Of a stretch of 64,000 nt of DNA, positions 1 through 64,000 are shown piece after piece. Numbering within the stretch: the stretch's first letter is position 1; the number at the start of each line of letters is the position of its first letter. The notes under the pieces are model-generated. The model did not search any database. It had not been told where the DNA came from and worked only from the letters and a program-made list of their open reading frames with translations. Origin of the DNA: a virus; IMG/VR virus record IMGVR_UViG_3300036715_001140, positions 82,794-146,793 of that record, one strand, 5' to 3'. The position numbers and the translations under genes are program-made.

Positions 1-332
1 ATAGTATCCTCCACTCTAGCAAGAATAAATTCTTTATCAGAAATAGGTGGAGTGGGCAGATTACTTTCAGTACATACTTTAATGTTACCTTTATATTCTC
101 CATCATAAAAAGCTTTTACTCTATTTTCACTATTTTTATTTTCTGATACTATTGCTAATAGATCTTCATACTCTTTATCTCTGTTAGCTTCATTATCATA
201 AATCCAAGTTAGCCTATAATTTTCAAATGCAAATAGTATTACTGGTTTTTCATTCTCTTTTATTTTACGGAAAAATTGACATTGTGCTAAGTTAATTGCA
301 CTATTTCCTGATCTGCTTGTAACATAATACAT
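1..332 (-). CDS. hypothetical protein, 3' end runs off the window
   Basis: ATG at 332 after GGAGAA RBS; frame open to position 1 (MYYVTSRSGNSAINLAQC...). Confidence 0.7.
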   Translation of the reverse strand, partial: MYYVTSRSGNSAINLAQCQFFRKIKENEKPVILFAFENYRLTWIYDNEANRDKEYEDLLAIVSENKNSENRVKAFYDGEYKGNIKVCTESNLPTPPISDKEFILARVEDT

Positions 333-342
333 AATTATTCTC

Positions 343-690
343 CTAGACTTTAAGTTTTCGTTCTTTGTCTATATGTAAAACTAAATTTGGGAAAGATTTA
401 TGTAGATAAGAATCTAACCACATTAGGTACATTTCATACATAGTATCTTGATCTTCTTCTAAGAAGGCTTTATAAAAGATCTGCCGTTCTTCGATAGAAG
501 CAAGCTCTCCACCACAGCAAGAAAAATCTGGACAACACTCGCCTCCTTCTAATTTAAAAGGACCTTCCTTATCTCCAAATCCATCAATAATAGAATAAAG
601 GTTATTATTATTATGAATTGATTTACCATTTAACCACTTTTCAAGTTGTTCTTTTGTAGTCATCTTAATCACCAGTCTTAATCCGTTCAT
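343..690 (-). CDS. hypothetical protein (GECCPDFSCC motif)
   Basis: ORF track; probable true start MTTKEQ at ~663. Confidence 0.6.
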   Translation of the reverse strand: MNGLRLVIKMTTKEQLEKWLNGKSIHNNNNLYSIIDGFGDKEGPFKLEGGECCPDFSCCGGELASIEERQIFYKAFLEEDQDTMYEMYLMWLDSYLHKSFPNLVLHIDKERKLKV

Positions 691-1072
691 AATAAGGATA
701 TTCAGGTACTGTATATATTACTTCTCTTATTCCTAATTCACGTATCATCCACATACACTGATCGCAAGGTTTAGCTAATGCTAAGTCATTATTCTTTTTA
801 ACTCGCAAAATAAATAAGGTTTTACCTTTAACTATTTCCTTATCCAGTTTTCTTAAACAGTCTCGTTCTGCATGTAAGGTTTCTTCAAACTTTGCATATT
901 TATTTCCACGGCCACAATAACGAATTTGATTATATCCTGTAGATAATACTTTTCGTTTGTTACAACAAACTGAACCTAACCTTTGTTGGTAATCACTTTT
1001 TTGTGCTTCATTGTAAGCAGTAAGAAATTGAGGATACTTAGCTACTAATATTGCAAGTTTATTTGTATTCAT
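665..1072 (-). CDS. CMP/dCMP-type zinc-dependent deaminase
   Basis: HAE and PCxxC (PCDQC) Zn-binding motifs, GYN motif. Confidence 0.85.
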   Translation of the reverse strand: MNTNKLAILVAKYPQFLTAYNEAQKSDYQQRLGSVCCNKRKVLSTGYNQIRYCGRGNKYAKFEETLHAERDCLRKLDKEIVKGKTLFILRVKKNNDLALAKPCDQCMWMIRELGIREVIYTVPEYPYYERIKTGD

Positions 1073-1076
1073 AATA

Positions 1077-1829
1077 TTACTCGTCTAGTTTTAAAAGATC
1101 TATATGAAGAGGAACCGAAATTCTATTTCTAACTAGTTCATCCTCTAGTTCTTCTTTAGTATATTGTACACAAAATTCAAAAGATACTTCTGGATTAAGA
1201 ATATAATCAATTAGCTGCTGTTCATTAGTTATCAAGGTACTAATAATATTACAACATCTCCTAAGTTGTCTAACTCCATGAGCATCGGAATTACATACTC
1301 GTTTTAGTTTAAATCTTTCATAAGGATCTTTTGATCTAAATACCTGTCTACGATTATGTATAAATTCATATCCATCAATAACTAAATGACCTAGTTTAGA
1401 TATGAACCTCTTGGCATTCATTGGATGACATAGAATAATAGCACAATCATAATTATGCCTTGATCTGACATAAGCTAAATCATTTACACCAATAGAACCT
1501 TTTTCTTCTCTTATTCTAAATATATCTCTTATAGCTTCTGTTCCAAATACAAGTACTTCCTCGTAACCTTTTACTGAAAGTTCTATTCCATTTATAATTG
1601 GATAATTCAAGTCTATAGAAACATTATGAGATTCAAGAATTTGTCTATTAAAGGATTGAGGAGTCAAACTGTATTCTGGATAAGTTTTACCTTCACTCTT
1701 AGAGTATAAATGGTCAGTAATTACTAAACAAGAGTGATTGAGTTCTTTACATGCGATAGCAAGTTCTCTAATAGTATTAGAGCCATCACTAAAATCACTA
1801 TGAGTGTGAAGATTTATTTTATAATACAT
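1077..1829 (-). CDS. PHP-domain phosphoesterase
   Basis: LHTHSDFSDG, ITDH, GIE, HP and NSDAH motifs. Confidence 0.85.
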   Translation of the reverse strand: MYYKINLHTHSDFSDGSNTIRELAIACKELNHSCLVITDHLYSKSEGKTYPEYSLTPQSFNRQILESHNVSIDLNYPIINGIELSVKGYEEVLVFGTEAIRDIFRIREEKGSIGVNDLAYVRSRHNYDCAIILCHPMNAKRFISKLGHLVIDGYEFIHNRRQVFRSKDPYERFKLKRVCNSDAHGVRQLRRCCNIISTLITNEQQLIDYILNPEVSFEFCVQYTKEELEDELVRNRISVPLHIDLLKLDE

Positions 1830-1886
1830 CTCTTTTTATCTTATCTTCGCTTCATAGTCATATTTAAAATCTATTTTCTCTTTCAT

Positions 1887-2342
1887 TTAATTTTCCTTTA
1901 AATATTCATAAATAGCACTAGCAAATCTATCTGGATTTACATATTTTATATCTATAGCAATATGAGTATAATGGCTTGCTTGACAATGTTTTATCAAAAA
2001 CTGTTCCCACCAACTTTGTTCTTTTGCCCAATCCAAAAGTTTAAAGAAACCTTCAGGTGTAGAAAAATCAATAAAATAAAAAGTACCATTTTGCCTTCCT
2101 ATAGTATTGGCATGTTCAACAAACCCTTCAGCTACTCTAGCTGCTACTTTTTTTGAGAGTTCTTTATAACCTTGTCTGTATACTAAACCACATTTTGAAC
2201 AAAATACTTTCCAATCACAACCAATTAAGGAATTATTTTCACTTGAAGTATACTCTTTACCTACTTCAGAAATAAAATTATGCCAGCATTCATTAATTGC
2301 TTCTGTTAGAAACTTATTCTGTTCTAATCTTAACACTTTCAT
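1887..2342 (-). CDS. hypothetical phage protein
   Basis: ORF with RBS, CxxC. Confidence 0.6.
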   Translation of the reverse strand: MKVLRLEQNKFLTEAINECWHNFISEVGKEYTSSENNSLIGCDWKVFCSKCGLVYRQGYKELSKKVAARVAEGFVEHANTIGRQNGTFYFIDFSTPEGFFKLLDWAKEQSWWEQFLIKHCQASHYTHIAIDIKYVNPDRFASAIYEYLKEN

Positions 2343-2480
2343 ATCTTGTTCCTTTAAGTAATATAAAGAGTATCTACTGCTTTAGCTTCTTCAGGATGCT
2401 CAGAAATAATGTTAGATGTTTAACCATTACATAGATATGCCTATCTATTTTTGATCTAAATGAAATAAATTCAAATATAT

Positions 2481-3128
2481 CTATGCATCCAGTAGCTTAA
2501 CTTCATCAGTATTCTCAGAAATTAAATAAAATGGTCTACGTGTTCCTGTAGTTAAGTATTCCGCAGCTTTAAGAGCCATCAGTATCTTGTCTTCTGCATA
2601 AAGCTTTACTCTTCTAGGTTTCTCATCAAATTCGTAAGAGTATAAAACTCCTCTTGCTACGTCATCACCAGATCCAATAGCATGACCCCAATTTTCACAG
2701 TCAATAACAGAAAGATTACAGCATATCTCGTAAATCTGTCCATTATAGCCTATGATAATATCTGCATCCATTTCAGGTTCTTCATTCTCATGTTTTAATA
2801 AGTTATATCGAGATAAAGTCTTTTGTAGGAAAGGAACGAAGGTACAACGGAGATAACTAGAAAATTGTGTATTAATATCTAAAGCAACTGTAGCAGTAGT
2901 AGGCTTAAATGATAAGAAATTAGGTAAAGTATTCTCAATCTCCTGTGCATAAGATTCATAAAAAAGTGTATCAGCTACTCGTCCTGAACCTGTTACTCCA
3001 ATTACCATTTGGCTAAGTTTAGCAATCTTTGCGTTGTTTCCGGTAATTCGTGTACTTCTATTTTGATATAATGAATCTGCACCCATTGATACTATTCCAT
3101 TTTCTACAACAGCTACAATTGTTGACAT
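2481..3128 (-). CDS. HslV/proteasome-beta-like Ntn-hydrolase peptidase
   Basis: N-terminal M-S-T-I-V-A...GADS, AIGSG motif. Confidence 0.75.
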   Translation of the reverse strand: MSTIVAVVENGIVSMGADSLYQNRSTRITGNNAKIAKLSQMVIGVTGSGRVADTLFYESYAQEIENTLPNFLSFKPTTATVALDINTQFSSYLRCTFVPFLQKTLSRYNLLKHENEEPEMDADIIIGYNGQIYEICCNLSVIDCENWGHAIGSGDDVARGVLYSYEFDEKPRRVKLYAEDKILMALKAAEYLTTGTRRPFYLISENTDEVKLLDA

Positions 3129-3461
3129 ATATTACTCCTATATTTATAAATATAGTATCTCTTTTATTAACTATTAGTAATATGGATATAGGCAGTTTAT
3201 TAGATAGGTTAGAATGTATTGATTAGGATAATACATTACTATTGGTTGTAGGTGGTAAGCTTATTCCTATGGTATTTATATCCATATTTATTGCAATCTG
3301 AGTTTTTGATATGTGAAACTTCTGATAAATATATTCAATAATACATTCTGGACTCATAGTATGTTCTTTATATAAAAGATATATGTGTTTTACAGATAAA
3401 GCATAATCTTTCTGTGTAAATAAGTCCATTTAAATCATATATAGTATTGTGTTCACATACT

Positions 3462-3584
3462 TTAGTTTTTTCTATATGCTTTATCTACATCTTCAACTTC
3501 TTGTTCTGTAGCAGGTCTTACTTTAGACGCTAGTACATAAGGACCCTAATATTCTTTATCATATTTTACGAATGGAGCAGGCAT
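3462..3584 (-). pseudogene. small ORF with in-frame TAG (MPAPFVKYDKEY*GPYVLASKVRPATEQEVED...)
   Basis: GAGGA RBS + ATG at 3584; frame continues past TAG. Confidence 0.4.
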
Positions 3585-3592
3585 GTTTCCTC

Positions 3593-3859
3593 TTATAACC
3601 AATGTTCTATATCTTTACGAAGAATAGTTGCACGTTCTACCTGCATTGCATTACCTGAAGTAAAATACTTTCTCACAATAGCTGCAAGTTGTCTATCACG
3701 TTCAATAGGATCAACTACTTCAAGATATGTTGTTCCATCATAGATATAAATAGTAGTTCCGTAACGATTAACTACTTTAGCGTAGTCACCTCTACTTGCA
3801 GGTATCTTACAAAGTTCTTCATAAGAACTAGCTACTTTATCAGTATGAGTGTTTAGCAT
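3593..3859 (-). CDS. hypothetical protein
   Basis: ORF with AGGAG RBS. Confidence 0.6.
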   Translation of the reverse strand: MLNTHTDKVASSYEELCKIPASRGDYAKVVNRYGTTIYIYDGTTYLEVVDPIERDRQLAAIVRKYFTSGNAMQVERATILRKDIEHWL

Positions 3860-3982
3860 TTTACTAGCTCCTTAAAAGCTACTACAAATTCATCCTCATG
3901 AAGATGAATAGGTTGATTTTTATTTGATAGATAGTTACCAGGAGCATCCATCTATGCTTGCCCATATCCTTCTGGACATTTA

Positions 3983-4318
3983 TTATTCGGTTTCTGATTC
4001 ATTAGATTTAAGCCTCTCTTTCCAAGTGTTAATATATTGTTGACAAATAAGACATGTTACTTTATCAATATCGTAAGTTATTCTATTTCTATCACCTACA
4101 GGTGTTTTACATATAGCTCTACCATTATCTGCTTCTAAATGTATTTTTAGCTCATTTAAAATAAGTATATTACAGCCATTTTTATCACATACTCTTTTCA
4201 TAGAGTCAATTGCACTATATACATGTCCTGCAACTAAACCATTTGCTAGAAGCCTTATAACACGCAAGCGATCTTTATGTGGAATAATTTTTACTAGTTC
4301 TTCATAATTATTAGACAT
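3983..4318 (-). CDS. hypothetical protein (VTCLIC)
   Basis: ORF with GAGG RBS. Confidence 0.6.
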   Translation of the reverse strand: MSNNYEELVKIIPHKDRLRVIRLLANGLVAGHVYSAIDSMKRVCDKNGCNILILNELKIHLEADNGRAICKTPVGDRNRITYDIDKVTCLICQQYINTWKERLKSNESETE

Positions 4319-4384
4319 AATGTTAAACCTCGTTACTACATATTTTTAAATATTTTTATATTGTATATTTACAGTATTAAAAAT

Positions 4385-4413
4385 AAAAAAGTAGCATAGA
4401 TATCTATGCTACT
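4385..4413 (-). terminator. intrinsic terminator
   Basis: AAGTAGCATAGA-TCTATGCTACTT inverted repeat with U tract. Confidence 0.7.
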
Positions 4414-4419
4414 TCTAGT

Positions 4420-4704
4420 TTAAACTTTTACTATTGTTCTAGCCCTGTGTATTTCTTGTTTACGCCTAACTCGTATGTATTCCTCACTAGGAACTGTAGT
4501 TGCATTAGTTATGTCTATAAAACCATTATTATAAAAATATGTTAGTTTTGTATATTCTTTCTTATTATTATGATCATCAAAAAATTTAATTTCAGCTAAG
4601 TCTCCATACTTAAATTCTTTGATCTTTAAATTTTCCAACTCCCTTAGTTTAAGTAAGGCCAAGTCCTTTGTATCTTCTACTATTTTAAAGACCTTAACTT
4701 TCAT
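4420..4704 (-). CDS. hypothetical protein
   Basis: ORF with AGGAG RBS. Confidence 0.55.
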   Translation of the reverse strand: MKVKVFKIVEDTKDLALLKLRELENLKIKEFKYGDLAEIKFFDDHNNKKEYTKLTYFYNNGFIDITNATTVPSEEYIRVRRKQEIHRARTIVKV

Positions 4705-4720
4705 ATATCACTCCTAATTC

Positions 4721-5419
4721 TTATATAGAAGAAGAATCATATTCAAAATATGGAGTACAATCTTTATAATACTTTTTACAACGAGCACTAAATCTTTTAA
4801 GATCATCTTTTAGATCCGGAGGAAGTTCATTGAAAAATTTTTCTTTGATAACTGACTTATCTTCACCTGAATTTAAAAGATCTAAAATATTTTTAATTCG
4901 TCCCATAGCAAGTTGCCTACCTTGTAACTTAGAAAAATGATCTTGAGTATCACACTTTGACCATCCGATTAGATAGCTGTTTGAAGGAACATGCAAAACA
5001 GATACAAACATAGCAACAGGATTGCCTTTAGTTTCTTTTAATGTAATAGTCTTTCTTTTTGTTTTTTCATCTACAACTACAGATGAAATAAATACTGGTT
5101 TACGTGCATAATCTACAAGATAATTTTTAACTAGTTCTTTCATTCTCTCATCTCCTTGTTGTTTTTTGTTTACTAGATCATCTACGAATGAAACTATGTC
5201 TTCTACCCTATTCCAGCTGTCTATTACTTCTTCTGAAATTCCTGAATCATCATACTCTCCTTCATGGTCATAATTATCTAAAATGTCTAGTATAATGTCT
5301 TGTATCTCTTCTTCATAGATGCCTATAAAATTAAGTTTATCTGATAACTTTATATCTTCTACATCTACATATGAGTATACAGAAATTAAATCTATTACAT
5401 CATCTTCTACATTCATCAT
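4721..5419 (-). CDS. hypothetical protein; N-terminus resembles acyl-carrier-protein pattern, C-terminal phage domain (GWSKC..D.F.K..GR..A..R)
   Basis: sequence pattern by eye; internal GGAG-ATG (MKELVK) suggests fusion or internal start. Confidence 0.55.
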   Translation of the reverse strand: MMNVEDDVIDLISVYSYVDVEDIKLSDKLNFIGIYEEEIQDIILDILDNYDHEGEYDDSGISEEVIDSWNRVEDIVSFVDDLVNKKQQGDERMKELVKNYLVDYARKPVFISSVVVDEKTKRKTITLKETKGNPVAMFVSVLHVPSNSYLIGWSKCDTQDHFSKLQGRQLAMGRIKNILDLLNSGEDKSVIKEKFFNELPPDLKDDLKRFSARCKKYYKDCTPYFEYDSSSI

Positions 5420-6114
5420 GATATTACCTCCTCCTTTTCCTCATCCTTTTTCTTTCTTAAAATTGCATATCTTTCTTTTTCTACTTCGTCTTCAATTAAG
5501 TTATAAAAATATACAGTTCTGTCTAACTCATAGTTACAGGCATCTTCACTTGAAATTTCTGACCAAATTTGTCTTTCTATATTTTTATCTACATTATTTT
5601 TAGAACATAAATCATAGTTTGTCTTTATTTCAAAAAGTTCTGAAACATCTATTGCGTAAATAACTTGTCTCATAGAGTGATTAGGAACTTTGATTGAGCC
5701 TTTTACTATTTGTATTTCAGAAGGTAGTATATTTACTAAAGGCTTTATAATAGTTTTAAGCCTGTTTAGTCTTGTAGTATATGCTCGTATCTTTCGATAA
5801 GGCATTTCTAAAAACATTTGGTCAGAACCTTTATCATTTTTTACTGATAAAACTTTTTCTGTTACATAATTGTTTACGGTTTTACCATATTGTCCATCAA
5901 AACCTCCAGCTTGAACATACTCTTTAAAGAAGCATGGGAATTTTCTTTGTCTAGGTTCAAAAACATATACACATAAACCATTTATAACATGGTCACAGCC
6001 TTCGCAATTTTCATGTAATTGTCTTTTAGGAGGACGCTTTAAATCTGCACAATAATAAGTAGAGCTGTTTACTTCATTTTTTGGTATTGTTGCAAAAATT
6101 GGATCTTTAGGCAT
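5416..6114 (-). CDS. hypothetical protein, Cys-rich N-terminus
   Basis: ORF with AGGAG RBS. Confidence 0.6.
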   Translation of the reverse strand: MPKDPIFATIPKNEVNSSTYYCADLKRPPKRQLHENCEGCDHVINGLCVYVFEPRQRKFPCFFKEYVQAGGFDGQYGKTVNNYVTEKVLSVKNDKGSDQMFLEMPYRKIRAYTTRLNRLKTIIKPLVNILPSEIQIVKGSIKVPNHSMRQVIYAIDVSELFEIKTNYDLCSKNNVDKNIERQIWSEISSEDACNYELDRTVYFYNLIEDEVEKERYAILRKKKDEEKEEVIS

Positions 6115-6129
6115 AAATTACTCCTTAAA

Positions 6130-6405
6130 TTAGTGCTTTAATTCTTTTCGTTTTATTGTCCACTTATAAATACCTAAGATATTTATCACCATAAAAATAA
6201 CGTTAGTTAAAACAAAACTAATATCCTTTGTTATAAATCCATATATAAAAAATATTATTGTGGCTATACCAGACAATGGATAGGCTATTTTTAATTGCCC
6301 TTTTAAGTTATAAATAGCTGCAGATAAGATACATCCATTTGCTAATAACGAAATAAAATTTTCTGGTTTACTAAATTCAAACCATTTTTCTAATAACATA
6401 TACAC
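6130..6405 (-). CDS. small 3-TM membrane protein (PnuC/YgjV-like)
   Basis: three hydrophobic segments, INILGIYKW ending. Confidence 0.55.
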   Translation of the reverse strand: MYMLLEKWFEFSKPENFISLLANGCILSAAIYNLKGQLKIAYPLSGIATIIFFIYGFITKDISFVLTNVIFMVINILGIYKWTIKRKELKH

Positions 6406-6408
6406 CTC

Positions 6409-6690
6409 TTATTTAGAAGGTTTTAAAGCCTTCTTTATCTTAGCTTCCAGGTTATATATTTCTTTTCCTGAGAGTTTTATATGTATAGTATCTTTATAGT
6501 TAAGTCTTTCGTTATGTATAAATATTTTTAAACAATTATCATCATTACTAATTTCCATGTCTATAAAAGAATGATTCGGATGAGGTGAAGTCTCTTTACT
6601 ATATACTTCTTGTGAGGATGAAGGAAAATAACTTGGAGGTGAATAAAATAAATCCTGTTCAAATATTGTCAACAACGCTACGAAGGCCAT
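6409..6690 (-). CDS. hypothetical protein
   Basis: ORF track. Confidence 0.45.
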   Translation of the reverse strand: MAFVALLTIFEQDLFYSPPSYFPSSSQEVYSKETSPHPNHSFIDMEISNDDNCLKIFIHNERLNYKDTIHIKLSGKEIYNLEAKIKKALKPSK

Positions 6691-6736
6691 ACTTTATACC
6701 CTCATTTTATTTTTTAATATATTAACAGTTTTAGAC

Positions 6737-6775
6737 AAAAAAGAAGGGTAGCGGTTTTATCCACTACCCTTTTTT
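6737..6775 (-). terminator. intrinsic terminator (likely bidirectional)
   Basis: AAGGGTAGCGG/CCACTACCCTT stem flanked by A and T tracts. Confidence 0.75.
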
Positions 6776-6776
6776 A

Positions 6777-6954
6777 GAACCTTGAATTAGTAATAACTAA
6801 CAGGTTCCAGCTCGTAGCCTTTCTCTGATGTCTTAAGGCGACTTTCCTAAGTTTTAAGACTTGTCAGATACTCACTCTAGCTCTAAGGAGGGCTCTGTTT
6901 GGAACGCATGAAAACAGAGAGATGCAGCACACACTGTACAAAAGAAAGTCGCCT
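6777..6954 (-). ncRNA. candidate structured RNA with predicted pseudoknot
   Basis: GC-enriched non-coding stretch, several stems, 11-nt complement 6944-6954 to hairpin loop 6836-6846; ends at terminator. Confidence 0.5.
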
Positions 6955-7417
6955 ATTTTAGTAAATTTGTTATAATTTCATTTGCAACTTTTCCTTCAAA
7001 CTGATTTTTATACTCAGAAGATAAATGTTTCATTATCTGACCTTTATTTACTAAAGGAGTTGTATTAATAAAGTTTTCAATAATTTTAGTCAATTCTTGA
7101 ACCGTAAGTTGTTTAGGTAGATAGGCTGTTAAGATATCTATCTCTACCTCAAACTGTAAAGGAGATACTAAAGTAATATGTGATGATTTTTTACAAATTT
7201 CTAAGTTCTCTTTTGCCTTTTTAATAAACTGTTGTATAACGTTAGTAACAACCAAGTCTTCAGGTTCTTTTTTATCTTTACAACAATCACCAATTAAGGT
7301 AGCTAATAAGTTCTTTTTTATATCAGCTAACTTTTTACCGTTTTCATCTTTACTTTTGTATGACTCAAGCATAGCTTCTTTTTTATCTAATTTGATCTTA
7401 TCAATAAGCAACATCAT
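6953..7417 (-). CDS. GatB/YqeY domain protein
   Basis: EIDILTAYLPKQLT...KGQIMKHL...EGKVANEI pattern of YqeY family. Confidence 0.85.
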   Translation of the reverse strand: MMLLIDKIKLDKKEAMLESYKSKDENGKKLADIKKNLLATLIGDCCKDKKEPEDLVVTNVIQQFIKKAKENLEICKKSSHITLVSPLQFEVEIDILTAYLPKQLTVQELTKIIENFINTTPLVNKGQIMKHLSSEYKNQFEGKVANEIITNLLK

Positions 7418-7432
7418 ATACTCCTTATAATA

Positions 7433-8356
7433 TTATATCTTCTCAAATGGTATATCTGAAATAACGCACCCTGCAGCACCTTTGTGTCCGCCACCACCAT
7501 AAGTTTTTGCAATAACAGAGCAGTCTACATTGTCCTTCTGACTGTAAAAACTAATATCGAACTTTTCACCATTAAATACAAAGCGAATACACACATCATA
7601 CTCTTCTATTAAAGAACCAAATTGTCCACTACCTTTATTACCTGTATTTAATGCAAATGAACTCAATTCTTCAAAACCTATTATTGAAGCCTTGTATCCA
7701 TAGTCTTTAATATACTTTTTGTTATTAACAGATAAATATTTTGAAACTTCAATTCCAGCTTCACAATACTTTAAGATGTCTAGATCATCACAAAGAAATC
7801 CTTTTTTAAACCACCATTCAAGAGCTTCAGGTATACTTGGATCTAAGTCCATAGTTCTTAATCCAAGTTGTAATTTGCTCATGAAACTCCAATTTGATTG
7901 GGATTTATCCCAAACATCATAACGTCCTAACCAGTATACGATTGGACATTTAATTCTAATTTTGCTTAAAAGATCTTTAGCTTGTTCTTTAACATAACTA
8001 GAGTCTTTAAGATTCATTTTAAAGTACATATAGGTTAGTTCACAACCAGAAATACCATCAACTTGAAGACCTTCTAATACAAGATCTTTACATGCATCTA
8101 AGGATGTCTTATGATGGTCAATCCACACAAAAGATTTGGTAGAATCTTTTATTTTTAACATCTTATCTAATGGAAATGAAAAGTCTACCATTATAACTTC
8201 ATCTTCTTTTGTAAGAAAGGATAAATCATGTGAATCAACATCTACATAATCAATACCTATTAATTTTACCAATTTAGGGTTTTCAATAGTAGACATAACA
8301 ATAGCGGCAGAACAGAATCCGTCAAAATCTGAACTATGATAATAGATGTAACGCAT
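7433..8356 (-). CDS. DHH/DHHA1 phosphoesterase
   Basis: YHSSDFDG, VDFS, WIDHH, GGGGHKGAAG motifs. Confidence 0.9.
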   Translation of the reverse strand: MRYIYYHSSDFDGFCSAAIVMSTIENPKLVKLIGIDYVDVDSHDLSFLTKEDEVIMVDFSFPLDKMLKIKDSTKSFVWIDHHKTSLDACKDLVLEGLQVDGISGCELTYMYFKMNLKDSSYVKEQAKDLLSKIRIKCPIVYWLGRYDVWDKSQSNWSFMSKLQLGLRTMDLDPSIPEALEWWFKKGFLCDDLDILKYCEAGIEVSKYLSVNNKKYIKDYGYKASIIGFEELSSFALNTGNKGSGQFGSLIEEYDVCIRFVFNGEKFDISFYSQKDNVDCSVIAKTYGGGGHKGAAGCVISDIPFEKI

Positions 8357-8380
8357 TATTACATGTTTCCTTTCAGTTAA

Positions 8381-8456
8381 TGGAGTTGGCGATAGGACTC
8401 GAATCTGCAGTCTACTGATTACAAGTCAACTGCTCTACTAATTAAGCTATACTAGC
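8381..8456 (-). pseudogene. degenerate tRNA-Thr(UGU)
   Basis: cloverleaf remnant with TGT anticodon, TTCGAGT and CCA, but 3 mismatches in acceptor stem and 2 in T stem. Confidence 0.75.
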
Positions 8457-8475
8457 ATTTTATCTAATAAACAAG

Positions 8476-8835
8476 TTATTCTCTAGATCTTAAAAAATTC
8501 AATCTTGATTTTAATTCGCTTAATTCTTCTGACCATTCTATAATTTGTTCTGAATTTATTATAATACTTTCAGAACTTTCTGAGTATCGAATAATTGCTT
8601 TTGCAAGTTCCTCAATTCTTGATTCTAACCACAATGTATGAGATATAATACCAATTGGAGGTTTATCTACATCTTCGGATGTTTTAAATTTTATATCAAG
8701 AATATATCTTGAAGGTTTGCCTGTAGAAGAATATGGTTCACAAGGTTCTACATGGATATTAGCTATATCTGTATAGACAGAAGTTACGGCATTCAAAAGT
8801 GATTCAATTAATTTTTCAACTGTGTCTCGTTTCAT
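8476..8835 (-). CDS. hypothetical protein (PPIGI motif)
   Basis: ORF with AGGAG RBS. Confidence 0.6.
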   Translation of the reverse strand: MKRDTVEKLIESLLNAVTSVYTDIANIHVEPCEPYSSTGKPSRYILDIKFKTSEDVDKPPIGIISHTLWLESRIEELAKAIIRYSESSESIIINSEQIIEWSEELSELKSRLNFLRSRE

Positions 8836-8850
8836 TCTAGCTCCTTATTA

Positions 8851-9204
8851 TTATGAAAGTTCTTTTTCTATATCACAAAAATGTAAAGGTTTCTTATAAC
8901 AAACGATATTCCGTTCTTTAGAACCTTTTAGTATCTCTGGACTGGCAGACATAAATATAATCTTAGTGTCTGGTGCATAATCTTGTACATAAAGTGCAAG
9001 TTGAGCTCCTGTAATACCAGGCATCATAATATCTGTCAAAAGTAAGGCTATGAACATAGCCTTTAGAATATGCATCGCTGAAGCATAAGAATCAGCTAAG
9101 TAAATATTTTTATAACCGTTTGACTCAAATAATGTCTTACACAATTCAAGACTAAAATAATCATCATCAACTATCAATATATTACTTGACTTATCTATAG
9201 CCAT
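8851..9204 (-). CDS. CheY-like stand-alone response regulator receiver
   Basis: ILIVDDD, LLTDIMMPGITG, IIFMSA, KKP; true start MAIDK at 9204 after GGAGG (the longer ORF overlaps the tmRNA). Confidence 0.9.
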   Translation of the reverse strand: MAIDKSSNILIVDDDYFSLELCKTLFESNGYKNIYLADSYASAMHILKAMFIALLLTDIMMPGITGAQLALYVQDYAPDTKIIFMSASPEILKGSKERNIVCYKKPLHFCDIEKELS

Positions 9205-9222
9205 AATACCTCCTGCTAAAAT

Positions 9223-9662
9223 TGGTGGAGGTGGAGGGCTCCGACTCCCTCGTCTTGCATATGCATCCATAATCACATCTACGCTAATAGCTTCATTTAA
9301 TTTAAACACTGGAGTAATAGAAGCCTAAACTATCCAGAGTCGATTAAGTTTTATGCTGAAAACTTACAAACAGGTTCCTCTTGTTAGCTACACATAACTT
9401 ACCGAAATGTGATCTTCTGTTACTCAGCGAAGGTTTACTAAGAGTATCTTCCTTTACTGTACCTACGATTCTACTGTAGGAATTTGTTACTTCTAAGCTG
9501 CTGCCAATTGGTCGAAACCATAGTTGTCAGCAGTGAAGAAGCCTTTTACTTTTTCAATTACAGTGTTTGCATTTATTGTTTAGTGGATTATTAATGAGGC
9601 CAACCACAATCCTCATAGCGCAGTAATTACTTTACATACACAATCGAATCCAATTCACCCCC
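9223..9662 (-). ncRNA. ssrA: tmRNA; tag ANTVIEKVKGFFTADNYGFDQLAAA* (9570-9493)
   Basis: 5' GGGGGTGAATTGGATTCGA, 3' CACCTCCACCA, G3.U70 Ala identity, ATAAAT-GCA resume context, tag ends LAAA. Confidence 0.93.
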
Positions 9663-9671
9663 ATAATTAAT

Positions 9672-9851
9672 TTAAGGCATTACACCACGTTTTGGTTTCT
9701 AGTCACGGTATTACGACCTATGCTGATTGTTACTCCCGATTGAAGCTTTCACCTAAACAGTCTATTGATATATTATTTCTAAGTAGACATATAACTTAGG
9801 CTATTGCTAAATAGAGAGATTTTTCGCAGACAATTGGTATCCGTGTCTTAA
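9672..9851 (-). ncRNA. candidate ~180-nt structured RNA upstream of tmRNA
   Basis: paired termini TTAAGACA..ATACCA / TGGTGT..TGCCTTAA plus nested internal stems; no ORF. Confidence 0.45.
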
Positions 9852-9854
9852 GTA

Positions 9855-10049
9855 TTAGTATAAAGCTAGCTTAGACTTATTCTTTTTATCTTTAAGTTTA
9901 AGCTTAAAACTTACTTCAAAAGTAGACTTACAACTAGGGCACTCTATTGGTACTATTTCTTTATTCTTTGTTACCAAGAGTTTAATATCATTTTTAGTAG
10001 CTACTTTAATTGTCTCTTTACACTCAGGACATTCTACAAATACTAACAT
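9855..10049 (-). CDS. small zinc-ribbon protein
   Basis: CPEC...CPSC. Confidence 0.65.
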   Translation of the reverse strand: MLVFVECPECKETIKVATKNDIKLLVTKNKEIVPIECPSCKSTFEVSFKLKLKDKKNKSKLALY

Positions 10050-10064
10050 ACTCTCTCCATAAAT

Positions 10065-10250
10065 TCAATGATGTATACTATATATATTAAACTCAAATCC
10101 TTTAAGTCCACGATAGAAATTTATAAATAATCCTTTATGGGGACCACTTGTTTTTACCATAAAAGTCCAGCTATACTTTTTATCACTACTTATAAGGACG
10201 TTACTTCCAATCTCATAAACTATATCTTTTGTAATCATTCCATGTTTCAT
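10065..10250 (-). CDS. hypothetical protein
   Basis: ORF with GAGG RBS. Confidence 0.5.
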   Translation of the reverse strand: MKHGMITKDIVYEIGSNVLISSDKKYSWTFMVKTSGPHKGLFINFYRGLKGFEFNIYSIHH

Positions 10251-10268
10251 TTACTAACCTCTTAATTA

Positions 10269-10343
10269 TGGCTCCCGAAGTAGGACTCGAACCTACAACC
10301 TAATGATTAACAGTCATTTGCTCCACCATTGAGCTATTCGGGA
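10269..10343 (-). tRNA. tRNA-Asn(GUU)
   Basis: complete cloverleaf, anticodon loop CT-GTT-AA, CCA encoded. Confidence 0.95.
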
Positions 10344-10387
10344 GTGTAAAATAATGACAACCACTCTAAAATATAATTGTCATTATA

Positions 10388-10474
10388 TGGTGCGGGTAGG
10401 GAGACTTGAACTCCCACAACCTTACGGTCAACGGATTTTGAGTCCGGTGCGTCTTCCTATTCCGCCATACCCGC
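10388..10474 (-). tRNA. tRNA-Leu(CAA)
   Basis: cloverleaf with long variable arm, loop CT-CAA-AA, CCA encoded. Confidence 0.93.
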
Positions 10475-10482
10475 ATATACTA

Positions 10483-10851
10483 CTAACCACAATAGATAAA
10501 TTCTATTTCACCACCCCATTGACGGCGTTTCTTTGTACTATGTTTCCATGAACCACGATAATGATTTATCGGAATATCATCGTATGTACTAATTAATGAT
10601 TTTGCATTACGTCTTCTATTTACAGTTTTTGATATTTGTTTGAACTGATCTACAAAGTCATACCATTTACGTTTTTCCTGAACGCTTTGTGAGCGCCACA
10701 TTCTACTTTTGTTCCATCTATGCTTATGAATACCTGGAACTGGACCTAACCTATACACAAAGTAATGATTTGCATATTTAGTAGAATACAGAAAATAACG
10801 TTCACCTCTTATTAGTTTTGAATACTTTTCTGGTTTAAAAGAATAGTACAT
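10483..10851 (-). CDS. basic hypothetical protein (YRxGPVPG...YDD...SWKxxTKxRRQW)
   Basis: ORF with GGGAGG RBS; preceded by uORF and hairpin. Confidence 0.7.
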   Translation of the reverse strand: MYYSFKPEKYSKLIRGERYFLYSTKYANHYFVYRLGPVPGIHKHRWNKSRMWRSQSVQEKRKWYDFVDQFKQISKTVNRRRNAKSLISTYDDIPINHYRGSWKHSTKKRRQWGGEIEFIYCG

Positions 10852-10858
10852 TGTTTCC

Positions 10859-10910
10859 TCCCACTAGGTTTAGTTACCTAATGGAAGTATTCTTCTTGTC
10901 CTCTATACAT
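10859..10910 (-). promoter_or_regulatory. leader peptide MYRGQEEYFH* (10910-10878) plus RBS-occluding hairpin
   Basis: GGAG RBS + ATG; TTCCAT-TAGGT-AACTAA-ACCTA-GTGGGA hairpin spans the uORF stop and the downstream SD. Confidence 0.55.
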
Positions 10911-11006
10911 AAGTATCTCCTTATCCTAGTCTCTCCTAAAAGTAACACCACTTTAACGTGATATTCTTATGAAGAAAAATAGTCTACAGGTGTAGCCTAA
11001 ATAAAA

Positions 11007-11075
11007 TTATTTTCCTTTAGTCTTATCTTTCTTTGGTTTCTTAGCTTCACGTCCACCTTTGTCCTTGTTTCCCAT
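11007..11075 (-). CDS. 22-aa basic peptide MGNKDKGGREAKKPKKDKTKGK
   Basis: AAGGAGA RBS + ATG; below ORF-track cutoff. Confidence 0.6.
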   Translation of the reverse strand: MGNKDKGGREAKKPKKDKTKGK

Positions 11076-11100
11076 TACTGTTCTCCTTATAAGTTTTTAT

Positions 11101-11175
11101 TGGAGCGACCAATCGGGTTCGAACCGATGACGTTCAGCTTGGAAGGCTGACATTCTACCACTGAATTATGGTCGC
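11101..11175 (-). tRNA. tRNA-Gly(UCC)
   Basis: complete cloverleaf, loop CT-TCC-AA, CCA encoded. Confidence 0.95.
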
Positions 11176-11439
11176 TTATATTTAGAATTATAATTCATCA
11201 CGTCTGCTTATTACATAAATAAAAAGAAGTAATAAAATAAAGTGTATTAAAAATACAGCATTTACAGTCAGATTTTTAGTATCTACTGCATCTGAAGTTG
11301 TAGATTTAAGTTTTGATACTGATCATAAGTTAAAAGGTAATTTTAACATGTAATGCCTCTAGTAGCTTAATTTATAAAATTAAGGGTTGCTAGGAGAGGC
11401 TAACAACCCCTGTTGTTTAATAATTATTAGTCTATATAG

Positions 11440-11646
11440 TTATGCTACTTTAACAACGTTAGCAGCTTGTTTACCTTTCTGCCCATCAATAATATCAAAG
11501 GTTACAGCTTCATTTTCCTTCAACGTCTTAAATCCTTCTGTCTGAATTGCTGAAAAATGCACAAAAATATCTTCCGTAGCTCCTTCCGGTGTTAAAAACC
11601 CAAAACCTTTTGCCTCATTAAACCATTTTACTTTTCCATTCACCAT
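11440..11646 (-). CDS. cspA: cold-shock protein
   Basis: [15 protein letters not shown] and DIFVHFSAI (RNP1/RNP2). Confidence 0.97.
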
Positions 11647-11773
11647 TTCTTTGTACTTCCTTTCTTTTCTTGTTACGGTATTTCTCTACCGCTTTGTAAT
11701 CTGCTCAAAAAATTGAGCAGTAATTTTAGTTATCATTATAAAATACATAAAAATTTTATGTCTTATATTTTAG

Positions 11774-12130
11774 TCATCTTACTATCTGTAGTTTAGAATT
11801 AGGCATAGAAGTTGCTGGCATTATACCAGTCTTTTTATGTATATAGCCATCTGAAATTTCTTTAGGAGCAATAATATATGATATTACTTGGTACTCTTCT
11901 ATTGATACTCCTTTTCCATCATTACTAAATGGTGCCATATAGTCATGGATAATAGGCGATACGTTACCCATATTATCTATTTGACGTAAAGATAAACCAT
12001 AGCAATGATCAAAATATTCTTTCTTTGTAATCTCGTCAAAACGTAATGTTCCTACAATAAACTCACCACTAACAAGTTTAGCAATAACAACTTCATCTAC
12101 AACTTCAGTAGTTTGCTTGTTAAATAACAT
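11774..12130 (-). CDS. phage protein, possible Sm/SH3-like fold
   Basis: KLVSGEFIVG motif; AGGAG RBS. Confidence 0.55.
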   Translation of the reverse strand: MLFNKQTTEVVDEVVIAKLVSGEFIVGTLRFDEITKKEYFDHCYGLSLRQIDNMGNVSPIIHDYMAPFSNDGKGVSIEEYQVISYIIAPKEISDGYIHKKTGIMPATSMPNSKLQIVR

Positions 12131-12286
12131 TTAAGTATCACTCCTTTTTATTCTTTATTAATAATTCTTTTATCTTCTTTTCTAGTAAATTAAAGTCTAC
12201 TGGTTTAGTAAAAACATGCTCAAGATTATTTTGTACTTTTTCATATTATAATAATTTCTATAAGATGTTATAGTAGTTGACATACC

Positions 12287-13375
12287 TCACAGCCATTTTT
12301 TCTTTTTAAACCACAAGTAAATACCAATTATTATAAAAATATTTACAACTATAAATATGATATAACCTCCAATCAAGTGATTCTTTTGCTCAGGCATTTC
12401 CCAATTCATTCCATACCAACCACAAAGAAAAGAGCCAGGTAAGAAGAATGCTGAGAGTATAGTCAAAAACTTCATTATCTCATTCATACGATTACTAGAT
12501 ATTGCAGAGCTCAAATCAACAATAGAAGATAAAGTAGCTTTGAATCTTTCAAGCATATCCAGTATCTGAGTTAAATGAATATCCACATCTTTTATATACG
12601 CAATACTATCTGCGGTTATTAAATTACTAAAGTCATCAACCAAGGAGTTGACAAGCTCTCTCATGGCTTTAGTATCTTGTAATATTGCTTGCACCTTATT
12701 TTTCATCTGATATATTTCTTTCAAATGACTGGCAGGGTCATCAGAATTTACAATATTATTTTCCAACTCGCTAATTTCTTCATCAAGTTTGTCTGTCATA
12801 ATGTAGTACATATCAACAACATAATCAAGAATTACACAAGCTAAACGATCTGGACCTTTTCTACGAGTTTCTGATTGTTCTGATGAAAGTCTGTTAAACA
12901 ATGGCTCAAACATTTCATCATGTGTTTCTTGAAATGTAATAACTTCTTTCGGAGTCAACCATATTGATAACTGCTTACGATTAAACTCTAAGTTATAGTA
13001 AGTAAGTATAAAACATATCTTATCATCTTTTGTTAAAATATGCGGCCGTTGATTTACGTTTAAGATGTCTTCAAGAATCATCGGAGGCAAATCAAATGCA
13101 GATACTGTATATTGAATGCTTGCTACATTTTTAAAACCTTTTATCAGTAACCACTTGTTTATATCAGATTCAGTCCAGATTTCTTCATTGCTAGGATTTG
13201 TATCGAGTTTAAATCCTTGCTCATTATAATGAGCTAACTCATATTTAGTTTCAAGGTCTGAACGCTCACCAGTATAGATAACAGTTCCTGGAGGCAATCC
13301 AAACTTTACAGAACTCTTCATAAATTTTGCTATAAAACTATGTGTCTCAATGAGACTACATACTGTTTTTGACAC
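12287..13375 (-). CDS. corA: magnesium/cobalt transporter CorA
   Basis: GLPPGT N-terminus, MNEIMKFLT, YGMN and MPE motifs, KKKKWL end; start may be at 13321. Confidence 0.93.
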   Translation of the reverse strand: MSKTVCSLIETHSFIAKFMKSSVKFGLPPGTVIYTGERSDLETKYELAHYNEQGFKLDTNPSNEEIWTESDINKWLLIKGFKNVASIQYTVSAFDLPPMILEDILNVNQRPHILTKDDKICFILTYYNLEFNRKQLSIWLTPKEVITFQETHDEMFEPLFNRLSSEQSETRRKGPDRLACVILDYVVDMYYIMTDKLDEEISELENNIVNSDDPASHLKEIYQMKNKVQAILQDTKAMRELVNSLVDDFSNLITADSIAYIKDVDIHLTQILDMLERFKATLSSIVDLSSAISSNRMNEIMKFLTILSAFFLPGSFLCGWYGMNWEMPEQKNHLIGGYIIFIVVNIFIIIGIYLWFKKKKWL

Positions 13376-13578
13376 CTTTAAAACAAGATATGCTAATAAA
13401 CATTAGTCTTACAATCTCTATGATGCCCATTTAAAGTCTCCCATTAGCTATAGGTGACATGAACTTAAAAGCTGTTTTATAGACTCTCCTTATTAGATTT
13501 TTAGCTAATCAGAGCTTCTAAGTTCATTGATGCACGTTATGATTTTATATCATATATTCATTGTATTTCTATATAAAT

Positions 13579-13791
13579 TCATAGTTTTATTAATGCTTGA
13601 TAATAAATTTTTCCCATCTTAGGATGAGATTCTATAACTATACCACCTGTTACAGAGTATTGACCTTCTTTTAAGAGAGAGTTTACTTCTCGTTCTAAAT
13701 CTTTTATGTCATATTCTCTTATTATCTTATACAACGGAAACTGCACTGCACACTCCTTCAGACTTATTAAAAACATTACCACAGAAAACAC
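13579..13791 (-). CDS. DUF1737-like small protein
   Basis: LEREVNSLLKEG...GG...YQAL pattern; true start probably downstream. Confidence 0.65.
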   Translation of the reverse strand: MFSVVMFLISLKECAVQFPLYKIIREYDIKDLEREVNSLLKEGQYSVTGGIVIESHPKMGKIYYQALIKL

Positions 13792-13963
13792 ACTCTACTA
13801 AGTTATTTTTTAATTCAGGATCTCTAAGTTTATGTATTCCAGAAGTATTACATTTAGGACAAGTTGCACGTTTATTCTTGGTAATACTAGGTTTTCTCTT
13901 TATAGGTTTCTTCTCAATAGACGCATAGTATTCAGCATGACTGCTATTCATAAATAAAGACAT
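13727..13963 (-). CDS. small zinc-finger protein
   Basis: CPKC...CVFC. Confidence 0.55.
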   Translation of the reverse strand: MSLFMNSSHAEYYASIEKKPIKRKPSITKNKRATCPKCNTSGIHKLRDPELKNNLVECVFCGNVFNKSEGVCSAVSVV

Positions 13964-13996
13964 GTTAAAGTCCTCTTCCTCTTTATATAAAAATTA

Positions 13997-15457
13997 TCAG
14001 TAAGAATATAAGTTTGTTGTAGGTCTAGTACAGGAAACATACAAACATTTCATGGCTTCTCTTTTATTAGAGTTGGCTAAAATATCTTGTTGGTCTACAT
14101 ATACTTCTTTGTAAGTACTTCCTTGTGCTCTGTGTGCTGTAAGAGCATATCCATATCTAACTTTATTAAATTTTGATTTAGTTCTCCAAAAATCACTCCA
14201 TGCATCTTTTCTCTCTGTGCCTTTTAACCATTTAGCTTTAAGAGCTTTTTTATTTAAAATACTATCTATGAGTGAAACATCTTTAGGAATATTTAGGAAT
14301 AAAGTCTTATCACCTTTAACGGTTAAACATGTAACTGGAACTGAAATATTATCAACTATAACCATAGAGTCTTCTACTCTTTCTACTCTATACTCATCAT
14401 CTACATAGGCTATTATTTGTTTATCCTGTTCTATGGGTTCGGCGATAAGAATTATCTCATTTATACAAAACCTATCTTTAAATCCAAGATGCTGCCGTAT
14501 GATATTATTATAATACTCTACTGTTTTGTTACGCCAAGCAATAACTTTGGAATGAACCAAATCATCTACCGTGTTTATACTATTAAGTAATTTTGCTTCA
14601 AAGTCTCTTTTAGAAGAGTACATCCAGACACCAGATGTAGTGTGATCATTCTTTAAAGGGCTTGACCAATCCTTATTTAAAAGTCTATTGCGTATAGCAG
14701 AAGCTAATGTGAGTAATTGATTATCATGTCTAACAATTTTCTTTAAAACCGCAATGTTATTTGGATCTTCCGTTACCTTCCATGCTCTTGTTTTATCTTC
14801 CCCTACAGGTGGTAATTGAGCAGGATCACCTACATAAAGTATCTTAATACCACTAGATAATCTTATGTCATCTATTACTGAGCATAAAACCTTTCCACAC
14901 ATAGAAGCTTCATCTATTACTAATACTGAGTTTTTAGGAAAATAGGGAGGTGTTTCACTTTGAGTTAAACGTAATTCATCCTCTACTTGTTCCATTCTTA
15001 AACCTAAAGTAGAATAAGTTGTTTTTATCTTAGCCGTAGGTCCTAACAACTCTATCAATACCTTTGTGGCTTTGTTAGTAGGAGCACTAAAATATATATT
15101 GTCTTTTATATCTTTTAACAACTGAAGTAAAAATGTCTTTCCAGTACCTGCATAACCTTTTAATACAAAATAAGGTTCATCTGGTTTTAACAACCATTTG
15201 AAGATCTTATCTATAGCTTCTTTCTGATCTATGCTAAGTTTTACTATTTTATTACCAACCTTAACTTCTACTATATTTTCAGTATCAGTGTAAATTAAAG
15301 GATTACCACCAAATAATTGGTAATTAGCACAATACATGTTCACTTTTTGTATTAAGCTATATTTAGTTTTATCAATATCTGAGAGTAAACCGGTAGCTAG
15401 TAAAGCCTCATTTAGCTTTTTAGCTTGATCTAACAATTCCTTATCCATACTATCCAT
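13997..15457 (-). CDS. Dda/RecD-like SF1B DNA helicase
   Basis: GYAGTGKT, APTNKA, IDEASM, GDPAQLPPV, YALTAHRAQGSTY, YVSCTR. Confidence 0.93.
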   Translation of the reverse strand: MDSMDKELLDQAKKLNEALLATGLLSDIDKTKYSLIQKVNMYCANYQLFGGNPLIYTDTENIVEVKVGNKIVKLSIDQKEAIDKIFKWLLKPDEPYFVLKGYAGTGKTFLLQLLKDIKDNIYFSAPTNKATKVLIELLGPTAKIKTTYSTLGLRMEQVEDELRLTQSETPPYFPKNSVLVIDEASMCGKVLCSVIDDIRLSSGIKILYVGDPAQLPPVGEDKTRAWKVTEDPNNIAVLKKIVRHDNQLLTLASAIRNRLLNKDWSSPLKNDHTTSGVWMYSSKRDFEAKLLNSINTVDDLVHSKVIAWRNKTVEYYNNIIRQHLGFKDRFCINEIILIAEPIEQDKQIIAYVDDEYRVERVEDSMVIVDNISVPVTCLTVKGDKTLFLNIPKDVSLIDSILNKKALKAKWLKGTERKDAWSDFWRTKSKFNKVRYGYALTAHRAQGSTYKEVYVDQQDILANSNKREAMKCLYVSCTRPTTNLYSY

Positions 15458-15914
15458 AAACTTCAGCTTTCTTTTTCATTGCTTTCAATAATTGTGCTTG
15501 TATATCTAATACATCAATAGCCATTCTTATGCTTATAGGATCTGTGTCCTTTATTGAATCCCATAAGATCTTTATGGTATAAGTATTAGTATCAAGAATA
15601 AAATCTTCATTTTCTTTTAACTTCTCATCTCGAGCATACACAGTACAGTCTATGTACTTGAACTTAGGTATTTTCATTCCTGAATCTACAAATTGCTTAT
15701 ACGTTATAGGATGACAATTAGCTAGTTGAAAAGTTTCACCATACAGGATATTAGATTCTTTTGGAATACCTGTTAAAAATGTTACAAGTTTAATATCACC
15801 ATCTATGGGTTGTAATAAAACTTCTTCTTCCAAGAATCTTCTACATTTACTTACGATATTTTCATCGACTTGGTTGATTGGTAACTGGTATCCTATAAAA
15901 AAGTATGGGTACAT
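15450..15914 (-). CDS. hypothetical protein
   Basis: ORF overlapping neighbours in operon. Confidence 0.6.
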   Translation of the reverse strand: MYPYFFIGYQLPINQVDENIVSKCRRFLEEEVLLQPIDGDIKLVTFLTGIPKESNILYGETFQLANCHPITYKQFVDSGMKIPKFKYIDCTVYARDEKLKENEDFILDTNTYTIKILWDSIKDTDPISIRMAIDVLDIQAQLLKAMKKKAEVYG

Positions 15915-16276
15915 ATCACTGATCCTTTTTCTATTCCTTCACGCTTACACAAATCTGCAATATTTGGACTGACAATTCTTCCTTTTACTTTATAGTGATA
16001 ATACTCTTTAGGAAAATCCGGTTCTATGTAGCATTCGTTATCTACGAAACCAATAGTATGTTCTATCATGTTGCAGATTTCTTCTGCAAACATTCTTCTA
16101 TTAAATTTACTATACGCAAAATATTCTCCTTCAAGTTCAGAGAGTATAAATGCTTCATAGCTTTCATGAGTAGAAAATTCTACTAACTTAGGTATATTAA
16201 ATCCACGTCCTGCTACAATAATTTCCTTCTTAACATGATTTACTATTAAGTAACTTGGATAATAGATATTAGCCAT
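15893..16276 (-). CDS. hypothetical protein
   Basis: ORF with GAGG RBS. Confidence 0.6.
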   Translation of the reverse strand: MANIYYPSYLIVNHVKKEIIVAGRGFNIPKLVEFSTHESYEAFILSELEGEYFAYSKFNRRMFAEEICNMIEHTIGFVDNECYIEPDFPKEYYHYKVKGRIVSPNIADLCKREGIEKGSVICTHTFL

Positions 16277-16574
16277 GATTAATAAGACCTCTAAGTTTAT
16301 TCGGTTCTAATAGACATAGTTTTCTTAGACCAACCTGAATCCAACTCTCTTCTCTAAAGTCAATACAATTTAAATTAGAACAACCTTTTCCTGTTAAGTA
16401 TGAACCACAAAGTAAGCAGGACTCAGCTTTGCCTCCAATAACTAAAGAATCAGATACTTGAATAGCTCCTTTAGCAATGTTCTTAATAACGTTATACTCC
16501 TTAGGCTGGTCTAATTCAATTTCAACTTTTTTAGTAGATCTTTTCTTTTGAGTTGTGTCAATAGTAGCTGGCAT
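16269..16574 (-). CDS. hypothetical zinc-binding protein
   Basis: CLLC...CSNLNC. Confidence 0.55.
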   Translation of the reverse strand: MPATIDTTQKKRSTKKVEIELDQPKEYNVIKNIAKGAIQVSDSLVIGGKAESCLLCGSYLTGKGCSNLNCIDFREESWIQVGLRKLCLLEPNKLRGLINHG

Positions 16575-16631
16575 AATTCATTTCCTTTTAGTTCTTAATT
16601 TACTACATCTACTATTTATTAACAGTATTAG

Positions 16632-16662
16632 AAAGAGAGCAAAAGACAATTTTGCTCTCTTT
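16632..16662 (-). terminator. intrinsic terminator
   Basis: AAAGAGAGCAAAA/TTTTGCTCTCTTT inverted repeat. Confidence 0.7.
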
Positions 16663-16670
16663 ATTTTAGT

Positions 16671-18740
16671 CTATTTCTTACTCCTTATTTTAAATACTAT
16701 ACTATTACTTACAGTCTTTAACCTAATATTTTTAGCAATTCCACTAGTTGGACTCACATCATACCTATCAAAGAACTCATTAGAGACGCTTTTCAAAACG
16801 TATGCTTTCATAGCCATATTTGGACTAGGTTTATCTTTACTATGATGACCTAGTTCCTTACCTACTTGAGTCATTACATCCATAAAGTATGCACTGACTT
16901 GAGCAGAGTCAGCTTCTCCTACTTTTAATTCACAGTTGTCTAACATTTCTTTTGCCATTCTTGTTGCTTTAGCATTTCTAAATTTATGTGGATTAAAAGT
17001 AGGCATTACAGTGTTTACATATTTTTTAACTAGTTCATAGGTTAATTTTTCATTGTCTTTATCTACCCAAATATAATCTTCTGGATTTGCTACTCTTTCA
17101 TATAACTTCTGTACTATGTTAAATAGTAATTTTGCTTCAACCGCAGTTTGATCATAGCCAGGTTTTAAAGTAAGTAACAAATTTTGTGCTCCGTTTTTAT
17201 CTGAATAACTAAAGGTTATAATATTATTATCTATAGATAGATCTTTCTTCTTTAGATATATAAAACCTTTACTGTCTTCAAATTTAGTATTTGTTCCTTT
17301 TTCCTTTGATCCAGGTCTAGGTGTTAGTTGATACATTAACTCAGTTATAACTGCTGAAATAAACTTTTTAGTAGGACTATTAGGATTTCCTGCTTTTATA
17401 TCTGAAAGCCAATGTGCTCTATACTTAGGTATATTCTCAATAAAATCGTCTACTATTTTCTTTTTCTTATCTTCTCTAAGACCAAGAGCATGATTCTCTG
17501 TGTATACTCTTCTACGTCTACCATTAGGTCCTCTAAATTCACAATACACTCCATAACCAGTTTCAGGATCATACTTTCCATATCCAACGCCGATGCGTGT
17601 ATTCATTTTTACAACACCAGAAGGTTGATCTGCTAATAAAAATCCTTCACGGGTATATAGTCTTCCTTTAGCATCTACTTTACCTTCATAGTTAACAGGT
17701 ATCTTAGTATAGTTTAAACCTGCTTCTTTTAGCTTCTTGTTTAGTTCATTAACATCTATTAAACTTTTTCCTGATTTATCAACAATGCTTCTTACCAAAG
17801 ATAGATAATACACATTAAGTTCTTTTTGAATCTCATTGTGCTTTATGTAGTCTTTTGAAGGATTTATGGATAATTCTTTTCTCTTAGCTGTAGGAATAAT
17901 AAATCCTTCATTACCACCAAGTTTACTGTTAAGTTGCTTATACTCTTTTACCAAAGAGGCTAATTTACTTGAGTCTACATTTACTTTCTTTTCTACCTCT
18001 GTGGTAAATAAGGAGCTTGCTTCAGGAACACCAATCTCTGCAGCTTTATTAACTATAGTCTTATATGAGTTATCGGAAGGAGCAGACGATCTTAAAAAGG
18101 TGTATATATTTTTAAGATAAGTTGTTTGCGCTGGAGGTATATTATATATTCTTTCCAGGAAGTTATCAAAAGATGCTTTTAAAGCATTAGCAAAATTAGA
18201 TACATTGCCTTTTCTCTTATCATTATACTTTATCTTACGTTCTATTAAATCAAGAATTACTAACAAGTCTGTAGTATCTACTCCAACTTGAGTTAAAAAC
18301 TTTATTACCATATCTTTATCTTTTATTACTTTAGAACGGATAGAAGATAAATTAATTTCTTTTGTCCAAGCAATAATAGTTAGACCTAATACAAGTAATG
18401 AAGTAAATGCAGATCTAGCATTTTCACCAAGTATCGTATATTTAGATTTATCTCTTGGAACAGAAGGTTTTGCAGATTTAGTTGTTGTAGGCTTTTCTTT
18501 TCGTGAAGAATTTGAAGCTGGTTTATCTTTTTTACTAGAAGGTTTTAATTTTTTAGCTAGATTTTTTATAACATCGGTTTTTTTACTTGGAGCTGTATTC
18601 CATGCTTCATAGAAAAGCTTTGTTTTTACAGGACTCCATTCAGCACCTGCAGCAGAAACCTTAGCTTTAGCCATAGAAAGAGCTTTTTCTTCGGACATAC
18701 CTTGATCTTTCCACATCTTAATAGCATCACTTAGCTTCAT
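16671..18740 (-). CDS. DNA topoisomerase IB-like protein with long basic N-terminal extension
   Basis: catalytic-set pattern R (TPRPGS), K (YSDKNG), R (HKFRN), H (LGHH), Y (MKAYV) as in poxvirus/bacterial TopIB. Confidence 0.75.
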   Translation of the reverse strand: MKLSDAIKMWKDQGMSEEKALSMAKAKVSAAGAEWSPVKTKLFYEAWNTAPSKKTDVIKNLAKKLKPSSKKDKPASNSSRKEKPTTTKSAKPSVPRDKSKYTILGENARSAFTSLLVLGLTIIAWTKEINLSSIRSKVIKDKDMVIKFLTQVGVDTTDLLVILDLIERKIKYNDKRKGNVSNFANALKASFDNFLERIYNIPPAQTTYLKNIYTFLRSSAPSDNSYKTIVNKAAEIGVPEASSLFTTEVEKKVNVDSSKLASLVKEYKQLNSKLGGNEGFIIPTAKRKELSINPSKDYIKHNEIQKELNVYYLSLVRSIVDKSGKSLIDVNELNKKLKEAGLNYTKIPVNYEGKVDAKGRLYTREGFLLADQPSGVVKMNTRIGVGYGKYDPETGYGVYCEFRGPNGRRRRVYTENHALGLREDKKKKIVDDFIENIPKYRAHWLSDIKAGNPNSPTKKFISAVITELMYQLTPRPGSKEKGTNTKFEDSKGFIYLKKKDLSIDNNIITFSYSDKNGAQNLLLTLKPGYDQTAVEAKLLFNIVQKLYERVANPEDYIWVDKDNEKLTYELVKKYVNTVMPTFNPHKFRNAKATRMAKEMLDNCELKVGEADSAQVSAYFMDVMTQVGKELGHHSKDKPSPNMAMKAYVLKSVSNEFFDRYDVSPTSGIAKNIRLKTVSNSIVFKIRSKK

Positions 18741-18811
18741 GTAAAATCTCCTTTATAATTGTGATTGTATTTGTAATAATAAATTATTAAAAAACTCTTT
18801 AAGAGTTGCAC

Positions 18812-18851
18812 AAAAAAAAATGGTGTACCTGAAATTATCAGGTACACCATT
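18812..18851 (-). terminator. intrinsic terminator
   Basis: AATGGTGTACCTGA/TCAGGTACACCATT stem with U9 tract. Confidence 0.85.
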
Positions 18852-18971
18852 AGAGATTAATTACATAGTCTATGTGCTATATATAGTCCAAAAGCAAGGC
18901 CACCTAAAGATCCCATAAAAAATGCTTTATAGACTAATATTACAATAAATGACTGCTCTTCTTGCGTAAAA

Positions 18972-19283
18972 CTACTTAGTGCTGGTTGGTGCTGTTGATG
19001 CTCCCTCGGTGTGTATTGACGGTGGAAGATCTCTTTTCGTAATATCATAGACGGCTCCATCATGGTAGAATCGTCCAACTTTTATAATTATGGTCATGTT
19101 CTTATGACTTGCGTAATTTGAATACATAAGTCCAAGACCTGCACCGGCACCTAGAAGAAGAATCGCCCAAAAACCAAGAGCATGTAGTTTATCTACAACA
19201 GTTCTAACTGAAGTTTTTGTAAAAGTCTTAACTTCATTTGCCATAGATACATCCACTACTGAATTTTCTTTTTGTTGTTCCAT
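18972..19283 (-). CDS. single-TM membrane protein
   Basis: hydrophobic segment; follows transglycosylase. Confidence 0.55.
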   Translation of the reverse strand: MEQQKENSVVDVSMANEVKTFTKTSVRTVVDKLHALGFWAILLLGAGAGLGLMYSNYASHKNMTIIIKVGRFYHDGAVYDITKRDLPPSIHTEGASTAPTSTK

Positions 19284-19289
19284 ATTTAA

Positions 19290-19940
19290 CTATGCTCCTC
19301 TAATTTCTTTCCGAAGTTTGTTATATAACGCTATAACCTCTCGTGCTTGTTTATTACCAAAAGAAGGTTTTCCATTAGCACTCGTAGCTCTAAGGCTTCC
19401 TTTGTAATAAGTTAAAGCTAGCTCTAGATTTCCATTAGCTATTTTTAACTTCTCTTCCAGAACCCTACAACCATATAATGTATCCACATCGGCGTATTCC
19501 ATAGAGGCTTTAGGAGTTTGCATCAAACTTTTGTATCCTTTTGGACTAACGGCATTAAGTTTAAACTGACTTTCAGTGTACATTAATGTGGCAATTAGTA
19601 AAGGATCTATTTTTATTTGTGACGCTCCTAAAAGTATAGCCTTAATTATGGAGTCTCTCTTTGATTCTGGGCAATTAAGTTTTTTTAGTACCGTTACTAA
19701 TTCTTTCTGTTGAACGGTAAGTTGCTTTTTAACATCAGTTACTTTCATAGGATACGGCAAGGTTTCGTGAAAGGACTTTACCTGAAAAATAATAAAATAT
19801 ACAGTAAGTATCAATAGTCCAATCTTTACAGCAGCCCAAGCTGTAGCAAAACCTTTTAGAATCAGGTCTGGGTAATTTACCTCTTCCTTTGAGTGTCTTA
19901 ATGCTGTCAATATATTTTCCACTAGTAATTCCTCCGTCAA
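19290..19940 (-). CDS. SLT-family (GH23) lytic transglycosylase with N-terminal TM anchor
   Basis: TESQF catalytic Glu, AVSPKG..SLMQ, ALTYY. Confidence 0.85.
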   Translation of the reverse strand: MTEELLVENILTALRHSKEEVNYPDLILKGFATAWAAVKIGLLILTVYFIIFQVKSFHETLPYPMKVTDVKKQLTVQQKELVTVLKKLNCPESKRDSIIKAILLGASQIKIDPLLIATLMYTESQFKLNAVSPKGYKSLMQTPKASMEYADVDTLYGCRVLEEKLKIANGNLELALTYYKGSLRATSANGKPSFGNKQAREVIALYNKLRKEIRGA

Positions 19941-20031
19941 TGTAAAACCTCAAAGATAATTAGTTCTTTTTATGGTAGTTCTAAATTTAAAAAGAACTAT
20001 CCGGTAGAAGTTTTATATTGATTACTGATTG

Positions 20032-20490
20032 TTAATCCGCAGATTCTCTCCTTTCCGATACCTCAGTAAGTATCTGAGATTTAGCTTTCTTTGAATATAC
20101 TGGGGCTTTATACTGAACAAGATCTGAAAATAGTTCAGTAAGCTCAAGTTTTATTTTCTTAGATTCTTCCTTTACTGATACTAAATGAATTACATCATTT
20201 TGCTTATACTGCTTCAATAGGTTACAATCAGGATGTGTTATTAATACGTTTAATGTACCTCTAGTTATATCCTCAGGAACGTTTAAAGTATTCCGCAATA
20301 AACTACAAACTTGATTTACTGTGATATTAGTGTTTGTTTCAACAATGTCTAAAATAAAATACAACAACTTTTTATTATAATCTTTGTAATATTGTTCTTG
20401 TTGAACATATAAAACAGAATCAAATTTAAATGCTATCACAGAATTTAAATTTTCAAGTTTAAGCTGTGCGGTAGTAGAGGTAGTACTCAT
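20032..20490 (-). CDS. hypothetical protein, possible winged-helix
   Basis: ORF with GGAGG RBS. Confidence 0.55.
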   Translation of the reverse strand: MSTTSTTAQLKLENLNSVIAFKFDSVLYVQQEQYYKDYNKKLLYFILDIVETNTNITVNQVCSLLRNTLNVPEDITRGTLNVLITHPDCNLLKQYKQNDVIHLVSVKEESKKIKLELTELFSDLVQYKAPVYSKKAKSQILTEVSERRESAD

Positions 20491-21586
20491 TTATATCCTC
20501 CTTTACCGGATTTTCTAATTCAAATTTAAGTTTTTGAATTAGTCTCTTAAAATATGCCCATTTCATCTTAACAAACTTTGATACCAATTTTAAAAATAAT
20601 GAATAGGATGTTTGCTCCTGAAAGTCAGTATTATCCATGTTACTATTAGGAGCTATATATCCTTTATTCTTTAACCAGCTAGTAAAAGCTTCATCATATA
20701 CACCACTCATTACTTTAAATGCTTTAATACGTCTTTCTGTAATACCATAACGTTTCAATAGCTGTTTCACTGTTAGCTTGTTTTCTATCTGTTCGTGTGT
20801 TTCTCCATGGTCTGTAAAATATTTAGATTTATCTTCATTCTCCATACCATCAATAGATTTTTCTACTACGGTGTAAATCCCATTCTCTTCTACCATTCTT
20901 ACTCGTTTTTTAGTAGTATGAAAATTGATCATATTTATGGTATGATTTTTTATAGGTTTTATTAAGGACATAACCCAATGTTGTATATTAGATTTCTTAA
21001 AAGGTGATAGCCAATAAAACGTTTGAACCATCTTTGCTTTTATTTCACTTTTAACAGTTTCTATATCTAAAGATCCACTCTGAATTAAAAACTTTAATTT
21101 GGTCCACACTAGGTTATTAATTAAGGGTTTCAACTTAGTATCTGCACTTAAAATAATCTTAGTACATAATTCTTTTAAGTACATCAAACAAGGAAGTTTA
21201 TTTTTACCGCCAAGTTGAAAAGTGATAGCCTTAGTATGCTGATTAAGCTCTTTATCATAGAAAAATTTCTTAAGATAAACTTTATCTTTACCTAGTATTT
21301 CAAACTCTTCATACTTATCTTCTACATTCCAAGTTTTAAATCTTTTAAAAGAACAAGCATGAAGGATAAACATTTTTACATTAAGCAGAAAGTATCCATT
21401 CTCTATCAGCTTAAGTCTAAATACTTTTACAGATTTACTAGTAATTACTTTTTTGATTCGTTTGTGGAACACACTAGCGCTTATAGTTTTAGTTAAATAC
21501 TTTAGGCTACACTCATATAGGTATAAAAATATTGGATTATCATATTCTACATCATAATAATCATGAATGTATTTCGCTAGTGACAT
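20459..21586 (-). CDS. hypothetical protein, possible divergent sigma-like factor
   Basis: weak region-2-like segment (DIETVKSEI...IKNHTINMI); function uncertain. Confidence 0.45.
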   Translation of the reverse strand: MSLAKYIHDYYDVEYDNPIFLYLYECSLKYLTKTISASVFHKRIKKVITSKSVKVFRLKLIENGYFLLNVKMFILHACSFKRFKTWNVEDKYEEFEILGKDKVYLKKFFYDKELNQHTKAITFQLGGKNKLPCLMYLKELCTKIILSADTKLKPLINNLVWTKLKFLIQSGSLDIETVKSEIKAKMVQTFYWLSPFKKSNIQHWVMSLIKPIKNHTINMINFHTTKKRVRMVEENGIYTVVEKSIDGMENEDKSKYFTDHGETHEQIENKLTVKQLLKRYGITERRIKAFKVMSGVYDEAFTSWLKNKGYIAPNSNMDNTDFQEQTSYSLFLKLVSKFVKMKWAYFKRLIQKLKFELENPVKEDINEYYLYYRTA

Positions 21587-22419
21587 TATCTATCCCCTTT
21601 CTTTTTCTTCTTAGAAAGGGTTGATAAAGTTAATTCAGTACGTTTCTCTACTTCACGTTGTAAAGATGAATTTAAACGTTTAGGACTCAATTTTGATTTT
21701 ATTTCAAAATCAAGATCATCTACTACTCCACGTCCGATAATATCATCTATGGTTTCTACTACAGCGAGCTTTTGCTTTGCAGATGTTCTTCCCTCAAACA
21801 TAGGATCTACAATTAAATTTTTCTCTTTTAAAACACGTCTGAGCTGTATAAAATCACTAAGTTTAAGTACAGACTCTTTTAATGCAAACATTCTAACGCC
21901 TGTTTTACCTATAATAAAAACGCCTGTATCTGTTGCACTAAAAACATGACCAATAATATAGTTTGAAACATACTGGTCTGACGCTGTTCCAAAATACTTT
22001 ACTGCAACTTTTTCCATGAAATGAAAACCACGTTTTCTCAAGTTTCTTTCTTGTGATATTATTTCATAGAATAATGGTAATACTGTTAATGGCATAGCCC
22101 TTAATGTATCAGCCAGAGGTTGTAATACTTTTTCAAAATCTTGAAGGATAAAAGGATTTACTGAGTACTGCGTACATGCTGGAGTTGTATCTATACTGCC
22201 TAAGTTATTACATGTTGTCTTTTTACCTTTGGGTATAATCCAAGAGTAGTGTTGACAAGTTCCACAGTACTTCTTACATTTTAAGTGTTTAGACCCCATT
22301 AATTTTTTACCCCCAATAAAGTTATAGTACCCGAAGGCAATGTTTAAACCGGTATTTCTTTTACAACTTATAGGTAAGCTTAGACCATATTGGTATGATA
22401 TATAGTGTATTTTATACAC
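21586..22419 (-). CDS. Cys-containing hypothetical protein
   Basis: CGTC; probable start MGSK at ~22299. Confidence 0.55.
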   Translation of the reverse strand: MYKIHYISYQYGLSLPISCKRNTGLNIAFGYYNFIGGKKLMGSKHLKCKKYCGTCQHYSWIIPKGKKTTCNNLGSIDTTPACTQYSVNPFILQDFEKVLQPLADTLRAMPLTVLPLFYEIISQERNLRKRGFHFMEKVAVKYFGTASDQYVSNYIIGHVFSATDTGVFIIGKTGVRMFALKESVLKLSDFIQLRRVLKEKNLIVDPMFEGRTSAKQKLAVVETIDDIIGRGVVDDLDFEIKSKLSPKRLNSSLQREVEKRTELTLSTLSKKKKKGDR

Positions 22420-22802
22420 TGAATAACAACTTCTGGTAAATTTCTTGCATTAAGTTTATTCTTCATTAGTTTTAATGCTTGATGCAACTCTGGAGTAACT
22501 GATATTGTTATTCTTCCAGTCTTATCTCCTGAAAAATTAATAATCTCATTTAAACCATGTAGAATAATCATTGTAGCATTCATAACTTCTTGTGAGTGTC
22601 TTGATGTTTTCCACGTAGCTGATGATGAACCTCCCTTTCCTTTTCTGTAAAGAGATAATAACCTATTTATCTCTTTGTGAATAGCGTTGTGACAATTGGA
22701 ACACAAAATTACAGTTTGTCCATGTTTACCTCCTGCGGCTTGTGGTGTAACGTGATGCTCATGTTCTACGTCTGGCTGTTCATGGCAAACAAAACAGATC
22801 AT
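22380..22802 (-). CDS. HNH endonuclease
   Basis: CFVC...HEHHVTP...GG...LCSNCHNAIH. Confidence 0.85.
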   Translation of the reverse strand: MICFVCHEQPDVEHEHHVTPQAAGGKHGQTVILCSNCHNAIHKEINRLLSLYRKGKGGSSSATWKTSRHSQEVMNATMIILHGLNEIINFSGDKTGRITISVTPELHQALKLMKNKLNARNLPEVVIQCIKYTIYHTNMV

Positions 22803-22814
22803 TTCTGTTTTTCC

Positions 22815-24470
22815 TCATTTACTTGTAGATTTTAATTTTGAAAGTAGTGTAATATTTGGTTTATGTATTTTACTCCTTTCCTTTTCTTCTTTAATAACAT
22901 TAGCCTCATTCCAAACTTTCAAAATTATATCTTCATAATCTGAAAGTTTCTTCCTTCTTGCTTTCAAGAATTTTTTGCACTTATGCATTAATACTGGTTG
23001 TGTATACTCTTTTTCTTTTAGTCTATGAACATAATTAACTAATTCTTCATGAAGTCTAAGGTTAGATTCAAAATTGAACATAGACCTTGAAATTCTTCTA
23101 GTAGGAAATGACCAATCAAAGATATTGAATTTTATCTTACTAAAAGCAATCTCAGCATTCCATGCTCCTAACAGTTTGTCTTGCATTACCCAATAATAGG
23201 TTAAATGACCATGTACAATACCTTTATCAGAAACAAGAACCAACTTATCATACTTATTTTCAATAGTAAGATTTATTTTATCCAAACATTTATTAGCCAG
23301 TTCTAATACCTTAGGCGTATAATCTGTGAGCTTACAATTCAACTCTTTTTTACCTTTAGCTTTATGTTCTGACACTTTTTCTTCCATATCAGCAAGATCT
23401 GAGTATACTTGAGCTAAATCAATTTTCTTTTTTTCAATTTTCAATTTTAATATCTTTATTTGTTTGGTAAGATACGTAGTCCTTAGCTCTCTTGCACTTA
23501 AAGCTTTTTCTAAGTCTGGACCGTAAGCATTAGGTGGGATGTCTTCGTAGTCTTTTATCTCTGCTTCATAATCAGCTATAAGTTCTTCCATGTCCTTTAT
23601 TGGCTGCAATTTATTTCGTAACCAATATAACTTTTCATTGTAGTCTCTGGCTACAGATTTATAATTATCAACTTTTATCATCTCATCTTGAATCTTATCT
23701 GTATTTATGGCTAACAGAATTTGATCTTCAAAAATAGAACAGCCACCAACATAATTAACCGTTATTCCTAAAACTTTTAGTCTATTCACTCTAAGTAGTG
23801 TATCAACTTTGGTTGTTGGTATAACTGGACCTTTAACCAACATCGCTAATTTATTAGATATCCTAGGCAACTTATCTATCTGCTTCTTGTACTGATCTAG
23901 TGCTATCTCTAATTCACCGAAAAATTCTTGTTCCCAATTTTTTATTGATTTCTCTTTCTTTATTCGGTGGGCCTCAGTTTCTTCCCAATCTCTTTCCACT
24001 GGTGATAATGATCTTATTTCATCTTCAATTTGGAAACCTACTCTTACTTTTCCTGTTTCATCTAAGATAGAGTCTTGAAGACGATCTTGAGCTTCTTTAG
24101 AAACATTATCATAACCAGGTCTAATAGTTATTACTGGTTTAGTATAATTTTCTTCTACACTCGGTAGATCTAATTCCACTATTTTAGTACACAAAGTTTG
24201 TGATTTATCTACGATCTTAGCTATACATGCTCTTGCTTGTTTCTTAGTTAGAATCTTTTCTTTTCTTCCTTCTATTATACCTGATAAAGTTAATACTAAA
24301 TGTTGCATCATTTCTTTAAGAGGTTTTTGTTTTTTAAGAGTCATCAAAGGTATAACTGAATTAAGCTCCTTTACAGTATTCTTTGCTACCACTGGTATCC
24401 ATTCTACCTCAAGTTTCTCCATTGCCTTCAGTTGTCCACAAAGACTAAGCAAAATTCTCTTGTTTACCAT
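22815..24470 (-). CDS. coiled-coil hypothetical protein, paralog of 24617-25897
   Basis: shared FEDQ(I/L)LL.IN, HG...YYWVM, W.FP, KVW.EA blocks. Confidence 0.7.
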   Translation of the reverse strand: MVNKRILLSLCGQLKAMEKLEVEWIPVVAKNTVKELNSVIPLMTLKKQKPLKEMMQHLVLTLSGIIEGRKEKILTKKQARACIAKIVDKSQTLCTKIVELDLPSVEENYTKPVITIRPGYDNVSKEAQDRLQDSILDETGKVRVGFQIEDEIRSLSPVERDWEETEAHRIKKEKSIKNWEQEFFGELEIALDQYKKQIDKLPRISNKLAMLVKGPVIPTTKVDTLLRVNRLKVLGITVNYVGGCSIFEDQILLAINTDKIQDEMIKVDNYKSVARDYNEKLYWLRNKLQPIKDMEELIADYEAEIKDYEDIPPNAYGPDLEKALSARELRTTYLTKQIKILKLKIEKKKIDLAQVYSDLADMEEKVSEHKAKGKKELNCKLTDYTPKVLELANKCLDKINLTIENKYDKLVLVSDKGIVHGHLTYYWVMQDKLLGAWNAEIAFSKIKFNIFDWSFPTRRISRSMFNFESNLRLHEELVNYVHRLKEKEYTQPVLMHKCKKFLKARRKKLSDYEDIILKVWNEANVIKEEKERSKIHKPNITLLSKLKSTSK

Positions 24471-24508
24471 GAATAACTCCTTTCAATTTCGATACAACTC
24501 TTTGCTTA

Positions 24509-24537
24509 ATTATACAATATATCTAATATTATGTCAA
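24509..24537 (-). promoter_or_regulatory. consensus sigma70 promoter
   Basis: TTGACA-N17-TATAAT; AAGAGTTG box at 24502-24495. Confidence 0.9.
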
Positions 24538-24616
24538 ATATATTATTTTTATATGTTATTTCAAATAGTTAGCCTATCAATTTATCTTTAAGACTGTTTG
24601 TTTTACTTGAAGGGAC

Positions 24617-25897
24617 TTAAGATTTTCTGCGTTCTTTAAGAACTTCATCTGCTTCTGCCCAAACTTTTTCAAAAACTTCTTCATAATACTTATCCATTTC
24701 TTTATGCTGTTTAACCAGAAACACTTTCATTTTCTTGTATGCTGTATCCTTATTAGAACCAAGTCTAAATAACTTTAAAATTTCTTCTACATATTCATCT
24801 GAAGATTTAACTTCTCTTTCAATTTTATCTTTTACTTTTGTCCAACGATGTTGTGGAAAATCCCATCCTAAGAATTTCATATCCACTCCACCTGTCAACT
24901 TATTCCAAGCATAGAATACTCTACGTTTCATTACCCAATAATATACAATGTCGCCATGATATACACCTGTTGGACGCAATTCTTTATTTGTAATTCCTTT
25001 TATCTTAACTTGAATCAAATTAAACTTATGAGCCTCAGGAAATATTATCTGATCAGGTTCTTCTAAATTCTTATTTATTTCTTGAATACTATCTAATAAC
25101 CGTTCAAATAATAAGTCATCAAAATCTTTATTCTTTCCTTTTACAATATCTTTATTAATAGCTTTATACTCTTTATATTCATCTTGAAGAGCATCCTTTT
25201 TATCAAGGATGTTTTTATATTTAACTTTGTATTCATCTATTTGCTTCTTTAATTCTAGTTCTTTATTTTTCAAACTTTTTAATCTCAATTCTCTTGCTTC
25301 CTTTGCATCAGGACTATCTGCGGGATTATCTATTTCGTTAGAAAGATACGCTACTTCCTCTTCAAGTTCATTTAGCTGAGTTAAAGCATAAGATAATGGT
25401 TCAATCTTATCTTCATACTCTGCCAATTGTTCTAGATACTTTTTGCAAGTTAGTCTATACTTTTCTACTTCAGAAGTTTCTTTTGCAAAGGCTTTGAAAT
25501 TGATTCCAAGTAATAATTGATCTTCAAAAACATGAAATCCTCCTGCAACTAACATCTTTATACCAGATGCTCGTATTTTGTCAGGATCTAGATTTAAAGT
25601 ATTACCCATTAATGGTAATATAGGCGCTTTCTGAATAATAAAAGAACCTAAAATACTTGTTTTTAAGGATGACACTTGTTTAGTATACTTATGCAAAAAT
25701 GAGTCTAAACCATCGTAAAATTCATTTTCCCATTTTTGTAATGCATCTGTTCGCTTCAAGTAATTTATCATGTCCGAATCATAATCAGATGGAATCTCAT
25801 AATTACCATGTCTACTGCTTAGCTTTTGATCTATCTTAACTTGAATTCCCATTTTGTTCTCCTTTGGAAGAAGTTTCTGAATTTTTAACCATTTCAA
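24617..25897 (-). CDS. coiled-coil hypothetical protein, paralog of 22815-24470
   Basis: same motif blocks; probable start MGIQ at ~25852. Confidence 0.7.
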   Translation of the reverse strand: MKWLKIQKLLPKENKMGIQVKIDQKLSSRHGNYEIPSDYDSDMINYLKRTDALQKWENEFYDGLDSFLHKYTKQVSSLKTSILGSFIIQKAPILPLMGNTLNLDPDKIRASGIKMLVAGGFHVFEDQLLLGINFKAFAKETSEVEKYRLTCKKYLEQLAEYEDKIEPLSYALTQLNELEEEVAYLSNEIDNPADSPDAKEARELRLKSLKNKELELKKQIDEYKVKYKNILDKKDALQDEYKEYKAINKDIVKGKNKDFDDLLFERLLDSIQEINKNLEEPDQIIFPEAHKFNLIQVKIKGITNKELRPTGVYHGDIVYYWVMKRRVFYAWNKLTGGVDMKFLGWDFPQHRWTKVKDKIEREVKSSDEYVEEILKLFRLGSNKDTAYKKMKVFLVKQHKEMDKYYEEVFEKVWAEADEVLKERRKS

Positions 25898-25947
25898 CTA
25901 ATCTATTCCAGAGTTCTTTATGCTTTTCTTTCTTGCTAATATTTCTA

Positions 25948-26028
25948 CTATTATTACCTGAGGTAAATGTTTTTACAACAGGTTTTCTATTATTACCTGA
26001 GGTAAATGTTTTTACAACAGGTTTTCTA
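25948..26028. repeat. exact 39-bp tandem duplication inside small ORF 25836-26039
   Basis: CTATTATTACCTGAGGTAAATGTTTTTACAACAGGTTTT x2 (RKPVVKTFTSGNN x2). Confidence 0.9.
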
Positions 26029-26040
26029 ATATTATGCATA

Positions 26041-27480
26041 TTATTTTAAACCTCGCAAAATTCGGACCTCTGGTTGAGTTAGATCCTTTTCGAGAAAAGA
26101 AATGTCCTCTTTAACTTTCTCTATTTCTTTTAAAAGTTTTTCACGACTAAGTTTTGTTAATTGCTTAAATTTAAGGTCTAATAGGTAGTTAGCTTGATCT
26201 TCTGTAAGTGGTTGTTTATTCAGCTTTAACTTACGCAACAAAGTTATTGGATCTTTAACATCCATAGTTTGCTTCATAGTATCAAGGTTTTTAGCTGCTA
26301 ATTGAAGTAAATTTAACTTCTCAAGCTCTTTAGTCCTTACCTTAATTAAATTATTAATAACCTTAAGTTCAAATTCAATTCTCCATGCTACCCATCGGTT
26401 AATAATTTCTGGTATATTACTATAGCTAAAAACAACTGTTTCATCAGAGTTGCGTTCAGTTATGGCTGTCTGCAAAGATAACTTAGTTGTTGATTTTGTT
26501 TTTACCAATGATAATAATTCTTTAACTTGTTTATCATCTAATCTTTTCTTATAATAGATACAAATCTTCCAACCTTCTTTATCTGATTCATCTTGTACTT
26601 TTTCTACATTAGGAATTTTTGAATAAACTTCCATTCTACTTTCTAAAGAGTTTGCAACGATAAAGCGTGGTGCCAAAGAAGTTATTACAATTCTATTTGG
26701 TTCTAGTTTAAAAGTAGGTTGAAATAGTATTGTTCCTTTTCCAGTGTCATAATATTCTTTAAGATCATCTTTAGAGCTTACACATATACCACCATTACTA
26801 AAATTAAACTCTAAATATTTTAAACACATTGAAGTAGTACAAGGTTTACCGTTAAGAGCTTTCTTAACCAATATAATGATACTATCTTTTGTATAAGATG
26901 GTATAAGACCTGAAGCACCAGTACCGATACCTTCACTACCATTTATCAGTAGATTTGGTAGTTTAGCCGGTAGAATTACAGGTACTTTTTTATCACCAGA
27001 AAAGTTATCAATGTAGTCACATACTGCCAAGTAGTCTTTATCTAACAAGTAATTTTCAGCGTATTTAGAAAGACGACACTCAGTATAACGATATGCTCCT
27101 GCGGAGTCGGTAGGCGAACCCCAATTACCACGCCCATCAATAAGTTTTTCAGGTAGATTAGCCATTGTAACCATTGAAGAATATACACCGGCGTCACTGT
27201 GTGGATGATAATTACCTATGCAAGTTCCAACTACTTTAGCAGCTTTCTGATGCCTTCCATCTGATCTGAAATTCTCTACATTGAAAGTCCACAAAACCAT
27301 CCTATGGACTGGTTTTAATCCATCTCTAAAATCTGGTATTGCTCGTTGTTCCAAAGTATATGAACCATATACCTTTAAGTTATGCGTAGCTGTTTCTACT
27401 AAGGATACTTCACGAATATTTTCTTTAACAATAGGCTTGAACTTTTCAGCTCTTGATAATTTCTTTGTAGTTTTTTTCAT
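26041..27480 (-). CDS. gyrA: type IIA topoisomerase subunit A (GyrA/ParC-like, no C-terminal pinwheel)
   Basis: RAIPDFRDGLKPVHR, YHPHSD, AYRYTE active-site Tyr; only 479 aa. Confidence 0.92.
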   Translation of the reverse strand: MKKTTKKLSRAEKFKPIVKENIREVSLVETATHNLKVYGSYTLEQRAIPDFRDGLKPVHRMVLWTFNVENFRSDGRHQKAAKVVGTCIGNYHPHSDAGVYSSMVTMANLPEKLIDGRGNWGSPTDSAGAYRYTECRLSKYAENYLLDKDYLAVCDYIDNFSGDKKVPVILPAKLPNLLINGSEGIGTGASGLIPSYTKDSIIILVKKALNGKPCTTSMCLKYLEFNFSNGGICVSSKDDLKEYYDTGKGTILFQPTFKLEPNRIVITSLAPRFIVANSLESRMEVYSKIPNVEKVQDESDKEGWKICIYYKKRLDDKQVKELLSLVKTKSTTKLSLQTAITERNSDETVVFSYSNIPEIINRWVAWRIEFELKVINNLIKVRTKELEKLNLLQLAAKNLDTMKQTMDVKDPITLLRKLKLNKQPLTEDQANYLLDLKFKQLTKLSREKLLKEIEKVKEDISFLEKDLTQPEVRILRGLK

Positions 27481-27563
27481 TATTATATATCCTTTTTTCT
27501 TTAGCCTGTAACTTCACTAATATCAATACGTTCTTTAGTCATTGTCATATTTTCCTTAAATTT

Positions 27564-29456
27564 TTATTCAGCTACTCCAAGTATTTGTTTTCTTGTAGTA
27601 ACATCGTTACCAACTATATCTAAGAATTTTACTCCATCTTTAGTAGATACTGGTCTAACCTTTAAGAGTTTTCGTGTTTCTTTATTAAAAGCTATCTCTT
27701 CGAGTTCATCAGGTTCAGCTTCTGCCCAACCTTTCAATCGTGTTATTACTGCACCTTTAGGAGCTTTCTTCTGAATCTCTTTTAAGGTATAACCAAATAT
27801 TTTTTTATTTTTAGATGAAGCAACAAATAGTGGTGAGTCTACTATATATACCATATCAAGTTCAAAGACTTGTGGAACTAACATATACAAAGATGTAAGC
27901 CAAAGATTAAGAATGTGATAACCATCAGGATCAGGGTCAACTAATGCAATTACTCTACCTACGCTAAAATTTGGAGTTACACCTGTTTTAAATGATTTTG
28001 GATCAACTCCTATTCCTGACAAAACCGTTTGTATTACTTTACTAGATAATGCTGATGCTTTACTCTTTTTAGCAATATTAGGAATTGCCTTACCTTTCAT
28101 CTTAAAAATCATTTGATAGTATTTATCTCTTGCTGCTTTTGAAGTTCCAGCCGCAGAGTCTCCTTCTACAAAGAATATCTCACGATCTGAAGCTGGACAC
28201 TTACTATCACAAGTTGTTAAGATACCAGGTAGTACTGCTCCTCTAGCATTATCTTTTATAGCAGAAGCAGCTTTCATTATCTTTTTAGATTGCTCTTTTG
28301 CTTGACGTATTGCTAAGGCTCTTACAATAAGTTCTTTAATCATAGACTTATTCTTTGACAGCCATGTTTTAAGTGCAGCCTCTAATTCTACTTCAAACTC
28401 TTTAGGAATAGGAGACTTCAATTCATCTTTAGTTTGACCTTTGTACTGAGCCTCCGCAATCTTAACATTTACAAAACCTATTAAACCTGCTTTAAGGTCA
28501 CTCTCTTTCATTTGTTTTTTCTTATTACTAACTAATGAATTGAAAGCTTTTACTAAAGTTTTATAGAAACTTGAAATGTGTGTACCACCTTCAGGGTTAT
28601 GTACACCATTAGTAAATCCTTCAAAAAGGGCTTCATCAGTAGATGACCACTGAGCAATTACTGAACCGTACTTTGATTTTATCTGAAAAGGCTTTTTACC
28701 CAATACTTCTAATTTATTTTCTTCTATCTTTGTTTTTAAGTAATCAAGAGCTCCATCTGGTTTAAAATACTCTACAGTTTTTAGTCCTTTCTTAGTCTCA
28801 TACTCAAAGTGAATTTTTACTGGACTATCAATCATTGAAGTAATATTTAACCAATTCTTAATATCATCAAGATTGATTGAATCCAATTTAACTTGTTCAA
28901 TAGTGTTATCAAAAGTAAATCGAATAATGGTACCACAATTATTCTTTGCAAACTCTGCATCTGGCTTCTTTTTTATAACTTCAGTAACAGGTTTACCTTT
29001 TTGAAATTTTTGATAATACCATTGTTCTCTATAGGTCCAAACTTCAAAAACAGATGAAATAGCATTAGTTGCAGCAATACCCGTACCATGTGTACCTCTC
29101 CCAGCTGTATACGAATTATCATCAAATTTTCCACCAGCTTGAATCATAGTTAATACAGCTGTTAAGGTTGATATCTTAGCTTTCTTATGAATACCTACTG
29201 GTATACCACGTCCTCTATCTGCTACGGTAAAAGTATGTTCTTTCTTTGTTTTATCTTTAGTATACTTTATATAAATATTCCATTTTTTACTACCCTGCTT
29301 TGTCTCTCCAAATTCATCAATGGCGTTATCAACACCTTCTTTTAAACCATGCTGCATAGGATTAGATCCTAAATACATGGTTGGTCTTGCCCTTACTTTA
29401 TCCACATCAGCTAAATGTACCTTAATACTATCTTCTGTATACTTTTTTGATGACAT
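27564..29456 (-). CDS. gyrB: type IIA topoisomerase subunit B (GyrB/ParE-like)
   Basis: VRARPTMY, DNAIDE, DRGRGIP, GTHGTG, VEGDSA, DPDPDG. Confidence 0.93.
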   Translation of the reverse strand: MSSKKYTEDSIKVHLADVDKVRARPTMYLGSNPMQHGLKEGVDNAIDEFGETKQGSKKWNIYIKYTKDKTKKEHTFTVADRGRGIPVGIHKKAKISTLTAVLTMIQAGGKFDDNSYTAGRGTHGTGIAATNAISSVFEVWTYREQWYYQKFQKGKPVTEVIKKKPDAEFAKNNCGTIIRFTFDNTIEQVKLDSINLDDIKNWLNITSMIDSPVKIHFEYETKKGLKTVEYFKPDGALDYLKTKIEENKLEVLGKKPFQIKSKYGSVIAQWSSTDEALFEGFTNGVHNPEGGTHISSFYKTLVKAFNSLVSNKKKQMKESDLKAGLIGFVNVKIAEAQYKGQTKDELKSPIPKEFEVELEAALKTWLSKNKSMIKELIVRALAIRQAKEQSKKIMKAASAIKDNARGAVLPGILTTCDSKCPASDREIFFVEGDSAAGTSKAARDKYYQMIFKMKGKAIPNIAKKSKASALSSKVIQTVLSGIGVDPKSFKTGVTPNFSVGRVIALVDPDPDGYHILNLWLTSLYMLVPQVFELDMVYIVDSPLFVASSKNKKIFGYTLKEIQKKAPKGAVITRLKGWAEAEPDELEEIAFNKETRKLLKVRPVSTKDGVKFLDIVGNDVTTRKQILGVAE

Positions 29457-29467
29457 CTAATTCTCCT

Positions 29468-30028
29468 TTAATCTAAGTTTTTAACCGTTATCTTTGTATT
29501 CAGTTTCAAATCTTTTGAACGTTTATTTATTCTGGCTTTATATATTAATGTATCTCTTACTTGCATTAAGATTCTTCCTAGCCAATTCTCACCTTTACCT
29601 CCACATGTTCCCCATATTACATCTCCCCAAGTATTGCCTTCAATTAAGATAGCATTATCCGTCTTTATTAACTTTGATCTCAGTTGTTTGTGCTTTGAAA
29701 ACTTTTGATACACTAGATCATACATAATTTGATATTTAACTTCATCCCAATCAGATCTTAATTCAATTCTTCTTCCCAACTTTTTGGCATCATTTGGATC
29801 AGATAGTTTAGAAAAATGTCTTAAATTTTCTTCAGTCCTGTTTTTAAGTTTCAATGCTTGAAATGCATGTTCTACTGTTGGAAAGGAAATGTCATCTACA
29901 ACTACTACTGAAGGATAAAAGTTTGAAAGGAAGTTATACTCATCATGAAAATCATTTATAATTTGTCTAGACACTTTAAATCCTTTCTTAATATTATTAA
30001 CATTATTAGATATCATCTCGTGGATCAA
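29468..30028 (-). CDS. NADAR (YbiA-like) family protein
   Basis: FLSNFY, FPTVEHAFQALK, AKKLGR, LIEGNTWGD.IWG, GENWLGRILM. Confidence 0.92.
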   Translation of the reverse strand: MIHEMISNNVNNIKKGFKVSRQIINDFHDEYNFLSNFYPSVVVVDDISFPTVEHAFQALKLKNRTEENLRHFSKLSDPNDAKKLGRRIELRSDWDEVKYQIMYDLVYQKFSKHKQLRSKLIKTDNAILIEGNTWGDVIWGTCGGKGENWLGRILMQVRDTLIYKARINKRSKDLKLNTKITVKNLD

Positions 30029-32735
30029 AACAATTTCTACATTCTACTGGTAGATTAGCTTTAAAGTTTTTAACAATTTTCTTTATCTGATAATTGTAAT
30101 CGTCTAAGTCTCTTTTAGACATATACTTTCCATCTCTTTTTATACGAAAAGAGAATCCATCTTCAGTTTTAGAGATAATTAGTTTTCTATTATCAGACAT
30201 CACAAAAACTAACTTACCGTTATTTGTGACTTTAACTGTTTTAAACTTTCGGTTAGATAAATACTCTTGTACTATTTTTAAATCTAACATCAAAACTCCA
30301 ATTGGTCTAAAAGATTAAGACCATCTCTTTTCTGAAAATCCCAACACCTTTGAAGTTCATCCTTTAAAGGAAATCCAGTAGGAAATAAAAAAGCCAAGTC
30401 TTTAAGTGTAAAAAGATCTTCATTAGTAATAGTCCCTTTTATGTAATATAAGTACATGATCAATGTACCTATATTATTAGATAAGATAATAAGGAACAAT
30501 ATAACGTATGGTGAAAGATTCAGTTTTATATTTTTACTTATAGTGTAGATAGATAAAAACTCTTTTATCTCTATTTTCATCTTTTCTACTACGTCTTCAA
30601 GAAAGTCATGATCTTTTTCTTCTAGTATAGAGCATTGGATAAATGTAATAGAAAGATCATCTGATAGTTTTCCAACTTTTAAATCCTTAAATTCTTGGAG
30701 CCATATTCTAAAATGAGTCTGTTTATCCAATACTTGTGATAACTCATGGTTCATCTGTATCTCCAATAATTAAAGATTTAATATCTGACGGTAATTTTTT
30801 TACTGAGTGTTTTTCACCATATCTAGACACCTGTGATGTAATCCAATTCTTTATTTGTTCTGTAGAAGTTAATTGAGATTGCTCTGTTAATTCTATCTCT
30901 GACAACCAAGGAAATTGTGCTAGAATAAAAGGTCTACATAAAACACTAGCTCTAGGAACCATAGATATTGGCACATCTGTAGAAAATAAATAATCCATAA
31001 ACTCTTTAGTACCTAAAATAAGTTTAGGACTATACAACCTACCTGTAGATACGGTAAGTAAATCTCCCAAATGAAATTCTTTTTGTTGTTCCTCATTTGT
31101 TGAACTTTTAGTATTATTGTTGTAGGACATTTACTTTTCTCCAGTCTTTAAGAGAAGATATGATCTTTCTGCAAGTTTACATTTACGACTACGATAAAAA
31201 CATGTAACAAATTTTTGTTTTGACATTAAGGTTAATTGATCATCAAAAAGAGTACAAAAACCTGTAGGCAGATCATAAGCATTTTCAGCTATTGTAACTT
31301 TAAGTTTAGAACATGAACCACAAGTTTCTTTAGAACATGGAATACTATATACTATCTTCATTAGTCATCTCCTAGCTATTACAATTTATACATCCACGTA
31401 TTCCATTATGACTGAATATTACTTTTATACCAGTAAATTCTTCTTCAATCTTCTCAAGAAGAGCAGGATTGGTTAAAATTACTGCTATAGCTTCAACTAG
31501 ATTTAATGACTTAGTTATTCTTGAAATCCATTGGTTAAATATCTTTACATCCTTATTTTTTCCAGCCACTGTAAATATTAAGTTAGAACTTGAAGATCCT
31601 GAGTGTTTAGTAGTCATTTTTAATCTCCTTTAGTATAACTGTAGGTTTATTGGTTTTTATCTTAATAACGGATTTATTTACCTTTGGTAAAACAAAAGCT
31701 TTAAACTCTACACCAGAACCTTTATACGGTTGATTATTAATGGCCTTATAAAAAGAACTTTCTTCGATACCCAATACTTTTAATGGTCCATTAACTTGTA
31801 CTGTAATCTTATCCTGTTTTAATACTCCAGAAGATTCTCCACAACGACAAGACCTCACATCTGTAATTAGTTTAAATACATCATAACACTTTAAGCAATA
31901 TGCAAGTTTCATTTTTTTAGCCTCTTTCTTTCATTTTAGCGTTAAGTTCTTGTTTGAATTTATTTGTAACAGGTTTAGGTTCTACATCAGATTTAAGTTT
32001 GAAAGTTAATTTATATTCCATAGCTGTTGGTCGAATTTGAGTATGTGTCTCTACTATACATAATCCAAATCTGTTGGCAATATCCTCAGAGATATTTTTT
32101 ATATCTTCATTTAATATTGACAACTCCGATGTTCCAAATTGCTTAAATTCATGATGTCCGACAACAGGTCTTTTAGTACTAACTGTTTCGTCTTGAACTT
32201 TAAGATTCAATAGTGATCGTGCTACATTGTAACACTTTGTACATAATCCTCCTGTTTTATAACCATCCTTTAAAGATACACCGTATAGTGTAATATCTTT
32301 GTGTGGAAATGATTTACCACAACAGTCACAAATTAGTTTTGTTGCATCAGACTTACAGATATTAACTACTCCATTGGTATTGTCTATTTCTTTAAAACAT
32401 CTAAATGGTGCTAAACCTCCGCATTTTGTGGCGTAAGTAAAATGATACTTATCACCATGTTTGAAATTAACTTTTACTACAGTTCCATCAATATTAGAGT
32501 TGCAATACTGTAGTTGCATAATTTTGTTAGAGATGTCTGGTTCAATTTGAAACAAAAGATTTGATTTAGTCCATTTTATCTGAGACAATGGAAGAACTAT
32601 TACTTCTTTGGTAACTTTATTCCTGAGTGAATAACCGGAACTTGATACTTTTACTACTTTCATACGACTGTCATCTAACATTATAACTTTCATTCCCAAA
32701 TGCTCTTCATGATGCTTCTTCATCCTAGCCTCCAA
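30006..32735 (-). CDS. run of seven small hypothetical genes (30006-30293, 30290-30766, 30744-31130, 31131-31361, 31372-31617, 31607-31912, 31917-32735), several with CxxC motifs
   Basis: tightly packed, overlapping co-oriented ORFs with RBSs. Confidence 0.6.
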
Positions 32736-33005
32736 AGATTTTTAGCGTATGTTACTACAACTCCGACATTGTCTTTTTAATATGTACTATTCTAGTATTA
32801 TGATAATCTATCTTCTTCTTCTTACTTAGACTAAACTTAATTTGTGTTTTAATCTTTTGTTCCAAAATATCTACTGTTTCTTCTTATAAAGATAATCCAA
32901 TGTTACTCTGTAAACAAGCAAACTTAATCCAAGCTGTAGCATGAGTATTTTCGGATTGATAGCAAATACATTCATAATACCTTACTTTAGCTGGTTACTA
33001 AAGAC

Positions 33006-33662
33006 CTATTCAAATATTTGATTCACCTTATCTACATAATCTTGAAGATACATATTATATCTTGTATTATTATACTTTTTCATGATAGCCTTTATAGCTT
33101 CTTTCTTAGTATAAGAGCTACATCCTATTTGAACTTTAGTAAGGTCATCCTTATAAATAATAATAGCTCTATTATTAGTACCGCAATAGTACACTATTTT
33201 ATGAATCAACCTGGTATCTTTATTTACTTTATCTTTGAACTCCCTTATAAATTCTTCTGATAACTTTTGATATTTAGATATGTAATACCAATCTACTTTA
33301 TCTTTAAACTCCCTTATAAATTCTTCTGATAGCTTTTGATAATTAGATATACAGTTCCAATCTACTTTATCTTTAAACTCCCTTATAAATTCTTCTGATA
33401 GCTTTTGATAATTAGATATATAATACCAATTTACTATATCTTTAAACTCCCTTATAAATTCTTCTGATAACTTTTGGTATATAGATATACAATACCAATT
33501 TACTTTAGTCCTAAACTCCCTTATAAATTCTTCTGATAGAATTTGACATTTAGATATATAATACCAATCTATGCTATTCTTATCTTTAATCCTTTTTATA
33601 TATTCTATCTTGTTATTACTTTTACTAAATCCTTGTTCAGTAAACTTAGGTATTGCCCTCAT
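33006..33662 (-). CDS. Trp-repeat protein, five 23-aa repeats (LSEEFIREFKDKVDWYYISKYQK)
   Basis: ~69-bp tandem repeats at ~33220-33575. Confidence 0.8.
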   Translation of the reverse strand: MRAIPKFTEQGFSKSNNKIEYIKRIKDKNSIDWYYISKCQILSEEFIREFRTKVNWYCISIYQKLSEEFIREFKDIVNWYYISNYQKLSEEFIREFKDKVDWNCISNYQKLSEEFIREFKDKVDWYYISKYQKLSEEFIREFKDKVNKDTRLIHKIVYYCGTNNRAIIIYKDDLTKVQIGCSSYTKKEAIKAIMKKYNNTRYNMYLQDYVDKVNQIFE

Positions 33663-34288
33663 AAATTGTTCTCCTTATTATTGTCAGTAGGCAAAAAAGA
33701 CTCAAACTTTTTTGAGGAAATCCTAATACAGCTGCTTAATTCAAAGGCAATAGTATAGTCTTTAGTCTGTAAGCGTGAATTATCTTTAATGTGTACCCAC
33801 TGTCCTCGCCGAAATGCTGCGGAAGTATTACGTACTCCGTATACTTCTAGTTTACCAGATTCAAGTAGTTGTAAAACTCTATGTGCAGTAGTAGTAAAGG
33901 CAACTTCTGTTTTAAGCAGATAATAAAGATTATTGCCAAGATAGTGTATTGGAACAAGAATGGGCTTGTTTGTTACAACCTTGTTAGGCTCTTTACTATA
34001 AGTAGCGGGAGTTAAAGTCAACTTATGAGGAACCGAAAGCTTTTCAAAAGTAGTATTAGTATTTATTGCCCCAATAGAAGTGAGATTGTCAGCTACCTTT
34101 GGGTAGGCTTCAACAGCAAGTGCTGTCTTGACTGCTAACTCCAGTCTTTTACCTGTTTCTTTATACAAACCTGTTAAAATAGAGCCAGTAGTAGAATCAA
34201 CTTTTTGATCAAGTACTGCCTGCATTACTGTTCGTATTTCAGTAAACTCTTTCATTATGGGACTGCTAGTAACAATATTCGTAAACAT
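33659..34288 (-). CDS. hypothetical protein
   Basis: AGGAGA RBS before MFTNIV at 34288. Confidence 0.55.
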   Translation of the reverse strand: MFTNIVTSSPIMKEFTEIRTVMQAVLDQKVDSTTGSILTGLYKETGKRLELAVKTALAVEAYPKVADNLTSIGAINTNTTFEKLSVPHKLTLTPATYSKEPNKVVTNKPILVPIHYLGNNLYYLLKTEVAFTTTAHRVLQLLESGKLEVYGVRNTSAAFRRGQWVHIKDNSRLQTKDYTIAFELSSCIRISSKKFESFLPTDNNKENNL

Positions 34289-34477
34289 TATACTTCTCCT
34301 TTCTGGTTGTAGGCTCAACTGCTTAAGATCTCGTTTTATTAACAGACTAATCCTTTTCATTTGTATTACCTCTTTAGAGGGTTCAACACAAGATGTCTAT
34401 TTAAGTATCCTACGGATATAAGCATCTGAAAGTTCTCGTATGCTATTTAAGGTCAGTTTCTTTTTAACCTCCATAGC

Positions 34478-34738
34478 CTACTCCTCATCCTCACTGAGTT
34501 CAGCAACCAACTTTTTAATAGCTTTTTGTACCTTAGCAGCTTGCTCAAGAGTAAAACTTTTACATGGAGCTATAATGCTAGTTCCATCTTTCTTTGTTAT
34601 TTTTGTTTTTATACTGATCTTAACTTCTCCGCCATCATAAGAATATGCTTCTACCAGAATCTTGGATGAATCACTAATTTTAATAGGTTTGCTAGTAGCT
34701 AGTACTTTATGCTTTTTACTGTCCCAGTTTGAAGCCAT
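34478..34738 (-). CDS. small basic protein, possible PC4-like ssDNA-binding fold
   Basis: YSYDGGEVKISI motif; AGGAG RBS. Confidence 0.55.
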   Translation of the reverse strand: MASNWDSKKHKVLATSKPIKISDSSKILVEAYSYDGGEVKISIKTKITKKDGTSIIAPCKSFTLEQAAKVQKAIKKLVAELSEDEE

Positions 34739-34749
34739 TTTAGTCTCCT

Positions 34750-34917
34750 TTAGACCCTAAGAATTGAAGGTAATGATAATTGCTTTTCTATCATTTTTCT
34801 TACCTGTCGATAATTATGCCATGTAATTAAAGAGTATGTTGGGTCTTTAGCATGAATACAACCAGTATTCTCTTTTGCACCACATTGAGCGCATACCCAT
34901 GTCAAGTCTTTTGGCAT
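34750..34917 (-). CDS. 55-aa CxxC protein (MPKDLTWVCAQCGAK...)
   Basis: AAGGAGG RBS; TAATG overlap with upstream ORF; not in ORF track. Confidence 0.6.
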   Translation of the reverse strand: MPKDLTWVCAQCGAKENTGCIHAKDPTYSLITWHNYRQVRKMIEKQLSLPSILRV

Positions 34918-35242
34918 TATTTTTTAACCTCCTTTCTTTTAGATTTGTTGGCATTAAGTTTCTTATGCAACTCTTTACCATAAAAGCAATTAATGTCAGA
35001 GTGGTCATAAGCATAGCCAGAAATATACCATTGACCGGAGCTGTTAATTCCAAGCCTAGCTCCGCTTGATAGTAATATCTCATTGTTATTAAGATACACT
35101 TCAGCATACAGAAGTATTTTGTTTTTAAACAAACGATAGGATCAATTTTTCTTGCTTCATTTAAGATATATGAGAGGGGTGTTTCAAGATGAGACTTTAG
35201 GAGGGCAATTGCTTTTTGCTTGGAGATCATCTTCACATTCAT
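34917..35242 (-). CDS. hypothetical gene split over two frames at T-TTA-AAA (35129-35123)
   Basis: 0-frame N-terminus (MISKQKAI...) and -1-frame C-terminus (FKNKILL...EVKK*). Confidence 0.45.
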
Positions 35243-35327
35243 TTTCCTATCCTTTCTACAACTAAAAGAAAGTTTTGGAAAAATATCATCAACTCTTATT
35301 CAATTTTATATGATATTTCCCTGTTTC

Positions 35328-35356
35328 AGTTTATCATAAATATAAATAAATGTCAA
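35328..35356 (-). promoter_or_regulatory. sigma70 promoter with extended -10
   Basis: TTGACA-N17-TAAACT preceded by TG; AAGAGTTG boxes at 35372-35379 and 35290-35297. Confidence 0.75.
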
Positions 35357-35433
35357 ATATCAATTTTTGCACAACTCTTTGTTGTGCAATCTACATCTTT
35401 TAAAAAGTATGTATTTAAATTTATTAGGTTTTA

Positions 35434-35510
<77 letters not shown>

Positions 35511-35526
35511 ATTTTCTGATTATAAG

Positions 35527-35673
35527 TTACCTAACATGTTTGTGTGTGTCCGTGATCTTATGCATAAATTGATTCCAAAGAATCAGAGGTTTTGATAAAC
35601 CTTTAAAGCCATTCATTTTCGTAAAATTACCTTTTACTTTACGAGCTTCTTTTGTTTCTTTAGCTTTCGCCAT
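35527..35673 (-). CDS. 48-aa basic protein (MAKAKETKEARKVKG...)
   Basis: GGAG RBS + ATG; not in ORF track. Confidence 0.55.
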   Translation of the reverse strand: MAKAKETKEARKVKGNFTKMNGFKGLSKPLILWNQFMHKITDTHKHVR

Positions 35674-35787
35674 TTTTAATCTCCATTTCTTATGATTTAA
35701 TTACTGAATTAAGATACTCTTGAAATCCGAATACTGCTTTGCCCAATCTACTAATTCAGGATTCCTCATGTAAATAATTTTTAGTTT

Positions 35788-36174
35788 TCATAACCATATC
35801 CCCATTTCTTTGTCAGTCCATAAAGAAGCATGAATTACAGATTTAGTATCTCTAAATCTAAGAGCCAGAAATTGCATTGGACCACTTGACCAAGGTTCAG
35901 CTTGAAGAAACTCTTCAACAGTAGACCCATTGTGCATGAAATATTGTTTTAGAATATGAGAATCTTCATCAAACATACCTTTAAGTACATTTGGAGTATC
36001 TTCTGAGTCTAATATACTCCTTTTAACTTTAGGTAAGATCTCATGCTTAATTACGTTACCATCTTTATCTAGATAGTCTCTTGTAGTTGTTTCAACATAC
36101 TCAATCTTACGACAATGCTTTTGTAACCAGCGCTTAGCTTTTTCTGTTAATCCGATGAATTGTGTGCAACGCAT
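35788..36174 (-). CDS. hypothetical phage protein (MRCTQFIGL...EFLQAEPWSSGP)
   Basis: AAGGAGG RBS. Confidence 0.7.
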   Translation of the reverse strand: MRCTQFIGLTEKAKRWLQKHCRKIEYVETTTRDYLDKDGNVIKHEILPKVKRSILDSEDTPNVLKGMFDEDSHILKQYFMHNGSTVEEFLQAEPWSSGPMQFLALRFRDTKSVIHASLWTDKEMGIWL

Positions 36175-36250
36175 GAGTTGGTCGCCTCCTTTTAGGAATT
36201 AGTAGATCGAATGAACGCTCGATCTGATGCGTTTTACTCTTGAAAAAATA

Positions 36251-36327
36251 TGGTGGGCCTTCAGTGATTTGAACACTGTACCGTCCGGTTATGAGCCGGA
36301 TGCTCTAGCCAATTGAGCTAAAGGCCC
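36251..36327 (-). tRNA. tRNA with CAU anticodon, Ile2-like (otherwise Met)
   Basis: cloverleaf GGGCCTTTAGCTCA...CCGGCT-CAT-AACCGG...ACCA. Confidence 0.9.
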
Positions 36328-36374
36328 TGATAAGTTGCTCTGGTTACAAAGGATGAGAATGTAAACTTATAACT

Positions 36375-36713
36375 TGGTGCGGGTGGCGAGACTCGAACTC
36401 GCACAGCCTTTCAGCCGAGGGATTTTAAGCATGTATGTCTGAAAGTTTCCAATCAGCATGGACTATATCTTTACCGCTTAAATTTGATTTAAGTACGGTA
36501 GTGGGCGCTCTAGCCTGTTATTAAGAACACTATAGTTCTCAGGTAGTCTCTGCACCTTCTGTAGTTGTAACTACAGCTTGGCTCAGGGTTAGCATATCTA
36601 CATAATATAGACTTAGCCTTCTCTGAGTTCACCCACAGTTTACTCAACTATTACTAATTGAGGGGGACTAACTTTCTGGTCTTCCCTTGTGTCTGCCATT
36701 CCACCACACCCGC
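36375..36713 (-). tRNA. tRNA-Leu(UAA), intron-containing (exons 36713-36683 and 36429-36375)
   Basis: joined exons give stem AGGGA/TCCCT, loop CT-TAA-AA, long variable arm, CCA. Confidence 0.9.
36430..36682 (-). mobile_element. 253-nt group I intron, ORF-less
   Basis: P GAACTCAGAGAA, Q AACCCTGAGCCAAG, R GTGCAGAGACTA, S AAGATATAGTCC, P3 GTGGGTG/CGCCCAC, terminal G. Confidence 0.92.
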
Positions 36714-36721
36714 ATGAAAAT

Positions 36722-36967
36722 TACGATTTAATCAGATAATTTGAAGTTATCTCTAAATCTGATACCTTGAATAGCGGAGCTAATCCTATAAAACAAATAC
36801 AAGCGAGCCTATTTCACTCTAATCCACAAGGCGTGACAGCTAGTACTAGCTGGTGGAATTGCATTGTACTATTCCAACGAAACACTACATCGAGAGGTCA
36901 TGCTCGGAAAGATTAAGAAATGCCGTTTCATACCTCAAGTGCGGATTTCTACCGCCGGCATATTCTT
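36722..36967 (-). ncRNA. candidate ~245-nt multi-hairpin RNA upstream of tRNA-Leu(UAA)
   Basis: at least five stems including AAGAATATGCCG/CGGCATTTCTT and palindrome CAGCTAGTACTAGCTG; no credible ORF. Confidence 0.5.
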
Positions 36968-36981
36968 TATATCAACAGTGA

Positions 36982-37902
36982 TTAGTCTTCGTCATCATCA
37001 TCATCATCTTCTTCTTCGTCATCATCTTCTTCTTCGTCATCATCATCATCTTCGTCATCATCATCATCATCTTCATTCTCGTCATCGTCATCATCATCGT
37101 CTTCATCATCGTCTTCATCATCATCATCTTCTTCTTCTTCGTCATCATCATCTTCTACTACTTTTTTACCTTTACCTTTTTTAGCCGGCTTTTCATCTTC
37201 TTCTTCTTCATCCTCGTCATCATCTTCGTCTTCTTCTTCCTCTTCTTCCTCTTCTTTGTGCTTAGAGGATTTCTTTTCTGGACGAGCCTTCTTAGCCTTC
37301 TTTTCTACTTTTTCATCTACTTCAGCAGAAATATCAATATTAATACCTTCTGGTGATTCAGTGTTGACCAGAATAATCTCACCTTTCTTATTAACTACTT
37401 TGATAAAACCAGTAGTCTTATCTACAGTTGACTCTCCAGAAACTTCATAGACACAGTCAAAGCCTTTGAACAAGACTTCACCGTGACCACCTTCCTCACC
37501 CTCAATAACCAAGATATTCTTCATAGCGATATCACGCTTGATAGCTTTTGAACTCCGTGGCTTCTTATGGAGAAGAGTGAGTTTTTCAGAATCCATAGAA
37601 ACAATAGTACCAGAAAGTGAACAGATAGTAAATCCTGATACGGTAACATCAACTTCAGATCCTGAACCATTTTTAATCTTTTTAGCTTTTGATCCTTTGT
37701 TTTCTTTTGTTGCTGCTGACACTGAAGGTTTACGACCACGAGTTTTCTCTTCTTTTACTGGCTTGGACTTAGAAGCCTTTGCTGCCCTCTCTGCTGCTTT
37801 TTTAGCTTCTCTTTCTTTAGCAGCTTTCTTTGCTGCCCTCTCTGCTGCTTTAGCTTCCTTCTTCAGACGAGCTTCTTTTTCAGCTTTAGTTTCTCTTGCC
37901 AT
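36982..37902 (-). CDS. protein with K/A/E-rich N-terminus, beta-rich core and long Asp/Glu tail
   Basis: AGGAGG RBS; low-complexity GAT/GAA/GAC repeats 36985-37255. Confidence 0.8.
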   Translation of the reverse strand: MARETKAEKEARLKKEAKAAERAAKKAAKEREAKKAAERAAKASKSKPVKEEKTRGRKPSVSAATKENKGSKAKKIKNGSGSEVDVTVSGFTICSLSGTIVSMDSEKLTLLHKKPRSSKAIKRDIAMKNILVIEGEEGGHGEVLFKGFDCVYEVSGESTVDKTTGFIKVVNKKGEIILVNTESPEGINIDISAEVDEKVEKKAKKARPEKKSSKHKEEEEEEEEDEDDDEDEEEEDEKPAKKGKGKKVVEDDDDEEEEDDDDEDDDEDDDDDDDENEDDDDDDEDDDDDEEEDDDEEEDDDDDDED

Positions 37903-38039
37903 TTTTACATCCTCCTGTGATTTTTCTCAGTTCTTACTGAGAATTGTTTAGTGTGAACAACTCTAGTTTTCTTTACCAGCAGAATAAAACAATAATAATC
38001 TCGCTACATTTAATATTAACAGTTTTAGTTATTGTTAAT

Positions 38040-38882
38040 TTATTCTACAGTCTCCTCTCTTACTTTTTTATTTGAAACCTCAGTTTTAGCTTTAACTTCT
38101 AAACAAAAATATGATCCATCTCTATTTTGATAAGTATGAGCACCTTCAATTACTTTCTTTGGTATGTAAGAATTGTCCAGTCTCTCCGATATGTCTTCGC
38201 ATTCTACCTTAGTTTGATCAATAACTACAATCCTAAGTAATTGAACTTTAATCTCTGAGTTATTTAAATCCAGTGGCTTTGTACCTTGTATATTTACAAT
38301 TATGTCATTTTCAACAACTGGTACTAATGCCTGGTTTTTACTATTATTTAGATCTCCTTGTTGTTTTATGAAAATCGCTCTTTTCAGTTGTCTTTTAGAG
38401 TTTAATACATAACGACAACTAAATAGATTTGACATTGAACCACCACCTACACCAATTACAGGAATCTTTGTAGCCGTTCTTTGAATATCAAAGAACACCG
38501 GTGGTTTTTTAATCTTTAAGAACTCTTCTTTTACTAACATATCCACATACTTTGTATTACCTATTTCTACGCCGTATGAGATTGCTTTAAACTCTACTAT
38601 CGACTTATTCTCTGCATCTTCCGAATTTGAATTATAACTAATTAGTGCATTACACATTTTTCGCAATGCTTCTAAAGAGCTAAACTCAAGTATAACAACT
38701 GAACAACTCGGGTCTAGTTCATTAAATTGAATTTCAAGGATACTCTCAAGATCAAAAGTAGGACTAATGGACTTAAGGTATTCAGGATTAGTTATAACTA
38801 AAATATTCTTATTACTAAAAAATTCCTGTTTAACATAGTTGTCAATTATGTTTTGCTTTGTTAAAATACTTATGTTAGGCAT
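38040..38882 (-). CDS. hypothetical protein
   Basis: GGAGG RBS. Confidence 0.65.
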   Translation of the reverse strand: MPNISILTKQNIIDNYVKQEFFSNKNILVITNPEYLKSISPTFDLESILEIQFNELDPSCSVVILEFSSLEALRKMCNALISYNSNSEDAENKSIVEFKAISYGVEIGNTKYVDMLVKEEFLKIKKPPVFFDIQRTATKIPVIGVGGGSMSNLFSCRYVLNSKRQLKRAIFIKQQGDLNNSKNQALVPVVENDIIVNIQGTKPLDLNNSEIKVQLLRIVVIDQTKVECEDISERLDNSYIPKKVIEGAHTYQNRDGSYFCLEVKAKTEVSNKKVREETVE

Positions 38883-38912
38883 ATTACCTCCAAAAAGATT
38901 AAAACTAAATTT

Positions 38913-38941
38913 AATAGAGGGGACACTTTATCCCCTCTATT
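38913..38941 (-). terminator. hairpin, probable terminator
   Basis: ATAGAGGGGA/TCCCCTCTAT. Confidence 0.6.
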
Positions 38942-38968
38942 GTAAGATCAAACAATATCTAATTCTTA

Positions 38969-39481
38969 TTACTTCTTAGACTTCTTAGACTTCTTATCTT
39001 TCTTTACAGATTCAGTCTTTTCAGTCTTACGAACTTTTGCTGAAGCCTTGTCAGTTTTATCAGTGGCTTTAGCCTGTGCTGCAACCATAGAATCTACTAC
39101 AGCTTTAACGTAAGGCAGCTTTGCTGCTTTTACTAGCTTCATAAAGGCCTTTCCAACAAGCTCAGAAACCTCGGCATTGAAGATAGTTTCAACTCCGCTT
39201 TGGATAGCTTTCTTGTCAGCTTTCTTTCCAGGAGTAAACAACTTACCAGCTTTCTTAGCAGCCTTTTCAATATCAGAAACTTGAACAGTAAGAACCAAAG
39301 CAGCTTCTTTATTAACTTCTTTACCTACATGGGCATTCTCTTTCTTTTCTTTCTTTTCTTTCTTGTCTTTCTTCATTGACCTTTCACCTTCTTTCTTTTT
39401 AGTTTTAACTTCTACTGCTTGTGCTTTTGCCTCTGGTGCTGCTGATGCCGCACCAACAACTTTCTTCTTGTCTTTCTCCAT
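38969..39481 (-). CDS. Lys/Ala-rich histone-H1-like protein
   Basis: composition; AGGAG RBS. Confidence 0.7.
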   Translation of the reverse strand: MEKDKKKVVGAASAAPEAKAQAVEVKTKKKEGERSMKKDKKEKKEKKENAHVGKEVNKEAALVLTVQVSDIEKAAKKAGKLFTPGKKADKKAIQSGVETIFNAEVSELVGKAFMKLVKAAKLPYVKAVVDSMVAAQAKATDKTDKASAKVRKTEKTESVKKDKKSKKSKK

Positions 39482-39549
39482 CTTGATGTTTCTCCTTTCT
39501 GATAGTAGTACACTATAGTGTACTCTTAATTTTATAATAATTAACAGTT

Positions 39550-40827
39550 TTAGAAACTTTTTACTGAAGGTTTAAGTTTATTTTCTGATACTTTATACGT
39601 TTTACCTGTCTTATCTTCAACACGATAAGTTATGTCTGACTTAAGACCAACATCTGAGTCTTTATCCTCAGGTATAATAACTTCAATTATCTTTACTAAT
39701 TTTTTATTGTTGTTTTCATTTTTACAGTTTTGCAATCTATGGAAACTTCCAAGAGGCAAATGATTAAACATGATTTCGTCATCTTCTTCATCTTCTTCAT
39801 CTTCAGAAGAATCTTCATCTTCATCCGAGATAATAAACCTCTCAAGGAATGAATCGAGAGATACAAATTCATCCTCTATTACTTCTTTATCTTCAACTAT
39901 ATTTACGATGTATCCACCACACAACTCTGTAAGATTGAAATTGTATTCACCAAGCTTTATTACTACTGCTTGATTATCTTCAAGTGTTTCTACACCAAAA
40001 ACTTCTCCACCTAAAGCATGAATAGATTCAACTAACATTCGTGCAATATTATTTCTGAAAGAAAGATACAACTCTACCGGGTTAACATAATCCATCCGTA
40101 GATTATCAGATGAATCAGTATGTTCAACCTCGGAACAACAACATCCTGTTTCCTTGTTATTAACAGTTTCCTCTTCAGTCTCAGTGCAAGCACACTCACA
40201 ATTAACATCATGTGAGGAGGAAGCCTTAGAGATAAAAATTGGAACATTCTCAACCAGTGAATAAAAACGACTCAGAAAATCTGTAATAAGTTGTGTAGTA
40301 ATATCTTCACCTTTAATACCAGAAGCTAACAACCTTTTTTCTGCAAGATCCATACACTGAATACATGCATCAGAAGGATCATCAGGTTTTAACATACCAT
40401 AGTCATTAGACATAAATGGGTGCCCACAAAATTGACAGGTTATACTAATAGGATCATTATCTCCATCTTCAGTAATAGTCTCTGCATCTTTTACAGAATC
40501 AGTTTTATCTTCAGTTATGGTTGTCTTAACTGAATTGGTTACTACTACCTCTGGTTGAAGATCTGCTTCAGTTTTAACTGCTTCCTCAAACTCTGTAGTA
40601 TCTTTTTCTACATAATACTTGCTACCTTTAGTAACTATATCAGATAGTAGAACCACAATATACTTATCTGATACTTTAACATTAACTGCAACACTATTTT
40701 CAGATTTTCCTACTACTGTACCGATACCATCTTTGAAATTAAGTTCTTTTCCTATCATTCTATTAATCCTTTCTCTGAGAGCTCTTTTAGCATTCCTATC
40801 TAACGTTGACATTTTATTTCCTTTCAT
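39550..40827 (-). CDS. acidic multidomain hypothetical protein with CxxC motifs
   Basis: ORF; D/E tract near C-terminus. Confidence 0.7.
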   Translation of the reverse strand: MKGNKMSTLDRNAKRALRERINRMIGKELNFKDGIGTVVGKSENSVAVNVKVSDKYIVVLLSDIVTKGSKYYVEKDTTEFEEAVKTEADLQPEVVVTNSVKTTITEDKTDSVKDAETITEDGDNDPISITCQFCGHPFMSNDYGMLKPDDPSDACIQCMDLAEKRLLASGIKGEDITTQLITDFLSRFYSLVENVPIFISKASSSHDVNCECACTETEEETVNNKETGCCCSEVEHTDSSDNLRMDYVNPVELYLSFRNNIARMLVESIHALGGEVFGVETLEDNQAVVIKLGEYNFNLTELCGGYIVNIVEDKEVIEDEFVSLDSFLERFIISDEDEDSSEDEEDEEDDEIMFNHLPLGSFHRLQNCKNENNNKKLVKIIEVIIPEDKDSDVGLKSDITYRVEDKTGKTYKVSENKLKPSVKSF

Positions 40828-41241
40828 CTAACAAAGTCTAACTAAAGTGTAATTATAATCCATTGAGTGTTCACAACTATTATAAGGTTTACCACATACA
40901 GAACAAACGTATCCTCTGAACTTAAAACTCTCAAAATAGCAAATTGCTGCAACTTGAATGTTTTTGTATCTACTATTAAGTATTAACAGTATTGTACTTA
41001 TTGAAATAAGATACACTGTGTACTTAACAATATCTACCTGTACCAATGATAAGATCAGGACTATAAAAGAAAACTTTATCATTCGAGATTCTCCTTTCTA
41101 TATTTATATTGTGTAACACACTTCTCACAACATAAATATGCTTTTATTTTATTGCCTTGTTTATAGCATACAACTTGTGTTCCATCCAACAATTTTTTCT
41201 TACATTCAGTACACCGTGTCTTTTTATCTAACATAATAAAC

Positions 41242-41544
41242 TTATAATTTTGCAATTAAATTCTCCTTTCCTATAATCAAAGTATTTAAGTGATAAATTT
41301 TTACGGTATAATAACTTCTAGGTCTTAAATGCTGCTTGTCTAGCTCATTCTTCTTTTTAGGTTTAACTAATTCTATCCAAGTTTCAAACTCTACCGTGAC
41401 GTCACCAGAAAAGACAATCTCAAATTTAGACGATTTTAATTTATCTTCATAATCGTCTTGATCCTCGGGCTTTATGCTTTTGATTTTAAGCAGCATCCGA
41501 CCTTTCAAAAATTTTCTTACATCTTTATCTAATAAAAAATACAT
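41242..41544 (-). CDS. hypothetical protein
   Basis: GGAGG RBS. Confidence 0.55.
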   Translation of the reverse strand: MYFLLDKDVRKFLKGRMLLKIKSIKPEDQDDYEDKLKSSKFEIVFSGDVTVEFETWIELVKPKKKNELDKQHLRPRSYYTVKIYHLNTLIIGKENLIAKL

Positions 41545-41545
41545 T

Positions 41546-42577
41546 TCATATAGCCTCCTTTCTTTCTTTAAACACTGGAGAATAAAATACTTTAACAGAA
41601 TCTATACTTTGTATCACATTATCTGGTAGATGTATTTTAATCTCAGAAATAAAAGACTCATCGGTACTAAATATAATACTATTGTTATCTCTTTCTATCA
41701 AAGGCCACTCTGTGGTTGATCTATAATCAGAAGGTACTTTTATGTCTGTAGAAAAAACAACTTCTTTTTCAGCATTGTAAAATAACAGTCTATAACTAGG
41801 TAATACATTTGGTTCTTTATTGGTTAAAGTCCTAAACACTAGGTTATTTGTTTTTCCCACTATATAGTTAAAAGTTAATCCATGTGACTTAAATAAAAAA
41901 GAATACTCATTTGACTTTGTTTCTTCAGGTTTAACTACTGCAAACTTACTTAAAATTTCTCTACTATATAGAATCCAGTCTCTATTTAAAGATGTTTTAA
42001 GTACTAACTTAACAGTAGTATTTAAACCATCAAAGTCTTCTACTACTTTATCCTGTATTATGACATCAAAACTCTTTGAAGGGAAATCTTCAAATATTTT
42101 AGAAATAAAGGTTTCTATGGAATCAGCCATAACTTTTCTATTTTTGATAGATGTGTCTAACAATCTTCCATCAAATTGTTGACTTGAAACGTCAAAATTT
42201 AAAAACTCTAAAAGGATTGGAGCTTTTTTAACTGTAGCTTCAACTGTTACAGTCCATTCATCTACATCTTGTTTCTGTATAGTATTTACAGTTTGAGATA
42301 AAACAGTATAGGTTTTTATATACCCAAATGAGTAGTCTTTTATATATTCAGACAGTTTAAAATCTTCATAAATAGTTGAAGCTTCAAGATTAAATCCTAC
42401 TACCTTTTTTATTGCATTATTTAAAGCAGCCTTCTCTGCGGCATAAAATGTATCACCTGTTCCAGTTACAACTACAGTCTCTTCAGCTTTATTATTATCT
42501 AAACATAAGCCACTGCTAGGTTCAATAAGAAATGTTAGATAAACAATTAGCCATATTAAGAGTATAAACTTTCTCAT
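41546..42577 (-). CDS. exported protein with LPP20/FlgT-N-like domain
   Basis: signal peptide; VTGTG...AEKAALNNAI..VVG...GYIKTYTVL...VTVEATV. Confidence 0.65.
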   Translation of the reverse strand: MRKFILLIWLIVYLTFLIEPSSGLCLDNNKAEETVVVTGTGDTFYAAEKAALNNAIKKVVGFNLEASTIYEDFKLSEYIKDYSFGYIKTYTVLSQTVNTIQKQDVDEWTVTVEATVKKAPILLEFLNFDVSSQQFDGRLLDTSIKNRKVMADSIETFISKIFEDFPSKSFDVIIQDKVVEDFDGLNTTVKLVLKTSLNRDWILYSREILSKFAVVKPEETKSNEYSFLFKSHGLTFNYIVGKTNNLVFRTLTNKEPNVLPSYRLLFYNAEKEVVFSTDIKVPSDYRSTTEWPLIERDNNSIIFSTDESFISEIKIHLPDNVIQSIDSVKVFYSPVFKERKEAI

Positions 42578-42587
42578 TAGATGCTCC

Positions 42588-43529
42588 TTAGTTGTTTAAA
42601 ACAAATGCAACCTTTGCATTTTTGAGATAATTGGTTAGTTTATTAGACTCTTCTAGTTTTAGAATATCTTCTTTTGATAAGACTATTGAAGTATCTTCAT
42701 CTGAAACTTTAACAGCTTTAATAACCAATGGATTCGATACTCCTCTATGCTTTAAGATACTTATAGCTTTATCAACTTTTGTTGTATACTCTGCAATGCT
42801 GTGCATAACTAAAACATCAAAATTAACCATGTTAGGATCATATACTATTTTCCCATCTAAAGATATTAATCTGTTATTTAAAGAAGGTCTAAATTTTAAA
42901 CCACTTACATCAACAACTATACCATCATACTCTTTTGATACTGTGCCTATTACTGAATCTTTGACTTCAGTTACATCTTTTGACGATACTCTTTTAGTAT
43001 TAAAAGGTGTGTCTAACAAACGGTACAACTCTTTCATATAGTCTTTTATATTTATCTTAACTATTACTTCTCCTGCATCAGTAAGCTCATTATAATTAGA
43101 ATACACCGTTTGTACTTTTTTCAAAAACCTTTTAGATGTTATCTTTACAGTAAAAGAGTTTTTAAGCAAAACAGACAATTCATCTTCTGAATTTAAACTG
43201 AACCCTTCTAAGTATTTAGCTACCTCTGAGTAAGCTGCTAATAACGCAGCTCTTTTTGCCATTATTGCTTTTTGAGAGTCTGAAGCTAATGTTGTATCTG
43301 CAGGTATTTCAGCATAAAAATACATTTCATTATTATCTATATAAAACATTCCTTGATTTATTTTGGATCTGTCTATTCCATTATCTTCAGCCCACTTTGT
43401 AATACCTTGAAAAGATGCATGAGATACAGAATGAGTCAATACAACTATAATGACCACTATTATTAATCTTAACATGTCATTCTCCTTTAAATTGTGTATG
43501 AAAGCATCTGTATACTCTATCATATCCAT
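42588..43529 (-). CDS. exported LPP20-family-like protein
   Basis: signal peptide from MLRLII; AKRAALLAAY..VA..LEG, YDGIVVD..GL, NPLVIKA. Confidence 0.65.
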   Translation of the reverse strand: MDMIEYTDAFIHNLKENDMLRLIIVVIIVVLTHSVSHASFQGITKWAEDNGIDRSKINQGMFYIDNNEMYFYAEIPADTTLASDSQKAIMAKRAALLAAYSEVAKYLEGFSLNSEDELSVLLKNSFTVKITSKRFLKKVQTVYSNYNELTDAGEVIVKINIKDYMKELYRLLDTPFNTKRVSSKDVTEVKDSVIGTVSKEYDGIVVDVSGLKFRPSLNNRLISLDGKIVYDPNMVNFDVLVMHSIAEYTTKVDKAISILKHRGVSNPLVIKAVKVSDEDTSIVLSKEDILKLEESNKLTNYLKNAKVAFVLNN

Positions 43530-43636
43530 TAGTTAATTCAAAGTAGAGTATCGTGTACAACTCCCATACTAGAAAGATTAATCTCTAGCTCCTTATTAAA
43601 CTCAGATACTGTAAATGACTTATTTTTAATGGACTT

Positions 43637-44260
43637 TCATAATACCTCCAAATCAATATCTTTATACTCAAGTTTATTCAATCCAACGAAACGAGTATTA
43701 CCTATAACTTGGTCTATACTCTGATGCCAATGTCCAAATACCCACAACTTAGGTTTATGTATTTCATACATAGCTTGAAGTGCTTGCCGTGTACGGCTTT
43801 CATTTTGACTCTTATGAATGCCAAGTAAAGGCAGTACACTTTCAGGACAATCATGACTTACTACAACTTTTGGAGTTGAATATTGATAATTACATATAGC
43901 ATGTCCCAATTGTTTAATTGACAATTCTTCTTCTCTCCACCAATCAACTCCTTCTACTCTTTTATATTGATCTATGCTATATGCACCGCCAAGATAAAAA
44001 ATACCGTTCATATAAAAACCATCAGATATTACATTCAAACATTTATAAGCTATCTCAGGGTTATCGTGGTTGCCTCTTATTATCTTATGCCTTGTACTTA
44101 AGGAGTTTAGAAAAGAGGTATCCTTAATAAATCCGAAACCAAAATCACCAACTTGAATTGATTGAGTGCATCCTTGAATTGTTTTTAAATACCATTCAAC
44201 GGACTCATCTAATCCACCATGTATATCGCCTATAAATCGTGTTTTCACACTCATGATCAA
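43637..44260 (-). CDS. calcineurin-like metallophosphoesterase
   Basis: GDIHG, GDFG, GNHD, SHDCP, FGHWH. Confidence 0.92.
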   Translation of the reverse strand: MIMSVKTRFIGDIHGGLDESVEWYLKTIQGCTQSIQVGDFGFGFIKDTSFLNSLSTRHKIIRGNHDNPEIAYKCLNVISDGFYMNGIFYLGGAYSIDQYKRVEGVDWWREEELSIKQLGHAICNYQYSTPKVVVSHDCPESVLPLLGIHKSQNESRTRQALQAMYEIHKPKLWVFGHWHQSIDQVIGNTRFVGLNKLEYKDIDLEVL

Positions 44261-44370
44261 TCCTCCACCTCCTCATAAATCACATCTAAAACTTAAATGT
44301 ACGCCAATTACTTGGTCCTTCTACTTCGAAATAAATCCGGTTTTAAAGGATGACCGGAAACCATTTTATG

Positions 44371-44958
44371 CTAAATCTGTGCCATTGCGTCTATAATAAT
44401 GTCGGAAGTAACTGGATAAGGTTTAGGTAAGGCACACATATCCATTACATAGAATCTTGAATCTTCATCAATCAGAAGCAAGCCTTTTGTTTCTTCCAGG
44501 ACTAACTGAATCTCTGCAATTCTTGATTCCTTCAACTTTTTCCGGCCTACTATCAAAAGCATATCTTCACGCTTGATAGTACACACACCGCAACCACCTT
44601 CAGAATAATCAGCTACTTTAAGAAAAATCGTTTCCAACAAGTTCACTGTTTGTTCAATGTTTCGTTTTTTCAACTTTTTCTTTTCAACTTTTTCTTCATC
44701 TGTCTTATTAGAACTGTCAGAGATGTAAGAGCTGTTAGGTGAACCACATCTACCGTTTTCTACTAGAATATGGATACAATCATAATCTGTATCCGTTTTC
44801 ATACAAAGACCAGAATCATTTAAATATTCACAAACTTTCTTAAAAGCACCATTGTTGGCAAGGTCTGCACAGTACTCATGGCAATAACTTTTTGCCTTCT
44901 TTGAAAAGTTTTCACAATTAGGATTAGCACACTTTACAACATTCTTTTTCTTTCCCAT
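44371..44958 (-). CDS. Cys-rich hypothetical protein
   Basis: AGGAG RBS. Confidence 0.6.
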   Translation of the reverse strand: MGKKKNVVKCANPNCENFSKKAKSYCHEYCADLANNGAFKKVCEYLNDSGLCMKTDTDYDCIHILVENGRCGSPNSSYISDSSNKTDEEKVEKKKLKKRNIEQTVNLLETIFLKVADYSEGGCGVCTIKREDMLLIVGRKKLKESRIAEIQLVLEETKGLLLIDEDSRFYVMDMCALPKPYPVTSDIIIDAMAQI

Positions 44959-45067
44959 TTTACTTTCTCCTTTTTTGTTAGTGGTTGATAAATAGTTTGC
45001 ATACTCGCCAATTGCTTTCTACACTCTAAATAAAATCAGCCTCACCTCCTTCAACTCTTGTTTATAC

Positions 45068-45104
45068 TAAAAAGGTGTATACCGATAATTCAGTATACAC
45101 CTTT
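45068..45104 (-). terminator. intrinsic terminator
   Basis: AAAGGTGTATAC/GTATACACCTTT with U tract. Confidence 0.75.
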
Positions 45105-45163
45105 AATGATAGATTTCGTACTTATTATATGAGCAATTGCCTATCTACTTATTAATTCTTGTT

Positions 45164-46219
45164 TTATTTTGTAGCTTTTGCAATTGCTTCTTTAAGAGAG
45201 AATTTTATAGTTCTGAGACCTTTCTTAACTTCTTTTTCGATGATCTTCATAAGATTATCATCGAATGTTTCAGCGATCAACTCTGCGAGACGAGCTTCTT
45301 TACTAACACCTCTCTTCAGTTTCTCTGAGTTAACCTTAACTTTAGCTTCTTTAACTGAGGAGTTGCGAATCCTATCCAGAGTAGAAGCAGAAATTTCAAC
45401 TACCAAATTTGAAGAAATCTTATCTTCAACTTTCTTTTCCTTTCCTGCCGGTACTTTAGCAACCGTTTTACCAGAAGCTAACTCAGCTTTCAACTCTTCT
45501 TTTCTGGCAACCAGTTTGTCCATCTTTTTGTTGAGCTGCTTGCTACTTGGGTTTTCTTTAATCTCAGCTTTCAACTCTTTAATCTCAGCTCGTACTTCAG
45601 CCAGCTCTTTTCTCATTTCTTTAGTGTTGTCAGTTTTAGGCTTCTTAGAAGATACAACTTCTGCTTTGGATCTTGAAGTCTTTTTGGATTCAACTGGCTT
45701 TATCTTTCCTCTAGAAGACTTTTTCACAGGCTTAGGTTCATCTTCTTCATCATCTTCTTCATCTTCATCAACTTCTTCAGCTTCTTCAGCTTCATCTTCT
45801 TCGTCATCTTCTTCATCTTCATCTTCATCATCTTCATCTTCATCATCTTCATCTTCATCATCTTCAACTTCATCTTCATCATCTACATCTACATCCATAT
45901 CATCTTCATCAAGTTCATCTTCATCATCTTCATCGTCTTCGTCTGCTTCAATAAGCTCAACTAGGAGTTTTATAATCTTTTTGTCCAGCTTTTTGTCTTC
46001 TGCTTTTTTCATTACAACTGCTTTAGCTTCCTTCTTAACAGAACCAGCGGCAACCATTTTGTCAATTTCTGCTTTAACAACGCTGTCTTGAACTTCAGAA
46101 GCACATACATCACAAACATTGATGCCGTGTTCAGCTTCATTGAACCGAAGATCCGATGCTACAAACTCTTCATTACAAATCATGCACTCTACAGTTTTGG
46201 TTTTTGCTTTTGCGCTCAT
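45164..46219 (-). CDS. Zn-finger + poly-acidic tract + Lys-rich coiled-coil protein
   Basis: CMIC...CDVC; ~65-residue D/E block; AGGAG RBS. Confidence 0.8.
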   Translation of the reverse strand: MSAKAKTKTVECMICNEEFVASDLRFNEAEHGINVCDVCASEVQDSVVKAEIDKMVAAGSVKKEAKAVVMKKAEDKKLDKKIIKLLVELIEADEDDEDDEDELDEDDMDVDVDDEDEVEDDEDEDDEDEDDEDEDEEDDEEDEAEEAEEVDEDEEDDEEDEPKPVKKSSRGKIKPVESKKTSRSKAEVVSSKKPKTDNTKEMRKELAEVRAEIKELKAEIKENPSSKQLNKKMDKLVARKEELKAELASGKTVAKVPAGKEKKVEDKISSNLVVEISASTLDRIRNSSVKEAKVKVNSEKLKRGVSKEARLAELIAETFDDNLMKIIEKEVKKGLRTIKFSLKEAIAKATK

Positions 46220-46321
46220 CTTTTTTCTCCTTTAGTGTTGTGTTTTACTCTGTGAAAGAAGACTAGGTGCACATATTATTAATGTACACCCAGTCTATAC
46301 GATCTACTCCTTGAATACGAT

Positions 46322-46936
46322 CTACTTCTTGAATGCTGCAAATGCATTAGTTATTACTTCATTGTTAAGATGACGTACTACGTAACGAATATTGCTTGCA
46401 CCAATTTTCTCACCAACTTTTGCGAAATACTCTTTTGCTATTTTAGCTGCTGACTTCTCATTTTTTACTTTCTTTATGCTGTTTACAAGTTCTTCAAGAG
46501 TTTTCATTGAACGGCGCTCTTTCTTTGCTTCATCAGCAACAGCAGCTACATCAACCTTTTCAGCTTTAACTTTGCGATCTTTCTTTTCAACTCCACGAAC
46601 CGAATTTTTCAAATTAGATGCTGCCTTGAAACCAAAATCTTTGTCAGATTCAAAAGAAACATCAACCTTTGCCTTACGCTCTTTCTTTGCTTCAACAACA
46701 GGAGCCACAACCGACACTTTTTCTTTTTTCATTTTAGTCTTCTCCTTTTTAGTAGCAGAACCAAATACTGAATCATTCAACTCTTTAGCAGCTTTAAAAG
46801 TAACATCACCAATTTTCTTGCCAGCTTCAAAGATGATTTCGAGTTCGTTTTTCATGACATTCTCCTTTTTAATTTTAGCGTTGTTAGCAACATTTTTAAC
46901 TTCTGCCTTAGCCGAAACATTCATTTTTGTTTTCAT
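46322..46936 (-). CDS. Lys-rich protein, first gene after strong promoter
   Basis: composition; several in-frame AGGAG-ATG internal starts. Confidence 0.7.
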   Translation of the reverse strand: MKTKMNVSAKAEVKNVANNAKIKKENVMKNELEIIFEAGKKIGDVTFKAAKELNDSVFGSATKKEKTKMKKEKVSVVAPVVEAKKERKAKVDVSFESDKDFGFKAASNLKNSVRGVEKKDRKVKAEKVDVAAVADEAKKERRSMKTLEELVNSIKKVKNEKSAAKIAKEYFAKVGEKIGASNIRYVVRHLNNEVITNAFAAFKK

Positions 46937-47036
46937 CTTAATTTCCTTTCAACTCTTGAATTTGACTCCTATCGAAATATGTTGACAACTCTTGTTTTCC
47001 ATCTGAGGGATCATTTTTCATGTTTCCCTCCCCCTA

Positions 47037-47111
47037 CCTTATTTTAACATAAAAAATATCTATTTGTCAAATATTTTTTACTAAAATAAAGAAAAATTAC
47101 TACAAACTCTT
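47037..47111 (-). promoter_or_regulatory. promoter cassette copy 1
   Basis: TTGACA-N18-TAAAAT with extended TG and AT-rich UP region; near-identical to 50129-50203. Confidence 0.8.
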
Positions 47112-47330
47112 AAAATAAAAATAATGCTTGTTGTTTTAATTCGGTCTAACGGACTTAAATCAACAAAAGCCATAAAAAAGCCCTACTTTATGCTAAAAAT
47201 ATAATGAAAAATGATACAAAATATGCCATTTTAGTCTATTTTACATCAAAATATAGAGCTTTAAACAAAGCAAAAATGGGTCAGACTACGTTATAAAAAC
47301 ATAAAATCTGACCCATTTTGACATGTTTTG

Positions 47331-48251
47331 TTATATTTTTGTCAATTTATTGTAAATATACCATCCAAAAGAGATATCTCTTGAACCTTTTAAAGTCTTA
47401 TTTTGAAGTTCAGCCTCTATATCGGTCAAAATATTATTCAGTTTTGATCGACATAAATAATTATTCTGTTCCATTATATCTTTATCAATAACTGGTTTAT
47501 TATTTTGCAACTCTTTTATCAATAATTCTAATTCTGCTATTTTTGATTTTAACTTCTTGACCTTACTAATTGGTTTATCTAAAATGTTCTCAGGAACTAT
47601 TTTTTCTTCAGTCATCTTAAATTCTGACCCATTACTATGTGTTCTGTTCAACTCTTCAATTGTGGCTTTAAGATCGTCTTTGGATTTAATTATGCCTTCC
47701 ATAAAAGAACCAAATTCATCCTGATCCTTTTTTGATGCAATATTAAACTTTACCAAGTTTGAGAATCCTTTGGAGTTTTTCACTGGGATTCCTGAGATAT
47801 CTCTATAGGTAGTATCTCCAACAGATTTATAAGCAATCAAAGTTCCAGCTAACAACAAGTCTTCTACAGAAGATGAATACTTAGCAGGTGTAATAAAAAT
47901 ATACTGATTGTTCTTAATATCTACAACCTTCCTCTTTAATTTCTTATTTTCTATATGAATAAGCTCTGAAGCGTAAGGTGCTCTTTTAAGAGCCTTCATA
48001 CCAACTGGAGCAATAGTCTGTTGATTAGCTTTACAAGAAGTACATCTAGCAGATCCCGTTTTTATAAAATACTGTTTATTTGTATAAAAAGTATGACCAC
48101 AGGTAGAACATGTAATATTTAACATCATTCCAGAGTATCCTACTTCAATAGACTCTTTGGTAGTTAAAACTTTATTAATGATAAATCCGCCTATAGTCTT
48201 TCCTATCAAAGAATAAATATCAGTAATTGCATTTACGGATTTAGATTCCAC
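47331..48251 (-). CDS. hypothetical protein with N-terminal zinc ribbon
   Basis: CSTC...CTSC; GGAGG RBS, GTG start. Confidence 0.65.
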   Translation of the reverse strand: MESKSVNAITDIYSLIGKTIGGFIINKVLTTKESIEVGYSGMMLNITCSTCGHTFYTNKQYFIKTGSARCTSCKANQQTIAPVGMKALKRAPYASELIHIENKKLKRKVVDIKNNQYIFITPAKYSSSVEDLLLAGTLIAYKSVGDTTYRDISGIPVKNSKGFSNLVKFNIASKKDQDEFGSFMEGIIKSKDDLKATIEELNRTHSNGSEFKMTEEKIVPENILDKPISKVKKLKSKIAELELLIKELQNNKPVIDKDIMEQNNYLCRSKLNNILTDIEAELQNKTLKGSRDISFGWYIYNKLTKI

Positions 48252-48286
48252 TTTAATACCTCCATTTTTAGAATTTATTATTAAAC

Positions 48287-50066
48287 TTAAGGCTCAAGTG
48301 TTTCCAAAACTGATTCAAGATCAGAAAGTGATACAGAGTTGTTTATCAATTTACTATGTTCTAAAACCACATAGTTAATTGACACTCCGTATTGAACACT
48401 TTTAAACAGTTTTAGCTGAAATTCTGTATCCAAAAATGCAGTCATAAGAATGAGATAGTCTGAATCAACTGGCCCACCAATTATTGTCTGTAACATTTTT
48501 TGACTAATACTAATAGGATATGAAGTATCTTTACGCTCAAGAAAGAGTTGTGATAAAACTACTGCGGTTTGTTCTGGTTTACGTGTCATTGGTTCCTCAC
48601 ATTAATCCATTTGTAGTGTTTAGTATTATTTTTGTAATACTCCATAGCTTCTTTGTCTCTTTCATGACTAGTGTAATCTTTATTCTTATACTTTTTACGA
48701 AACTTACGGATATGGTTAAGAAGATGACTAATATTTCCTTTCGGATCTGGAAGATAAGACTTAAGATAAAAATAGTTTTCGTCCTTAACATAAGAAAGTT
48801 TTACATCAAAAAATGACCAGCAATGAAACTCATACAACTCCATCAGAGGTCTAGTTCTAAGCTCCTCAAAAGAGATCTGAAGATAGTCTATAAGCATCAT
48901 TGCAGTATTTGTTTTAAGCCTAATAGAAAACATTAAAAGCTCCTATTTAATAAAGAGTTTGATGAAAATTATAGCCGCAACGAGTACAAGTCAGGTCAAT
49001 ACAGCCACTATCAGGACCACCATAACTATCATCCATTAAAGCATGACCTTTAAAATGACAAATGGTAAGATTAAAAATCATTTGGATAGTAGTAAGAGTT
49101 ATTGTGAATAAACGGCTGCGATACTGAACTTCAGACCACTCAATTGGATAACCATATTCATCACACACATAACCATGCTCTTGGTCGTTAAAGGTTGAAA
49201 ACACATAAGCCAAATACTCATAAATATGTTTGATATAAGTTTTCATCTTGTTCTCTCCTATCATAGGATGTCTGAAATAGTCTTATCACTCAAAGAGACA
49301 ATCTGTGTTTGCTCAAATTGTATCTCAGTTAATGATCTTGTAATACCTCTAAGTGAAAATTCTCCTTTATACAATGGAGATCTTTTTTCAATATAAGTTA
49401 TAACAACTTTTTCATTATCAGCATCCTCAAATTGAACCTCTACTACTGAGCCAAGTCTTATCTGACTCAGTTTAATGTCAAGAGGCAGCCCATTATTTAT
49501 TACTGGATCATTCCATCTCTTTTCCATATCGTTTATCCTTTCTGATTAGAAGAAGCATTGATTACTGTCAACTCTAAAACTATTCCAGGTCTCGTTTACA
49601 CATAAGATCAGCTTCATATGCATCTAAAAGCATTAAAGCAGAAGTTGCATTATTTAATAGTTGATGAAGAAATTGAACATCACTTATATACCCTTCACAG
49701 TACTGATAATATCTATCTTCATTGTTATTTCTAGTAGTCTCAATAATGTTGTTACGAACTTTGTTCGGTGTCTGTGGGACTAATAACTCTTTAAATTGTT
49801 TTTTTGGCATAATCATTCTCCTTTTGGTTAATCTACGTAATCACACTTCACCCAAGCTATAGAACCTTTCTGAGATTGCTGCTGTATATCTCTTTATTAT
49901 AAGGACATGTCGGATTATAATCGACTAATTTACATACTATATCTTTGTCGTCTTCTGAACACTGACTAAATGGATACCATCCGTCTTCTGTAAGAATGAC
50001 TAATCCAAAGATTAAATCGCTACCTACACTTATTCTGCCGTTAGTGAAAATGTTTTGTGGTTGCAT
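48287..50066 (-). CDS. run of six small early-type hypothetical genes (48287-48589, 48586-48933, 48947-49264, 49261-49527, 49580-49816, 49857-50066)
   Basis: co-oriented ORFs with RBSs downstream of promoter at 50129-50203. Confidence 0.6.
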
Positions 50067-50128
50067 AATTTTCTCCCTTCAATATTTTTACAACTCTTAT
50101 TCGACATTTTTTTGATATTTGTGCTTCA

Positions 50129-50203
50129 CCTTATATTAACATAAAAAATGTCTATTTGCAAATATTTTTTGCTAAAAATAAAGAAAAATTACTACAAACT
50201 CTT
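50129..50203 (-). promoter_or_regulatory. promoter cassette copy 2
   Basis: TTGCAA ... TG-T-TAATAT; ~75-bp near-duplicate of 47037-47111. Confidence 0.75.
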
Positions 50204-50216
50204 GTGTTTTAGATAC

Positions 50217-50247
50217 AAAAAAAGCACCGAAATTTCGGTGCTTTTTC
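50217..50247. terminator. bidirectional intrinsic terminator
   Basis: AAAAAAAGCACCGAAA-TTTCGGTGCTTTTT. Confidence 0.85.
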
Positions 50248-50257
50248 AAGTACTTAC

Positions 50258-50941
50258 CTATTTCCAATCAAATATATCTAAATCACATGATTTACATAGG
50301 TCAATTGGTTTGAATTTATACACAACTCCATTCAATAAATCATCTACTGTTAAACCTAAATTCTGGTCTTCAACTGAAATACAACAAGTATTTATGTTTC
50401 CATTTGGTAATATTACATAAGCATCTTCATCTCTATAAATGCAATGGTTGGTTACCTTTTTGAAGCTATTAATACTATCTACTTGACCTGCAAAATTATG
50501 ATTTATCTCTCTACCCCATATTTCTAAAGTATCTAAAAAATCAAGAAGCCCACGTTTCTTATAAAGGTCTAGTTTTTCTTTAATTTTTGATTCTACACAA
50601 GTATGAACTGATACAATTAGATGTTTTAAACCTGCAACCTTTAATTTAGTAAGCATAAATTCTGTCATTAAAACAAAATTGGTTGAAAAACGAACCTTAA
50701 TTTGTTCTTCATTTATAGCATAATCTATAAAGGATACTAGTTCTGGATGTAGTAAAGGCTCACCAAAATTGTGTAGATTTAGAATATTAGTTCTACTAGG
50801 ATCTTGTTTAAACAATTGAACACACTTCTTAAAAGTCTCAAAGGACATAACCTGAGTTTTATCCCTTTTCATATTTGGTTGTGGACAATATTCACAAGTA
50901 AGATTGCAAGAACTTATAAGTTCTATCTGAGATAGTGGCAT
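50258..50941 (-). CDS. radical SAM protein with SPASM/twitch-like C-terminus
   Basis: CNLTCEYC, GEPLLHP, STN, NGNINTCC, CKSC. Confidence 0.9.
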   Translation of the reverse strand: MPLSQIELISSCNLTCEYCPQPNMKRDKTQVMSFETFKKCVQLFKQDPSRTNILNLHNFGEPLLHPELVSFIDYAINEEQIKVRFSTNFVLMTEFMLTKLKVAGLKHLIVSVHTCVESKIKEKLDLYKKRGLLDFLDTLEIWGREINHNFAGQVDSINSFKKVTNHCIYRDEDAYVILPNGNINTCCISVEDQNLGLTVDDLLNGVVYKFKPIDLCKSCDLDIFDWK

Positions 50942-50974
50942 TATTTATCCTTATCCTTATCCTTATTATACTAG

Positions 50975-51787
50975 TTAATGATATAGACTTCCGCCAAAAA
51001 GCCCTGTTTTTAATAAAGCTCTATTTGTCTCTTCAAATCTTTTTTCTGAGAATCTTCCAGAGTATATATTTGTTTCTAGTTCTTTCCTCATTGCTTTTAT
51101 GATATTTATACCATACTCATTTTTCTCTATTGGAGAATAGTATTTCTCATCTATATCATTATTTACCATTGATATCCAACGTTTAAAACAAGTAGAACAT
51201 ATCCCACAATTTAAATGTGTCTCATGATAACATGAGGTAGTATCAAGAATAAGTTCCTTTGAAATATTTAAAGTACCCAAAGCTAAAGAGACTATATCTG
51301 ATTTAGTATAATTACTAAATGGTGTATCTACTACCACGTTAAATCTCAAGGACTTCATGACATACGTTAAAACTGCACTGCTTAAATGAAAAAATTCAGG
51401 ATGTTTATCTCTTACTGCGGTTGGATTCATTTCTGTTTCTAATGCAGCTAACCAAATAATATCTCCTAATAAAGCCCCATAAAATGCAATAAGTAAATTA
51501 CGACCATAAACCTCTTGCTTAGTTAAAGTAGGTACGTTATTAAGATGTTCATGAGCTAAATCTGCTGTTACTTTTATTACATCATTACCATATAGTTTAT
51601 CTACAGCATTTAGTTCCTTACTCAGATAAGGCTGTCCATAGTTAAGAAACATAGGTACAACCTTAGAAAATCCTAACGTCAATGCATATCTATAGGCTAT
51701 ATAGCTATCAAGTCCTCCACTTACTGGTATACATACTGTTTTATCTATAAACATAATATTACCCTTTTCATTATAATATTTTAGCAT
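50975..51787 (-). CDS. queC: QueC-like PP-loop ATPase (7-cyano-7-deazaguanine synthase family)
   Basis: SGGLDS, NYGQ...E, GRN, TSCY...CGICSTC..R. Confidence 0.8.
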   Translation of the reverse strand: MLKYYNEKGNIMFIDKTVCIPVSGGLDSYIAYRYALTLGFSKVVPMFLNYGQPYLSKELNAVDKLYGNDVIKVTADLAHEHLNNVPTLTKQEVYGRNLLIAFYGALLGDIIWLAALETEMNPTAVRDKHPEFFHLSSAVLTYVMKSLRFNVVVDTPFSNYTKSDIVSLALGTLNISKELILDTTSCYHETHLNCGICSTCFKRWISMVNNDIDEKYYSPIEKNEYGINIIKAMRKELETNIYSGRFSEKRFEETNRALLKTGLFGGSLYH

Positions 51788-52262
51788 CTAATTCTCCAGT
51801 CCTATTTCTAAATAATCCTCTATCACCTACTATTACTTTTTCAGATTGTTCATAAGGAAATACAATCCAACTACCAGTTTTTAAACCATAAAAATTAAAA
51901 GGATAGTCAAAATCTTTATCTACTAAGATAGGTACAAAATCGTAGATTGACTTTGAATATTTCTCACTAGAAGTAATAAACTTCTTTAGGGCTAAAAAGG
52001 TTCTACCTTCGGCAACCAAATCTTCAATAAAAATCAAAGGGTCTGAGTCCACATATCCAGGATATGGTATTAAAAGTTCATCCTTTGGAAAATAATAACC
52101 AATTTGAAGTCTTAACTTCTTTGCCATTATATGCGCTGCTGAAATACCTCCTCGGGAGATAGCTATTAAACCATTAGGCTGATATCTCTCGTTTATTTTC
52201 AACGCTAAATCAATGCAAAGTGCTTTAAACAACTCATGAGGTAATTCAATTTTTTCTGACAT
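51771..52262 (-). CDS. type I phosphoribosyltransferase
   Basis: IAISRGG, PRPP-binding IFIEDLVAEGRT, WIVFPYE (Gpt-like). Confidence 0.85.
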   Translation of the reverse strand: MSEKIELPHELFKALCIDLALKINERYQPNGLIAISRGGISAAHIMAKKLRLQIGYYFPKDELLIPYPGYVDSDPLIFIEDLVAEGRTFLALKKFITSSEKYSKSIYDFVPILVDKDFDYPFNFYGLKTGSWIVFPYEQSEKVIVGDRGLFRNRTGELDAKIL

Positions 52263-52701
52263 TAGTATAATCTCCTAAAACTAAATTCTTCAAGCTATCA
52301 ACTAGGAAAGTTTCAAAATGTACTATTATGCATTTATTAATTTTTTCTCTAATTTGAATAACCTGATGCATATCAGATTCAATAAATAGAGTAATTTGTG
52401 GATTATCATTCAATACTTTTATTTTATACTCAGAAGAATATTTAATATTAGGGCAATCATGAAATACTTTTTTAGGCTTAAGTTTTGATTCAAATAACCA
52501 GGTTAAAGTTTCTATTTTAGCTTCTATCGGACGTCCAGTTATTATAAAATAATCAAAGTCAATAAGAGAAAATAAAGGTTTCAAGAAATTCGTTCTAGCA
52601 TAAATCATCTTATCTAAATCTTCTTGTTTAAAATGCATATCCGGAATAAAAACACCATCCAGATCAAATGCTACATTCGTTGTATCTAATGACGTACTCA
52701 T
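52246..52701 (-). CDS. HAD-superfamily phosphatase
   Basis: FDLDGV, ITGRP, K, FIESD. Confidence 0.8.
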   Translation of the reverse strand: MSTSLDTTNVAFDLDGVFIPDMHFKQEDLDKMIYARTNFLKPLFSLIDFDYFIITGRPIEAKIETLTWLFESKLKPKKVFHDCPNIKYSSEYKIKVLNDNPQITLFIESDMHQVIQIREKINKCIIVHFETFLVDSLKNLVLGDYTNVRKN

Positions 52702-53549
52702 TTTTTAGCTACTCTATTTTCTTTGTTATAAATTTCAGTAAAGCATTTTCCAGTAAGACTTTTTTTCTTCTGTTTCATTAAGACATTCATAATATACTTA
52801 ATTTCATAAGCATCTATCTCATTCTTTTTTGCTAAAGACTGAATAGAAATAACTTCTGATGATTTTCTACTATCGTATACTTTTTGTAAAACAGACTTAT
52901 ATTTCTGTCCTAGTTCAGATGTCAAAAGAGCTATTAGCTTTGTTCTAAATTGAGTACTAATCGTACCCCATTCGTAAGATTTCTTTAGCATGGATTCAAG
53001 ATCCGAAACTTTCATCTTAGATGAAGTTAAAAATTCAAATATTAATTGTTTAATCCTTATATGACCATCAGCTTTTACACTGTATAATAAGGTCATCATA
53101 GGATTTAACAATGATCCAGATTTAATACTATCAATTAATCTATATTTAAATTCTTTATCTATCTCTCTTACTTTACGTTTAGATGAAAAGGATTTATGTA
53201 GAAAACCGGATAAAACTTCCGGAGAAAGATCTTTATAAAAAGACTTTATAAGACAAGAAGTTTTACTATTTTTCATTAAGTCTAATAGATAAACATGACT
53301 CAAGGTTTTAGCTTGAACAGCAGAGCAAAACAAAAAAATGGTAGTTTCATTATAATTATCCGAATTGACTTTTTTAAGACTATTTAAAAAATCTGGAAAA
53401 GATAAAGCAAATAAAAATTTGCTTTTTGGTATTTTTGGATACTTTTTATTAATCTCTAATAATGAATACTTCACGTCCTTAACAATATCCGATAACAGAG
53501 ATATTATTGTATCTGGAACATTATTACATACGCAAATTACTTTAGCCAT
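52698..53549 (-). CDS. hypothetical protein in replication/repair operon
   Basis: AGGAGG RBS. Confidence 0.65.
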   Translation of the reverse strand: MAKVICVCNNVPDTIISLLSDIVKDVKYSLLEINKKYPKIPKSKFLFALSFPDFLNSLKKVNSDNYNETTIFLFCSAVQAKTLSHVYLLDLMKNSKTSCLIKSFYKDLSPEVLSGFLHKSFSSKRKVREIDKEFKYRLIDSIKSGSLLNPMMTLLYSVKADGHIRIKQLIFEFLTSSKMKVSDLESMLKKSYEWGTISTQFRTKLIALLTSELGQKYKSVLQKVYDSRKSSEVISIQSLAKKNEIDAYEIKYIMNVLMKQKKKSLTGKCFTEIYNKENRVAKK

Positions 53550-53574
53550 TTCTTATATTCCTCCTATTATATAT

Positions 53575-55905
53575 TTACAGTATACTATTTAAGCTCTCTT
53601 CTAATTTTGATTCTTCACCATCTTTAACTACTGTTATATATCTTGCTCCTTCTATGTCTACATTTTTAGCAGTAGTTATGACACAGATTTTAGGAACTAC
53701 AGTTTGTAACATTGGTAGAAATTTTGTAAAGTACAACTTCTTTAAAGGCGGACCCATAAATGCATCAACTTCATCTAACACAATAGTATCAGTTCTTTTT
53801 CTTCTTGGAATTAAAGGAAGAATAGATAACAAAAGTAATAAGATAAAACAACTACTTTCTGCTCCACTAAGTTTGCTAATATCAGAAATAATACCTTTTC
53901 TATTAACATTTACAGCGAAGGAATTTTCTTCAATCTGAATTGAGAATTTGAAATTCTCTGCAAAAATTAATTGACTATATAGATTAAGGTTTGCTTCAAC
54001 CAAAGATGCAATCCTTTTCATAACTTCTACTTTTAGTCCTTTAGATGAATATGCTTTTATTAATGCTTCTAAAATAGGTAAGTCCTTTAATTCAGATCGC
54101 ATTTTGTCTAATTTTAACGTAATAGCGTCTAAAGACTCATGCACATCTGAGACTTGTTTTTGATCTGAAAGTAAAAGTGGTAAAGTCTCATTTAATCTAT
54201 TAATCTTTTTACTTAGAGTATTCTGTGATTTTTCTAATTCATTACATTCTTTATTCAGTATTTTTTCTTTAGATGTTATTTTATATATCTTAAGTTCTTC
54301 TTTTTTAAGTTCATCCAGCTCTTCTAATAAGGCTAGGAATTTATCACAGTCAGATATTCTTTTCTCTAACTCTTTTTCGGTAAAGTTTGATTCAGGTTTA
54401 TCTACAAGCTTAGGTTGATGTACTTTTTGTAAAAGTCTCTCTAATTTAAGAACTGAGTTTTCAAGCTCCTGATACTCAACTAATTCATCGTGTTCTTTTT
54501 CAAGCTTGTTCAAATTTAGGACTACTGATTCTAATTCTTCTTCACAACCTTTATACTTTTTAGCTTTAAGTTTAAGCTGCTTCAACTCAGATAAAATTTT
54601 CACTATTTTTAATTCTTTTTTACGTTTAGGTAATTCCGAATTAGCTTCTTCATAAATTTTACCTAAATCTTTTATATTAACCTTAGACTGACATAAAGGA
54701 CATTTATTTGTAACCAATTCGTTAGATAATGAGTTGTACAAAGATATTATTTGATTAAGCTCATTTATTCTAACAACTAATTCATCTTCTGTATGTTTAG
54801 GTTTATTGCCAGAAAGAGACGAGTCTAGTTCTTCATATGATCTTCTCAATTTTTCAAGTTCAATTTTATCTAATTTCAACTTTACTTTCTTGGTTTTAAG
54901 TTTCTCTATTTTTTCTTCTAGTTGTTCAAGGCTTGTTTTTGGTTTATTTAAATGTTGCAATTTTTTCTTTGTTTGCTTTAATTGTTTAGATAATTCTTCT
55001 GTATCTTTTATGTAACGATCAATAGCTCTTGAATACTCAGAATACTCTTGTAAACAGGACAATTGCTTTTTATACTCTAACTTTTTAACTTTTACTTTTT
55101 TGTAATCTTGCTCTCCATCTAATTTATTAAGCAAACTGTTTATACGTTTAACTAAAGTTAGATGAGCCTGTTTATGTGTTAAAGTTGTAGCCTGTGCTGT
55201 GTATTTTGTATTCAAGTCTTTTAACTCTTCTTCCAAAGAAGATAGTTCATTTTCTTTTTCAGAGGTCCAATTTAAAGACTTAAGCTTTTCAACTAATTCA
55301 GCATGATGTTCTTCCAAAGCTTCAAGTTTAGATTTCTTGTGTTTAAGTTCTCTTACTTGAGCTTGTAATAAAGTTTTTACATTGTCATAATGATTTAAGT
55401 TAAAAACTTCAGAAAAAAAGTCTTGTCTTTGTATGTTAGTACCACGCAAGAATAAATGTGGTCTTTGGATTGAAACGTAATCCTTTGTATAAAAGAGATC
55501 TTCAGAAATATCTAACAGTTCGCTTATTTTATCTTCTGCAATACTTGGAGTTCTAGGTTTTATTGAGTCTCCATCTTTAAGTATATCATAAACAATCGAC
55601 TTTCCTTTAGACTTCTGTTCTATAGTCCAAAGTACACTTCCTTTTTTAAAAGTAAAGCGTATTGTAGATGTGTTGGTGTTAAAGATAGATTTTTTGTCAT
55701 TCTTTTTAGCCAGGGGTGTAGTAAAATACAATACATTAGGAATGCATGAAAAAAGAAGTGACTTGCCTACACCATTAGTATTGGTTGGCAAGGATGTGTT
55801 GTTTTTATTCAAACCTCTAACTACAGTTATACCATTTTTAAAAAGAAATTTAACCTTCTTAAAATATAAGATATTTTGTAGTTCTAAAGATTTATATACT
55901 AGCAT
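53575..55905 (-). CDS. sbcC: SbcC/Rad50-like ATPase
   Basis: NGVGKS Walker A, coiled coil, CPLC zinc hook, LSGAE signature, VLDE Walker B. Confidence 0.92.
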   Translation of the reverse strand: MLVYKSLELQNILYFKKVKFLFKNGITVVRGLNKNNTSLPTNTNGVGKSLLFSCIPNVLYFTTPLAKKNDKKSIFNTNTSTIRFTFKKGSVLWTIEQKSKGKSIVYDILKDGDSIKPRTPSIAEDKISELLDISEDLFYTKDYVSIQRPHLFLRGTNIQRQDFFSEVFNLNHYDNVKTLLQAQVRELKHKKSKLEALEEHHAELVEKLKSLNWTSEKENELSSLEEELKDLNTKYTAQATTLTHKQAHLTLVKRINSLLNKLDGEQDYKKVKVKKLEYKKQLSCLQEYSEYSRAIDRYIKDTEELSKQLKQTKKKLQHLNKPKTSLEQLEEKIEKLKTKKVKLKLDKIELEKLRRSYEELDSSLSGNKPKHTEDELVVRINELNQIISLYNSLSNELVTNKCPLCQSKVNIKDLGKIYEEANSELPKRKKELKIVKILSELKQLKLKAKKYKGCEEELESVVLNLNKLEKEHDELVEYQELENSVLKLERLLQKVHQPKLVDKPESNFTEKELEKRISDCDKFLALLEELDELKKEELKIYKITSKEKILNKECNELEKSQNTLSKKINRLNETLPLLLSDQKQVSDVHESLDAITLKLDKMRSELKDLPILEALIKAYSSKGLKVEVMKRIASLVEANLNLYSQLIFAENFKFSIQIEENSFAVNVNRKGIISDISKLSGAESSCFILLLLLSILPLIPRRKRTDTIVLDEVDAFMGPPLKKLYFTKFLPMLQTVVPKICVITTAKNVDIEGARYITVVKDGEESKLEESLNSIL

Positions 55906-57093
55906 TTAGTCTTCCTGACGCTTCTTATGGGATAAAACATGAGAACATAATTCTCCAATGAATAAAGCTCTCTCATCTATATTGGACTGATTCATCTTTA
56001 TTTCAAGTTCATTTAATTTGAATAGAAGATCTAACATAATAGGAACTAATACTTTAAAGTCATAAGGAACTTTTGCCTCTTTTAAAAGATTCTGAAAGTC
56101 TCTAAAAGCATAAGACTTAAATCTCAAATTACCAGAGTAATCGTCAATTACAGACATTGAGATCCATCTCATCTTCATCATCAATTGTCTACAACTATCT
56201 ACCTTTGAAGCCTGTGAGGCTAAAGCTTTTATACCATTTCTTATATAAGCCACGGTAGCTCTAGCTGCGGATTTATCAATGGATGTTTCTAATGATGTAA
56301 CAAAAGTATCTACAATAGAAGATAGATCTGCTTTTTTAGTACCAGCTTTAGCAAATAAAACACCTTCTAAAATTGAAATTGCATCTCTTACCAGTCCATT
56401 AGAATAATTTGCAATAGTAGTAAGTAATTTTCTGCCTTCTTTGTTATCAAAGTCTTCGCCTTCTTTTTTAGCGATTACTATTAATCTATCTACAAGTTCT
56501 TCTGGATCCACTGGATGTAACTGTAGTTTAGTACATCTACTAAGAACCGCTGGTTTCATTTTCTCAGGGTTAGTAGTGCATAAAATAAATAATGTACCAG
56601 CAGGTGGTTCTTCTAAGGTTTTTAATAGAGCTTGTTCACTTGGTCCAGTTAAGTTATGACACTCGTCACCTACAATAACTCGCATATTAAATCTAGCTGC
56701 ATACCTAGCTTTTTGAACTAATGCTCTAGAATCATCTATTCCTCTATCAACACCCATATTTATTTCTGTAATATCTGGATGATTATCAATATCTATTTTG
56801 CAACTTGCACAAGTACCACAAGCATCATAAGTTTCACAATTTAAGTATCGTGCAAATACTCTAGCTAGTGTAGTTTTACCAAGACCTGGATCTCCTGTAA
56901 TTAAAATTGCACCAGGTAGCTTCTTTTTGGCTAACATACCTTTTAGTTTTAAAACAGCTTCTTGTTGTCCTACTATATCCTTAAAGGATTTTGGTCTCAC
57001 TCTAGAAGCTAAACTAGCACTAACCATAAGTTTAGCTTTAACTTCATCATTATGTTTATCGAGATCTACTTTTTCTGTTTTAACTTTAGCCAT
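55906..57093 (-). CDS. dnaX: DNA polymerase III gamma/tau-like clamp loader
   Basis: RPKSFKDIVGQ, GLGKTT, CGTCASC, DECH, ALLKTLEEPP, SRC. Confidence 0.93.
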   Translation of the reverse strand: MAKVKTEKVDLDKHNDEVKAKLMVSASLASRVRPKSFKDIVGQQEAVLKLKGMLAKKKLPGAILITGDPGLGKTTLARVFARYLNCETYDACGTCASCKIDIDNHPDITEINMGVDRGIDDSRALVQKARYAARFNMRVIVGDECHNLTGPSEQALLKTLEEPPAGTLFILCTTNPEKMKPAVLSRCTKLQLHPVDPEELVDRLIVIAKKEGEDFDNKEGRKLLTTIANYSNGLVRDAISILEGVLFAKAGTKKADLSSIVDTFVTSLETSIDKSAARATVAYIRNGIKALASQASKVDSCRQLMMKMRWISMSVIDDYSGNLRFKSYAFRDFQNLLKEAKVPYDFKVLVPIMLDLLFKLNELEIKMNQSNIDERALFIGELCSHVLSHKKRQED

Positions 57094-57123
57094 TGTTTAT
57101 TTACTCCTTATTCTATATTTACA

Positions 57124-58167
57124 TTATTTTGTTTTAACTAATAATTCCTTAACTATTTCTACTCCTCTACGTCTTTCTTTTTTTGATAATCCTTCTTGTT
57201 TTAAGAACTCAAAAAGTCCCCATAAGGGATCATTTATTAATGAGTCTAAAACATTTGATCCTTCATACATTTCCTGAGGTAATTCTTTCGTATAGACAGA
57301 AAGTTCTTCTCCATTTTTACTACCTACTATAGTTATCACATTTGGATACTTTGTAGTTAAACTTGGTGGAACAACTATACCTTCAGAAATATGGAGTTTG
57401 TATAAAGTAGATTCATCTTTTGTTATTTTATCAAAATCATCTTTTACTTCTATATTTAGATTAACTAGTTCAAAGGAACAGTTATTTTTTATAAATTTTA
57501 TTTTCTTTCTTACCCATTTACCATTTTTAAACTTTACATTAGCGTGATACCATCCTTTAGGATTACGTTCTCCGAAAGTTGTCTGATATAAGCCTCCACA
57601 AAACCATGTATTTTCACCTACCTTCTGTTGTTTATGGATGTGACCGATAAAGTTTAAATTATTGGTTGTAGTTGTTTCTATTCCTGTTTTTACTTTTGTA
57701 TTGTTATCCCTAATTACACCAGCTGTCTCTAAATGAGCTATGTTTACCATTGGCTTCTTAGAAAATTTTGAACAAGGAAAAGGCATGAAGTTAAATGGAA
57801 TACCTTCAATAACGTCCTTATTAGGTTCAAACATAACTTTTACATTTGGCAAAATCTTTAAATCATGGCATAACTTTATTAAGTTTAGGCTGTTATTATC
57901 TGAATCTTCCACATCATGATTTCCTAGAATTATATAGATATTAAGTTCTTTAAAATCCAACAGCAAAGATATTAAAGACTTTATGTAGGAGTGTTCTGCA
58001 TTAGGAGAATCAAATAGATCTCCACCATGGATTACGGTTTTTATTCCATTTTTTACTGCATATTCTAATGGTTTTCTAAATTCATTAATGCAAATTTTAA
58101 GATGTGTATCAGGGAACAGTTTTTTAAGTTTTTGAAAATGAGTATCAGAAAAAAATATAAATTCCAT
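57124..58167 (-). CDS. sbcD: SbcD/Mre11-like nuclease
   Basis: SDTH, GGDLFD, GNHD, GHIH, FGE. Confidence 0.9.
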   Translation of the reverse strand: MEFIFFSDTHFQKLKKLFPDTHLKICINEFRKPLEYAVKNGIKTVIHGGDLFDSPNAEHSYIKSLISLLLDFKELNIYIILGNHDVEDSDNNSLNLIKLCHDLKILPNVKVMFEPNKDVIEGIPFNFMPFPCSKFSKKPMVNIAHLETAGVIRDNNTKVKTGIETTTTNNLNFIGHIHKQQKVGENTWFCGGLYQTTFGERNPKGWYHANVKFKNGKWVRKKIKFIKNNCSFELVNLNIEVKDDFDKITKDESTLYKLHISEGIVVPPSLTTKYPNVITIVGSKNGEELSVYTKELPQEMYEGSNVLDSLINDPLWGLFEFLKQEGLSKKERRRGVEIVKELLVKTK

Positions 58168-58195
58168 AGTATCCTCATATTAAGCTATTATATTA

Positions 58196-58230
58196 AAAAC
58201 CCTGATGGGTAATATAACACCATCAGGGCT
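58196..58230 (-). terminator. intrinsic terminator
   Basis: CCCTGATGG/CCATCAGGG stem with U tract. Confidence 0.75.
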
Positions 58231-58264
58231 TGAATTTACTACTAAATGCTAAGTTATTCTTCTG

Positions 58265-58666
58265 TTAAGCATCGTCATCTTCGTCTTCATCACTAGATGA
58301 GTTTGTCTCAGTTCCATCTTCTGCTGTTTCTGTTTCTTCTTCATCTTTTGCTACTTCTTCAGAGGGTACAAATTCAAAGAGACGCTCAGATAAGTCAGTG
58401 AAAATTGCATCTACAACTTTAGGATTAGATCTTGCTTCATCTAAAAGATTTTGAAGTGTGTCTATGTCTTTAGTTTGAATTGCAGTGTACATATTATCTA
58501 ATACAGTGTCAGTATCTACTCCAACACCAATACTAAAAAATTGTGCAGGACACTTAGTGTTTCCTTTTTTAGCTGTGCAGGATTTTGTCTTACGGCCTAA
58601 TTCCCCGACTAAATGCGTACAAATCAAACATACCTTCTTGTCCAGATTAATTACAGTCTTTTCCAT
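58265..58666 (-). CDS. hypothetical protein, Cys cluster and acidic tail
   Basis: CLIC; AAGGA RBS. Confidence 0.65.
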   Translation of the reverse strand: MEKTVINLDKKVCLICTHLVGELGRKTKSCTAKKGNTKCPAQFFSIGVGVDTDTVLDNMYTAIQTKDIDTLQNLLDEARSNPKVVDAIFTDLSERLFEFVPSEEVAKDEEETETAEDGTETNSSSDEDEDDDA

Positions 58667-58721
58667 TTCTTTACTTCCTTTCTTTCTTTTGGTTTTTGTT
58701 TGGCTATATAGCCAACATTAG

Positions 58722-64000: not shown

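Follow-up and report, generated by a model that had tools for sequence, protein, structure and literature searches.

A tRNA-Leu(UAA) gene in a viral genome is interrupted by a group I intron at the boundary between the anticodon stem and loop, i.e., between tRNA positions 31 and 32 (A31/C32). Our favored reading, to which we assign a probability of about 0.7, is that this is a functional phage tRNA gene whose ORF-less, IC3-type intron is spliced after A31, with an A-U pair at the 5′ splice site, and that it belongs to a conserved family with the same property. Few recognition elements of group I ribozymes are as conserved, or as thoroughly studied, as the U·G wobble at the 5′ splice site. The intron has the conserved core helices P3-P9, supported by covariation and including an invariant P7 guanosine-binding helix, and a terminal ωG with P9.0 and P10 defining the 3′ site. 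What it does not have is a U at position −1 in a wobble with the guide; that position is A31, paired with U, in 15 of 15 family members. The source is IMG/VR record IMGVR_UViG_3300036715_001140 (146.8 kb, about 54% complete, 32% GC), and the window, i.e., the whole stretch analyzed, comprises positions 82,794 to 146,793 of that record (64,000 nt).

Plain ARAGORN, with no introns allowed, missed the tRNA-Leu(UAA) at 36713..36375. With introns allowed, the program calls a tRNA-Leu(taa) at genome positions c[119168,119506], i.e., window positions 36375..36713 on the minus strand, with an insertion i(32,253). The Rfam model RF00028 matches the minus strand over 36739..36439 with 76.9 bits, above the gathering score of 50. 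Both programs err in ways that matter here. ARAGORN -i produced many false split tRNAs on 120 loci and is not standalone evidence (among 16 candidate loci that it had split, the Rfam check confirmed L064 alone), while Rfam's own alignment puts P1 and P2 wrongly on the leader and the 5′ exon, the true P1 being formed by GGGA and UCCC (Table 1). Thus, the junction was not set by either program alone, and it rests on comparative evidence.

Read along the minus strand as exon/intron ... intron/exon ... end, the gene is GCGGGUGUGGUGGAAUGGCAGACACAAGGGA / AGACCAGAAAGUUAGUCCCCCU ... CAGACAUACAUG / CUUAAAAUCCCUCGG ... CACCCGCACCA. The 5′ exon closes with ...ACAAGGGA, its last base being A31 (36683), and contains no U within 15 nt upstream of the junction; the intron closes with ...CAUACAUG, in which ωG is 36430; and the 3′ exon opens with CUUAAAAUCCCU at 36429, which is C32. 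Because the 5′ exon ends in A and the intron in G, and the intron starts with A and the 3′ exon with C, the inserted unit is unambiguously 36682..36430. When joined, the exons give a perfect cloverleaf with a 7-nt loop in a computed fold (-33.4 kcal/mol), and the CCA end is encoded in the gene. A preliminary description of this DNA had named a 253-nt group I intron with a terminal G, an insertion at 31/32 that leaves a 7-nt loop upon joining, and a guide AGUCCC complementary to GGGA/CU with A-U at the 5′ site. All three stand, and they extend to a whole family of introns.

Table 1. Features of the intron-bearing tRNA-Leu(UAA) locus (window coordinates)
Feature	Position	Strand	Basis or description
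tRNA-Leu(UAA) 5′ exon, tRNA positions 1-31	36683..36713	-	sequence; ARAGORN -i; D-arm and anticodon stem identical in intron-less phage tRNAs L101, L116
Group I intron, 253 nt, ORF-less, IC3-like	36430..36682	-	RF00028 76.9 bits; first base A36682, ωG 36430
tRNA-Leu(UAA) 3′ exon	36375..36429	-	C32 UUAAAA, anticodon stem 3′ strand UCCCU, long variable arm, T arm, acceptor, CCA
Internal guide sequence	36664..36670	-	AGUCCC at 36669..36664; spans ligated exons GGGA/CU
P1 lower helix, guide UCCC with exon G28-A31	36667..36664 with 36686..36683	-	family pair counts
P10, guide AG (and weak U36670) with 3′ exon C32 U33	36669..36668 (guide)	-	family pair counts
Upper P1 helix, 36681..36679 with 36672..36670, 6-nt loop	36670..36681	-	MFE fold; covaries (pairs 14-25, 15-24, 16-23)
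P2 hairpin	36643..36662	-	7/7 pairs vary on both sides across family
P3 5′ strand (36636..36630) and P4-P5-P6 domain (36627..36555)	36555..36636	-	family model; MFE fold
P7 5′ strand GAGACUA, bulged A, G-binding helix	36544..36550	-	pairs UAGUCC 36465..36460; invariant 15/15
Extra P7.1-like hairpin between P7 and P3′, internal loop UUAAUAA	36514..36543	-	also in Ile2-type L186 and crAss-like phage introns
P3 3′ strand (36507..36501) and P8 hairpin (36498..36474)	36474..36507	-	family model
P7 3′ strand (36465..36460), P9.0, P9 hairpin (36456..36439)	36431..36465	-	family model
P9.0, AUG with CAU, directly before ωG	36459..36457 with 36433..36431	-	covariation
Neighboring tRNA-Met(CAU), same tRNA cluster	36251..36327	-	tRNA calls

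An unconstrained MFE fold of the 339-nt precursor recovers P1, P2, P3, P4-P6, the extra hairpin, P8 and the tRNA arms. In the lower helix of P1, A31 forms a Watson-Crick pair with guide U36667. Between the lower and upper helices lies a 1x2 internal loop, in which A36682 stands opposite A36669 and G36668. The extra hairpin, which has a near-invariant internal loop, (C)UUAAU(A/G)AC, recurs in the crAss-like phage introns and in the Ile2-type L186 as well as in the family, and probably makes a tertiary contact in introns of this lineage. The IC3 subgroup is assigned by similarity only, the core aligning with Ile2.5Ug and Leu.3Ug examples; like bacterial tRNA introns of that subgroup, the intron is short, ORF-less and located in the anticodon arm, carries IC3 motifs and draws its P1 from anticodon-arm bases. 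Elsewhere in the window, the virus encodes a full-length tmRNA (RF00023, 97.6 bits, 9223-9662, minus strand), and a weak extra tRNA match (36.9 bits) is found at 8384-8456, also on the minus strand, where ARAGORN makes no call.

The same insertion site was sought with the pattern CAGAGACTA..GANATAGTCC..G/YTTAAAA, which places no constraint on the 5′ junction. Same-site introns in tRNA-Leu(UAA) were found in seven metagenome contigs (L129, L133, L137, L145, L149, L150, L153), in six betaproteobacterial genomes (Curvibacter microcysteis, C. cyanobacteriorum and four Burkholderiales or betaproteobacterial MAGs) and in two further viral contigs (L162, L164); L137 is phage-like too (phrog_3181 match, E 5e-127). 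The other matches to the pattern are introns of non-tRNA genes. With one duplicate removed, there are 15 distinct sequences, the window copy and 14 others, all of them ORF-less introns of 238-253 nt with A at −1, G at ω and a 3′ exon beginning (C/U)UUAAAA. Since even the nearest relative of the window copy, L164, is merely 75% identical to it, the structure has been maintained over a long divergence. The betaproteobacterial copies form a supported clade in the tree (97/98). Within the Burkholderiales the family is sporadic, as a BLAST search of 401 sampled genomes with the Curvibacter intron returned its own genome and two other intron types only. Three other searches brought no relatives: a first, narrow junction pattern gave chance matches only in viral contigs, an exact 3′-exon scan found an unrelated tRNA, and a neighbor-protein search found no related phages. 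In L153, a free-standing HNH endonuclease gene (6170-6874; phrog_10822, E 1e-35) lies on the opposite strand, directly downstream of the family tRNA-Leu(UAA), and may mobilize the ORF-less intron or the whole tRNA locus.

The 15 sequences (alignment A1) were evaluated against a hand-drawn P1-P10 model of 66 pairs. Standard pairs occupy 96.3% of the cells, versus 35-44% with slid partners; 39 of the 66 pairs vary on both sides, and none of 500 shuffles reaches any of these measures. In P1, A31-U and two G-C pairs are present in all members, the fourth pair being C-G in L137 and L164 and G-C in the other 13. This compensatory change fixes the register of P1, because shifted registers mispair in both; those that would set A31 opposite C were rejected on this ground. 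In P10, the guide G pairs with C32 as G-C in 14 members and as G-U in one (L137), and the guide A pairs with U33 as A-U in 14 of 15. P9.0 covaries as well (AU/UA to GC/GC or AU/AU) and ends immediately before ω, a G in every member, so that the 3′ splice site is also fixed. The anticodon stem is maintained throughout the family.

Other positions for the junction were considered and rejected. That is, with U32 as the −1 base ω would have to be C, or U in L137; with G30 it would have to be U; and all sites preceded by a U lie at least 12 nt into the intron or within the D-loop.

The expected product of splicing exists in nature. Two intron-less viral tRNA-Leu(UAA) genes, L101 and L116, read AAGGGACTTAAAATCCCTCG, the exact predicted ligation product, and their stretch GGCAGACACAAGGGACTTAAAATCCCTCG equals the window exons joined at A31/C32. 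Of 31 sampled Comamonadaceae genomes, 20 have a native tRNA-Leu(UAA) gene that reads ...GCGGA CTTAAAA, so that the mature sequence normally has C32 after A31. The draft assemblies of the two Curvibacter species were examined for tRNA matches of class II length (82 nt or longer). Among 47 tRNA matches in C. microcysteis RS43, those of this length are Ser (four), Tyr, and Leu CAG (two), CAA, UAG and GAG, and the split gene is the sole tRNA-Leu(UAA). C. cyanobacteriorum HBC61 has the same ten class II matches with identical scores; a pattern search found no intron-less Leu(UAA) there, and the split gene is again the only one. The intron is 244 nt long in these strains. To our knowledge UUA is read by tRNA-Leu(UAA) only, and accurate splicing at A31/C32 is therefore required in Curvibacter. 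The anticodon stem of the intron-bearing Curvibacter genes (L156/L157) is AGGGA/UCCCU, as in phage tRNAs, and not of the native Comamonadaceae type, GCGGA. Judging by this stem, the whole split gene may have been acquired horizontally, replacing the native one.

In the mechanism that we propose, the guide UCCC would pair with exon bases G28-A31, imitating the 3′ strand of the anticodon stem; P1 would therefore end in a Watson-Crick A31-U pair, and not in U·G. Guanosine would attack after A31. The guide AG would then pair with C32 and U33 to form P10, and ωG, held by P9.0, would be exchanged, leading to ligation of the exons and a normal tRNA with the 7-nt loop CUUAAAA. From the sequence comparisons we infer protein-free self-splicing at the A31/C32 phosphate, by a ribozyme that tolerates Watson-Crick pairing at this position. 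In an alignment that also includes the Leu.3Ug intron L064, the family does not differ from the U·G-using L186 and crAss-like introns in its J3/4, J4/5, J5/4, J6/7 and J8/7 joiners; no family-specific changes relative to canonical relatives were found in J4/5, J5/4, J6/7 or J8/7. On this comparison, the catalytic core does not appear to account for the different splice-site pair.

Among the alternatives to autonomous splicing after A31, the least improbable, though still an unlikely one, is that splicing at this site needs help to make up for the absent U·G, either from a protein of the host or phage or from the tRNA-like fold of the exons. Such splicing would be slow or conditional, and it could determine when tRNA-Leu(UAA) becomes available in the course of infection. 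The absence of a compensating core change is consistent with such help, as is the weakening of model ribozymes by Watson-Crick pairs at this site, described in Williams 2020 (bioRxiv 10.1101/2020.01.27.920355). UUA is also the main leucine codon of the phage, with 47% of Leu codons and 41 per 1000 codons in genome ORFs of at least 150 aa, which bears out the heavy usage remarked on in the preliminary description. However, the family spans very different hosts and genomes (32% GC phages, Betaproteobacteria), which argues against dependence on a specific partner, and no candidate endonuclease or maturase gene was found adjoining the window's tRNA-Leu(UAA). The further suggestion in that description, that splicing gates translation, is an idea whose whole basis is the high usage of UUA.

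How the 5′ site is chosen may be viewed in two ways: either the Watson-Crick pair is tolerated as such, or the internal loop of P1 sets the register. In a tentative version of the second, which we think possible but doubtful, the guide G, which forms the U·G wobble in relatives, faces the first intron base within the internal loop, and cleavage would be displaced upstream by one nucleotide relative to the canonical register. It would be the register of the helix and the geometry of the loop, and not a wobble pair at −1, that define the site. The first intron base, which faces the guide A and the invariant guide G (G36668), is U, A or G but never C among the 15 members. It is U in the betaproteobacterial clade, L145 and L162 (9/15), where U·G with the guide G is possible, and A or G in the window copy, L164, L137, L149, L129 and L153 (6/15). 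In its distance from P2 (it lies 6 nt upstream), the guide G matches the wobble G of the canonical L186. The great importance of U·G in model ribozymes counts against splicing after A31, and so does the U·G pair that can form one nucleotide downstream of the deduced site in nine members; because of this pair, and because of the matching distance to P2, mis-cleavage one base downstream is conceivable.

Cleavage in the canonical register, in which G36668 serves as the wobble partner and the cut follows whichever nucleotide stands opposite (A36682 in the window copy, a U in the betaproteobacterial copies), would be favored by that U in nine members and by the invariance and spacing of the guide G, and nevertheless we judge it improbable. 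Its product would carry one extra base, with either the loop enlarged to 8 nt or the stem extended to 6 bp around a 6-nt loop; mixed products are a third option. The anticodon arm would thus be abnormal in every member, though the gene is the sole tRNA-Leu(UAA) in two Curvibacter genomes, and the extra base is absent from the intron-less alleles. In addition, A or G stands opposite the guide G in six members, the window copy included, P10 would begin with a C·A mismatch, and rescue of a 7-nt loop would need ω to be C or U. The preliminary description had left the choice between cleavage after A31 and an 8-nt loop open. The ωG with P9.0, the intron-less alleles, the native tRNAs and the sole copies in Curvibacter now favor splicing after A31, and the 8-nt loop is disfavored.

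Two further possibilities had been named as dangers to that proposal. One is that the phage copy is dead, in which case the tRNA gene would be a pseudogene. We consider this very improbable: the unusual site would fit it, but 63 of the 66 family consensus pairs are standard in the window copy, only 2 of the 103 columns invariant in its 14 relatives differ, one of these differences restoring the classical GAUAUAGUC motif, and the tRNA exons are perfect with CCA encoded. The other, an assembly or sequencing error at the junction bases (36682 and 36430), has nothing in its favor except the rarity of the feature, and is excluded for practical purposes because the same junction recurs in 14 other, independent sequences from three collections.

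Splicing after A31 sets the intron apart from known classes. It resembles the classical tRNA-Leu(UAA) intron (Leu.3Ug) in tRNA species, IC3 type, lack of an ORF, the core motifs CAGAGACUA and GAUAUAGUC, and a P1 drawn from the anticodon arm. In contrast, the classical intron is inserted between U34 and A35 (CUU/AAAA) and uses U·G, whereas the window intron lies three nucleotides upstream, after A31, and uses A-U. The closest canonical bacterial relative seen belongs to the Azoarcus-type tRNA-Ile(CAU) class Ile2.5Ug (Burkholderiales L186; 75% identity over 107 nt). L186 and the family have in common their core joiners, a P2 capped by a GAAA-type loop and the extra hairpin located between P7 and P3′. 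In contrast, L186 splices after U36, paired with the guide G (CAU/); its upper and lower P1 helices stack directly, whereas the A31 family has a 1x2 internal loop at the splice site.

Natural exceptions to the U·G rule have been described with C at −1. In 1995, Hur and Waring reportedly found C·G at the 5′ site in two mitochondrial introns of Aspergillus nidulans. The survey of Williams 2020 (bioRxiv 10.1101/2020.01.27.920355) covers 5292 bacterial tRNA introns in 21 classes with loop positions 0-7 tested, and gives U(−1)/ωG in 98.5% of raw calls. In its text, the only exceptional class is Leu.3Cg of Proteobacteria (C(−1)), four leftover calls being treated as errors, and no A(−1) class appears; it also notes that a C-G replacement inactivates the Tetrahymena intron. 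As described there, Leu.3Cg resembles our family in being a natural Watson-Crick replacement of U·G at the 5′ site. It differs in having a pyrimidine at −1 with the guide G retained (C-G), whereas in the A31 family the −1 base is a purine paired with U, and the guide G is displaced by one position. The 21 classes, so far as that text defines them, combine U(−1) or C(−1) with ωG at positions 0-7. In the A31 family, position 0 is the only one at which ω is G, and −1 is then A (any of positions 1-7 would make ω a C, U or A); on that definition the family would therefore fall among the leftovers; its label in the same nomenclature would be 'Leu.0Ag', so far unclassified. No natural group I intron with A(−1), in tRNA genes or elsewhere, came up in our literature search.

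The best sequence match to the window core comes from the crAss-like phage introns cr1_1, cr4_1, cr55_1 and cr118_1, with 83-86% identity over about 90 nt in three of the four and 77% in cr118_1, the P7.1-like hairpin included; identity to the window over 36595..36502 is 85%. Unlike the window intron, they lie in the T-loop of a tmRNA-like gene, are accompanied by an antisense HNH gene, have no P2 and, by eye, have U·G at the 5′ site. The antisense gene is annotated as an HNH endonuclease in cr1_1 and cr55_1, and as a hypothetical protein in cr4_1 and cr118_1. In cr1_1, cr4_1 and cr118_1 (L122:2400-3300, L123:2390-3330, L125:2390-3300), the intron apparently sits in the T-loop of a tmRNA-like acceptor piece (GGACGAGGGTTCGA / intron), and a tmRNA-like 5′ end, GGGGCTG...GGATTTGAC, follows about 70-170 nt downstream; these loci are annotated only as hypothetical or HNH. 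This arrangement suggests a permuted, two-piece tmRNA gene.

According to a 2014 review, all phage introns then known were in protein-coding genes (PMC3984707). Another viral contig, L064 (IMGVR_UViG_3300035659_001474), has at 1253-1567 a canonical tRNA-Leu(UAA) intron after U34 (ARAGORN i(35,230), RF00028 56.2 bits). Phages thus carry tRNA group I introns of more than one class, against that statement. Inserts of 21 to about 690 nt also split other viral tRNA genes, within the anticodon loop or close to it (L050:4120-4895, L083:10140-10426, L088:3781-3887 and L121, sense 800-940). None of L050, L083 and L088, the three that were scanned with Rfam, reaches the RF00028 threshold; these four inserts are candidates for divergent introns, ORF-bearing introns or ARAGORN artifacts.

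Taken together, A-U takes the place of U·G in a natural and diverse family of 15 sequences whose catalytic core is otherwise ordinary; this splice-site pair is conserved across the family, which is common to phages and Betaproteobacteria. At about 240-250 nt, the intron offers ribozyme enzymologists a small system for studying how a cleavage site may be chosen without the wobble pair. The stem-loop boundary at 31/32 is a new insertion site for the catalog of bacterial tRNA introns, and phage-borne tRNA genes, contrary to the 2014 review (PMC3984707), do carry group I introns. For the phage and for Curvibacter alike, the split gene explains why the tRNA for an abundant codon is missed by standard tRNA finders.
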